In this document: positions 1 through 64,000 of the stretch, piece after piece
How the letters are laid out: each line of letters opens with the position of its first letter
Position numbering within the stretch: position 1 is the first letter of the stretch
NCBI RefSeq assembly: GCF_964355755.1
Contig: NC_092670.1
Span: forward strand, 40,102,388 to 40,166,387
DNA from: Antedon mediterranea
Lineage: Eukaryota; Animalia; Echinodermata
DNA length: 64,000 bases
Direction of reading: 5' to 3'
Notes under the pieces: model-generated
Database searches by the model: none
What the model was told of the DNA's origin: nothing
What the model saw: the letters and a program-made list of their open reading frames with translations, nothing else
Translations under genes and position numbers: made by a program

Positions 1-417
1 GTACTCGCCGCCAATGAGATGGGGTAAGGTGAATATAAAGGCCGAAAAGGCCATGAATATAGCCCCACATCCAACCCATTTAGGCCGACTACTGCCAGGC
101 CGTCCTCCATAAAAACTGACAAAAGCTACAACCAGTAAATTACCAATCTCGTAGCCACTGACAATTAGCCCTGCTTCGGTACTTTTGAGCTGAAAACGTC
201 TTTCAATGGTTACTATCACACTACTTGTATACCCAACGATCATCATGCTCTCGGCTAAAGTTAATAAACACATAAAAAATAAGAACCCTCTTGGTGTGGC
301 CCATCGTTGGATCCACGACGGTCGCCACATTCCAAGTCCGCATTTTACTTCTGCAGTATCATCACTATCTTCATCATCGCCTACCTGGTGACTACGACGG
401 TCGCGTTCAGACGACAT
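1..417 (-). CDS. SLCO/OATP organic anion transporter, first coding exon (runs off the left edge); tandem paralog of the 5226-20041 gene
   Basis: Manual translation from ATG at 417: MSSERDRRSHQ...WRPSWIQRWATPRGFLFFMCLLTLAESMMIVGYTSSVIVTIERRFQLKSTEAGLIVSGYEIGNLLVVAFVSFYGGRPGSSRPKWVGCGAIFMAFSAFIFTLPHLIGGEY. It aligns residue for residue with exon 1 of the neighbouring SLCO and carries the OATP N-terminal motifs. Confidence 0.93.
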   Translation of the reverse strand, partial: MSSERDRRSHQVGDDEDSDDTAEVKCGLGMWRPSWIQRWATPRGFLFFMCLLTLAESMMIVGYTSSVIVTIERRFQLKSTEAGLIVSGYEIGNLLVVAFVSFYGGRPGSSRPKWVGCGAIFMAFSAFIFTLPHLIGGEY

Positions 418-3326
418 TGCTTACGTAACACAAAGTATATTGACTACAACGAATATAAACACATAGTACTATCGCGTTCAGACGTATCACAAAATTACAC
501 TGGCAATATTTTCGATCACAAGCGCTTAAAATTCTCAAAATTTATGCCGTCTTTATCATTTAAAATTCTTGAAAGCTAGGCCAGCGCCATTCACGTTTTT
601 CAAAGCACATCCTGTCGGCTTGGATCGAGATTATTTGCATCTCAATGGATACAGATCACCTAACCGTGACTACTTCAGCATTCATAATTTCTATAGCAAT
701 CAATAAATAAAAGTACTTGAGCTGTCACGGTTCACCGATTTTCGTCACAGGAAATTCTGCTACGGTAAGGTTTATTGCTATAGGTCTTTGTACCAAAAGT
801 CATAACAATCACAGAGATTTCCTCATAATAATTCATAAACCTGCAGGAAACAAAACATTCGAAACATTTTCCAATTAACACAGTGATTGTATTTCCTTAT
901 GCACAATATTATTGTATGTACTTGCGGTGCGCCTAGGCCTATTTCCTTTCGTTGCGTCTAAAGTAAGAAGTGCGTTTTAATAGGGAGCGTCTACAATACG
1001 ATACCACTTTAAGTCTGCGATCTAACTAGTCACAATAATATTCTTCTTTTTGGAATTATTTTCATTTTCAGCGGTTTTTATTTAATTTGTTTGTTTTTTT
1101 CAATTTTTTGGTTTGGTACACAATTTGGACAAGATCATTAAATAAGGGCGTTTATAGGTAAACAAAAGGCCTATCATGGACCTCTTTCCTCCTCATCCTC
1201 CTCCTACAGTAGGCCTCCCTATCTACTCACCTTCTCTTTCCCCGCCGCCTATCTATTATTATAATATATTTATTTATAATTGCTTGATCATTCAAGATAT
1301 AAAATCAATTATTAACTAAATATGATTAATTGACGGACACTGATAGCATACATAATATATACTATTTTTCTTATTGTAGGCCTACTTGTATAGAGAAGGA
1401 CTTACAGATGTCTTCTACGGTCAGTATAAAATCATTGCAGCGATTCTCTCTGTACCAGCAGGGTACTATCCCCCGCCGGGCCTGCCGCTCTCATCGCCTG
1501 TCACTGGATTACACAAACATAAACAAACCATACTCCCAGGCCTAGCAAAAGGCCAACATGGACTTATTCACTTCAAAGCCTAAAAACAGACTATATATAC
1601 TTTGTAAAAAAAACAGTACTTACTACAATTTCGATGTGTTGACAGATTTCAGAGATATAAATTCGAAAAATCAATATTATTATCGTTGTGAAAGATGTTA
1701 TCTTATACACGGCGTACACAGAGAGAGAGAGATCAGGTTTCACTGTGTGCTGCCCTCTATAGTTATGATGATGTTACAACAACAACTAGCTCTGTGGTTG
1801 TTTCTGGTGCGCAGTATCTACGTATCATCCGTATTTACACGTGATATGTAACGTATCATCATCAGCAGCTTAAGAATTTCTCGGAAAAGGACATAATATA
1901 CCGTAATATATATAGATACAAAAAAAACTTATGCAAAAATTAAATCCGTATATGAAATTGTAGACCAAATGTAATTAAACAGCGGTCTAAATTAAAACAT
2001 TTTCACAATAATAAATGTAAAACCTCTAGGTTCGGAAAAAGCGGAAATTAATTTTATTATAGGCCTACTTTTGCAACAAATATAGGCCTAGACTGTTGAA
2101 TGAAAGTTTAAAATGTTAATATTATTATGAATTAGGGATCGGAATGTTGTAGGCCCTAAGTATAATGTGATTGTTGTTTGCATGTTTTTGAAATTGCCTC
2201 ATTTTGATTATATTAGGTATACAGTATCAACTATTTATACCTAGCCTACTAAGTTAGGCCTACAGACTCCCCATCATCACACGCATCACATAATCTAATA
2301 CAATCAAAACAGAGAGCAGCAGAGTTCCTTTTATAAAAACGCTTGTATATATTTTATTAATTAGCCACGGATGATATTTTATCGAGTATATTTGCACATA
2401 AATCTATTTTAACAAAACAAAATATTCCTTCTTTTCATATTCTATTCTACCATGACATAATTCGATCACCTTTAAACACAATTCAATACTGAATGTTAAA
2501 TGTTCTTAATGTTAGGCAATTGGCCTATCAAAACTATATTTTACATACTTTTGCTTTTAAATTTATCTAGACCTATTCATCCTATTTCTGGATCATATTT
2601 TTTCCTTTTTCTTATCATAATCCATAGCCTAACACACACTATGTCTGAGTATAATAACACAATTAATTCAATTAAAACCTTTGTAACGTGTTTTGTTAAC
2701 ATAAAACGCGTTACTCAATAACTGAACTCATTAGTATTCGTAAATCGAATATTCCCATTAGGTTTGTAGTATTTGTCAGTGAGTTTTTACGTCGTTCGTG
2801 TGATTTATAATGATTGATGACGCTTTCTATCATGCATACGGCGAAAGAGGGCATTGGCCATCGGTGACGTCACACAAAATTAACATCGCGCATTTATTGC
2901 ATATTTCTGAGCGCGAAAGTATTTTTTTACAATACTGTAGGCCTATATCTTAAAATGTCCTTTAAATAGCATAACTTACCGCTGTAAATCATAAATATGG
3001 CGAGCGTATGTGTGGTTCTAGACCTAGGCTACCTAGGCCTATATATTATGCTTTGGATATCGATTGAGGATAGCGGCAAACAAAGTAGAGTATTGTAAAA
3101 TAGTGTAATCAATATGCGGTACTTTGGTACAGCGGTATAAATAAAATGAAATAGCAGACTACATTGATGATGCAACCGACTTTCGCTTGAGGCTTTTCAA
3201 TGCACATGATAATAATAAAGGCCTAGAATTTAACATATTTACTACATTAATTTAATATTCATAATAACAACTGCCGTTTTATTAATAAAAAATAAATAAT
3301 AAAGCTTAAAGGTTGATTTCCACTCT

Positions 3327-3460
3327 AGCTCTGTTTACACTATCAAACTTTATGTGACAAAAAAATTATGATGTGTCCATAATAATATGGACACGATGCT
3401 GTCATATTACTACCATAATTTGGGCACATCACATTTTTTTGTGATAGTGTAGACAGAGCT
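3327..3460. mobile_element. MITE family A (AGCTCTGT(C/T)TACACTAT...ATAGTGTAGACAGAGCT termini)
   Basis: Terminal inverted repeats and a shared core (gatgtcatatcactaccatatttgggcacatcac). Further copies or fragments at ~9182-9270 plus 10483-10522, 14219-14370, 24510-24625, 34000-34090 and 52060-52222. Confidence 0.75.
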
Positions 3461-3571
3461 TAAGCGCAAGAATTTGACCAACCACAAGCGATGAATTAAC
3501 CGAACTATCGCTTTTCATCGGTCGTATATCAACTCGCTTACGTTGTGACGTCCTAAATGGGAACGTAGTTT

Positions 3572-3720
3572 AAAGCGTGGTTCTCACTAGGACGCAACGC
3601 AAGGACACATACGCGTAACGCAAGCGAGTTGACCAATAACAAGCTCTTTTCGAATAATCCATCGCTTGTGATTGGTCAAATCACGTACGTTGCGTTTCGT
3701 CGCTAGTGGGAACCAAGCTT
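3572..3720. mobile_element. Palindromic MITE family B (AAGC(T/G)TGGTTC(C/T)CACTAG...CTAGTGGGAACCAAGCTT)
   Basis: Near-perfect foldback with internal gaccaatcacaagcga/tcgcttgtgattggtc. Related copies at ~4435-4730, 11377-11545, 15770-15990, 16974-17303, 17862-18078 and 18809-19093. Confidence 0.75.
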
Positions 3721-5225
3721 TAGAGACATAAGATTGCGTGTAATAATGTTGAAGAACCCAACAAAGTTATGTCGTCGTGGAGAATCACAACTTGACTCGT
3801 AAAAGCCCACACAAAGCGAAAGAAAATCGATCTCGTAATATTTTATTATTATGTTATTTTTATAATTTAAAATTGTCACTTTATGTCACGATTATTGCAC
3901 ATAAAAACAACGAAAAAAATATTTAAAAAGGTTTATAGTGTTATTAAGTTCATCTTACAAATTAAAATTGCAGTGTACCGTAAGCAATACTCAATAAATA
4001 TGTATTTTTTTAAAGTTAAATTGATTTTGCATTGATGTTATGAAATAGTTTATAACGAGCGAGATTATTTTTTGTATTCCATTTCCATCGCATACGCCGC
4101 GCAAAATTACTTAGGCAATCTGCAAAAAAATTGACATAGATTATTATTATAAGAAATTAAATATTTCTACATATTTTCATATGGCGATTAACCTAATTGA
4201 AAGTAAGTCGGTGCTTACGTAACGTTCACTGATTTCAATTTGTTATATAATTTACATGTCGAATACCGAATATAAAGTCGTTTATCAGTTATGTTTATAA
4301 GAGAGTAAGAACAACTAATTAATAAACCTGTATCATGCTCCCTGAATGTTAATTTTGTTAGTATTATAGCATAAAACACAAATACAGTACTAGTATCTTA
4401 CTAAAATACAGACATACACCTGTAATTGCTCAGTTTATGGTTGCAAAATCGACCAGCACGTTAGGACGCAAAACAAGTGCGTACGTACGCGTGCGACGCG
4501 ACGCCAAGTAATCACAAGCGATGATTTGTGGGCATGGAGGCTCCATGGTTTGCGGAGTCCGGTTGTTCAGGGAGGGTGTGCAGATCATTCAAACTGCATA
4601 CAATTTTTGTTAAAGCTTCGTTCCCACTTGGACGCAACCCAATCGGATGGATCATCATCTGAACTGTCGCTTTTGATTGGTCAACTCGTGGTAGTGCCTA
4701 CGTCATTGCTTGCGTCCAAGTGGTAACCAACATAAGTGCATTGTGCGTACGTACGCACGTCCTTGTATTACGGTTTCTCTTGGAAGAAAAGCTTTGGATG
4801 TCCCACAAAAGTTTATAGTTTGGACATTTTATGCCGTTTAAAACTATTAAAGTCTCCGGAAGAATTGCCGCCGCAGTCATAAAGAAAGGATCCCTCTCTC
4901 GCGAGGATATGTGGGTAATTTAAAGCTCGTTTTACACTAGACCTTCGCGCGAATCAAACATTATTCCTGAGCTCTGTTTAATTGTTACGCAGTTTAATTT
5001 TTCGCATCGCAAAACGAGATATCTATTATTAATACACATGTATAGGCCTGCATAAACGTACCAACGCGTATGATTCGCGCGCAAAATAAATTGGCCTAGT
5101 AAACAGGTTTTAGAAAGACCAGTACTAAAACAGACCGTGTCTAATGTTTTCCTCAACATTTACTGAAATCGGTGCTGCTACTCGAGATTCTCTCGAGTAT
5201 TTTAGCTCTCTTTAAATTTAAAAAG

Positions 5226-8200
5226 TTAAATATTAGCATCAGCTGTCAATAGTTCTAGTCGAGGACGGGAATTGTTGTCAACCTCCATTTGAACTGGAAC
5301 CTCTTGTAGATCCTCTAGATCATCCATCTCCTGTTGGTCTTCTTTCCTCTCTGGAAGCTTCACGTCTTGTGATAGTCTAGAGAAGTCACGATTAAGGCAG
5401 CATCGGCAGGTGTACCGGCAAGACAACCAACATAGCAGACCAAACACCACTGATATGGACTTCAACCCGATAGAAAGCCCGATATAGTTGGCGTGGACTT
5501 GACTTTTCTCGTATTCAAAGCAGGAGCCAACTCCTTCACACAATGTTTGCCATATCATGCATGACGAATCGATTGTCTTTCCATAATAGATTGGTGCTGG
5601 AATATAGGCTGTAAGAAAATATTTTCATAGTTATAGGCGGTCCACCGCGCAGCCCTGAGCTAACTGTAGGCCTACTCGTTAAACCGTCCACGATTGGACA
5701 CCGTGTCCAAACACACGGAAGAATTAGTTTGTATTAAGGGAAGTATAGGCCTACCACTCACTATGACTACTATATCGCAGGAATTATTTTAACAGTTGGT
5801 AAAGGCAAGGTTACCATAATATGTCTACTGTATTTAGGAATTTGCCATGATACTACAGTATACAAATTATGATTATTGGTCTAGATGTACAGAAATAGAG
5901 AACCAACTATATACTACTAGTTGAGAAATGAACTATGTAGTGTCTGCGCATGCTCTATGTTTCTGAGCGCACGCAGAATGACTGGATAGTTGAGTCTAGC
6001 CACAGAGCGTCATTAAATTAGATAAGTCCCTATTTTAATTGCCAAACACAGACACACTATTTTAATGTAATGTAAAAGTGGTTTGTTTTATAACATTAAG
6101 AAATAATGTATCCATGGTTAGCTAATCAGCCATGACATTGAACATACTAACACATTAATGTATTTACCTAAAACACGGAGAAATACAAATTGAATGCCGA
6201 GAGCGAATGGACGATCACACTGATACACAGACCTGCAAATAAACATCAATGTTTGATAGATTCATACGTAATTTTCGTCACAGGAATTCTACAGAAATAC
6301 GACAGATATTTTTTACTGTGATTATCAACATTATCGGTACAATATCAGTTACAAAATTGGTCCAGTTAATATTTATTTACATTGCAGTTTGAACGGAATG
6401 GATGCATAAAAAATGACAAGGATGTTGATGAAGAAGTTGATGGTTTGATGACGTTGTTGTTTTTGTTGATGACGAGGATGATGATGTTGATGATGACGGA
6501 GTTGATGATATTGATGATGTTTTTGTTGATAAAGTTAGTGATGTCATAATGATGTTGGAAAGAAGATATAATGTGATTATACAATGGTGAATGATGAAAA
6601 TAATTTAAAAGACGATGGTGACGAACATAAGATCTTTTACCTAAGTGTAGACATCAGAATAGGTATTTGACTTATAGCTGTCAAAAACACGACTACAATG
6701 ACAAGTGACATGAAGATTGGCAACTTGTCACATGACGAGTCACACTTGCCATCTACAGCGTCCCATGTGACGTCATCACCGCGAACGATACACAAACAAT
6801 CAACGAACACCTCCTAAAATCAAAGAAACGTTATGAAATATTGTTAATTTTATTTTTTTTTTAACGAAATTTTATTTTCCAATACATTTTAATTTGATAA
6901 TAGTATATGTAATAATCACTTACCTTATCGAATTCATTACTGTATCTATGGTTACCGCATCCTGCATGACACGCACTAAAATACGTCACATCATCGACGC
7001 CACAAATTGGTTGATAGTCAGTGTCGTGACAATTACAGCTACCAAAACAGGAACTGATATTTGTTGAGCTAGATTAAAAAAATTAAAACGTTTTAATTCA
7101 AGACATTTTGAAATTAGTTTATCACAGGGAATAGTTGAATAGGCTGTAAAAAATTAATTATATGTAAACGCCGGCTCTTATTGCATCCAAAATCACTATC
7201 ACCGAGGAGGTACTAATCCTACAGCTTTTCATGCTGTCATGTACTTAAGCTTATTATCTTAAAATATAAAATTACCTGTCTTTATTAAGACTAATATTTG
7301 CGAATTCCTGATTGTCGCATTTCACGAAGAAGAGTGTGAATAGAAACATCAGTGTGATGGTGCTCATTATAAATGCAAATCGTGTACATTTCTCTAATGT
7401 GAACTTATAACGCCTGACTATAAAACCACCAAGGGCTATTCCTAAGGCTGCCGGTGGAATAATAGCACCTGTAAAGAATGAATAGAAAAACAATGTTACG
7501 GCAGTAAGTAATGTTGCAATCCTTCCTATTTATACATCCGTTTTGGTCGCTAAGCTGTCCCCTTTATAGGGTTCTAAATATTAGATCCCTTTATAATTGG
7601 CGGGAATACTTAAACCAGACGTTAAGAAATCGATTGTATTATTTAAACATAATGTGCAGATTAATATGCACAGCTTGCTGGCTAATAATAACAAATAAGA
7701 TCTTTATTTATCTGTAACAATGAATTTTAAGAATCAATAATATTTAGTACTAACGCATCAATTATGAACAAACACCTATAACAGAATAATAAAACACTAA
7801 TAATATGCAATGATGCTCTGCGCGCCCGCCCCGACGGAGGCGGCGAGAACGGCTAGTTATTTGCTACAGGGTTGGGTAGGTTTGGCCAGTATGCGTACCT
7901 TTTTATGGCCAGCGGGCGTCCCGGATATTGCGCAATATGGCCAGCGGGCGTCCAATTATTGCGTAATATGTTTTCAATGGCAGCGTCCGCGCGCTCCATG
8001 CGTGTGAAAAATACGTACAATGCGACAGAGAGGGCGTTATATTTACATTTACAATGTTTTTTGATTGACATTATAATAGTTAAAACTATTAATAATTATT
8101 GTTATTAATTAGGCCCTAAAATACAGTAGTATAATTTACTAAATCAGTTTAACTTAGGCTAGCCTGCTCTGAACATAGATTGGATTTTAGGGGCCTCAGT

Positions 8201-11200
8201 TCAGGCTTGCCCTACTTGCAAATTCTGTATATATCAAATTAATTATGTATATAGCGCCATCTGTCGCATTGTACGTATTTCACACGCACGGAGCGGACGC
8301 TGCCATTGAACAAAATATTGTGCAATAATTGGACGCCCCCGCTGGCCATATTGCGCAAATTCCGGGACGCCCGCTGGCCATAAAAAGGTACGCATACTGG
8401 CCAAACCTACCCAACCCGTATCGTTATTTGCGATGGCGCGCGCGACGCATATACAATTGTACGCGATTAGCATTAATTATTGTTGCGCGCGCATAATTGC
8501 ACGCGCCGGCGCCCGATACATTTCTTGTTGTACTTGTATCAAGCGTAACTGTTTCAGTGTGCCAATCGCACTGTTGATTACAGCGCGATAAAATATCGTA
8601 CTTTCTTACGATTAGTAAATTTAATTATCTTTCTAATGTACCGAATGTTGTTATCCGTTCACTACTTTACTGAGGATTTATTTGTGACGTCATCAGCAAG
8701 CGCATTTTACTATTAACTTCGTTGTTGTTTACAATTTGCCGAGCTAGATTGATTACTTTTGTTATTATTGAGGCTGTATGATAATTATCATTACAAATAA
8801 TATTACATTTCTATTTGAACAGAACATAAACATAATGTTTGCTAAACCGTCTTTATTTTGTTCGTTTATTTCTGCACACTCGTCATCATTTATCGTCATC
8901 TTAAAGCCGGCTAAAAAGGGTAATGTTTAAGTTTGAATTGAGTGGTTAAAAAAAACATGTGGTCTTAAACAAGTAAAGACTAATAAAAGGCACGATTAGA
9001 TTTCTCCGAATACTATTGATTACATTGTATTGATTAAATTGTATTGATTAATTGTATGAATTATAAGAGGAAATACTCTTCTAAGAATACAACAAACACA
9101 AATCTGAACAATATTGGAAATATAGGAAGTATAGTAATGGTATTGATCATTATGTAAATAATTAAATAACAAGAGACTTTAAGCTCTGTGATATGCCCAT
9201 ATATGGACATGATGATTTCATATCACTACTATATTTGGGTATATCACTACCATATTTGGGCACATCACACTTAGACCGGGCGCCCGGAAGATTTATTCAT
9301 GTGAAAAGATACAAAAGGTTTGATGATGTAGTAAGGTGCGTATTAGGGCGAGATGCTATTATTTACTTTACTATTATGTTATGTTATGTTATGTTAAAAA
9401 ATGTTGCAAATTTAGATTTCGTTGCCTTTTTTCATATATACATCACTAGTGTCTAGTGTGTAATTAAAACAATATTTAAATCGAGTTATAATAATAATGC
9501 ACAATAATCGGTACCGGTGTCGATCATTATGAGTGTAATTATTTAGTTTATCTGAAAAATATTCTTAAATTATATTATTTTGATATAATATTGATTGTTC
9601 AAAATGTTACCCTAAAATACAAATCTGCTGTTGGTTATTTTAAGTGTTTTTGTTGGTGTTATTTATTATTCCAAAATAAAGATATATTATTTAAATTATA
9701 AAATAAAAGTCACTCGTTATATCGTGAATGTATTTGTATTATCGACATTGTTGATCATGAATGGAGCCTCGGGTATTTGAGCTGCTGTTTACCGGATAAA
9801 GTGAAAAAAAAAAAACATTTTTTTTTTATGATTACATACTTCATGGATAAACCCATTTTGGGCGAGTTCCTAAGAGTTTGATGTTTGATGATTTGGTACA
9901 GGAAACAACTGCTCTCTTTATTTATTGTTTTAGCATTCTAATGTGTATTTATTGTCAGTCCGAGTCCGTATCACGTATTTCTAACTCAGCTGAACGCCAT
10001 AGGACGACATACGCGCCGAGTATATAGCCGAAAAGGAGGAAACTGCGGACCTTTAGGGCTGCTGTCTGAGCTTATGTACAGGAGAAAGTTGCTGTCATTG
10101 GTGTTTTTGTCATCCCCAATATGTACTGCTGCCATTAAAAAAAGATTCAACCTTGTATCGCTTCACATGAATAAAAACCCATTTGGACGTGGCCCTAAAG
10201 TGTTGCTGTTTGGCGCCCCGTACAGGATAAAGTTGCTGTCATTGGTGATGTAATCATTAGTAGCCCACTACGAATGATATCCAAAAAAGTTTATCCTTGT
10301 ATCGCTTCACATGAATAAATTCATTTTTACCCCACTATGTTATGATCCCCACAGGCCCCATGTACAGGCTGTGACCCGGCAGCAATGTCGAATATTGCAT
10401 CTCGCCCTAATACGCACCTTACTACATCATCAAACCTTTTGTATCTTTTCACATGAATAAATCTTCCGGGCGCCCGGTCTAACTTGTTTTTATCAAACTA
10501 GTTTGATAGTGTAGACAGAGCTTAATAAAAGGCACGAATATAATATCATTGATTACATTGTATTGATTAAATCGTATAAATAATATGAGGAAATAATCTT
10601 CTAAGAATATAAAGAACACAAATGTGAATAATATTGGAAAAATAGAAAGTATTATTATTAAACCAGACGTATTGATCATTATGTAAATAATAGAAGTGGC
10701 TGTAACCCCGCCACAAAAGAAATAAAAATACATAAAAGGTGTGTCTACACAAAACTCTCAAATTGCGGAGAAAAATTATTGTTCTTAATTTTTGTTAACG
10801 GTTGTGTCAAAAATGTAACTATATTATTTTAAAAACAATGACCAAGCGTTGACATTACAAAGTGATTTGGCATATTAAATACTTCGATTTAACAAAGTAG
10901 AAATAGTATTGAAAGTCATACAAAAACTTATTATAAACACTTGTTAAACACTTAGTATAAACACTTGTTATAAACACTTGTTATGTTATGTTTCTGAAAA
11001 TGAGAAGAAATTACAATATAAAGGTGGGTCATTCACAATTACAAAGAAGCAAGTGCTTGTCAGTTTGGTAACCATAAGGTACAGAAAACATTCCAAAACA
11101 AAAAATGTACAAAATAACAACATGAAATATAAACAAAAAACAAAAATGATTATCACACCTGTCATGATGTTTGCCTTGGAAGACGTTGTACCATACTGAG

Positions 11201-14200
11201 TCTCCAGGAACTTGGGCATGAAATACACGAACCCAGTGACGATTGAAAGCTCCAGGGACGCCACGACATTTACAAGTAAATATGTCGGGTTAGTTAGAAG
11301 CCGTTTCAACGCTTGTAAAAATTCTGTCGAGAAAATATAAAGGTTATAGTGCTGTATAAAATGAAGATGACATACTAAGGCTTGGTTCCCACCTAGAGAC
11401 GCAACGCAAGGAGGTAAAAGATCAATGTAAAGTTATTCGACCAGATTTCCTGATTTGACCAATCACAAGCGATTGATTATTCAAACTGTCGCTTGTCATT
11501 GGTCAACCTGCTTTATTGTCGTTTCTGTTGGAACCACGCTTAAATGCTGAAACTTACTCTTCGCGCGCGCAAATACAGGTCATGTCAACATAAATGCAGA
11601 TCTGAGATTTAGCAATGCACGCGAGCTCCAGATTTAGTTACTTTATATAGAGTAAGCGGGGAAAGCCCCGGATTAATTCCTTTGCATGTCTTTCAATAAC
11701 AAGAACTATATGAAAAACACGTTCTATTCATTTATATACAATGAATATCTATGTTCCTTTACCGATAGTAGGCCTAGAACCCTTCATTCGAAACCACTTA
11801 TTGAAACCCGTTCTATTCATTATATACAATGAAGATCTAGTAGTTCCTTTTACCGATAGTAGGCCTATAAAGCCTTCATTCGAAACCAGTTAAGGAAACA
11901 CGTTCAAACGAGCAAGGAGAAATATGATTTTGAAACTACGGCAAACCCCTAGGCCTACTACATTTTTGGATCATAAAGGTGTCCCCGTAATAGGGGTTCT
12001 ACTGTATATTACGTCTACAGTCATCCTTACTACAGTGTACATCGCTATATTAAGGGGACGTTTTTAGATTCCAAAAGTGTCCCCGTAATAGGGGTTCTCT
12101 GTATATCATTCACGTCTACACAGTGTACATCCATATTAAGGGGACATTTTTAGATACCAAAGGTGTCCCCGTCATAGGGGTTCTACTGTATCACGTCTAC
12201 AGTCATCTCTATTACGGAGACATTTTTAGATCCCAAAGGTGTCCCCGTAATATGATTTATACTGTATATCACACATATTATGTTTATAATGCATACGGTA
12301 ATCTACTATCTCGATTATTCAGATAAAATGTATTGTCATGTAAACTTAATGCAGCATTAAAGTATTGTGTTATATATTAGAAATAACATATTCTTGAGTA
12401 ACGATGACAAAGATTTAAAAGGGTTTATTGTAATTCATCAAACTTGATTTCAATTTCCAAATAATCTTTATTTAGCCATTAAGGGTCAATAACCGGTAAT
12501 GTTTACACAACGTTTTCTCAAGAATATTTACATATATAACAACAGCACTATAAATAATGTTACAAGCAAGAAGTTGTCACAATCCATCCATATCATTAAT
12601 GATGATGGAACATATATTAATGTCGCAACGGACGTAAATTAGATGACATCAAATAGTTAACGCGTGCGTACGAATACATCATAATTTACACGCGGCGTCC
12701 AATTCATGATATCACTGACGTAATCTGCGCGCCAGTTAATGCACAATACAGCGTATTTCGTTCGACGCGTACTTGGACTGTTGCATGCGAAAAATAAACC
12801 CGCAACATTTTCATATCTTTTACTATCATAAATATCATAATGTATAATAATGTGTACATCTCTCTTGTATATTATATATAACGGCATGCGAGGGGGTACG
12901 TGCATGTACCACAATCAGAATCAGTGTTGGCTCACTGATGTGAGGGGGTACGTGCATGCACCACAATCAGAATCAGTGTTGGCTCACCGATGTGAGGGGG
13001 TACGTGCATGTACCACAATCAGAATCAGTGTTGGCTCACCGATGTGAGGGTACGTGCATGTACCACAATCAGAATCAGTGTTGGCTCACCGATGTGAGGG
13101 TACGTGCATGTACCACAATCAGAATCAGTGTTGGCTCACCGATGTGAGCGGGTACATGCATGTACCACAATCAGAATCAGTGTTGGCTCACCGATGTGAG
13201 GGTACGTGCATGTACCACAATCAGAATCAGTGTTGGCTCACCGATGTGAGGGTACGTGCATGTACCACAATCAGAATCAGTGTTGGCTCACCGATGTGAG
13301 CGGGTACGTGCATGTACCACAATCAGAATCAGTGTTGGCTCACCGATGTGAGGGTACGTGCATGTACCACCACAATCAGAATCAGTGTTGGCTCACCGAT
13401 GTGAGGGGGTACGTGCATGTACCACCACCACAATCAGAATCAGTGTTGGCTCACCGATGTGAGCGGGTACGTGCATGTACCACAATCAGAATCAGTGTTG
13501 GCTCACCGATGTGAGCGGGTACGTGCATGTACCACCACAATCAGAATCAGTGTTGGCTCACCGATGTGAGGGGGTAGGTGCATGTACCACCACAATCAGA
13601 ATCAGTGTTGGCTCACCGATGTGAGGGGGTACGTGCATGTACCACCACAATCAGAATCAGTGTTGGCTCACCGATGTGAGGGGGTACGTGCATGTACCAC
13701 CACAATCAGAATCAGTGTTGGCTCACCGATGTGAGGGGGTACGTGCATGTACCACCACAATCAGAATCAGTGTTGGCTCACCGATGTGAGCGGGTACGTG
13801 CATGTACCACCACAATCAGAATCAGTGTTGGCTCACCGATGTGAGGGGGTACGTGCATGTACCACAATCAGAATCAGTGTTGGCTCACCGATGTTCATCA
13901 CATATTATTGATTATTGATTATTATTGATGTGCTATTTTAAGAGAGAAACAACAACCATCCTTTTCATTCTAGAATATCGGCTTATTCTTTCATGAATAT
14001 TCATGAATATACATTTATGTATCAGGAACATGATGACTTAGACTAGTTATTAAACTAATCACTTTAGCGACGAGACTGAATGCATATGTGTGTATGCGGC
14101 GGCAACTTGTTTGTGTTTAAATAGAGAGAGATGGGATGATTTGACATTTAGCGAGATTCTACGCCATATTGGGTAATAAAATGTAATAGCAGCAATAGAA

Positions 14201-17200
14201 ATGCAACGATGTTTTTTAAGCTCCGTCTACACTATCAAAATTTATGTGACAAACAAATGTGATGTGCCCATATACGGACATGATAATGTCATATCACTAC
14301 CATATTTGGACATATCACTACCATATTTGGGCATATCATTACTATATTTTGGCAAACTTGTGTACAGCAGGAGCCTGGTTCACATCAATATTATGTCGAT
14401 TATTAAGATTAACCGCTTCTGATATATTAATATTTACTGACTTCTTTCATCTTTAATTTCGCCAACACAATCTGCTGTATACGATGATGTATTATATTGT
14501 TTCATATTCAATAAATGCGTCATCACTGAATAGTAACGCGTCATCAAAGAAAAGGCAAACGTTGTAATTCGTTAATGAACCTCATGAAGCAAAACATGAA
14601 ATCATTAAATTATCTAATTCGTCTCATAGCATTTTAGCTTAAGAACATACTTAAATCACTTTGCTTTCACACTGACTGCATCGCCATTCTGTGCTGTTCT
14701 AATAGACTGAAAACATCCCCTCTCTTATTTACATTTCCATTTTATTTGCATAGGCATACCCAGCACAAGATACCCACATCTTCTCGGGATTATACCTTCC
14801 TCCTTCTTCTTTTCTTTTGTCCATCCAACAATCATCAATATTTTACCTTATCATTTCTGTATTCTATTTTGTATTGCTTTGCTTTGGTAGCAAATAAATG
14901 TCTTTTGAAAACATATTTGCTTTGAATACAGTATTAGCATAATGTAAAATATAATGACGTATCACACACAATCCCACACTTCAACACGTTAAAATAATAT
15001 GTCTCAATAATACAACGTAACGTCACTATTGAGCAAACAAACGCGTTTGGAAGCATTCGTGTATCAATATTAAATCTTGATTATTAGTTAGTATGTGAAC
15101 TTACCTCTACAGCTTGAGCAGTCAAACTGCATGTGAACCATTCTACTATCATCGTCCTCTCCTTCGGAAATTGATTTTGGTCGGTCATCGTCAGAATCTC
15201 GACTTCGTCTTAAAGTGCGAGGGTATGCGAGTATCGGCAGTGCAAACACAGCTATAAGCAGGCCACATATTAGGTAACCTATCCACCATGCTCCTACCCA
15301 CTGTGGATCACCCGGGGAAATAGCAATATCATTGGAAGAGACGGAGTCTAGATCCACGTAGTAACTGACACATAGACCGCCTAGTAAAAATCCAAGTGCC
15401 GGACCAATAGCCGTGACGCAGTACACAATGCCTATTGAGAAAAAGAACGTCACATATGTAATTGAATTTCATTATTAAATTACTACTATGAAGTTGTTTT
15501 AATAAGCATAATATCTTAGAATAACGATTAATAATTTAATTGATATTGAGTAATGTCATTAGCGAATAGCAATTGCTCAATACTGCTGCTTTACGCAATC
15601 GATGGTTCTCAATTGGAAGGAAACATACGACGCCATTGTGTTGGCCATTGGAGTAGACTCACTAGCACTTAACCATTACCGGTATGTGTTATATAATATA
15701 ACAACGTAACACTTTTCGATTTTTCGATTTCAAACACAAGACTGATTTTTTTTTTGTACGTGTCCGATTAGCTTGGTTTCTCCAAATCGGACGTTGTGTT
15801 GCGCTTACGTACATTTTCGTTACGTCATGGGAACCAAACTTTAATTGGACGCAACGCAAGGACGTAATCACGCTGCAAGTAATTTGACCAATCACGACAC
15901 GATTGGTCATTCGATAAGTCGCTTGTGATTGGTCAAGTCACTGGTTTTGCGCGTGTACGCCATTGCGTTGCGTCTTATGAGAACTAAGCTAGCTTTATTC
16001 TAATGTTGACAAATAAACAAGTTGGGAAGATACTTCAACGTAACCGGTTGCACAATTACATTCATATTACGTGACATCCATGTCATATGACATACAACAT
16101 TTCAAATAAAAACTATATACTTATTCTATTATTTCCGTTTTAATTGTCTTATTCATAGTTTCTGTTTCTATTACAAATGAGCTTATTCCATCGACATCAA
16201 CTACAGTATATTTTTTTTTAATAAGAGGCTTATGTTCGAAAATGAATTTACAGATTCCCTTCAAGAATAAATTGCTTTCTCAGAAAATTAATCATTGTTT
16301 CTTCGAGGCACTATTAATAAAGTATTAACTGAAATGCTAGTATAAATTAATTGCTTATTCTCTGCAGAGTGTCCATAAAACATTCGCTGGTTTATCTACG
16401 CATTATTTAAAAAAAAGTTATTAGGCTCGGAAGTATAATACGATTGTGCGGTACAGTATTATATTATTGTTCAGGGCTATTAGTATTAAAAGAACAGATT
16501 TTAAAAACCCTAATTGATTCCGGTCTTTCCGTTTTCAAGGGTCTGTTGTTTTTTTTTTGTGTTGACAAATTCTACGAAACAGATTTTATAAAAAAAAAAA
16601 ACGCGTTGTCAAAATTGCTCCAGAAACTTTTCTCCATATCAGTATTTGTATAGCGAACTCATACGGACATTACGCCTTATGTAAAAAGAAAGTAAATGAA
16701 TTTGTTTTGAAAGATTATTGGTGGTACGACGATTGACCTATACTGTCACCTATTGAATAGTATTCTGGACATGCCTACTTAGGTATTCTTTCTTTTTGTG
16801 AAGACCTCGTGGTTGAACAATGACAGGGCCAACTCAACAGAGAAGTTACAAAAGAATTACATTGAATTCGGTCATCAAGGACGGTTCAGCTTAAACCCAG
16901 AGATCTCATCATCCGTTGGTGGTCGTCGCAGAAAAAAATAAAAGCGTAGACCAACAATGTTTGTGTAATACCTAAAGCTTGGTTCCCACTAGAGACGCAA
17001 CACAAGGACGTAACGCAACGTATGTTAATGACAAGCGATGGATTATTCAAACTGACGCTTGTCATTGGTCAACACGCTTGCATTACGTTTACGTCCTTGC
17101 GTTACGTCTAAAGCTTGGTTCCCACTAGAACGTAACGCAAGGACGTAAACGCAAAGCGTTTTAACCAATGACAAGCGAAGTTATAGACAGTTAGCAATCA

Positions 17201-20041
17201 CAAGCGAATAAGCCATCGCTTGTGATTGGTCAATTCACTTGCGATGCGTTACGTCCTTGCGTTGCGTCGCCAGTGGGAACCACGCTTTAGTGGGAACCAA
17301 GCATCTATAATTTGCATCATCCGGATAACATCGGCGCGTTTTCATTCGTATTCGTATTCATGTTTCCATCTTCCAAATCCCTCTCTCTCTAAGCATGCCT
17401 ATAACCTGACGCTTCGATTCTATCGAACAAATTCGCCTAGTGAATGTAGATCCGGGTTTTAATTTCATTCCATTCATGTAAATAACACGAATAAGACTTA
17501 GCCTATTTTTCACGACTCGTTCACGAAAAATAATGGGATTATTACTACAGTAATGTTATTGCAACAAGGGTTTATATTTTATAATAAACAACAGGAACTT
17601 AATACCCCCGGAGCTACCCTTTAAGCTGATTTGGATTTAATGTATACATTATTATAAATATAGTAGAATAATACGAGGATTAGTAACATTATACCGTAGC
17701 CTCCTCTGAGACAGCTTATAGGCTTCATGCAGACTGTAAGCCTACATATGCTTAGTAACATGCACTGAGTAACAAAAGAGTAGCATTCTCCTCTTTTCAT
17801 AAGATTTAGCTTTCAGATTGGTTAAAAAGATCAGTTTTTAAAAGATCCCGAAAACAGCTCTAAAGTGTAGTTCCCACTAGAACGCAACGCAAAGTGACGT
17901 ATTGGCACAAATGGCTGTGTATATTGCGTAATCACAAGTGAGAGAACCGACAACTCACAGTGCTGCAAACATCGCAGGTTTGATTTCATGCAGGCGGAGG
18001 GGCAAACACAAATATTGGAAGGGCATTTCGTTGCGTTGGTTTTGTTACTAGCTGCTTCTCTAGTGGGAACCGAGCTTTAGTACACTGCACTTTTCGATCA
18101 GTTACCATACTTTTTGTAAAAACATCAATGAAAGGGGATCGCATGGCATAAATCACACAATGTTTCAAAATATTTCCACACGACTATCTCAACATAATTT
18201 GATCCGAAGAAGCGTGACGAACCTACTGAAGCGTCACGGACCCACTGAAGCGTAACATAATCAACAATAATCAACAATACATAATACTGTACACAGAAAC
18301 CGAAAGCAATACAAAACGTGTTTTAAAAAGTCTAGAAAACATTCAGGATTTAATACTAGTAACTTTACCAATGCGAGACTTGTTTTGTTTACGTTTTTGT
18401 AACTCTAATTATGTCAAATTGTAGCAATGTATGAAGGCCACTAAATAAACAAATTTGACGACAGAATTGTTTTTCAATAAAAATAAAACCAGATAATCTT
18501 AATTTATTAATTTATGTTGAGGTCGTCAGTAATCCTGTGTTAAAAAGACGGATTACATGTTCCATTGTTTGACGCTCCGGTAATTTTGGAGGATGTAGGC
18601 AATTGTTTTAGAGACAATCACAACATGAATTCTGTTTCCGATCTCGGATGTAGGCCTATTGTTTCCATTATTTAACGCGATAACATAATAATAATATACT
18701 GGTACCATTTTGTAACTTTTGTTTATTATGTAATTGTTTATTATTCTATAGATAGAAGTCCGGATTAAAACGAAATGAAATTAAGTTTCCGTTATTCTAA
18801 TTTGTTACAAGCTTTGTTTCACTATAGGGACGCAACACAAGCGCACAACGCAAATAATTTGACCAATCAGATCATCAAGACATGATGGATCATCTGAACT
18901 TGCTTGTGATTGGTAAACTCACTGCGTTGCGCGTACACTAAACCATTGTACGTGACGCTACAAGGAAGTAACGCAGGTGGTACTTGGCCATTTCACAAGC
19001 GACAGCGTTAATCCATCATTTATAATTGGTCACATTATTTGTGTTGCGCGCGCGTACTACGCTCTTACTTGCGTCCCCAGCGAAAACCAACTTTTATAAA
19101 AGAGCAATTTTACTTGTTTCTGGCTCATTAACAACAGCTGTGTCCTTTCTATTTCGTAAAGCACAGGTTGTTTTAATTGCGAGGGGAAACTAACGGAAAT
19201 CAAAATCAAACAAAACATAGTGGTCTTTACATAAAGAACAATAATAATAAACATTTTTGAAAATTTTGGGAAATTAAAAAGTAACTAAAGTGAAGACGCA
19301 AATAGCCTCAAGGTATGGTAGGCCCTTAATATCATTTATCATGTTTGGGGGCATTAAAAATTACTTACCAATATAAGATGCGGATTCGGTTGCTCCAATA
19401 TTATCATCTACATAGGTCACACCTAAGGTAAACATCGGGGCAGCCCCCATACCAAGCAACAGTTGGGCAATCACGAAGAAAAACAGATAATCAGAAGGGT
19501 CTCCGTCACTTTCCATACAATCATAGTAAACCGTGACATCCATTAGATCTGGGTCCACGATGTGGTTATCCGATTGTTCTGGCTGTTGACTTGCAATAGA
19601 CTCAGCAGTGTAATTTCTACAGATGGAAACGTCAGTCTCATTTTCGGAGGTAACTCTACCGGGGATGTAGTTATCCCCTATTAGATGAGGCAAGGTAAAG
19701 ATCAAGGCAGCTACCGACATAATAAAAGCACCAAAACCGACCCATTTTGGTCGGTGACTGCCGGGACGGCCTCCGAGATAACTTACAAAAGCAACGACTA
19801 AGAAGTTACCAACTTCGTACGCGCTGACGATCAGTCCAGCCTCTGCGCTTTTGATTTGGAATCTGCGTTCAATAGATGTTAACACACTGCTCGTGTATCC
19901 GATCAACATCATACTCTCTACTAATGTTAACACACACATAAATAATACAAATTTCTTGGCTGTAGCAAACCGTTGCATCCACCGCGGCCTCCATCCTCGG
20001 AATCCGATATCAGACGCTTCGCTAACAGTAGATAACTCCAT
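5226..20041 (-). CDS. SLCO/OATP organic anion transporter, complete 8-exon gene, ~707 aa
   Basis: Exons with GT-AG boundaries and consistent phases: 19369-20041, 15105-15431, 11159-11323, 7276-7468, 6924-7068, 6641-6813, 6168-6232, 5226-5608 (total 2124 nt). OATP motifs: IERRFQIKS, YVDDN, DPQWVGAWWIG, Kazal-like CNCHDTDYQPICGVDDVTYFSACHAGC, YIPAPIYYGKTIDSSCMIW. Confidence 0.95.
6410..6620. repeat. Degenerate (GAT/GTT)n microsatellite in an SLCO intron
   Basis: Runs of gatgat/gttgat. It produces the spurious I/N-rich ORF 6366-6584. Confidence 0.7.
7867..8418. mobile_element. Non-autonomous DNA transposon with ~165-bp TIRs and TA flanks
   Basis: gggttgggtaggtttggccagtatgcgtacc... at 7869 is the reverse complement of ...ggtacgcatactggccaaacctacccaaccc ending at ~8417. 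TA lies on both sides (7865-7866, 8419-8420). Confidence 0.85.
9272..10481. mobile_element. 1.2-kb non-autonomous DNA transposon with ~85-bp perfect TIRs, inserted into a family A MITE
   Basis: tagaccgggcgcccggaagatttattcatgtgaaaagatacaaaaggtttgatgatgtagtaaggtgcgtattagggcgagatgc (9272-9356) is mirrored at 10397-10481. ACT on both sides may be a 3-bp target duplication. The host MITE resumes at 10482. Confidence 0.85.
11975..12265. repeat. About 4 tandem ~80-90-bp units (aaaggtgtccccgtaataggggttctactgta), probably amplified from a MITE end
   Basis: The motif recurs at ~11976, 12074, 12160 and 12235. Confidence 0.7.
12892..13894. repeat. Minisatellite, ~19 copies of a 50-58-bp unit
   Basis: Unit gggtacgtgcatgtac(cac)n aatcagaatcagtgttggctcaccgatgtga(g/gc). 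Copies are contiguous with no unique spacers. Confidence 0.97.
16974..17303. mobile_element. Two family B MITEs, one inserted into the right TIR of the other
   Basis: The outer copy reads ...gttacgtc-TA-[aagcttggttcccactag...agtgggaaccacgctt]-TA-gtgggaaccaagc. Confidence 0.75.
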
Positions 20042-21289
20042 CGTGGATACAGACTTGCGGCTAAATAGTCGTACGTCGTAATATGAACGTAAAGACACAG
20101 AGATGTGTAACCTTCAAAAACAAATACACATGAACAAAAGACGGATCTCAAAATACTGTGTGAACAATAGAGAAACTCACTCAGGTGTGGACACGTCGTA
20201 TCACACGACTTGCACTACAAACGAACAAGCAGATCCATGTTGCTAATTTTAAGCCTAAGCTTTGTGCTTCAAAATCCAGTTGAATATGCATATGGAACGT
20301 GATCGTCATCACAACATACATGCATCGCATTTATATTATAATGTGATGATAACGATGAGCTCAGCTATTTGTCGTGTGTGTCTCCAGTGAGTTGACTTAA
20401 ATACATCGCGTTTATATTGATTGGGTTGTCATTGAAAGAGAACAAGGACGTGAAGAGGGCGTCTGGCTGTATGTACAGATAACCATGGATAAATATCTCC
20501 ATGGTATAACTTATAGTATACACAGGTGAATCATCTTAATTTTACACACAAATGTAATATTCCTGGAAACTAAAAATATTCACATAAAAACAAAGATGCA
20601 ATTTGTGAAATTGATAGAATTATACCGGTTGTACATAATATTACACTTGCATTGTGATACATTTTCAAGTGTTATTTAGATTTGTTAAAATTCAATGTCA
20701 TTGTCCGTACGTTCATACAATATTCAACGAATCGTAATGATGACACATTACATACGTACACTCGATGTCATTGCGTATCTAATATTTAATAATAATGATG
20801 ATGGTTTGTTTGTGAAAATGATGAAAATTGGAACCAAGAGACATGAAAACAAGGCAAAATAATGGCCCCGCATATTTAAATAAGGCTGATTTTCAATAGC
20901 TCAGTTTTAGTAGTAGAAGCTGATGGTACCACCGTAGGCCTACACATAAACAAGGAAGAAAACATTAGAAAACAAAATATTTTATGGAATTCAAACAAGT
21001 GTTAATTTTATTTCATAATTTGTTTTCCATTCTGGCAAAACACACGTTTGCCTTTGTAAATATTTCAATGAAGTATATACTGTAATAAAACATTTACACT
21101 TATTATCGCACAAAACAAAGAGAGAAAAGAGAATTAAGTATCTGAGCTGTGCGAATCAAAAGCGTCAGTTTGTACGCGCCACGCAGGCGTATTCAGATTG
21201 ATTCGTACGTGGATGATTCGTACGTGGATAAATTACAAATTTCTTTTGCAACTACAATGATTGGAAGTCTTAAGTTTAATTGTTATTAA

Positions 21290-21812
21290 GTTCTTATTAT
21301 AATTGTGCTTATCAGTCAGCCAGACGACAGGTCGAACCTTTCCAGGTTGTCTGCTCGCCTCCTGTCTGTGTTGCATTAAACATATAATAATCTTTATTGT
21401 CTTTCTTTCTTGTTTGTTCTTTTTCACATACATAAAATCAAAACTAAAGACAAAAGACCAAAAAAAAAAGCTTTCGCTTATCGAGTTTTGGCCTTTAAAA
21501 ATAAATAAAACTTAAACTAGAACGTATATCATAAGAAAATTAATTACATAAATGAAAATGAATAACTCACTGGCATTATCAATATGAATATGAAATAAGT
21601 AATAGAAGAATAGTATACACATTTTTTGTTTGTTTTTAAATAGAAAAAACTAGAAAAAAACTAAGCATCATATAAGGTTATTAAATGTTCTTTGACTTTG
21701 ATGGCAAATTGTGTTTTAAATGAAATTGACTTAATATTTACTGGGAGTTTATTCCAGAGTTTGGGACCTTGGTATGTTATATTGGTTTGAGATAGAGTCG
21801 TACGGCAAAATG
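21290..21812 (-). mobile_element. 5'-truncated LINE (L2/CR1-group) 3' remnant
   Basis: Minus-strand 21680-21812 translates FCRTTLSQTNITYQGPKLWNKLPVNIKSISFKTQFAIKVKEHLI, matching the GPxLWNxLP C-terminal motif of L2/CR1-group ORF2. The 3' UTR extent is approximate. Confidence 0.7.
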
Positions 21813-22658
21813 TCTTTTAGGCCTATGTCTTTTACATTTTGGACGAAATAAGCATATTATTATTATTATTATTATTATAAATTAAGTTAGATATATTTAG
21901 TAACGAGAAATAATTAAACAGGTGATTATTGTAAAATTAGATTCAGATTCGAAACGTAGATTAATTTAATTACGGTTGCCACAAGGGTAATATCGCTGTG
22001 CTACTACCTCACTGATTTACATTCATAATGCACTTAATTACAAAGGGCTGGCCACTAATCACTAAGGCAACATTCTACTTATTGATTGTAAACTACCTCG
22101 TCTTAGAGAATCCTGTTACACTTATGAAGATAAGTATATATTATTATACACTTTATAAAAGTACAGCTGCGCTCGGCGCAAGAGTTCAACTTTTAGTATT
22201 GAGTATTAGGACCAATTAATTAGGTTCTTTAAACAGTCCTGGCTTTGTTTGTATAAAACCTGTTAGTGGTGGTAATTATCGCTGTTGGTTTCGATTGAAT
22301 AAAATAAAATGAAAATTCTCAATTGTAACTTCTAGTCTGTACCATTTGTTCATTTTATCATAATTATAAAGCATCCCCTCTAATCTACAGAATCAATGTA
22401 GGCCTAATTGTTGTTTACAATAAAGGATAAATGTATACGGTTTACGAATGTTGTTATTGCAAACAAATCTTCAAAACCGTAACAATGAAACTAATGTTAA
22501 AATAAAGAATCGGAAGTAGGCCTATCCGACCACATTCAATAGATTTAGAGGTTCTCACCTTGTACGTATGTCACATAAGATAAAGTATATTCTATCTACG
22601 AAGATCCGTAAGTACTGAAATGTATTGCACACAAAAAGTATTTTCCTATTCACTCACT

Positions 22659-22810
22659 AAAGCCTATTTTCCACTAGGCGAATTTGTTCGCACGAATCGA
22701 AAGCGCAAGCTCATACGCATGCGTATTCATCTTCCAAATCCTTCTCTACGCATGCGTATAAGGTGACGCATTCGATATATTCGCGCGAACAAATTCGTCA
22801 GGTGGAAACG
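22659..22810. mobile_element. Palindromic MITE family C (ttttccactaggcgaatttgttcgc...gcgaacaaattcgtcaggtggaaa)
   Basis: Inverted ends. A related sequence (catcttccaaatcc...gaacaaattcgcctagtg) is at 17330-17460. Confidence 0.6.
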
Positions 22811-23275
22811 AATCGAAAGTGTTGACTAATGCGCATGCGTATTTTGTGACGTAAATACACGCAACCAATCACAATTTTCGATTTTCGTGAATGAGTTTAC
22901 TTGCGCATCTAATGTTTTGGTACGTCGCTTAAAAGCAACAAATGCTTTATAGCGCATACCACCGACAACCAGAAACAACTACCTGGATTACAAAATTATA
23001 AGATTACGGCTTCAGAAGAGGCAACGAGTTTTAAACTCACTGCCTCTTTAATATCACTAAAGCTAAGCAGGTAAGCAGCTTGCACACATGTTTATTATCT
23101 TAATATTGCAGTACCGTAATGGGCGTGACATGCATACCATCAAAAAATATCTAGTTAGGCCTTTTTAGTAAGTAGGCCTATTGTTTTTAGCACGTAACTC
23201 GTGACGAAATGACTGACACATACTACAGAGCTGCAGTTTGTTCTTCGCGGCTATCGACGCTCTTTATTGAAGTCA

Positions 23276-24301
23276 TCATCTTCGAAATATGTTATTTTGT
23301 TGCGGTGTTTTACGATTACCTTGCATATGCTTTTGAATATCTGGAGTAACTGCTAAACTGTATCTTAAATCAGACAATCCCGCTGGATAAGGCCTTAGAT
23401 CTGAAGTACCATATCTTTGTATGTTGGGATAGCTATCATTCCCGTATGGACGTGACACGGTTACGAACATCAGACGATCAAAAAACTCCACCTGATCGCC
23501 TTGATACTTGAACATGCCTTCTGTCAATTCTCTAACTCCTGTCATGATTTCAAAAGTACTAATTATTTCCATTTGTGGTGGAAACTTTTGATTCAGCATC
23601 GCCAACCACTTCACCTTTGGCATGACGATTGGTAGAACCTCAACATCCCATTTCACGTCAACTCTCTGAGATTGTAAGCATCGTAAAATCTTCAGATACG
23701 GGTCATTACTATCCTCTTTAACGAATCGTTTATTTGCTTCAGTAAAAAAAGGTAAAGTGCTCATTGGTGCTGGTCTGTGAATAATCAACAATTTGCCTTC
23801 TTTTGTCAAAGTCTTCATGATATGTCTAAACGTCTCCTTTGGGTTTGTAAAGTGTTCAAATGCACCGTGTAGGATTATCTTATCAAATGGCGGTTCTTTG
23901 TCTTCTGTCAATCCCTCAGAAAGTTCCCGAAAGTATTGCTCCGCGCCAATATGGTCTATTTTAAATGGAAGTAATCTCTGGTTTGAAGTCTCTTCGTAGA
24001 ATATAACTCCGGGGAATATATTTGCTATTGGTTGTAAAAGACAAAACTTCTCTTTGATTTTTTCGGCATAAGAACCTTTACTACATCCAACATACGCAAA
24101 TCTATCGTGCGTGTCTAGTTCAAGATGTTTGTGAATCTGTTTAAAAAGATTCTCGTCATAGATTGACCCAAAGCTGAACAGATCATCGTCTGCCTTTTCC
24201 GTGACATTTAGTTGACCTTGCCAATGCTCTGAGATCACAGAGAAAGGTTGTGGATACTTGGGAAGAACAAGTTGCTTATCAACAGACTGTGATGTCATCA
24301 T
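23276..24301 (-). CDS. Class I SAM-dependent methyltransferase-like protein, 341 aa, single coding exon
   Basis: Uninterrupted ATG-started ORF. Motif I-like FAYVGCSKG, motif IV-like PFDKIILHGAFEHF and KTLTKEGKLLII (LxPGGxLxI-like). An acceptor TTTTGTAG at ~24322 and a donor GTAAGT at ~25309 suggest an upstream 5'UTR exon. Confidence 0.8.
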   Translation of the reverse strand: MMTSQSVDKQLVLPKYPQPFSVISEHWQGQLNVTEKADDDLFSFGSIYDENLFKQIHKHLELDTHDRFAYVGCSKGSYAEKIKEKFCLLQPIANIFPGVIFYEETSNQRLLPFKIDHIGAEQYFRELSEGLTEDKEPPFDKIILHGAFEHFTNPKETFRHIMKTLTKEGKLLIIHRPAPMSTLPFFTEANKRFVKEDSNDPYLKILRCLQSQRVDVKWDVEVLPIVMPKVKWLAMLNQKFPPQMEIISTFEIMTGVRELTEGMFKYQGDQVEFFDRLMFVTVSRPYGNDSYPNIQRYGTSDLRPYPAGLSDLRYSLAVTPDIQKHMQGNRKTPQQNNIFRR

Positions 24302-25469
24302 GCAGACGATTTGTCAGAACACTACAAAAGGATAACAAAAAATACAATATATGAATTTAGGATTAGGTTAAAAATCTTAACTTTGTACACCTGATCTATA
24401 CTAAACTATTAACGTAAAAAAGATATTATATAATAAAGTTTGTAATATTAGGCCTAACAAAGCATATTAGGTAGAATTGTAACCAGCTGTAATGTTACTA
24501 AATTAAAGTTCTGATGTGCCCATGGACACGATGATGTCATATCACTACCATATTTAGGCATATCACTACCATATTTGAGCACATCACACTTTTTTGTCAA
24601 ACTAGTTTGATAGTGTAGACAGCTACGTTCACACTTAAAGTAAACGGTGCCGTACAATTCTGTATGATTTCCCATTGAATTGTTTCCGTTTTGTTTTATA
24701 TCTCGTTCTGCTTTTTGTTTCGTAATTTCAAACGTGTTCTCTCCATTTCTGGTGGCTTATTGAAATTAAATAAATTTAATTATCTAACAAAGGGTGCCGT
24801 CATCCGTTCCGTGAATCGGAACAAGTCTGAATGTTGTTTCGTTATAGATATTTTTAACTATCAACATAGGCCTACTTGAGGATCGTAATTTCGATATTTG
24901 TTTTTTCCAGGTTTGTCTGTCTAGTACATTTAGAGCGTCAAACCCAAAGGTCATTGTCATGGCAATGTATGCTGCCACCAGGAAGTTTGCAGGGTTCAAA
25001 TTCAATATTTTATTGACTTCACTAAATTATCGAAAATTATCATGGTATAATATTCCATATTAACTTATATTAAACAGTCTATGGAAGAACTTATATGGTT
25101 GATCCGTTATTTTGGTAAGTTTCGTAGATCTATATATTCTTATGGAGTTATATTTCACAAATGGTCCTTAAATAGCCACCATATTCACTAAACACGCTCT
25201 ACCAAGAACTAAAGTAGGCCTTACTTCTTGAACTTAATAATGATAAAACGTAATAAAAAGCATTAAAGCATCATTTATAATTGAACTTTTGATATTTTTT
25301 ACAACTTACCCGTTACAATCGAACCACGTCTTTCCTTTTGGTGTATGTCTGCTGTTTTGTTAAGCACGTTTTATAGGGTGAGTGTACATGCTCACTTAAG
25401 AGACAATGCACACAAAAGTCGCTTATTCGTTGTCTATCATGATCGATAACTGCAAGTATTGTTTACCCC

Positions 25470-25482
25470 GTTGCTAAGCACC
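25470..25482. promoter_or_regulatory. Possible RFX X-box upstream of the methyltransferase-like gene
   Basis: GTTGCTAAGCACC resembles the X-box consensus GTTGCYATRGCAAC. It lies ~160 bp upstream of the putative first donor site. Confidence 0.3.
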
Positions 25483-26154
25483 CTCTGTTAGCTTTAGTTT
25501 TACAATATTCCTTTACAGATAGTGGTATAGGAACGTCACGTTTGTCAATAGATACAATATAAAAGATCGCATTATTGACATATGAGCCCAATTTTATTGA
25601 CGTCATAAAAACCGATAATTTAAATTAATTAAATGTCAACCATGAATACTAGAAATAATTTCTATGGCAACATACAATTGTGTGTGCACAATGGAAAACC
25701 TAAATTGAAATCTTGCAATTACATTTTAATTTACGATGATTTTAATCAATCCATTGTTATGCAATATTTATAGCAATAACCTTGCAAGTTTAATTTATTT
25801 TGACATCTATCAACGCAATATGCGTACTTTTTGTGGTTAAATTTCTACTTAATAGTTATGTCATGTTAATTTATAAACTAGATGTGTTTGATAACTGGAC
25901 ATAATGACGAATTCACATGCAGGGCTGTTATGTGTATTATGAAGAGAATCGATTGTAGTGGACTGGACATTGAGTTGAGTATTAATGGTACCGTCAAAAA
26001 CGGTATAAATAGAAATAAAAAGAACAATGAAAAGGTTATATACACATGAGTTGGTGTTTAATGTTCAGAAAGGTCTAAAAGAAGGCTACAAATCAAATAC
26101 CATAACATTTCAACTGAATAATTATTAATATGAAATATAACTTTACGTTTACAG

Positions 26155-26285
26155 GTTAAACAAGGAAACCTTCAAGTATGTCGTTGAGGAACTAAGGCCA
26201 TATATTGAGAAATCTAGTAACAACAATGGTCCCACATTCTCTGCAGAATGGAGAGTTGCCATGACACTTTACAGATTATCATCAG
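26155..26285 (+). mobile_element. PIF/Harbinger transposase (HARBI1-like) relic, exon-like fragment
   Basis: Bounded by tttacAG and GTattt. It translates (R)LNKETFKYVVEELRPYIEKSSNNNGPTFSAEWRVAMTLYRLSSG, resembling the Harbinger N-terminal pattern RMSxETFxxLxxxLxPxI...ExRVAxxLxRLxxG. Confidence 0.6.
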
Positions 26286-26599
26286 GTATTTTTAAACTAT
26301 ATTCAATCTATAAATTGGATATTTACATTTACAAAGGTAACTCGAAATAGGTATTATTATAACAAACTGCAAATATTAAAGCATACACTTAATTTTGTGT
26401 TGGTTGACAATGTTTGGCTATACATTATATACAAACTGAGTATTTATCATATAGCTGTAAAAACAGTAAATGTACAAAAACAAAATGTTCATCCGTCTTT
26501 AAGATTTTATAAGAAAAAACAAATTTATATTTAAACACCTATGTCAAAAACTTCTGATTCATGTTAAACTTCTGATAGATGTTGGCTCTCTGACTGGTG

Positions 26600-26900
26600 T
26601 TTGACTACTGATCAGTGTTACACTACTAAGAGGTGTTTAAATTCTGATTTGTGAAACACTTCTGATCAGTGTTTGACTTCAGATCAGTGTTACACTATTA
26701 AGGTGTTTAAACTTCTGATTGGTGCTAAACTTATGATCAGTGTTTGACTTCAGATCAGTGTTACACTATTAAGGTGTTTAAACTTCTGATTAGTGCTAAA
26801 CTTGTGATCACTGTTTGACTTCAGATCAGTGTTACACTATTAAGGTGTTTAAACTTCTGATTAGTGCTAAACTTGTGATCAGTGTTTGACTTCAGATCGA
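26600..26900. repeat. 71-bp tandem repeat (~4 copies) in the probable PHF20 3' UTR
   Basis: cagatcagtgttacactattaaggtgtttaaacttctgatt recurs at 26680, 26751 and 26822. Confidence 0.9.
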
Positions 26901-27051
26901 ACTACTAATAGGTGTTTTGCTACTAATAGTCTGTGATAAACTTCTGAACGATGTTAAACTTCTCATCAGTAATTGTACTATCTGGTTCCAGTTATCATAC
27001 CAGGTGCATCAATGAGACGACATAATCACAAATAAATGAAATGAAGTACAC

Positions 27052-30000
27052 TCAAGTGGTCACAATCTCAGCAACTTTTTTAAGATCCGACATCAACATT
27101 TTTAGACATCGCTTAGCCAACGGCATGTCATCAAACGAAGTTTTGCTACCTGGTTTAGGCTGTGGTATCAAATAAACTGATTCTAAGGCTGAGAAAGAAA
27201 TACAAGAGGAAACCAATTGAGATTCGTTTACAGCTCATGTAAGTGTAGTACCAGTGCCTGATATTTACTTTTGGTACCAACTGAAAGGTCGAATTATAAT
27301 GCATGTCTATGCGCAAAACAAAGTCAAAAGAGAAAGAAGAAAAACAGGAACAGCAAACTAGTATTTTAACCAGAAGACGTGGTTACTCTATTACCACATG
27401 AAACTGAAGAAGAAAGATTGAAAGAAAAATGGCAAAGAATTGAAGAGATTGAAAGAAAAATGGCAAAGAATTGAAGAGATTGAAAGAAAAATGGCAAAGA
27501 ATTGAAGAGATTAAAAGAAAAATGGCAAAGAAATAAAGTGATAAAAAGAAAAATGGCAAAGAATTGAAGAGATTGAAAGAAAAATGGCTAAGAATTGAAG
27601 AGATTGAAAGAAAAATGGCGAAGAATTGAAGAGATTGAAAGAAAAATGGCTAAGAATTGAAGAGATTGAAAGAAAAATGGCAAAGAATTGAAGAGATTGG
27701 AAGAAAAATGGCTAAGAATTGAAGAGATTGGAAGAAAAATGGCTAAGAATTGAAGAGATTGGAAGAAAAATGGCTAAGAATTGAAGAGATTGGAAGAAAA
27801 ATGGCTAAGAATTGAAGAGATTGGAAGAAAAATGGCTAAGAATTGAAGAGATTGAAAGAAAAATGGCTAAGAATTGAAGAGATTGAAAGAAAAATGGCTA
27901 AGAATTGAAGAGATTGGAAGAAAAATGGCTAAGAATTGAAGAGATTGGAAGAAAAATGGCTAAGAATTCAAGAGATTGGAAGAAAAATGGCTAAGAATTG
28001 AAGAGATTGGAAGAAAAATGATGAAGAATTGAAGAGATTGAAAGAAAGATGTCAAATTAATGAAGTGATAAAAAGAAAAATGGCGAAGAACCAAAGAAGA
28101 AGACTGGGATGGCAGCAAGAGAGGAGGATCAAAGAAAACCAGAAAGGAACGATTGATGTGGAAAAAAATGATTTCACTGTCTGAAGCGGCAGCAGGGAAG
28201 GAGGGTATGGTATGGCATGGTAGGGAGTAAGATTGGTGTTGAACCAAAGAAAAAGATTGAACCAAAGTATGACATGCAACAAATACCTGTGACTTGTTCT
28301 TCTATCAATGCTAGTCTTTCTTCAAGATCATCTTGTGCTCCTGTCACATGTTCAAGTAGGTTTAGCTGGCAATCCAACATGTTGGTCTTCTCAGCTTCTA
28401 CTCTCACATCAACAGTACTTATCATTGGTATATCAGGAATGTCACGCGATGTTGATGGAATGTCACAACTCTGATGATGACAAAATTAAATTAATTTAAA
28501 CTAAGCAGTTTAATAGATAGCAACTATTAATTATTTTTGAGGAGTTTAAATGGTTAAATGTAAAATAAAGTGTCCAATCACATTTATGCAAGACCATTAT
28601 ATATATTTATATCTATTATTTCTTAAACCAATAACTAAATAAAGAATTATCACTTATAGTAAAATGTTTAAATTTTAAGCGTAAAAATGTCTTTAAGCTT
28701 CAGTCTAACAAAACATTTGTTGTGCACAGGAGTCACTTGTGATTGATTTACTAAATACATTTACCTGGATTGGAGTTTCCATTGAACTATCTTGTCGCCT
28801 TGCTGCTGGTTTCTCGATTTCTAACTTGTTATCTGCTTTTAAACGACCTTCGCCACTTGTTGATGGTATTTCTTCATTATCAAGAGAAGCGTCTTGCAAA
28901 ATGGAATCATTTTTGATAATTGTTTGTTCTTGGGGGGACTCTTTTGGGAAATCTTTCGCAAGTTTCTCTTTGTTATCAGAAGGTGAAGCAGTATCTTTGT
29001 CTTTTCTTTTCTGTTCAACTTCTTTTTTAATTTCTTCTTTTTTCATTTCTTCTGTTTCCAGTTTCTTTCTAGATTCCTTGCTGATATCTGCTGATGATTT
29101 CTCAGAAAGAAAAGTCTCTGAAGCTTCTTCATCTGAACTTCTTTTCCATTTTTCCTTCAGAATTGACAAAGGTTCATCATCTTCGTCACTGTCCACGACA
29201 TCAATTTCCATCTCCTCCTCCTCTTCTGTGTCTTCTTTCAAGTTGTCTTTTGAAAGAACCGTGGTGTCTTCTGAAGAAATAAGTTTGGATTTTTCTAAAG
29301 AAGTTGCTGTGTTGTCTTCTGAAGAGATTGGTATGGTGTCGTCTGAAGGAATGAGCATGGTGTCTTCTGATGGAATGAACTGTTTTTTCTCTGAAGAGAT
29401 TGTTGTGTTGTCTTCTGAAGAGATTGGTATGGTGTCGTCTGAAGGAATGGACTGGTTTTTTCCTGAAGAGGTTGCCATGCTGTCTTCTGAAGAGATTGGC
29501 ATAGTTTTGTCTACATTTTTAGAAAATTCTTTTGGTGCTTCTTGTGGTCTTTCAATTGAAGGTTCCTCAATTTCAGTACTCGTGGAAGGTTCTTTTCTTT
29601 CTGCCAAATCCACAACATTATCACCACTGACTTCACTTTTGCTCATTATTGATGCGCTTGTGGAAACAATATCATCTTCGTTAGATGGGACAACTTCTGA
29701 TATGTTAGTTGGTGTTTGTTGATCAGTTATCTGAGGACCTTCTGGTTTGGCTGTGGATTTTTCATGAACACTCAAATCTAAACTTGGATCTACCTCCTCA
29801 CTCAGTTCCACTCCAGTGGATATTACTCTGAATTGTTCAAATTCCTCTTTGTAAACTCTACCCCACATCTTCAATTCTTCTTTTAACTCATCAGGCGACC
29901 TAAAAAAAAGTATATGTGAACTAGAAATTTTAAGAAATTTCCACTCAAATAAGAGTTTTAGAAAAGTGGAGAGAAGTGGTGTATAGAATTGATTTTTTTA

Positions 30001-33000
30001 ATAGACTGCATTACAATGTAAATCCATATAAAAACTTACTGAAGAATCTTCAGCTTTTGTCGCAGACCTTGCAACATTTCATTAACACCATGAATATCGC
30101 TCCCGAGTTTGTGAGCTGCTAGCATCATCGTTGGAGACTCGTTGTCTCGACTACGATTACTGCTTAATGGAAACTGAGGGAGCTCTCCTGTCTTGAACCA
30201 TTCTTGATTGTGTTGATACTTCGCATTGGTTCGTTCACCTGGTGATATATTCAAATATAATTAATTAATCTTTAAATTCAATTTAGCATTGTAGTGGTTT
30301 AGTAATGATGCCTGTATGTATATATATATATATATATATAAACATCACAGGCAAAGAATAATAATAATTACTGTATATATACTGTACCAATCTAAAGTTT
30401 TTTCAGATCAAATCCTGTCTAAATTAAAGTTTTCTTTTCTTAAATTAAATCAACTTTACTAAGACTTTTGTTATGTAGAGTATCTAAAGACACTTTCCTT
30501 GACAACTAAAACAGCGCTTGCTTCCCCCAAATTTTCCAAAAATAATAAAAATAACTAACCTGAAGGATTTTGGCAGAAACAGCAGATATATTTCTTGGGA
30601 ACTGAAATCTGATTCAACCCAACACACATGCTATGTTGCCAACAGAAACATGAGTCACACTTTAAAAACAGAATAACAGAAATGTTTAAATATTATCATG
30701 AGTCCACTGCTTAAGAGCCAAGTAAAGTAATACGCTATAGATGTCAAAAGTAAATGTTCACAAGTCCACTGTTTAAGCGTCAAGTAAAGTAACATGCGAT
30801 AGGTGTAAAAAGTAAATGTTCTTAAGTCCACTGTTTAAGCGCCAAGTAAAAATAATATGTTATAGATGTCAAAAGTAAACTTGTTCCTAATTCCACTGCT
30901 TAAACAGCAAGTAAAGTATTATGCTACAGATGTCAATAAGTAAATGTTCACAAGGGTGATATGCTATACGAATATTAAGCCAGATCGCCATCTAAACCCG
31001 GGCTACATGTAGGTGATATGCTACATCAAAAATACAGTCCAGTGCTTAAGTGGATACCTGTGGTATGTGCAGTAAAAGTACAACTGCTTGTAAAATGTTG
31101 TGCTTCTTGAACATATTGTATACTGACCCAAGCAATTTAGAAACCAAGCAACTCAGTACATTCTTAACATCACAAGCATTTATCAAGTAACAATCATAGA
31201 ATTTATTTTAATCTAAACAATTTAAGTTTGGAATTTTGGCATTAATACCATATACAAAAATGGATTAACAGTGAAGTTTAATAAGAAAATGTAAAACATT
31301 TATGTGAGATTCGAAATCAATATTTTTAAAACCAGAAAAGAGTAATAAACAAAACGAGGGAAGGCAACTGATGATGTACTTAAAATACTTTGAACATTTT
31401 AACATGATTGGATTCTGTAGAAGATACTGGTTGAGTACAAACTGATCTTCTCTGTTTACGGAGTTTATAGAAAATACTCAAATACACAAATATTATCACA
31501 CATGTGGTAAATATAAGAGAAACATAAAATAAGAAAGATGCTATGCAAATCCTTCTAACACTATACAGTAAAAAATACTACTATCTCCACCTTTTACAAT
31601 TGGTATTTCTGGATTGATGAGTAGCCCAACAGGCCACATGCTAACTATCACAATGTATGTATGCTTTTCTTTATATTTATTCTTAAACCAGTGAGGTTTA
31701 AATATCGCTAAGTAACGTTCAATAGATAAGAAAGCTAAGTTAAATGAAGAAATTTCAGCTATCATCATTATCACACTTAGCATAACGCAGAAGACATCTA
31801 AATTATGAAGTACTAAAAATTGGATCAAAAAAGTTAAACATCAAAGTGAGTCAGCCACTGATTGGTTGAATATGAGTAATCGGGTGCTCTTGTGAAGAGA
31901 CAACAATTTAGGAATTACACAAAGAACAACAACATTAACAATAGCCCAACAGAAGAAATACCACAACCAACACCCATCACAATCCAAGTCTGCTCTGAAA
32001 TATTAAAATCCATTTTAGCTCTAGTGTCTTGTGTGGTTTAGTTGAACATACAGACTGTAAGACTACCCAAATGGAAAATGAGAAAAAGAGCCTGTTGTAT
32101 GTACACTATCTTGCTTATAATACTTGTATTAGATATGATCACTTAATGTAGAAATTAGCACAACAAATTGCTTTTCAATTTAGATAAATACCTAACCTAA
32201 TGACTTGAATTGTTTGGTGACAAAATTGTTTAAGCTGTTTAACAGCTTTTTAACAGTAATTGGATTTTAAAAATCCAATTACCTTTATCTTTGAAAACTT
32301 AGGAATAGAAAAGAAACATTTGGTCTTGACAATGCTATGGACCAATTCAGTTTAAATTACATAATCACAAGAAAGCTAACAAGCCTCTTTCATAGGCTTT
32401 GCATAAAATACTAGTTACTAGTCAACTTTAGGAAACAGGTCATTGTTCTACTGCAGTTACTGCAGTAACTACACATTATTTAGCAAGCTTTTTAAGTAAT
32501 CATACACCATTGCAGTGACTGCCTCATAAACTTCTAAATTGTACAAACTAAACTAAAACATAATAGTTAGTGCAGTTTTGACATGATCACTTTGTGAATA
32601 CATACTTAGGTAAATATTAAATTCTCCATTTCAAATTAATCTGAACAGTTTACGCAAGTGGAGAAGGAACTGTGGCATAAATATCAGATAAAGAAAAGGA
32701 TTAACGGTGAAACTGGTGAGGAAAAAGATCAAACATAAAACAACTACTTGAAAACCAAAATCATTGCTCGTGCAACGATATATCACAAAAAGGACAAAAA
32801 AAGGAAACCAATTAATGATATAAACAGAACTTATAACAAAAAATACTTTGAGAGTTTTAAGATGAAGAGATGGTGTGGTAGAAGATGCCAGTTGAGTTGA
32901 AACTAATCTTTGCTGCTTACGGAGTTTGTAGAAAATACTCAAACATACAAATATTATGGTACATGTGGTAAATAAAAATACCAGGAAAGAAAGCGGTAAG

Positions 33001-36000
33001 CTTATGTATGATAGCACTTCATAACCTTCTTTTGTTCCACAGTAAAAAGCAAATAGATCTCCTTCTTTCAAAAATATCATTTGTGGATGAACACATATTC
33101 CGACAGGCCACATGCAAAATATTACAATGTAAGCATGTTTCTCTTTATATTTATTCTTAAACCAGTGAGGTTTAAATATCGCTAAGTAACGTTCTATTGA
33201 TATGACTGCTAAGTTAAATGAAGAAATTTCAGCTATCATCAGTAACACGCTTAACATAACGCAGAACAAATCTAAATTGATATCAAATAGTAAAAAAATA
33301 ATAAAAAAAGTTAAACATCCAAGTGAGTCAGCCACCGATTGGTTAAATACGAGTAATCGTGTGCTCTTGCGAAGAGACGACAATTTAAGAATTACGCAAA
33401 GAACAACAACGTTAGCAATCAGGCCAATTGCAGCAACACCACATCCAATTTTGTACAAAATCCATGTTTCTTCAGTAATATTTAAACCCATTTTCAGTTT
33501 GCTAAATGTTTCCGTTTCTTAAGTTTGGATAACTGATTGTTGCTGTAAACTTAGATTTCTAAGACTGGTAGATACTGAAGCTGGAAATGATATATGAATA
33601 TAAGTGGTGCTAAAAACACACTTAATGGGATTCAATTAGACAATTTGTTGTGTATTTAAAGTAGTTACAGTATTAATTTAAGCATTGCCATCATATCTAT
33701 AATTGGCATAACAAGTAAATTAAGAAAATTACTCAATTGCTTTTACCATTCAAATTTTAAAAACAACATTATGAAACACTAGACCTTGTCTTTTTTCAAT
33801 TTCATTATTATTGAGTTAACAAAGTTAAAGTCTTTCGCAAGTAAATATCTTCAAATTGTGTTGTTGAAGTAAAGTTGGCAGATTAAGCATTTAAATCTAA
33901 CTTCTAAAAAAAGATACATTTCTTGATAAAGGATATAATTTATCTGAGGATAGTACTTTAGATATTGATGACCTATAGTAAGGGCATCAACTAGTCTTAC
34001 ATACATGGACATGATGATGTCATATCACTACCATATTTGGGCACATCTCACTTTTTTTCTCAAACTAGTTTTATAGGTGTAGACAGAGCTTTACTCCACT
34101 AAAATACTATAGACTTATTATAAGAACTACACTGGCAACACAATCAAACTAAAACAGTTCCACCATAGAGATGGACCAGTACCACAAGCAGCCATTTTTG
34201 TTCTCTCAAAACTAGTACCAGATAAGGTATAGTTATGACATGGCATGTAAGAGCCAAGATGTTTTCCTTTTAAAATATTAAGCCAAATCCGTCTAGTAAG
34301 CTAGGCTACATTAAGTGACACCAACTTGGCATACAGTATACCAGTGTGTCTTCTGACCTGTTGTACAGACTATTATCTTATGAAACACACGCACCTGTAT
34401 TAGAAATGATGACTTAATGTGGAACTTATTCGCATAACAAATTGCTTTTCCATTTAGATAAATGCATAATTACTTAAATTGATTTGTTGACAAAATATTT
34501 TAAGCTGGTAAAATCTAATTACCTCCATCTTGGAGATCTACATTTTAGAATACAAAAGAAATCTTGAATTATATTTATTCTCAACCAATTCAAAAGAAAG
34601 TCAACAAGTACCGTTCATTGGCCATGGAGAAAAGAGGATCACTAATAGGGACCATGACAACATTATTCTACTGCAGTTTACTGCAGTAACTACATGTTGC
34701 TTTACTCAACCTGTTATACAATTATTTAGCACTATTTTGTACTAACTTGACTAAAATTATACATTATTGCAAAAAAACATAGAATACTGCATCAACTGCA
34801 GTAGGATAATTAATAGACGTGATCACTTTAGTATATCATAGATATAGGTATGTGAGTAATGCATCCTGGGAATATATTAATTTACACAAAAATTAAGTGA
34901 ATACATATTTAGTAGATAAATATTAAATTCTACATTTCAAATTAATTTGCACAAAAAAGTTTACGCAAGTGGATGACTTAATGTGGAACTTATTAGCACA
35001 ACAAATTGCTTTTCAATTTAGATAAATGCATTATGACTTAAATTGATTTGTTGACAAAATATTTTAAGCTGGTAAAATCTAATTACCTCCATCTTGGAGA
35101 TCTACATTTTAGAATACAAAAGAAATCTTGAATTATATTTATTCTCAACCAATTCAAAAGAAAGTCAACAAGTATCGTTCATTGGCCATGGAGAAAAGAT
35201 AATCAATATTAGGGACTATGTCAAAATTATTCTACTGCAGTTTACTGCAGTAACTACATGTTGCTTTACTCAACCTATTATACAATTATTTAGCAAGCTT
35301 TTTTTGACTAACTTGACTAAAATCATACATTATTGCAACAAAACATAGAATACTGCATCAACTGCAGTAGGATAATTAATAGACGTGATCACTTTAGTAT
35401 ATCATAGATATAGGTATGTGAGTAATGCATCCTGGGAATGCATTAATTTACAAAAAATTCAGTGAATACATATTTAGTAGTTGAATATAAAATTCTACAT
35501 TTCAAATTAATTTGCACAAAAAAGTTTACGCAAGTGGAGAAGGAACTGTGGCATAAATATCGTATAAAGAAAAGGATTAACAATGAAACTGGAAATGAGA
35601 AAGATCAAAGAGAAAACAACAACTTGAAAATCAAAATCATTGCTTGTGAAATGATATATCAGAACAATGACAAAAAAAGGAAACCAATTGATGATATAAG
35701 CAGAACTTATAGCAAAAAATACTTTGAGAGTTTTAAGATGAAGAGATGGTGTGGTAGATGATGCCGGTTGAGTTGAAACTAATCTTCGCTGTTTACGGAG
35801 TTTGTAGAAAATACTTGAATATACAAAAAATATGGTACAAATGGTAAATGAAAATACCAAGAAAGAAAGCAGTACGTTAATGTATGGAAAGATTTTATAA
35901 CCTTCTTTTGTTCCACAGCAAACAGCAAATTGATCTCCTTCTTTAAAAAATAGCTTATCTGGATGAACAAATATTCCGACAGGCCACATGCAAAATATCA

Positions 36001-39000
36001 CTATACATGCATGTTTCTCTTTATATTTATTCTTAAACCAGTGAGGTTTAAATATCGCTAAGTAACGTTCTATCGATATCACTGCTAAGTTAAATGAAGA
36101 AATTTCAGCAAACATCAACAACACGCTTAACATAACGCAGAACAAATCTAAATTGATATCAAATAGTAAACACTGAATCAAAAAAGTGAAACATCCAAGT
36201 GAGTCAGTCACCGATTGGTTGAATATGAGTAATCGTGTGCTCTTGTGAAAAGACGACAATTTAAGAATTACGCAAAGAACAACAACGTTAGCGATCAGGC
36301 CAATTGTAGCAACACCACATCCAATTTTGTACAAAATCCATGTTTCTTCAGTAATATTTAAACCCATTTTTAGTTTCTTAAGTTTGGATAAACGATTGTT
36401 GCTGTAGACTTAGATTTCTAAGACTGGTAGAAATTGCAGCAGAGATCTGCTATATGAATACAAGTGGGCTAAAAATACACTGGAATTTAATTAGCAGTGC
36501 TGTACTTTAATTAGTTGTGCTGTATTTAAAGTAGTTTTATAAAAGCTGTTTCTATCATATATTTCTACAATTGGTATAATAAGTAAACTAAAGAAAATTA
36601 CTCAATTGCTTTCACCATTGAAATTGAGAACAACATCATTAGGAAACACTAGACCTTCAATTTCATTATTATAAATAAATGATATCAATTTGATAACCTA
36701 TTACCAGTTGAAACTTGTAAGGGTGTGTGGGACAGTGTGTTGAACATTTAACTACTGATCGTAGATAGAGTAGGGGATCATCTCACGGTGTACCGCCCAA
36801 TTCACCAGAAGGACCCCACCTGAAACAAGTCTGTGGACTTGGTGGGTTATCCTTGGTGTGCAACGCCCAAAAAAGCTGTGGCTTAGTGGTTATGATTGCC
36901 GGCTACCAATCCAAGGGTCTTTAGTTCGAGTTCTGTCATAGTACTCTTGACAAATTCCACAAAGACTTGTATTTAAATTCAAGAAAATAATGGGGGAAAA
37001 AACGGTAATATAGAAAGAGAAATAATAACGAACAACTATAATATGTATTTGTGATATATGACTTAACGAATACAAGTTTTCTTGTAGTACACTATACTAC
37101 AAAAGAGAGAAAAAAAAAACAAAATAAAGACTTTGTTAATGTAGATCATCTTGTGTATAATATTTTACTGTGAATAATAGTGAATTAATTCGCCTATGGT
37201 TATGCTTGGCAATTTGTCTGAAATTTAGAGAATAGAAAAAAGGAAAAATACAAACCTGTATCATAAAACCATCTTCCTCATTCATCTTACAGACACAGTG
37301 AACAACTTCATCTCCATATGGTTCTTCAGTCTGCATACCTTCTTCACATGTTTTCATTTCCAGCCTCTGTTCACGTGTCAACTCACGAACGTAAATTTCC
37401 TCAGTTTGTGAGATGTAACTACTGGATTCCTTTCTGTGATGCCTCTCTTCTATTGATAAAAAAAATGACTAGGAATTTAATCCCCTTTAAAATGTTTTGG
37501 AAAAATTTTAATTGTGCAGCATGAAAAAGATTTGAGTATGAATTCATTTCAACTCAAAAAACTCCCAAAATAATATTCCTTTTTAACATGCAAAGATATA
37601 GGTAAGGTTGAGAATATTTTGACATCACAGTTGTTGTACAACCATCTTTTTGAGAAAAATCATTGTACAAAACTGAAATGTTGAGCTTATTCTTTTTTTA
37701 AAGGAATGGCGTTTCTTTCAAAATCATTATTCTTGTTATAATAACACTGTGGTCCTGTCTTAATCAAAATATACAAGAAAACAGAGAGCTACACAGCTTT
37801 TGTTTTCAAAGCTGTTTCTAATATTAACACAAATGCATATCAGTAAGGTATACACAAGAGATGGAATATACCAACCTTTCCTACTATACTTGTAGGAACC
37901 ATCACTGTCTCTATCTCGATGTCTATGTGATTTGTGACTTTTCTTATGTTTTTCATGATGGTGCCTAGATGACCTATGCTCAGAACGATCTGTTGAGCGC
38001 CCTCTATCAGATGATGATGAAGACCGATATTTATCGTTGCTTTTACTCTTCTCTCCTTTAATTCTTTCATACTCTTTTGATCTATCTTTTTCATGTTTTT
38101 CTGTTGACTTCTTTCGATCCTCAATTTTGTCAGAACTTTTTTTATCTGGAAGTTTCAAGTGCTCTTCCTTACCACTAGTACGTCTGGTTTTCAATATATC
38201 TGAACTTTTTGTGATTTCACCAGTGAGTGCTTTCCCGAAGTCAGATATGTCTTTCGAACCGTCAATGGTTTTTTTTGTAAAATTAATTGTCTTTCCTTTT
38301 GAGTTATCAACCGTTTTTCCTTTTGAACTATCAACTGTTTTTCCTTTTGAACTATCAACTGTTTTTCCTTTTGAACTATCAACTGTTTTTCCTTTTGAAC
38401 TATCGATCGTTTTTCCTTTTAAACCATCGATCGTTTTTCCTTTTGAACTATCGATTGATTCTCCTTTTGAAACATCGACTGCTTTTTCTTTAGAACCATC
38501 CACTGATTTGCTTTTCTCAATTGTTTTTTCGTGAACCCCGGTCTTTCCAATCTCAGATGACTTTTCAATTTGATTCTTTACACCCTGGGCTTTTAACCTT
38601 TCAGATACTTTGGCAGGTGAGGGCGAAGATGATGATGATGATAGCCGACGTGATGAAGAAACAGCTGACTTTCCAAATAGATTGGATTTATTGGTTTGAG
38701 CATTTTTAGCAGATTTTGAAGTTATTGCTGCTGGAGCAGATGATCTTAACTTCTGTACCTTGGCTGGTTGAGTTGGATTTGATTTTTTTGTACCTGTTAC
38801 AACTCCCGCTGTAAGATAAAAATAAAGATGATGATGGTATTAAAGAAATTCATCTAATTCCAAACCAAAACAAAATTGAAATATCTTATTGATGTTTCGT
38901 CAACGCACCAGTTGTGGACTTCTTCAAATTAACGTAGAGCATCTTAAAGATTTTTCAGAACAGTGTTTAAGTGGTAACAATTCAATACTTACGTGTAGAC

Positions 39001-42000
39001 AATCTCTTTCTACTGCGACTTAATGCTTTACTCGCTGCTGAAGCATAAGATGAGGGCTTCGCTCCAATGTGGTAATATTTTTTATGATAATCCAAAAGAG
39101 AACCCTTTCGGTACGCTTTATCGCATCCAGGAATATCACACTTGTATTTGTTATGATCTAAATCTATGACCATCTCCTTTGGAGCAAGCTCTGTTAAAAA
39201 TAAAATAAATTATAAATAAACTCCACTTATTTTTAATTTCAGTAAGATTAATTTTCTTACACAGTGTGTTTTTGTGTTTTTTAATTATTAATGATACATT
39301 TATTCCAAATCTTTTGACTCCTCTAGCACTGACCTGCACTTTTCCTTTTCTACATATTTTAGCTTCTATTTTAGTTGTTTTTTTAATTATTAATGGTTCC
39401 TGATTCGAATACATATTTTACAGTTTGTTTTGATTAATTAATGACATTTGGAAGGCATTAGCCAGTAGCAATGTTTCTAGATTTGTTATTCAAACTGCTT
39501 TTAAATGTACATATTATCTTCAAATAAAAACAGTACATCTACGACTCTTTTACTGTTTACGAGTAATGTTTAAACGCATAGCAATGAACCAACCAAGAGT
39601 TCTACATTCATTTAATGCTATAATACTTACTTCTGTTAGGATCTCTGAGAAGACCAACTTCTTTGTCCGTTATTACTAAAAATAACAATTTAATATATAT
39701 CCTTTAGTCAATTCAATATATTTTTATTCCTTCAATTAAAAACAAAAGTAACAACAAAAATTTAAAACATGCTGAAGGTCCCAGATGAAAAACATTTTAT
39801 TAATGAACTTTAAACCTTGTACTCGTACCATTTGTGCATATATATATAAATTATATTTTTGAAAATGGTTGGTAATCGGCGCTACATGATGTTGATATTT
39901 TAAACTTACGTGGCTCCCTACTTTTCTTGGCAAGTTGAGACAGTAATGGCGTTATAGGGCTCCCTAAGCTGCTGGAAATAGAGGTGTTCGAACTTGCTGC
40001 ATGGAAAAGGATTGGATAGATTGGATAAATAATATTGGATTTATAAACAAATAAAAAGTAAATCATAATAAAACAATCCAAACAAAGTGAAATAGGGACT
40101 GGCATGGTGTAAGTAATAGTGTAAATAAAAATAGGGACTGGCATGGTGTAAGTAATAGTGTAAATAAAAATAGGGACTGGCATGGTGTAAGTAATAGTGT
40201 AAATAAAAATAGGGACTGGCATGGTGTAATAGTGTAAATAAAAATAGGGACTGGCATGGTGTAATAGTGTAAATAAAAATAGGGACTGGCATGGTGTAAT
40301 AGTGTAAATAAAAATAGGGACTGGCATGGTGTAATAGTGTAAATAAAAATAGGGACTGGCATGGTGTAATAGTGTAAATAAAAATAGGGACTGGCATGGT
40401 GTAATAGTGTAAATAAAACAGATGAAAAAAAACCAAACATCTTGTAAATTGATCAATAAAATTGAAAAAAAAAATGTTTTTCTGATAAAATCATAATTAA
40501 GAGAATAAAAAAATAGAAGCTTATAGACTAGAATTTAATGGGTTTTAAGTTAATTTTAACTGTATATTTTTTTTTTGTATAAGCTAAATCATTTTTTTTT
40601 TCTTTTTAGCAAAGTGATTACTTTATTAAAATTACAAAATAGCCTATTCAAAGTTCTTCAATAAATTGTGTAGAATGATTTATACTGTTATGATGTTTAA
40701 TACTTCAATTGAAGAGTTTCAGGTTTTAAATGAATTTGACAAATTTATTACAAAGACAAAACAATGATTATAAAAACTCTTTATTCAAATCTTTCAATTA
40801 CATATATATTTACAGAAGTTATGGAAACTATAAAGAATTACAGTTACTGGTTTGTATATTAGGGTCCACAAATAAGTTTTAAATATGATAATATAAAAAC
40901 AAATTAAAAAAGTGAGGCAGCACACTGTGATTCAATATTATTTTTAATTTATTTGTTCAACTTCAGGAACAAAACATAAAAATAAAGTTTGAAATATTGA
41001 ATCACAATGGCCTGCATCACATTTATTGGGGTTTGTTTAAAAGTTTATTGTAAGTTCATTCATACAAAAATCTGACTTAAGATTGGCCTGGCTCCAAATT
41101 TGCATTAGCAAACTGCTATAAATAGATTTAACATGTTAGTTGAACATTTCAAAACTAGCTAACATTTGCTTTGCAATTCAAAACAACAAAATCTTTTTAA
41201 TCTTTATCTCTGTAAAATTCAAACTTTTTTTGTAGAATCAATTATTATATTGTATTATAGCAATATATTTGTTTGTTTGCTAAAGAAGGTTGGATGCTAA
41301 AATAATGTTATGTACTTTATGTTGTTGACATTTTCAATGGCAAGAAATTAAATTTGTAATCCTGTTTTTTTCTTTTTTAATCTTCACATGCACATCTGTA
41401 CTGCATTTATGTTACTTTAACATAGAGCAATTCAGTCAAAATATATTGTACCCATGAAAAAAACATTTTTAAAAAAATATTTTTGTTGAATATGCCATTT
41501 TAAATAATAGTTATAAACAATTATTTACCTGAAAAAATGCAATTTAAAGCACAAAACAGTCAAATTGGCTGGAAGTCAATGGGTTTTTCATTGAACAAAA
41601 CCATTTATTTCACTTTGGCAGTGACAACATTTTTGTTAGATATTTTTTTCTACGAAAGTGATTAACTTGATTAAAACTGCGAAATTGCCTATTCTTTTTT
41701 TCATGTAAAAATTTTCTTTTTTCAAAACTAAATTTTTTACTGCAATAACAAATGATTTTAGTTTGTATAAATGTAGAAGTTTATATTCTTACTATTAAAA
41801 AGCTTGCTAAATAATTGCAAAATGTAGTTAATGTAGAACAATTTTGACATGGTTCGTTACAATGAATAAAAAATTAGTCTTTATATGTATGTCGACACTT
41901 TCCATTTATACTTTCCCTAATGTACGACATATCTCTATAAACATCTCCAAACAAAGCCTCAGCTTCTGCTAAAATTGGTTTCAGTCTAACTGGATCAAGA

Positions 42001-45000
42001 GTCTTCTTAATCTTGATAACCCCATTGCTACTACGCCGTGGACCTCCCACAAAGCTAGAATTTTGTAACTCTTGCTTCGTAAAAAGATACCCCATCATCT
42101 TCAAAATGAATGTCTGTCCTGGTTTTGGTCGAGGCTTGCTTGATGAATAACAAGCCAAATACTTTGATTTTGCTACTTCAATACACGCCACATTTTCATT
42201 ACCAATCACAATAAACTCTCCAGGTGAAGACATCTTTTCTCTCACACGTTGCTCTGCTTGTTTCAATTTTGTCTCTTTCAACTGTTTTAACTGTTCCTGA
42301 AGTTGTGGAATTGTCAGATGAGAAGAGGTTCCTGCTATCTGACCACGACCACTAATATGTTCTGTTATAGTAGAAATGTCATTTTCAATTTGATTTCTTC
42401 CAGAAGATGAATGTGAAAGATCGTTTTCATCCATTCTTGATTCTGTTGACGAGTAGAAAAAAGGTCCGCTTACATATTTAGCTTTAAAATTGTTCTTGTG
42501 TTCATTTGTTCCGTCATTTGGCAAAACTTCATTCCCTCTGCTATCTGATAATTTTGAAATAAACATGGGTACAGGTCGAAGTTCAACATCATCCTCCAGA
42601 ACTGAATCATTTCCAGATGGATTTAAACACTGTATACTACTATCATCTTTATCCAGACAGACATCATTCTCAAGAACTCCCGGATCTGGTTTTACTGGCG
42701 TTTCTTCAGGAATCAAAATATAAGCATTTGAAGAACCTGGATGTTCATTAGCTGGAGAACCTGTTGACCTGCTGCAAGATGTGTGAACAGATTGTTTAGT
42801 ATTGTTCCAATTTACTTCCTGCTGACCTGACATGTCACCTTTAATACTGTTGAAATTAGAGTTGTTTTGAGGTAATCGATTCCAGGTATCTGTGCTTCCT
42901 TCGGTTGGGTCAAAATCTTGAGTTATATCAATTTGCGCATGGTCTAATATTGAGTTTACTGGCAGATTAGTTAATTGAGATTGCTGAGATGGTTGATTCC
43001 AGATTGCACTTTCTTCAATTTCTTGATTGGTGTGCTGTTGGAGAATCATTTCATTGTCTTTAATCGATGTGTTTGAAGGATTACACTTTGATACTAAAGC
43101 AGTCATTGTTTTTAACATCTTCTGAAAGTTAGAAAACATCTTTTGTTGGTTCAGTTCAATTCTGCCAAGTCTTCTGTTAACAGTGTCTAATTTCAGAAGT
43201 TGACGTTGAATAAGGTGTTGTCTTCGTTCAATGTTAGCCACACTTGTACCTAGCATATGAACAGATGACAGCGTTCTTTCAACTGTTGTTTCAAAATCAT
43301 TTTCAAAATCAGCGAGAGGAGAGCAACGCAATCTGGAATCTTCATCACTGGTGGTATCAGTATCTTGTTCACAGCCTTTTTGTGTCCTCAAACGATTTGA
43401 TCTTTTGTCTTCTTTATCATTGCTTCTACAAGAAGTGGCCAATAAATTTGCAAATGATTCATTTCCATCCTCAAGAGAGCATTTATAATAATTTCCAAAA
43501 ATGTTGGAAGAAGGTTCTCCATCAAAGGCGGAAGAAGTTTTCTTGAATTGTGTGTCCTTCTTCTTCCTCTTTCTGCAGTTGTCATCGTCATCATAAACAT
43601 CAATCACAGGATTTATGTCTGTGCAGAAAGAGAGCGAATATCAAATGTTAGAGAGCAGTTTATTGTTGAGTTTTCGTATTAGTCTGGTGATCGTCATGCA
43701 GAACATTGATGAATCCATCTCAAATTAAGTCTTCAAAATGCCATGGATGATTCTCCTTTATTAGCCATGTGGATGTTTATTCCATTTCAATTTCCATTTC
43801 AACATCATCTCCATCTCAAATGCCATTCACGGTTCAAAACGATTTAATTTTCTAGAAAAGTACTGTTTCAGCTATTTTTAAATTTTGTTTGTGCTTTTAT
43901 GCTTTTGTTTCTGTTCAAGGGGAAGGGGGATGTAGATAGAGGTGCTTGCCACCTGTTCATCCCTTTCTTTTCGCTATGTTGTGCTATGTGCTTTTTTTAT
44001 TTGTATATCTGTTTGCAGAGTATAATAAATAATAATGTTTTCAATTTCTATTTTATGTAATAAGTGCTACATGTTTTAATGTGATCTATTTTGAATTGAC
44101 TAGTTGTATATATGTGTACATTTTAAAACAATATTAAAGTTAGTTAAAGATGTATTGTCCCTTTGACTAATTCCAAAAAAATGTATAAAAAAAGATTTCG
44201 GAAAAAGCGGGTCATTTTGAAGTATCATAATATTTATTAACTTTCACCAAAAATTAGTCGAAAAAAAAATCATTTAACTGAAATACAGACATTTCTTTTT
44301 TCAAAAAATAACTGACTTCCAGTCAAAGTTTTCGATCAAAACATATCTCATAATGCAACGCGCTTGTTTGGCTCATATGTATGCATAATCATTTAATTTC
44401 TTTGCGATCTGTTTAAAACACCTTCTCAACCGTGAGGAGTTGTAAACAATCCTAATTAGCATCATGCATAATGCATACTCATGGTTTGAAATCTTTGTTT
44501 ACTTTTGCTCGCGACAATTTTTCAGACGAAATGTAATCAAATTAATTTACCTGTTAATTATGTAAACTTCTTGTTTTTGGCTCGAATTTTCGACTTAAAG
44601 TGAATAACTTTAATATTACTTTGATATGGCCAATTTAAATTTAGAATATTTTGACCTTCATTTTTTGTGTTTCAAGTGATAATTCATCTTTAAGTTAAAT
44701 ACTAGTGATTGACACTATATATAGAAAACATCTATGGATGGACAATGTATGATACAGTATTTATTAAAGATACACTGTCTCTAAAGTCTGTCAATTTTGT
44801 AAAAAATGAATGGATGGAATTACATAGTAATGTATTGTAAGTTTTTTCAGTAAAAATATGATACATATTTTTAATATTTTATTTTTTTTTGGTAAATAAT
44901 TATTTACAAAAATATACATTTTCTTCTTTAGACCCAATAAACTTTATTTTTTTTATAAATGATGACAACAACAAAGATGTTTTGCTAATTCTGCATACTA

Positions 45001-48000
45001 GGTCTAGTATACTAGCAATGTCAGTCAATGTAACATTAATTAAAATGTTTTTGTTCAAGTTCATTAAACAAATTTTCCAAATTTTTCACAATATTGGAAA
45101 AACAATGTTAAATAAAATATTTAGTAAAAAAATAATGAAATAAGGAATAAAGAAACGCATTAAAAAGAATAAAAAGATGGAAAAATAATTATTATTTAGG
45201 AAAATCGGTTCCTGATCACCATAGTGTGGCTAAAACATTATTTTTACAACAACAAACTGAAATACATACCTGGGCTTGAAGTATGTGACCTAGGAGAGAT
45301 TGATTGACCCTACAAAAGAAAAAAACAAACATTTTTTAATACTACACTTATAATGTATAATCAAATCCATGTGACCAACAATCGTCCAATCAAATGACAG
45401 GAATTTATTCAGGTGTTAAATAATAATGGATAATCAATGGATTAAACAGTGAACAGTAGCTTTATTTATTTGAAGCTTTCAATTTGCGATGACCTAGTAC
45501 TGTATCTTCAATAAAATCCTAGTTTTTTCGCAAAAACAAAAGCTTCTTACTTTTAAGAGAGTTGAACGACAGTTAAAATTGTAATAATCTAAAAAGAAGT
45601 TAAAATTGTCTTATTTATTAATAAATGTTAGCTTCTCTTTGCATGTGCGATCACCTTTTTTACTTTTGGTACTTAATTCAGTTACCTTCATAAAACCTTG
45701 TCATTTATCCGATTTCTGTGCATATTTAGTTTTATTTTAAAATATTTATTATTTAAATATTCTGTATTGTTTAATTGATTAACTTTTACTACCTAAATAA
45801 TAAATTGATCATTTTATATTTAAAATAACAATATAATGCTTATTTTATGTGCGATGCTCTACAATGGCTCTGTCTTTTACTTTCTGTCTTCTGTACCACG
45901 ATATTTGTTTGGCAAAAAGTATCAATATAAAATGTTGAAAGGTCATTTTTTAACTATTCTTTTGATAGCCTCTTTGTTGTGATGTGCAATTTCTAAGTTG
46001 CAACATATGATAATCATCATCACGACTGACAAAACATTGATTGACCTGATCTAGGTTGGTCACCGCTCGTCGCAAACCGAAACCTCCCTAACATTGTTTT
46101 GTACTTTTTGCTGTTGTCAAGAATTTCTTATAGTAATTTAACCTGCATTTACTAAAGTCCTAAAAATGACAATAAAATACATACACTGGGTTTATAGCAT
46201 CAACTTTATTTATTAAAGCAAATTCAAAGATTTTTAAAAATATATAGTTTTCCAAACAAATATAATTGTCATGCAAAAAAATGCTCTATTTATAACACAA
46301 TTCTTTCTGTGAAAGACTGATGTTTTGTAAATTAATAATTAAACAAAAGATAAACTCTCAATAGAGCATTTATACAGTTGAAACTAATTACATGTATGAC
46401 ACTTCTGCTCTTGAAATGAAACAAAGAAATGGACTAATAATGTATTATCTTTATAAAAAACATGTGAAACAGAAACTACATTCAAGCATTATGAGACTAA
46501 CAATTCAGCTTTAAAACAAAAATCAAACTACAAGTTTCGATCTCTAATTGTCTGAGAAAGTGAAATAACAGGTTTAAATTGTTTGCTTCGACACAACGAT
46601 AAATATTAATATTATACTAATAAAAGTAATTACGTGTTCTAAAGTGAAAACAGAAATACTTCAAAGTCAAAAAAGCTTTAACAGACCTTGTAATAGTTTT
46701 TACACAGACTATAAGAGCTTAGTGAAATTTTTTAAAAGATCATCCAACGGTGTAATAATTACTAATATAAAACAACATTAGTTAGGTCTATAGTATTTTT
46801 TTAAGCGTTATTTTTATATTATGTAATTAATAATAATATAAGAAATGTTAAACATTGAATTTATAACCTATACACTATTGCTCTACCTCTGTATCGAGCA
46901 CTCTTATTCATGATCTGGATCAAGTCTACCATGCAGATTAACCTATACACTATTGCTCTACCTATGTATCGAGCACTCTTATTCATGATCTGGATCAAGT
47001 CTACAACGCAGATTAACCTATACACTATACATTTATTATATTTTTCTATGAACATTGAGTATGGTTTTAATACTGTACTTGACTACCACTAAACAGTAGA
47101 ATGAAGTTTACTAGAATTATTCAAATCTGGGGCGGATCCAGTTTTATTCAATATTAATTTCTATAAATTTATTAGGAAAAGGAAAATAAGAATTCCAATG
47201 TAAAAATAATTATACTGTACATATTTTATGTTTATGTTAAAATTCAATAAACAATATCTGGCTTAATAATACTAAATGTTTTTAGAAGGTCACCATTCTG
47301 TAACGGCGTCGGACCCCTACCTAGGTGCAAATTAGCAAATGTTAGGTTAAACTCTACGTTCACCACTGATAATCTCTTGCAGAATATCATCAGTAAGTAG
47401 ATCACCGTCAAAACTGGGAAACTCCTTCTTTGCTTGCAACATTATGACCTTCAAACGGAACGGATCTAAAGCATTTTTAACAGTTTGCCTTTGAGACTTC
47501 CACAAATCGTCTCCACTTCCTGATAACTCATCGTTTATGAATAAGATTGATAGAAGTCTTTTGATAAAGAAGGTTACAGACTTGCTCTTACTCTGTATGT
47601 CTTGATAAATGTTCTTTGGAATCTCCATTTTGTAAGGATGACTGCCAATGACAACTGTATGACCTTTTCTTTGTTCTGATGATTCTTTAGAAGTTGTTCC
47701 TAAATTATAAGCTTCCTGATTGTAAGCACCTCGCATCTGATGTTTGTTGGACACACGTGGTGTGACTGTGCATCTGGTTTCTGTTAGCTTTCTTTGTTTG
47801 GAGTTCGATTCATTTTGACTTTGTTCTTTCAAAGAGCTAATCCTCTTCCTCCATGTTGCCTCCGTTGGAAGAACATTCATTCCTATCCTGTTGGAATTGG
47901 TTCGATTGAGGTTGTCGCAATTTTTTGAAGATGGAATGGCAAGTTCTTTCTTTCCATCCTTCTTACTAAGATGGCTCCTTGATTGAGATTCATTATTTCT

Positions 48001-51000
48001 CTGCTCGGTAGAAGCATTTGAACGATTCTTCTTTGGTTCCTCTTCATCATCAGACATTTCAAGCTGAATGTCCATTTCAGTGTCTTTCATTTTTGAAGAC
48101 ACATGACCAGTACATGAGGTTTTCTTTTTTGATACTGACGACGTGACAGTTTGCAACTCACTCAATCTTTTATCAGTAACGATTGGAAGTTTATTCAGAG
48201 ACACTATGGGCATTTTTGAAAGCCTAGGTAAGAGAAGCACATCTGGTTGGTGTTCAGGCAGTTTAGAAGACCCTGAGGGAAGTTTAATTCTTGATTTAAT
48301 GAAGTTTATATTTTCTCTAGCTTGTGAATTTTTCTGGTATGGGCCAAGTTTGTAAGATGTTCTCTTGGATTGTTTTTTACCAGTGACGATTAACCTACCA
48401 GTAGAAACACAATTGCTTTTATTATAAGATGAAGAACGCCTTAGTTGTACCAATTTGGAAGTAACTTTAGAAGGATGACCTGACATGACCTGACCTTGTC
48501 TTAGAGAATTTTGTGGAGCAACAGAATTGACCAATGACACATCAGATTTTCTTGCTTCAGATTGCCAGCTTGAAGGAGGTCTTAAAACGGCAGCAATGAC
48601 ATCTCTGCTTTCTTTTTTAATGGCTTCCTTAACCTCATCCACCATCGATGTAATTTTGTCAACAACAACTGCATTACTATCAAATTGTTCCAGTTGTTTT
48701 TGTGTTTTTTCCAATACATCATCACAAATAGATTGTATGTCACTCTTGATATCCAACCGAATCTCATGTCGAAGTTTCCTTAACTGGGTTTCAATTGAGC
48801 GGAACTTGGTGTCGACATACTGATGAAGGCATTTGCAACAGGTATTGTGTCGTTGAGAAGGAATGGGTCGTCTAATTGGTGGACCTCCCAAACTGGAAGG
48901 GTATAAAAGTCGATGATCTGGAGAATTTGTCCGTGTATCAGAAATATCTGTAGAAGTTTTTGGAAAATTGTTTCTCTTAGTCTGGTGTAGATCATCCCTC
49001 AATTTTGAATGTGAAAATACCGCTGCGTTCTTGTCACTGTTTTGGCCGTTTCTTGTAGTAGGGACGGAGTAACTATTTTTCACATGACTATTGTCTTTCT
49101 CCAAAGTGGAAATTGACTTATGATTGTAATATGACCTGATTCTTGAACTTTGACCTGGAATCCTCAACATTACATCTGTTGCCGATTTGGTTCCCGAGTT
49201 AAGAGTTCTGTCAAAATGCTTTTTGTTTCCATCAGTTGAATTCTTATGCATTAATCTGTAACTTGGTTTCCGTGAAATGTAATACATTAAATCCTCTTCA
49301 TTATAATGATGCCATCTAAGATTATGACCACGAATTTGAGAAGTATTAAACGACATCAACTGAATATCACTTTGAAAAGATGTTGCATGACTGGGTAATG
49401 AATTTGATTGAGAAGCTTTGTCAGAGTCATTATCAGAAGTTCTACAAGAAGTTTGAGGTTTTTGACTGTTGCTCGAATCATTATCGTCAGAGTCTTCCAA
49501 ATCTAAATTTATAGGCATCATAAAATCGTCATCTAGTTCACTATCTTGGTCAGTGATGTCCGAATATAGTCCTCTATTGCGGTCATCACTGTTGGACGAG
49601 CAACCATCCCAATATGCCTGCACGTCCGCTCTCTCCTACAAGTTGAAGAAATTCGAAGAGTGAGAGTGCAGGCTTGAGATTTTTTTTTTTTAAGCAAAAG
49701 CATGAATTTCTATAGGCTGTATATATAATGTCTGCAAAAGAAAATCATCTGCAAAAAAAATGTTGCTAAACTAAAAAAATACAAGCTGCATAAATGAAAA
49801 AAAAAAATTTCCAAATTGCTGATAATCAATGATATATGTACGAATGATATGATATTAACATGATTTTAATCCATGGTGTAAAAGTAAAAGAGATGCAATA
49901 AAAACAAAAAGCAATCCGAGCGGCATCCAGAATCGTGAAACAAGATTCTGTAAATAAAACTTGATATCTATATGTACATACCCTGCGTGTTGCATGTGCA
50001 AAGAAATGTGTGCTTGCTGCTGTACTCTATTATTTTACCTATACCGTAGTTCCCCGGGTATAATCCCACCCTCCTTGTACGTGAAATTTGCCCGAATTTG
50101 GGAGGTGGGACTATACCCGGGGATTTCCCACTGCATGAATTGAAAATGACGATATTTCTTCTAGCTACGATCTAAAGCTATATTCCGATGCATGTAGGCT
50201 AGGCCTAGCAATTAGACGGCCAGGCCATCTAGACCTAGGCGGCCTAATTGGTCTTACCTGTGCTATGCCTACCGTTATAGATTTTCCCCAGATTTCTACT
50301 TAAAAAATACCCTAAAATGTGATCTAGGCCTAGCTTCCTAAATCGACATGAACTCGATCATACGAGTTCTCCGTCTCCCGGCGGTTCACCCACGCTCGAG
50401 CTCAGTGTAAATCGCATGTTGTTGCATGTGACACAAACTACTGCACAAGCCGGTCGGTATAGAGGGCGGTGTTTTTTTTACGGTAATCAAGCATGCAGTA
50501 GTGTAAACAACAAGAAAGAATGTACACGGCGAAAGGATGTACAGAACGCGACGATCGGGGCATGCTAGCCTTAAGGTTGTATTCAACTTAACAATGTTTG
50601 ATGAGTTTTAAGTCAGCCAAATTCAGAGAAATTACTCTATTCTTTGGTGAGAATTTCTTTAAAAATATTGACGTCGGCCTAGCTAGCTACAGTAGGCCTA
50701 GGCCCACCTCTGGCCTTATATTAAATTATACACTGGGACTTTGCTCGGGGATATGCTTGCGTGCGAAGGTAATCGTAAAGTCGGGGGTGGGATTATACCC
50801 GAGGTGGGATTATACCCGAGGAACTACGGTATATATATATTTTTCTCTACAATTTAGTTTGATTCAATGCATTCTATTCATACATGACATGACATGAGTT
50901 AGCATTATATATTTGGTTATTTAGGCTTTTCATATCAAATTTTTATACATTTTTTTAAAAAATATATATATTTTTTTTACATTTTGTTTTTGTTCTGTGT

Positions 51001-54000
51001 TTTATTTGTTTTCTATGTGTTATATGACAATACTGATACGGTGAGAGTCAATACGGTGAGAGTCAATGACAATACTGTAACATACTGTGAGAGTCAATAC
51101 GGTGAGAGTCAATGACAATACTGTAACATACGGTGAGAGTCAATACGGTGAGAGTCAATACGGTGAGAGTCAATACGGTGAGAGTCAATAAAGAATTATA
51201 TTCTATGCACTATTATGTAAATCTAAAGAAAAAATATAGCAACTAATGTAAATAATTTAGATAATTGTTTTAATTATTAAACTCATGCAACTGACCTTTA
51301 ACCTTGGTGACATACTTTCATGTCGGATGCGCTTTGATTGGATCGGTGTTGAACTGTTTCCAGATAAACGTCTTTTTGGTGCTGATGGGCCATCGCCTAA
51401 AAAAAAATAATTGATGGGTAAATACTTATAGAAAGAATAACAATTTTCCAATAATATTAATACAATAAAACGTCTAAAATATACCCAAGAAATCAAGAGG
51501 TATTTTTGTAAATTGACAAACTTGTAAATTGTGAACGTAATTTTTATCTTTTTGTTGTATGATAGCAAAGTACTCTACAATACTACACTTCAGGTTCAAT
51601 CTAGGCATTGGAGATCATCAATAAACAACCTAACAACCCAACGAAAGTACCAGTGTGAGTCAATGAAGTTTGCACCAATGTTTTTACTAAATTGTGAAAT
51701 ATTATATATACATTTACATTTTACCAAAATGAACTAAAAACATATGTAGCCAGTAAACCTCCATGAACTAGCAACTAAGGATTCTTGTTGTAAAGTGACA
51801 TGTAGTTTCAGGCACCTTTTTCTATGCTGCTAAGTCCAATGTGTACAATTTCCCAAAAAAATACCAGTAATACATTTTGAGCTACAACATTTAACTGTCA
51901 GTGTGGAATAGGTGGTTTTAGTGTGGAACAATCAAAATGATAGTTACTTTCAAGCGATTGACTTCGTTCCACTTTTCGGCGGCCATGACTCTTAGACCAG
52001 TCTTTGTCGTACAAGCCTTCACTCGTCTTTTTTGAAAAAATAATAGTAGAAGAAGTTCTTGATATTTTTACTGTATGTCAAACTCTCTTATGTATATAAA
52101 GTATTGATATACCCAAATATGGTAGTGATATGCCCAAATATGGTAGTGATATGACATCATCATGTCTATATATGGGCACATCATTTTTTTGTCACATAAA
52201 ATTTGATAGTGTAGAGAGAGCTTTAGTTTCTTACCTTATCCTGTTGGAGGGACGGAGGTAAATCACGAATGTTAATAGCTTGCACAGTTTTCTTTATACC
52301 GTCGTAGAAAAGAACTTGATAAGAACCGCTACTATTCGCTGAAATGATTTCTGCCGGATAAAAACGACAGTCGGTCCATCGTGCTAACACATGCTCACCG
52401 GATCTCTACAATATTTTAAAATAAATAAACATTATTTTAACTGTAATTTCTAAAACTATGTTTAAATGTAAATTTTGTAAAATGAAATGAACTGAATTCA
52501 CTACAAAGTGAAGTGCAGTAAAACCTCTCAATAAAATTAACTAACTGTACACATAAATATTTAAGGGGAAGTATAATGTATTTTTTAATTTATACAAAAA
52601 CAGGAAGTTCCCACATACAGCACACGGGCGAAAATGTAATAAAGATCAAAATATAAAATGTACAAAAAAAAGAAAATATATATATTTTTTTTAACATTTT
52701 GTTTTTGTTATATGTGTTTTATTTGTTTTCTTTGTGTTATATGCCAATACTGTAACATACGGTGAGAGTCAATAAAGAATTGTAATCTATGCACTATTAG
52801 GCCAAAAAAAAAAAATAGTTTGTTTGCTGTCATCCGCCGCCCCTAATTTCGCCAAAAATTTGGGGCGGAAATAAGAAAAAGTTTTTTTTTTACGTTGAGG
52901 GCGCTTTAAAATTTTTTTTTTTTTAATGATTTTTTTTGGCCGAAAAGGTGTAAAAATCGAGTGTGCGAGGATGAAACAATAAAAATAATAACGTAGCGTA
53001 TATTTCGTTGTATAATCGCACTTTTGACACGCAAATTTAACCTCTAAATTAAGGGTGCGTCTTATACACCGAACATAAATGCCTCAACACACAGATATCG
53101 CCACCTCGTTGGCTAGGCCTGGGCTTTTTAACCGATTCACCACGATAAGCGCTTAAAGCGCTCAAAAGGTTAAAAGTCAAGGTCATTGTAAACAAATTTT
53201 CAACAAAAAAAAAGTAAATCGAATTTACATGCGCAGTTTGCTGTGCATGAATCGTAACAACAAATTATACAAAATACTCACAACTTTTTTTTTAAAAATA
53301 TGCTTCTAAATATATAAAAACAATTGTTGAAGTTAGTTTGAAAATAAAATTCGAAAATATAACCGTTTTTCGAAGCACGCTGTTCGAAACGCGACAGGCG
53401 CGTTGAATGAATCTAGGCCTAGACATACAACGTAAAATCGTCTAAAATCCATCTTTATTTCTAATAATCACTATTTTGAAGCTTGTATACAATAAATGTA
53501 TAATAAATAAAGATTATGTATCAGTTACAGTGTCTAAATCGTCATATTTCCATGTAAAAATGTGATTTTTCTACCGGAGAAAAGTCGTGAAGATGTCCTC
53601 ACAAGGGCCGCGCCATATTGTTTACCTTTGATTGTAATATGAACCCTGACATGTCAGATGCATTATGGGCATGAAATATTTGTTCAAACTCTGCGCAAAG
53701 GTCAGTTTATTGAAGCATAACTTTTGACAAACATTTTGATACCAAACTTGTTTTAATTTCATAAGTTTTCGACGCATTTTCGTCAAATTTTCTGCAAGCT
53801 ACACGTCTAAAACAGCGGACTAAGCTCCCGAGGGATGCCGGTGCGCGTGGGAATCGCGAATTCCAAGTCGCTTTCGGGATGTTTTTTTTAACATTCCCGG
53901 TGAACAAACAGCGGCGAGGACGCTCTCGGGGCGGCTCCCGATAGGCCTAGGCCCCATATGGTCATCGTCGGATGAGTCAGTCTACTAATTTCTTCATAAT

Positions 54001-55200
54001 TTCGAAACCGGTCATTCATAATGGTCAAGTTTGGTCTTATTTTGAAGAGAAGAAATAGGTTCTGATGAAGAGATGAGTTTTATTATGAAATATTTATTAA
54101 TTTTTGTGCATTTGGTAGTCAAAGATAAATTACAAATTTTTAATAATTTTCCTAAAATATTTCTAAAATTTGCATAATCCATACTCCGCCAAAATAAGTT
54201 GTAACACAAATTTGATAACATATTTGGAAATAAAATGTCCTTTGCATTATTTTTGTTTTTAATTTTTTTAATGTCTGTGTTTAGAAAAAAAGTTAGGGTT
54301 AATTATATGACATATGCTTTTTGGGTCCCAGGGGAGCAAAATAAACTTAGGGGTCAATGGGTTAAGGTAAGGCCTATTAGTATTACTAAAGTCTAAAGAG
54401 TTGCCTAGCCTAGCTACAGTGTACTAGCGTAACAGCAACCTGCTAGTTTTCAAGGCATTTTAGCGTGATTTTTTCATTATGGAGCTGTTTTTTAGGCGCT
54501 CCGATAAAATTTCATTTGAAAACGACGTTTACGATTGGAATAGTATTATAGTTATACGCACGACCGTCGTACCCCCAGCGCGAGCGAGCCCTTCTTGGCA
54601 ACCACATTGTTTACACAGTATTCGACTAGTATATTCTCCAGTTGATTATAGCATAGACCTCCTAGCGTACACACTTCAGGATACATAGATACTAATCGAA
54701 TACGATTGTCCGTGAAAACGTACGTGCGCCTCTCGATAAAAGGATCGAGCGAGGCTAGCCCACACACACGTGCGGTCATGCACTCGATGTTGCGGGTGCG
54801 AAACTCATTCATAACAAGTTAGAAAGAACTGACGGAATGGGGGACTTCCCTTCTTGTTGAGGCTAATGGGCGCGGCCGTCTTATACATCGACGATATACA
54901 AAATACCGATATTTTACTCTCAGTTAGGGGTCGGGTGCGTCTTATTATACACAGGTGCGACTTATACACCGAAATATATGGTACACTAACTTCTAAAAAT
55001 TAAAATATTTAATTAGGCCTGCTAACAACGACCTACTGTGTAGTAGTAGGCCTAGCCTAGGCTAGTTTAGACACGGGGCCTAACGTGCCCAAAACAGAAT
55101 TAAAGTGTGAAACAAATTATGAATAGATGTTTGAGCTCGTTGTTTTATTCAGTGTGTTTTGTTACTCTCAAATTCGCGAGCAATTAACAGAGAAATTAAC

Positions 55201-55240
<40 letters not shown>

Positions 55241-57149
55241 TTTTTCCACCCGCCCCCCCTACCAAAAAAAAAAACTTGACAGCAAACAAACAATTTTTTT
55301 TTTTAGGCCTTATATGTAAATCTAAAGAAAAAATAAAGCAACTAACATAAATAATTTAGATAATTGACTGAAGGCAAATGACTGAAAAAATGACAATGCT
55401 GTCTATATATATATAGAAATAAATGATAAAGACGCTAGTAAATTACCAACTGAACATTTTGTTGCACTACAGGCTGTTTCATGAGTATGAATGAAATCTT
55501 CAGGTGCTTGGCTCTCAATGATTAGATTAAACAAAGTTTTCTATTATATACCCAATATCATTTTAGCATTGTTATTATCTTACCCGTAACGAACCATCAC
55601 TGCAACTGTCTCTGCGATTCGAGTGTCTTGGTGCTGGGCGTAGGCGCTCACTTTGGAAATCAACCCATTCATCATAACGTGCATTCCACCCTTCAAAGTG
55701 TATCTGCACTTCTTCTGCATCCCAGTCAACTCGTACGATCTTAGCAGGATACCTAGAAGGCAATGTCAAGGTCAGGTCAAACATATAAACAGTAAATTAA
55801 ACAACAAACATGATTTGCTTGGGTTTTATTAATAGCATGCAAGGTTGTATTTGACTGTAAATAAGGTATGAAAGGTGAAACAATTTTGTTCCCATTGTTT
55901 TTACAACCAATCTAGCAATAGGTGATGAAAATTAAAGACTAACAAATTTATTACTGCACAGTTAGGCTGTGGCTGTCATCGTCCAAAAAATATACTGATA
56001 ACCACATAAAACTCACTATAAAGTAGGAAGCCTTATTCTGCCATTTTTTCCTTACTGTACAATGTATTTATTATTACAATTATTATTACACTTTACACAT
56101 ACCACTGTACATAGGTAGAGCATTTACTATAAAATTCCCAGAATGGCCGACGAAAAAAAAAACCAGCTGTCAGTTTAAAGGATGCTAACTAAGTTTGTTA
56201 CACATCAGTAAATATAAGAAATGTCTTACCAATTGTTTAGGTAATCCATGGCTTCAACCTTAAAACCTGGTTCAAAAGAAAATCCTGTTCGCACATTTCG
56301 AGTCTTTGGCTTAGTACCAATATGACCAGCGTCTCCTTGTTCAAGCATCTTGCTTGGATCTTTAACCTTTGACCTCCCTAATTGTTCACTACTTGTTTCA
56401 GAGCATTCACTTGGAGCAGCACTCTCTTGTTTTTCTTCATCTTTATTTGTTTCTATGCTGATTTCCTCTTTATTCTTGTTAGATTCAGTCACAGTATTGA
56501 CAGCAACAATTCTATTATCAGAGGAGTCTTTTCCTTGGGGTTGCTCTTGGTGTTTCTCTTGAGGTTGCTCTTGAGGTTGTACTTGAGGTTGCTCTTGAGG
56601 TTGCTTTTGAGGTTGCTCTTGAGGTTGCTCTTGAGGTTGTATGTGAGGTTGTATGTGAGGTTGTATGTGAGGTTGTATGTGAGGTTGCTCTTGAGGTTGT
56701 ACGTGAGGTTGCTCTTGAGGTTTCTTTTGAGTAGCCTCAATGTCCATGGCTGCAGTCTCTTTCGACATTACTGCAATTGTCGCATCTTCCTTTTTGATTG
56801 TCACATTATCAACATCTTGTTGTTCTTCCCTCAAAGCAATTTGTCTGGAAATTTTGCTGCTGGACAATTTTAAAGGAATACGACTTGATACCTCACCTCT
56901 ACCAGTCATTATGGACGATGGATCCACTAACTTGGAACCCACAGACTGGAGATCCTTTAAGGAAGAGGATGGTAGAATAGGAGAAGGATCCACAGAGGAT
57001 GGCTCTGAAGCACTAATAGAAACAGGTTTTTTTTCAATTTTTCCAACTTCTGGTTGTTGGTTGATCTCTCCAGACAACTTGATCTGTACAACATTGGCCT
57101 CAGTTGGAGGTGGAACCGATGCTGTGTTGTCTTCTTTTGTCTCCTCCAT
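27052..57149 (-). CDS. PHF20: PHF20/PHF20L1-family chromatin reader (NSL complex subunit; Tudor-Tudor-C2H2-PHD), 16 coding exons, ~1563 aa
   Basis: Phase-consistent GT-AG exons: 56230-57149, 55584-55752, 52235-52405, 51948-52026, 51296-51396, 45270-45309, 39910-39996, 39631-39675, 38993-39190, 37876-38808, 37256-37449, 30560-30659, 30040-30238, 28765-29899, 28287-28470, 27052-27188 (total 4692 nt). Tudor1 GFSFEPGFKVEAMDYLNNWYPAKIVRVDWDAEEVQIHFEGWNARYDEW; Tudor2 VLARWTDCRFYPAEI...YQVLFYDG; C2H2 [64 protein letters not shown]...YICCFC; PHF20-type C-terminal motifs AAHKLGSDI, CQLNLLEHV and LMSDLKKV. The small low-complexity exons are less certain. Confidence 0.92.
27410..28045. repeat. 31-bp purine-rich minisatellite (~20 copies) in the last PHF20 intron
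   Basis: Unit aagaaaaatggctaagaattgaagagattgg repeated tandemly. Confidence 0.95.
30700..30952. repeat. ~60-bp tandem repeat, 4 copies
   Basis: agtccactg(c/t)ttaag...caagtaaagtaa...gatgtcaaaagtaaatgttc recurs at ~30702, 30763, 30825 and 30890. Confidence 0.8.
31205..32013 (-). pseudogene. Pseudogenised paralog of the nested class A GPCRs
   Basis: ATG at 32013 (MDFNISEQTW). There is a 1-nt deletion in TM1 (GGGCTATTG vs GGCCTGATTG), a GGA>TGA stop after VADSL and an early TAG at 31541. It retains AEISSFNLAFLSIERYLAIFKPHWFKNKYKEKH and an NPF remnant at ~31260. Confidence 0.85.
32631..33491 (-). CDS. Intronless class A (rhodopsin-like) GPCR, 286 aa, nested in a PHF20 intron
   Basis: Seven hydrophobic segments; TM1 GLIAN, TM2 NQSVAD, TM3 ISIERYLAI, TM6 INWFPFF, TM7 VNPFLY. 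Confidence 0.92.
   Translation of the reverse strand: MGLNITEETWILYKIGCGVAAIGLIANVVVLCVILKLSSLRKSTRLLVFNQSVADSLGCLTFFIIFLLFDINLDLFCVMLSVLLMIAEISSFNLAVISIERYLAIFKPHWFKNKYKEKHAYIVIFCMWPVGICVHPQMIFLKEGDLFAFYCGTKEGYEVLSYISLPLSFLVFLFTTCTIIFVCLSIFYKLRKQQRLVSTQLASSTTPSLHLKTLKVFFVISSVYIINWFPFFVLFVIYRCTSNDFGFQVVVLCLIFFLTSFTVNPFLYLIFMPQFLLHLRKLFRLI
34409..35538. repeat. ~565-bp tandem duplication of a GPCR 3' end and downstream flank
   Basis: 34409-34972 matches 34973-35538 (duplicate MEIYILEYKRNL ORFs at 34530 and 35094). Both copies end in ttacgcaagtgg. Confidence 0.9.
35507..36367 (-). CDS. Intronless class A GPCR, 286 aa, tandem paralog of 32631-33491
   Basis: Same length and motifs (ISIERYLAIFKP, INWFPFF, VNPFLY). 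The N-terminus MGLNITEETWILYKIGCGVA is identical. Confidence 0.92.
   Translation of the reverse strand: MGLNITEETWILYKIGCGVATIGLIANVVVLCVILKLSSFHKSTRLLIFNQSVTDSLGCFTFLIQCLLFDINLDLFCVMLSVLLMFAEISSFNLAVISIERYLAIFKPHWFKNKYKEKHACIVIFCMWPVGIFVHPDKLFFKEGDQFAVCCGTKEGYKIFPYINVLLSFLVFSFTICTIFFVYSSIFYKLRKQRRLVSTQPASSTTPSLHLKTLKVFFAISSAYIINWFPFFVIVLIYHFTSNDFDFQVVVFSLIFLISSFIVNPFLYTIFMPQFLLHLRKLFCAN
36875..36935 (+). mobile_element. tRNA-derived SINE head or tRNA-like relic
   Basis: A-box-like TGGCTTAGTGG (~36879) and B-box-like GTTCGAGTTC (36924) at Pol III spacing. No convincing cloverleaf. Confidence 0.4.
40090..40418. repeat. 35/39-bp minisatellite, 9 copies
   Basis: Unit aaatagggactggcatggtgtaa(gtaa)tagtgtaaataa. 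Confidence 0.95.
41874..43618 (-). CDS. BEN-domain exon B (coiled coil + BEN); probable alternative terminal exon of PHF20
   Basis: 1.7-kb open frame ending in the BEN-like FILKMMGYLFTKQELQNSSFVGG...KKTLDPVRLKPILAEAEALF...IRESINGKCR. The listed ORF starts at GTG, not ATG. Acceptor CTCTCTTTCTGCACAG| at 43618 is phase 1, matching PHF20 exon 45270-45309. Confidence 0.85.
44148..44689. mobile_element. TTAA-flanked non-autonomous DNA element (Kolobok-like termini)
   Basis: TTAA-AGATGTATTGTCCCT at the left end and AGTGATAATTCATCT-TTAA at the right end form imperfect TIRs. Confidence 0.45.
46865..47030. repeat. ~75-bp tandem duplication
   Basis: aacctatacactattgctctacct(c/a)tgtatcgagcactcttattcatgatctggatcaagtctac occurs twice, with a partial third copy. 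Confidence 0.85.
47347..49635 (-). CDS. BEN-domain exon A (coiled coil + BEN); probable alternative terminal exon of PHF20
   Basis: 2.3-kb open frame ending in the BEN-like VTFFIKRLLSILFINDELSGS...KNALDPFRLKVIMLQAKKEFP. The acceptor TTTCTTCAACTTGTAG|GAG at 49635 is phase 0, and its TAG is an in-frame stop. This matches PHF20 exon 51296-51396. Confidence 0.8.
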   Translation of the reverse strand, partial: ERADVQAYWDGCSSNSDDRNRGLYSDITDQDSELDDDFMMPINLDLEDSDDNDSSNSQKPQTSCRTSDNDSDKASQSNSLPSHATSFQSDIQLMSFNTSQIRGHNLRWHHYNEEDLMYYISRKPSYRLMHKNSTDGNKKHFDRTLNSGTKSATDVMLRIPGQSSRIRSYYNHKSISTLEKDNSHVKNSYSVPTTRNGQNSDKNAAVFSHSKLRDDLHQTKRNNFPKTSTDISDTRTNSPDHRLLYPSSLGGPPIRRPIPSQRHNTCCKCLHQYVDTKFRSIETQLRKLRHEIRLDIKSDIQSICDDVLEKTQKQLEQFDSNAVVVDKITSMVDEVKEAIKKESRDVIAAVLRPPSSWQSEARKSDVSLVNSVAPQNSLRQGQVMSGHPSKVTSKLVQLRRSSSYNKSNCVSTGRLIVTGKKQSKRTSYKLGPYQKNSQARENINFIKSRIKLPSGSSKLPEHQPDVLLLPRLSKMPIVSLNKLPIVTDKRLSELQTVTSSVSKKKTSCTGHVSSKMKDTEMDIQLEMSDDEEEPKKNRSNASTEQRNNESQSRSHLSKKDGKKELAIPSSKNCDNLNRTNSNRIGMNVLPTEATWRKRISSLKEQSQNESNSKQRKLTETRCTVTPRVSNKHQMRGAYNQEAYNLGTTSKESSEQRKGHTVVIGSHPYKMEIPKNIYQDIQSKSKSVTFFIKRLLSILFINDELSGSGDDLWKSQRQTVKNALDPFRLKVIMLQAKKEFPSFDGDLLTDDILQEIISGERRV
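50044..50829. mobile_element. Tc1/mariner-pogo-type MITE with TA target duplication
   Basis: TA-CCGTAGTTCCCCGGGTATAATCCCACC ... GGTGGGATTATACCCGAGGAACTACGG-TA. Confidence 0.85.
51036..51190. repeat. 15-bp tandem repeat (tacggtgagagtcaa) inside a duplicated intronic segment
   Basis: About 8 copies here. The paralogous segment at 52670-52799 has a single copy. Confidence 0.85.
52800..55309. mobile_element. Composite nested DNA transposons: outer element with GGCC termini and TTA flanks, containing a pogo-like element (~52998-54981) and a TTAA piggyBac-like element (53132-54361)
   Basis: Outer TIRs ggccaaaaaaaaaaaatagtttgtttgctgtca and tgacagcaaacaaacaattttttttttaggcc with TTA on both sides. 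Middle TIRs cgtatatttcgttgtataatcgcac and gtgcgacttatacaccgaaatatatg. Inner TTAA-CCGATTCACC ... GGTCAATGGG-TTAA. Confidence 0.7.
56535..56725 (-). repeat. Coding 12-bp tandem repeat (QPQE/QPHI) in PHF20 exon 1
   Basis: gaggttgctctt and gaggttgtatgt units; protein QPQEQPHVQPQEQPHIQPHI... Confidence 0.9.
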
Positions 57150-57720
57150 CAGTGAGTTTATTGAGTGTTACTTGCAAATGGGTTTCCTTTGAAAAAGATA
57201 AATATTTACAACCAATTTTGCCTCAAATTACAATTTACTGATTTGTTTAACAATGCTACATACAGGCCAGCAGATGTGTGTATTATTATTAGTAAGTTCT
57301 TCTTTACCATATTTTATACACAGAAGAGCTGGAACAATAAACAAAATTGTCTCTTTTTTTATGTGTGGATGATTATTGATGAATATACAATCAATATTAG
57401 GTCCAATATTACAGTTACACGACTTTTAAACATTAAAGATAACCACATGTGATAAAAAGTTAGGCCTAGGCCTACCTATGTTGCTTACCTTATCATCAGG
57501 CTGTCAGCCACTCATATCAGTATGGAATGGCGGTCAGAAAGGTAGGCTAGAGTCCTACCCTTACGACAAATAAAAAGTGTGGTGCACAGACTGGAAATTT
57601 ACATCATAAATACAGATTTTTACGGATGTGACTTGTTTAGAAACCTTATGATAATCATATAATTAGTTTTGATAGTACATCACGGTTATCAAAGATATAT
57701 TATAAGTGATTTAAACTTAC

Positions 57721-57790
57721 ATGTACAGTTTCAGTTCTTGTTTCGTTCTTTGTCGTCCATTTTTTCTCAATTGCATGTTGCTGCATGCGC
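57721..57790 (-). other. Putative 5' UTR exon of PHF20 with a short uORF (MDDKERNKN*)
   Basis: Donor |GTAAGT at 57720. A second donor (AAG|GTAAGC) is at ~57488 and an acceptor TTTTTCAAAG| at ~57187, upstream of the ATG at 57149. Confidence 0.4.
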
Positions 57791-59689
57791 TGAAATTAAG
57801 TATGGAACGCCATTTGTGCAAATTTGGATCTGTACACCTAGCTTCTTTCTTGATGTAGTATATACATATATATTTTTATCGGGATTTCTATTTCTACAAA
57901 ATGGTCTACCGCATTAAATCAAGGAGTAAAGTACTCCATGGTTAAATTTAACACTCAATAGTTTCTCCATTCTTCATACACATTCCAGTTAAATTAGTAG
58001 GCTAACCAAGTTAAGTTTAAATAAAATCGTTACGACCAAACTCCCCTAAATGTTCTTTGAATATCAGAAAAATATGGTAGTATAATACATGAATAACATT
58101 TATACAATCATATGACAAATTATATAAATTAAACAGTTATGACAGTAGGCCTACTATTTAAAAAAAAAAATACATTTTTCTGCGTTATATATTATTATTA
58201 TAGGAAACATATCGACTGTAAAAATTATAATGTAACAACAACAATCAATCAACATTTTAAAACTAGTCAAGGACGGTCCTACAAGCGACACGAATAATCC
58301 ATCGCTTTATGATTGAAAACTACTTCGATCACCAGGTCATTTGAACCAGCCAATGGCTAAATTTACAATTACAGTACCATACTAATTACCCATGCAATCA
58401 CAAGTATACACAAATATAAAAAATATATGGACATAACATTTCATGTATAATATAATACATCTAAAATATAAAGAAAACCATTGATAGAAACTATAAATAC
58501 ACAGAAAAAGATACTTGGAAAAAGTTAGGCTACAAATGGCCTATTATTGCTGTTAAGAAGTTAAAGGCCAGGTGCGGGCAAAAAATTTCTATTGATCATA
58601 CATTCCAATAATTATCGATCTATAGTTTCCCCTATGTTTCATAATTTTTGGAATTTTCTTTGTGTTACAAGACCTTGTTGAAAATAAGCACTTTCTTATC
58701 AGTGGGGGATAGTTCAAATTACACAGTAAAATCTCTATTCTTTTGTACACAAATTTTGTAAATAGAGCGGCATTTTAAAAAGCTATGAAAAATAAACGGT
58801 GTGGTAAAAAATGTTATCAGATGACTAAATATAGGTAATATAACTTGAATATTACATTTCTGGTATTTTTATTCAAGTTCAGATTTTTATTTTCATGCTA
58901 TAACAAAAATTATCCACCGTATATCCACCATCTTTTTTCACCTGCTAGGGAGTCACCAGACATGTTGTTACATTATGTTAACTACCTAACTACTGAAAAA
59001 AAGTCTTCCTGGTTTTTATGGAAGAATTTTGCAAAATTTTGTATTTGACCATATCAAGGGGGAAATTCATGTTTATTCATCTTGATTTCTGTTACAAATA
59101 TTTGATTTATGTACAATTAACCAAATATTATATTTAAAATTCATGCCTGTACCTGAGCTTTAAGGTAGAAAGGTTTTATTCGAGAAGGTGGACGTAGGGG
59201 TTACTCCAAATGATGTTCTATGGGGTGGGGTGTTTATTCGAGGGGCCTTTTATTTAAAGCGGGGCGTTTATTCGAATAAATACGGTGCGAGTTCTTACGA
59301 TTTTAGCTTTAACCATACAAGAGAGTTCACAGTCGTAAATGTGATAGCGCGGTAAACAGACTTAGCACGTAGGAAGTGAATATACCACTGGACCATTATC
59401 TTTAGTTTAGTTGAGTTTAGTTTCAGATTTTATTTCACACCACAAAATATAACACAATAAATACATTTTTTTTTTTTTATATAAATGATAAAAAATGTGT
59501 GTGGAGATTGCATTAAGCCAATTTGGCTTTAGGTCTGAACCTTCAAATGAAACAAATATATACATGTAAAAATAGTAATGACTGAAATAAGCAAGATACA
59601 ATATATGTGCACTTATAAAAAGTTCTTTTAGTAGTGCAAAAAGAAGAGGAAAAAAACTAAAGTGCATAACTATGATGATAATAATAATA

Positions 59690-60250
59690 AAAACTTTATT
59701 TAATCACGGTAACACTTGTTCACCTCAATGGTGTTTTTTGACAAGGCTGTAAGACATACACAAAACAATTAAACAATTAACAACAACAGTTTATCTTAAT
59801 TTACACTTAAATTAGAATTTTACAATAGATTGTAAAAGTCAAATTTACAAAAGAATAAACATCAAAATGAACAAAGCATAGTCTATTTTTACTTAAATAA
59901 TTAAACTTAATACTATTAAGATATTAAATAAATTATTAATAAGAATTTAACTAAAAACTGAAAATCTTAATTTACACATCTACATTAAGATTTATTTACA
60001 GTAAAATAGAATTTTTAAATTTGTAAAATCCAAATCATACAAAAGAGTGAACACCAAAATTAACATTAAAAATAATTAGGCCTACTTACAAATAAATGCT
60101 CCTGCATATTAACCTTATTGAATTGAACACCTTTAATAATTGTTTATATTTTTTTAAAGAAGCTAAAGTATTTGACAATTTAAGATTAAAAGGCATAGTA
60201 TTCCATAAATATGGTCCATAAGATGTCCTACGTAATAAAATAGAAAACCT
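59690..60250 (-). mobile_element. LINE (L2/CR1-group) 3' remnant
   Basis: Translates SYGPYLWNTMPFNLKLSNTLASLKKYKQLL, an ORF2 C-terminal GPxLWNxLP-like motif. The extent is approximate. Confidence 0.55.
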
Positions 60251-60652
60251 TTCATAAAATGATATTTTTTGAAGTCGAAGACCTAGTATTATAAGAATGC
60301 AATTGACAAAAATATGAAAATCTTTAAAAGTCATCTTGAAATCAATCTATTCGTAAAAAATAAGCTTTACTACGTACTAATACCACTGCAACCAACCTTG
60401 TTGAATTGAATGAAAATATAATTATTTTATTAGGCTACTGACGGTTTGTTGGGTGATGATTCGAAATGATTTGAAAACAAACCAATTTTAGATCAGCCTA
60501 TTTCAATACCACAATTTCAATCGACATAAAATAATACATTAAACTTAGGCTTTCAAATGTATTTAATACATCATGTAAATGAAGCAAAAACATACAATAC
60601 AATATTAAAAATAGGTTAAATCTCTTTTAGAATTTAGAATTTCACTTTGAGA

Positions 60653-60768
60653 GTCCGCCCTCATTCGGCTACCAAAGATCGAAATGGGGATTCCCCTTCT
60701 CGTACCAGGTTGATGATGATTGGTGAAATATGATCACGTGGTCAAGTTTTTCTAACGTGGCGGGAACA
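60653..60768 (+). promoter_or_regulatory. Candidate promoter of the FAN1-like gene
   Basis: GC box CCGCCC (~60655), palindromic kB-like GGGGATTCCCC (60686-60696), ATTGG (60719), E-box CACGTG (60735) and E2F-like GGCGGGAA (60759), clustered 150-270 bp upstream of the ATG. Confidence 0.5.
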
Positions 60769-60923
60769 TGAATCGTTCGCGAACTTTCTATTTAGTATCT
60801 GTCAAGAAGTGTCAAGAAGAGAAGAAGAGGATCGCGTATAGACAACAACTGCATAAAATACTGTTATAAAATATATTGTCTGTTGTTAATTTATTATAGT
60901 TATATTGTGTAATAATTCTGAAG

Positions 60924-61946
60924 ATGGCCAAGAGAGAATATGAAGCACATTCAGGTGATAATTTATACAAAAAGCTAAAAAGCAATGACGACGATATCGA
61001 CCTAGGCCTACTAGGCCTACTAGGCGTAGGCCTAGGCCACCACCGGTCAGATGTTGTAGAGCTGACGCCGCAGAAGCCGAGTGATAAAATAGAATGCGGA
61101 GAGTGTGTTACTACTTTGGAAATCAAGTATGAGGTGGATGAGAATACAAAGATATTAAATATTACGATTACGAAATGCAAGGCACACGCTCTTGGTTATA
61201 TCCTACAGCTGTTGGATGATGTACTGCGAGAAGATCCAGACATCTTGTTGGACAAAAAGGGAGTGTCACTGTCAGCAGACAAGAAGAAAGTTGTTGAAGA
61301 CTTTAAAAGGTTACCCCCAGATGGCAAGAAATTATTTGCAAGACTTTACACGAGGAAGCAGGGATGGATTAAGGTTGATGAACTACATTACAACGAAATT
61401 ATTGACCTGGCTGATGCTATTCAGAAGTTAGCTGCATCTGGATTCATTGATGATGACCTGCAAAACCCTGAACAGATTTTGAAACTATTAACCCTAAAAG
61501 AACTGAAAGCATTTGCAAATGAGAAGAAGATAAAGCTGAAAGGTACAAAGAAGGAGGAACTAGTACAGCAAATGCTGGTAAACAGATTCCAAACAGAAAT
61601 ATTCAACAAAGCGAAGGAAAATATTGGTAGGTGCATTCAACTTGGATCGAATCAAAGAGAAGTGTTCCGTGAATTACTGGATAGATACGGCTGGAAAGAA
61701 TTGAACAGTCGAGGAATTTACAAACACAAAGATTGTCCGGTGAAAATGATGTTTGCATATTATAAGCCTAATCATCATGAGAATTTTTATCAAACCACCA
61801 CCAAAGAAATAACCACTACTACCAGCGCAGCTGCCCACAGCTTGTCTTGTCCAGAGTGTCGTACAAAAATAATGGTTTCTGTGATACTGGGAAATGACGA
61901 TGAGCTGACCAATCAACAGGAGGCTGGTGGTGGGGACAAGTGCTGA
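60924..61946 (+). CDS. Intronless truncated FAN1-like protein (winged-helix + SAP region only), 340 aa
   Basis: FKRLPPDGKKLFARLYTRKQGWIKVDELHYNEIIDLADAIQKLAASGF...ILKLLTLKELKAFA...KKEELVQQML...KAKENIGRCIQL...REVFRELL follows the FAN1 WH/SAP pattern. No TPR or VRR-NUC domain. AATAAA at ~62094. Confidence 0.8.
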   Translation: MAKREYEAHSGDNLYKKLKSNDDDIDLGLLGLLGVGLGHHRSDVVELTPQKPSDKIECGECVTTLEIKYEVDENTKILNITITKCKAHALGYILQLLDDVLREDPDILLDKKGVSLSADKKKVVEDFKRLPPDGKKLFARLYTRKQGWIKVDELHYNEIIDLADAIQKLAASGFIDDDLQNPEQILKLLTLKELKAFANEKKIKLKGTKKEELVQQMLVNRFQTEIFNKAKENIGRCIQLGSNQREVFRELLDRYGWKELNSRGIYKHKDCPVKMMFAYYKPNHHENFYQTTTKEITTTTSAAAHSLSCPECRTKIMVSVILGNDDELTNQQEAGGGDKC

Positions 61947-62264
61947 ATTAAAATGCTTTTTTTTTTCTGGTAAAGGAAAAGACTCTTTTTGCTGTTTAGG
62001 GTAGGATGCTTGCTTAGTTTGTTGTGTTAATGTAGAAATTAATTATTCCTATTTTATCAAATACTGAGTACAGGTATCAGTTTATTTAAATGAAATAAAA
62101 ACATTTTTTAAAGATCTTTAAAAACACAAGTTGTATAGCACAGTAGTGCACTATCGGAATCCTAATATAAATTAGATGATATAGTACAGGTACTTAAGTA
62201 ATAATATTTGAATATGAATTAGTTGATCTCTTGGAATGTTCTCTTTTTATGTAACTTTGATTAT

Positions 62265-62622
62265 ACCGTATTTATTTGAATAAACGCCCGGGGCCTATAC
62301 TTATTTCCTCGAATAAACGCCCCGCCATATTAATATACACAATATTGTATTACAACACATTTCTTTTTGTAGTAGAATTCATTGACTGACATGACCCTAC
62401 AATTTACCAAGCATTTTGATACACTTTTTACTGTGTGTTATCACGTTTCTATATTAATTGTGTTAATCTTTTTCAAATCTATGGCCTATTTAATTGATTG
62501 TACAAGGTACCGTAACATACACCCAAAAAAATTAACGGCTCCCCTGTATAAACAGCTTCCTCAAACAAACGATCCCCACCACATCCACCCACCCCTGGAG
62601 CATTTATTCGAATGAATACGGG
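62265..62622. mobile_element. pogo/Tc1-like MITE
   Basis: TA-CCGTATTTATTTGAATAAACGCCC ... GGAGCATTTATTCGAATGAATACGG. An orphan right end of the same family is at ~59225-59286. Confidence 0.6.
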
Positions 62623-63384
62623 TACTTTAAATACAACTTTTAATTTTGACCTTGTGATTACCTTAAAAGGTATTTTCATTCATGAAATTGAATAAAGTTT
62701 TAGTTCAGTAACATTGTTTCAATTTTCATTTTTTAATTAGAACAAATGTTTATTGCTAATCTATGGTTGTAAAAAATACACAAGGGAATGAATGAATGCA
62801 AGTATCATATAGTTAACACTATGACATGTTGCACAACTTTGATTGCATCTGGATTATACATGTCAAAGCAAAGCGTTCCGGAACAATAGCGAAAATTTGA
62901 AACACATGAAGCGGTAATGTACAATGCGGAACCAAGTGTAATTTACACTACACATAGATGCAAAAGAACTTCCGTGGACTGCAACATACACATTCGGATT
63001 TAAAGTGCGGTAACGGCTAAGAGTGCTCACCGAAACCCAGGGGGCGAAGAGTTTAAGCGGGGACATTCAGACCGTCTATTATTATTATTAATGAAACCAG
63101 TTTCCAGTCTACATTCATAATTTAAAATATATAATACGGTAATTAAATGCATTTAAGTTCACTATTAAAAAAATAAAAAACAAGTGTACAATATTTTCTG
63201 TACAGAGTGTTTAAAAATGTCCATCTTTAATTTAAGCTATAAATCAACCATCAATTGACAATTATCAAAGTTACTGGAATAAAAATATCCAGCTACCATC
63301 TTAAAGTTGTTGAGCAGCGGGACCTTTACTTGAGTAAAAACTTCACTTGATGTTAGAGACAGATGTACTTGGAGTTGCAATGAG

Positions 63385-63778
63385 ACGGACCTGCTTGAAG
63401 TTTAAGTGACATCTAATTTTGAGTTGTAGCAAGACAGACCTACTAAAAAGTTGTAGGTGACACAGCTGCTTGAAGTTATAGGTGACATAGCTACTTGAAG
63501 TTGTAGGTGGCACAGCTACTTGCAACTGCAGGTGACACAGCTGCTTGAAGTTATAGGTGACACAGCTACTTGCAACTGTAGATGACATATCTGCTTCAAG
63601 TTGTAGGTGACATATCTGCTTCAAGTTGTAGGTGACATTTGCTTTTGAGTTACAGGTGACATATATGCTTGAAATTGTAGATGACACAGCTGCTTCAAGT
63701 TGTAGATGACGCAGCTGCTTCAAGTTGTAGGTGACACAGCTACTTGCAACTGCAGGTGACGTACCTGCTTCAAGTTGT
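63385..63778. repeat. 25-bp tandem repeat (~15 copies) just 3' of the PDCL3-like stop
   Basis: Unit aagttgtaggtgacacagctgcttg. It explains ORF 63343-63723. Confidence 0.9.
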
Positions 63779-63804
63779 CACAAACTATTATTGGTAGACC
63801 AATA

Positions 63805-63941
63805 TTAGTAGTCATCATCAGAGCTGTCCTCGTTGTTTTCTTTGCCTGTTGATATTGTTAAAGTACTTCTTTGTTTTGGTTTTGGCTTTTCTTCCATGTC
63901 TGTTTTCATTGCACCTATTTGTGACAAATTCCACTCAAGAT
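63805..63941 (-). CDS. PDCL3: Last exon of a phosducin-like protein (PDCL3/PDCL2, PhLP2 type)
   Basis: After acceptor TTTTAG| it translates (D)LEWNLSQIGAMKTDMEEKPKPKQRSTLTISTGKENNEDSSDDDY*, resembling the PhLP2 C-terminus (LEWxLxxxGAxxTDLEExP, acidic tail). The rest of the gene is outside the window. Confidence 0.75.
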
Positions 63942-64000
63942 CTAAAATGTAAAGCAAAACATTTATAGAATTGCAGAATCACAAATGGTGCTTGGGTGTG

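Follow-up and report, generated by a model that had tools for sequence, protein, structure and literature searches.

A PHF20 locus in the crinoid Antedon mediterranea with two candidate BEN-encoding last exons

Can a single PHF20 gene end its protein in more than one way? The question is raised by a stretch of 64,000 nucleotides of Antedon mediterranea (contig NC_092670.1, positions 40,102,388 to 40,166,387; hereafter the window), whose minus strand carries an orthologue of PHF20/PHF20L1. An initial annotation had pointed to two long BEN-like open reading frames in consecutive introns on the strand of the gene, both lacking an ATG at the 5' end, having an in-frame stop just upstream and starting at an AG acceptor, and had read them as swapped C-termini. 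All of these features were reproduced. We call the two reading frames exon A and exon B and propose that the locus probably gives rise to three proteins that have both Tudor domains in common, namely one of the type Tudor-Tudor-C2H2-PHD and two of the type Tudor-Tudor-coiled-coil-BEN. The features are collected in Table 1.

Table 1. Coding exons, candidate last exons and predicted 3' features of the PHF20 locus (positions within the window)
Feature	Position	Strand	Remarks
First coding exon, ATG at 57149	56230..57149	-	N-terminal low-complexity region; Tudor 1 begins here
Tudor 1 (MBT-like) exon	55584..55752	-	PDB PHF20L1 21ee, E 8e-11; Pfam MBT
Tudor 2 exon	52235..52405	-	PDB PHF20L1 21ed, E 2e-14, ungapped alignment
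Linker exon, 79 nt	51948..52026	-	Phase 0 to 1, required for frame
Last exon common to all three predicted forms	51296..51396	-	Ends SPRLK, phase-0 donor
Exon A, 762 codons	47347..49635	-	Orthologous to C-terminus of XP_033124914.1
Exon A, predicted coiled coil	near residues 270-350		Simple heptad heuristic
Exon A, BEN domain	about 47350-47667	-	
AATAAA hexamers 3' of exon A	47173, 47148, 47037 (within 47032..47173)	-	Candidate poly(A) signals
Micro-exon, 40 nt	45270..45309	-	Phase 0 to 1, common to B and canonical form
Exon B, 580 codons after split codon	41874..43618	-	
Exon B, predicted coiled coil	near residues 119-177		Simple heptad heuristic
Exon B, BEN domain	about 41877-42206	-	
Candidate 3' UTR and AATAAA hexamers after exon B	41609, 41049, 41027 (within 41022..41609)	-	
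Canonical exons	39996-39910, 39675-39631	-	
Canonical exon	39190-38993	-	C2H2 finger
Canonical exon	38808-37876	-	
Canonical exon	37449-37256	-	First half of PHD
Canonical exon	30659-30560	-	Second half of PHD
Canonical exons	30238-30040, 29899-28765, 28470-28287	-	
Canonical exon	27188-27052	-	Conserved C-terminal helical region and stop

The canonical coding sequence is made up of 16 exons that join via AG acceptors and GT donors. Its product of 1563 aa shares 766 identical positions with isoform X1 of the Anneissia japonica gene LOC117123170. The first coding exon aligns with the N-terminus of Anneissia isoforms X1 and X2, the PRSH motif of the micro-exon is found in X1 too, and the C-terminal region is conserved between X1 and the canonical form. 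For both Tudor exons there are matches to PHF20L1 and PHF20 domains of known structure, with L3MBTL3 chains scoring slightly above PHF20L1 for Tudor 1 (PDB, E 2e-12). Tudor 2 retains the aromatic cage residues W, Y and F with the spacing that they have in PHF20L1, where they are numbered W97, Y103 and F120 (PMC8867114). The two halves of the PHD finger match the Pfam family PHD_5 with 39.5 bits (cut-off 27). The C2H2 finger gave a weak zf-C2H2 match in Pfam (E 0.03), but reached 106 bits against Anneissia X1. Judged by its sequence, the canonical form is a PHF20/PHF20L1 protein with tandem Tudor, Tudor 2 cage, C2H2 finger and PHD finger.

Exon A begins at position 49635 with GAG, directly behind the acceptor ttcttcaacttgtag, whose TAG doubles as the in-frame stop. 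The first Met is codon 39, and 38 open codons before an ATG are within chance (P about 0.10). When the phase-0 donor at 51296 is joined to exon A, a protein of 1242 aa with a single terminal stop results. When the BEN region of A was used as query, a single one of 153 candidates came back with E<=10. This protein of 1261 aa, XP_033124914.1, is a computational model from Anneissia japonica that RefSeq lists as 'uncharacterized protein LOC117123170 isoform X2'; the gene's isoform X1 corresponds to the canonical PHF20-like form. Over 433 residues X1 and X2 do not differ, and they diverge directly after SPRLK, which is the residue at the Antedon donor 51296. Full-length X2, when scanned against Pfam, revealed Tudor-type and BEN families only, without BTB; both Tudor domains are present and the BEN match is weak (17.4 bits).

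Exon A is conserved in frame with its Anneissia counterpart over about 760 codons, and this conservation starts at the junction. Before the first Met 13 of 38 residues are identical, over the first 55 residues 25, and over the next stretch 59 of 205. Identity amounts to 46 of 90 residues in the predicted coiled coil and to 67 of 112 in the BEN region, where the two BEN domains are 63% identical. In a tree, A and Anneissia X2 form one clade (100/99). The Anneissia gene models combine a common N-terminus with an alternative 3' exon at the very junction that is predicted here for A. We conclude that A is very probably a PHF20 isoform that arises through an alternative last exon, and that this isoform is already in RefSeq as an uncharacterised model. 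A homologue search with the whole reading frame of A, using words from its first 500 residues only, returned nothing and missed the X2 orthologue.

Pfam recognised the two C-termini to a different extent. The domain cut out of B scores 24.9 bits against BEN (PF10523; gathering cut-off 23.2), while the whole reading frame reaches 21.7 bits and stays under this cut-off. A remains below it (12.7 bits, E 0.15). Further comparisons place A in the same fold. All ten of the best Atlas matches with an assigned family share BEN or its clan (top score 0.92). A leave-out profile built from 61 other BEN-like matches, excluding A, B and the Anneissia protein, gave 47.8 bits for A and 83.4 bits for B; the 61 sequences were gathered with a related query and are not fully independent. 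The alignment profile of A detects human BEND6 with E 5e-7. A structure model of the A domain, predicted from a 32-row alignment, has a pLDDT of 77.6. In a fold search with this model (method VIA) the top five rows are all BEN structures, led by BANP (Z 10.3, rmsd 3.3, 95 aligned) and followed by NACC1 (Z 9.0), Bsg25A (Z 8.5), BEND3 (Z 7.5) and BEND6 (Z 6.6); the sixth row has Z 4.8. Foldseek likewise put BEN structures in the first 15 places among the matches listed, none of them at E<=0.001. A single-sequence model of A (pLDDT 44.6) led to meaningless fold matches and was discarded. The C-terminus of A is therefore, by its modelled fold and by the leave-out profile, a BEN domain despite its sub-threshold Pfam score, and the C-terminus of B is a BEN domain by sequence. 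The expected Pfam match came about for B, as a cut domain, and failed for A.

Are the two BEN exons copies of each other? Within the BEN domain A and B share about 30-34% identity, without a significant match elsewhere, and blastn detected no DNA similarity between the two regions. In the tree, calculated without 3 of the 61 BEN-only sequences that were shorter than 85 aa, B does not group with A, and none of the 200 bootstrap trees unites them. Placing A and B in one clade gives a p-AU of 0.18; a single origin of both is hence neither shown nor rejected.

Exon B starts with AC at position 43618, behind the acceptor ctctctttctgcacag, and its stop lies at 41874-41876. An in-frame stop is found 8 codons upstream and the first Met is codon 121. 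The 120 open codons that precede this ATG are hardly expected from base composition (P about 1e-4), and the other two frames hold 3 and 20 stops. With so long an open stretch ahead of its first ATG, B needs an upstream exon. The nearest upstream donor, at 45270, matches the phase of the B acceptor (phase 1), which by itself has a chance of 1 in 3, and the resulting protein has 1074 aa and a single terminal stop. The splice phases and the three product lengths given by the initial annotation are thereby confirmed, that of the canonical form with the exons 52026-51948 and 39996-39910 included. Exon B also contains the basic stretch RKRKKK, which we take to be of the NLS-like motif type. Among the 13 variants listed in B, 5 are synonymous and 8 non-synonymous, a ratio that indicates only weak constraint; none introduces a stop.

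Evidence from relatives is different for B. No B-type isoform and no close B orthologue was found among 150 protein library matches, with 48 bits as the best B-domain score, and a homologue search with the whole reading frame of B, using words from its first 500 residues only, returned nothing, which carries little weight given that the like search with A missed X2. The retrieved matches include both Anneissia X1 and X2. A might hence be a true last exon of PHF20 and B a separate nested gene, for which the intron 45269-43619 would contain an unrecognised promoter and a small first exon. The separation of B from A in the tree would agree with this, as would a contig on B that extends 24 nt upstream of the acceptor. 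However, the library holds one representative per 50% cluster, so that a B isoform could be hidden inside such a cluster, or could lack annotation in Anneissia. No candidate first exon was noticed in a non-systematic look at the intron, and the acceptor phase of B fits the nearest upstream donor in the same arrangement as in A. We regard a nested B gene as unlikely and consider it probable that B, like A, is a PHF20 isoform with an alternative last exon. The notion of a swapped C-terminus has thus gained independent support for A from Anneissia X2, at the same residue, and is still inferred for B.

Contigs of one sequencing run (X1), guessed to be RNA with no record stating so, cover in pieces 46999-49689 and 41022-43642, that is both reading frames and DNA past their stops. 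They reach down to 46999 past A, and one contig covers 41022-41551 past exon B. Upstream of the acceptors they extend into the intron, by 54 nt at A (to 49689) and by 24 nt at B (to 43642). These intron letters fit unspliced or separately initiated RNA. Logan, the source of the contigs, discards single-copy k-mers and simplifies the graph (10.1101/2024.07.30.605881), and the intron extensions can therefore be pre-mRNA. A further contig of 2169 nt starts in exon 1 but has only 839 nt on it, and the depth figure found there is seen again in exon 51296-51396, as would be expected of a spliced transcript. From bin depths this contig seemingly does not enter A or B, an observation that says nothing on absence. 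No A, B or canonical junction was found among the joints listed, which are 15 of 187 and all lie in repeats; contigs drop rare forms. In the first PHF20 exon, a contig of the run also omits 60 nt (56596-56655) of the QPQEQP repeat; either an allele of different length or a collapse during assembly is the probable cause.

The intron letters at both acceptors would also be expected if both reading frames were stand-alone nested BEN genes, with A starting from Met39/40 and Anneissia X2 being an annotation join. Stand-alone coiled-coil-BEN genes are indeed the norm, as 61 of the 62 BEN-bearing library matches have no Tudor domain. However, the residues of A ahead of its first ATG are conserved across species and in frame with the donor, B has its 120 open codons without ATG, and the phase rule and the RefSeq model independently arrive at the same junction residue. 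We consider two nested genes very unlikely. Alternatively, the BEN exons might have their own promoters, and trans-splicing might attach them to the Tudor exons in the manner of Drosophila mod(mdg4), where the 3' exons are described to have independent promoters (PMC13490949). Short intron-derived 5' extensions on both contigs are what an independently started 3' transcript should show, but they stem from one run and could be pre-mRNA. Moreover, both exons lie downstream of their donor on the same strand at less than 2 kb, for which cis-splicing is enough. Trans-splicing therefore appears more improbable still.

Cis-splicing is the route that we favor. Donor 51296 would be joined to acceptor 49635 for A, or donor 45270 to acceptor 43618 for B, and each BEN splice would be followed by intronic polyadenylation. 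The BEN forms would thereby drop the C2H2 finger, the PHD finger and the C-terminus and keep both Tudor domains. In human cells the C-terminus of PHF20 is reported to be needed for NSL binding and Tudor 2 to be required for chromatin binding (PMC8867114). Since the C-terminus binds NSL, the BEN forms would probably act outside this complex, by analogy, and would lose NSL/MOF docking rather than retarget NSL. BEN domains are described to recognise short DNA motifs (PMC11514455), and the BEN domain of Insensitive to depend on upstream multimerising regions (PMC6317261). Together with the heptad stretches in A and B, this leads us to predict readers that multimerise via their coiled coil and bind chromatin at sites offering both a methyl-lysine mark and a DNA motif. 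As for their origin, coiled-coil-BEN genes may have been captured as exons in PHF20 introns, A before the split of the two crinoid lineages. A wider reading, which we put forward tentatively and with a slight leaning towards doubt, is that crinoid PHF20 became a cassette locus by taking up two different BEN genes as alternative last exons, as a chromatin-reader counterpart of mod(mdg4). It would yield NSL-independent, sequence-specific methyl-lysine readers, their share being controlled during development or regeneration by a switch in splicing and polyadenylation, and might still be gaining exons, B having the look of a younger or lineage-limited one.

How far does this arrangement extend? 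The 150 library matches comprise 1 protein with Tudor and BEN domains (Anneissia X2), 61 with BEN only and 88 without BEN. Pfam detected PF10523 in 22 of the 61 BEN-only proteins and a Tudor family in none. PHF20-like matches from sea star, sea urchin, hemichordate, tunicate, mussel and sea anemone, all of them cluster representatives, had no BEN domain. Judged from these representatives, the data suggest that the BEN tail is limited to crinoids. An Atlas search with Anneissia X2 gave no usable match, none of 161 pattern matches in viral contigs was confirmed, and metagenome contigs contained 2 distant Tudor loci with 40-41% identity. BEN-like reading frames are described as widespread, including in viruses (PMC11514455), and the introns around A and B are repeat-rich, so that decaying mobile-element remnants outside any functional transcript have to be considered. 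Such remnants would hardly account for the 760 codons and the BEN identity that A shares with Anneissia, nor for the lack of stops among the listed B variants, and no transposase family was matched to either reading frame in Pfam. We find this explanation barely credible.

Among the PHF20-like relatives, Nematostella vectensis LOC5508662 (P0040, 2036 aa) has a PHF20-type N-terminal tandem Tudor followed by about 1900 residues in which neither C2H2 nor PHD nor BEN was matched; this may be a further case of a swapped tail. Three further PHF20-like proteins (P0003-P0005) show four Tudor-2-type stretches, and one of them (P0005, Ciona intestinalis zf(c2h2)-137) has a weak match to a Tc5 transposase HTH (E 4e-4). 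The annotated protein LOC106806813 (P0147) of Priapulus caudatus combines a nucleosome assembly protein (NAP) domain with a BEN domain that belongs to the same subfamily.

Terminal-exon swapping is known from other loci, and one mod(mdg4) isoform carries a BEN domain. The Anneissia gene LOC117123170 is the closest case, being the same gene with the same branch after SPRLK and the same Tudor-Tudor-coiled-coil-BEN(A) product. It differs in that X2 is an automatic model without a BEN label in its precomputed domains, and no counterpart of B was found. Human PHF20 and PHF20L1 share the tandem Tudor, C2H2 and PHD domains. Short isoforms of human PHF20L1 without the PHD are described (PMC3961655; PMC12292733), among them b and c, which retain the N-terminal readers and for which no additional domain is mentioned (PMC3961655), whereas here a folded domain of DNA-binding type would be added. 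In mod(mdg4) a common N-terminal module is likewise combined with alternative 3' exons for distinct C-terminal domains; its common part is a BTB domain, it comprises 31 exons and it uses trans-splicing (PMC13490949), in contrast to a methyl-lysine reader, two alternative exons and likely cis-splicing in Antedon. Vertebrate LCOR/PALI1 resembles the locus as a chromatin gene with a choice of large 3' exon, this exon once having been thought a separate gene, C10orf12, but PALI1 gains a PRC2-binding region and is described without Tudor or BEN (PMC12223765). By analogy, the PHF20-BEN locus works like mod(mdg4) and LCOR/PALI1 and is a member of neither. BANP, NACC1, BEND6 and Insensitive/Bsg25A match the tail of A in fold and profile, and in Insensitive a coiled coil lies upstream of a C-terminal BEN domain (PMC6317261), as predicted here; none of them is described with a Tudor domain or as isoform of a Tudor gene in the source text at hand. 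A full-text literature search, with most subscription papers outside its scope, found no published description of PHF20-BEN isoforms. The proposed BEN tails on PHF20 would be a new, seemingly crinoid-limited form of such swapping.

If the proposed isoforms are true, a conserved housekeeping chromatin gene would supply an NSL subunit and, in addition, transcription-factor-like proteins in which a methyl-lysine reader is coupled to a BEN domain of DNA-binding type. It would be a clear example of a new domain architecture obtained by exon capture with the old function retained. Intronless coiled-coil-BEN 'genes' in invertebrate genomes would then be worth checking for whether they are last exons of the genes that host them.

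The window holds further genes. Two intact single-exon genes for rhodopsin-type GPCRs (286 aa, 83% identical; 36367-35507 and 33491-32631, minus strand) and a third, frameshifted copy (about 32013-31231, minus strand) lie within the PHF20 intron that interrupts the PHD finger, on the strand of PHF20 itself. Head-to-head with PHF20 lies a single-exon reading frame (60900-61943, plus strand) that matches the FAN1 HTH (E 6e-10) and weakly SAP; Pfam gave no nuclease-domain match for it. Positions 1-20113 of the minus strand contain pieces of what we take, from the translation, to be at least two organic-anion-transporter-like genes, and a single-exon methyltransferase-like reading frame is located at 23279-24313 on the same strand.
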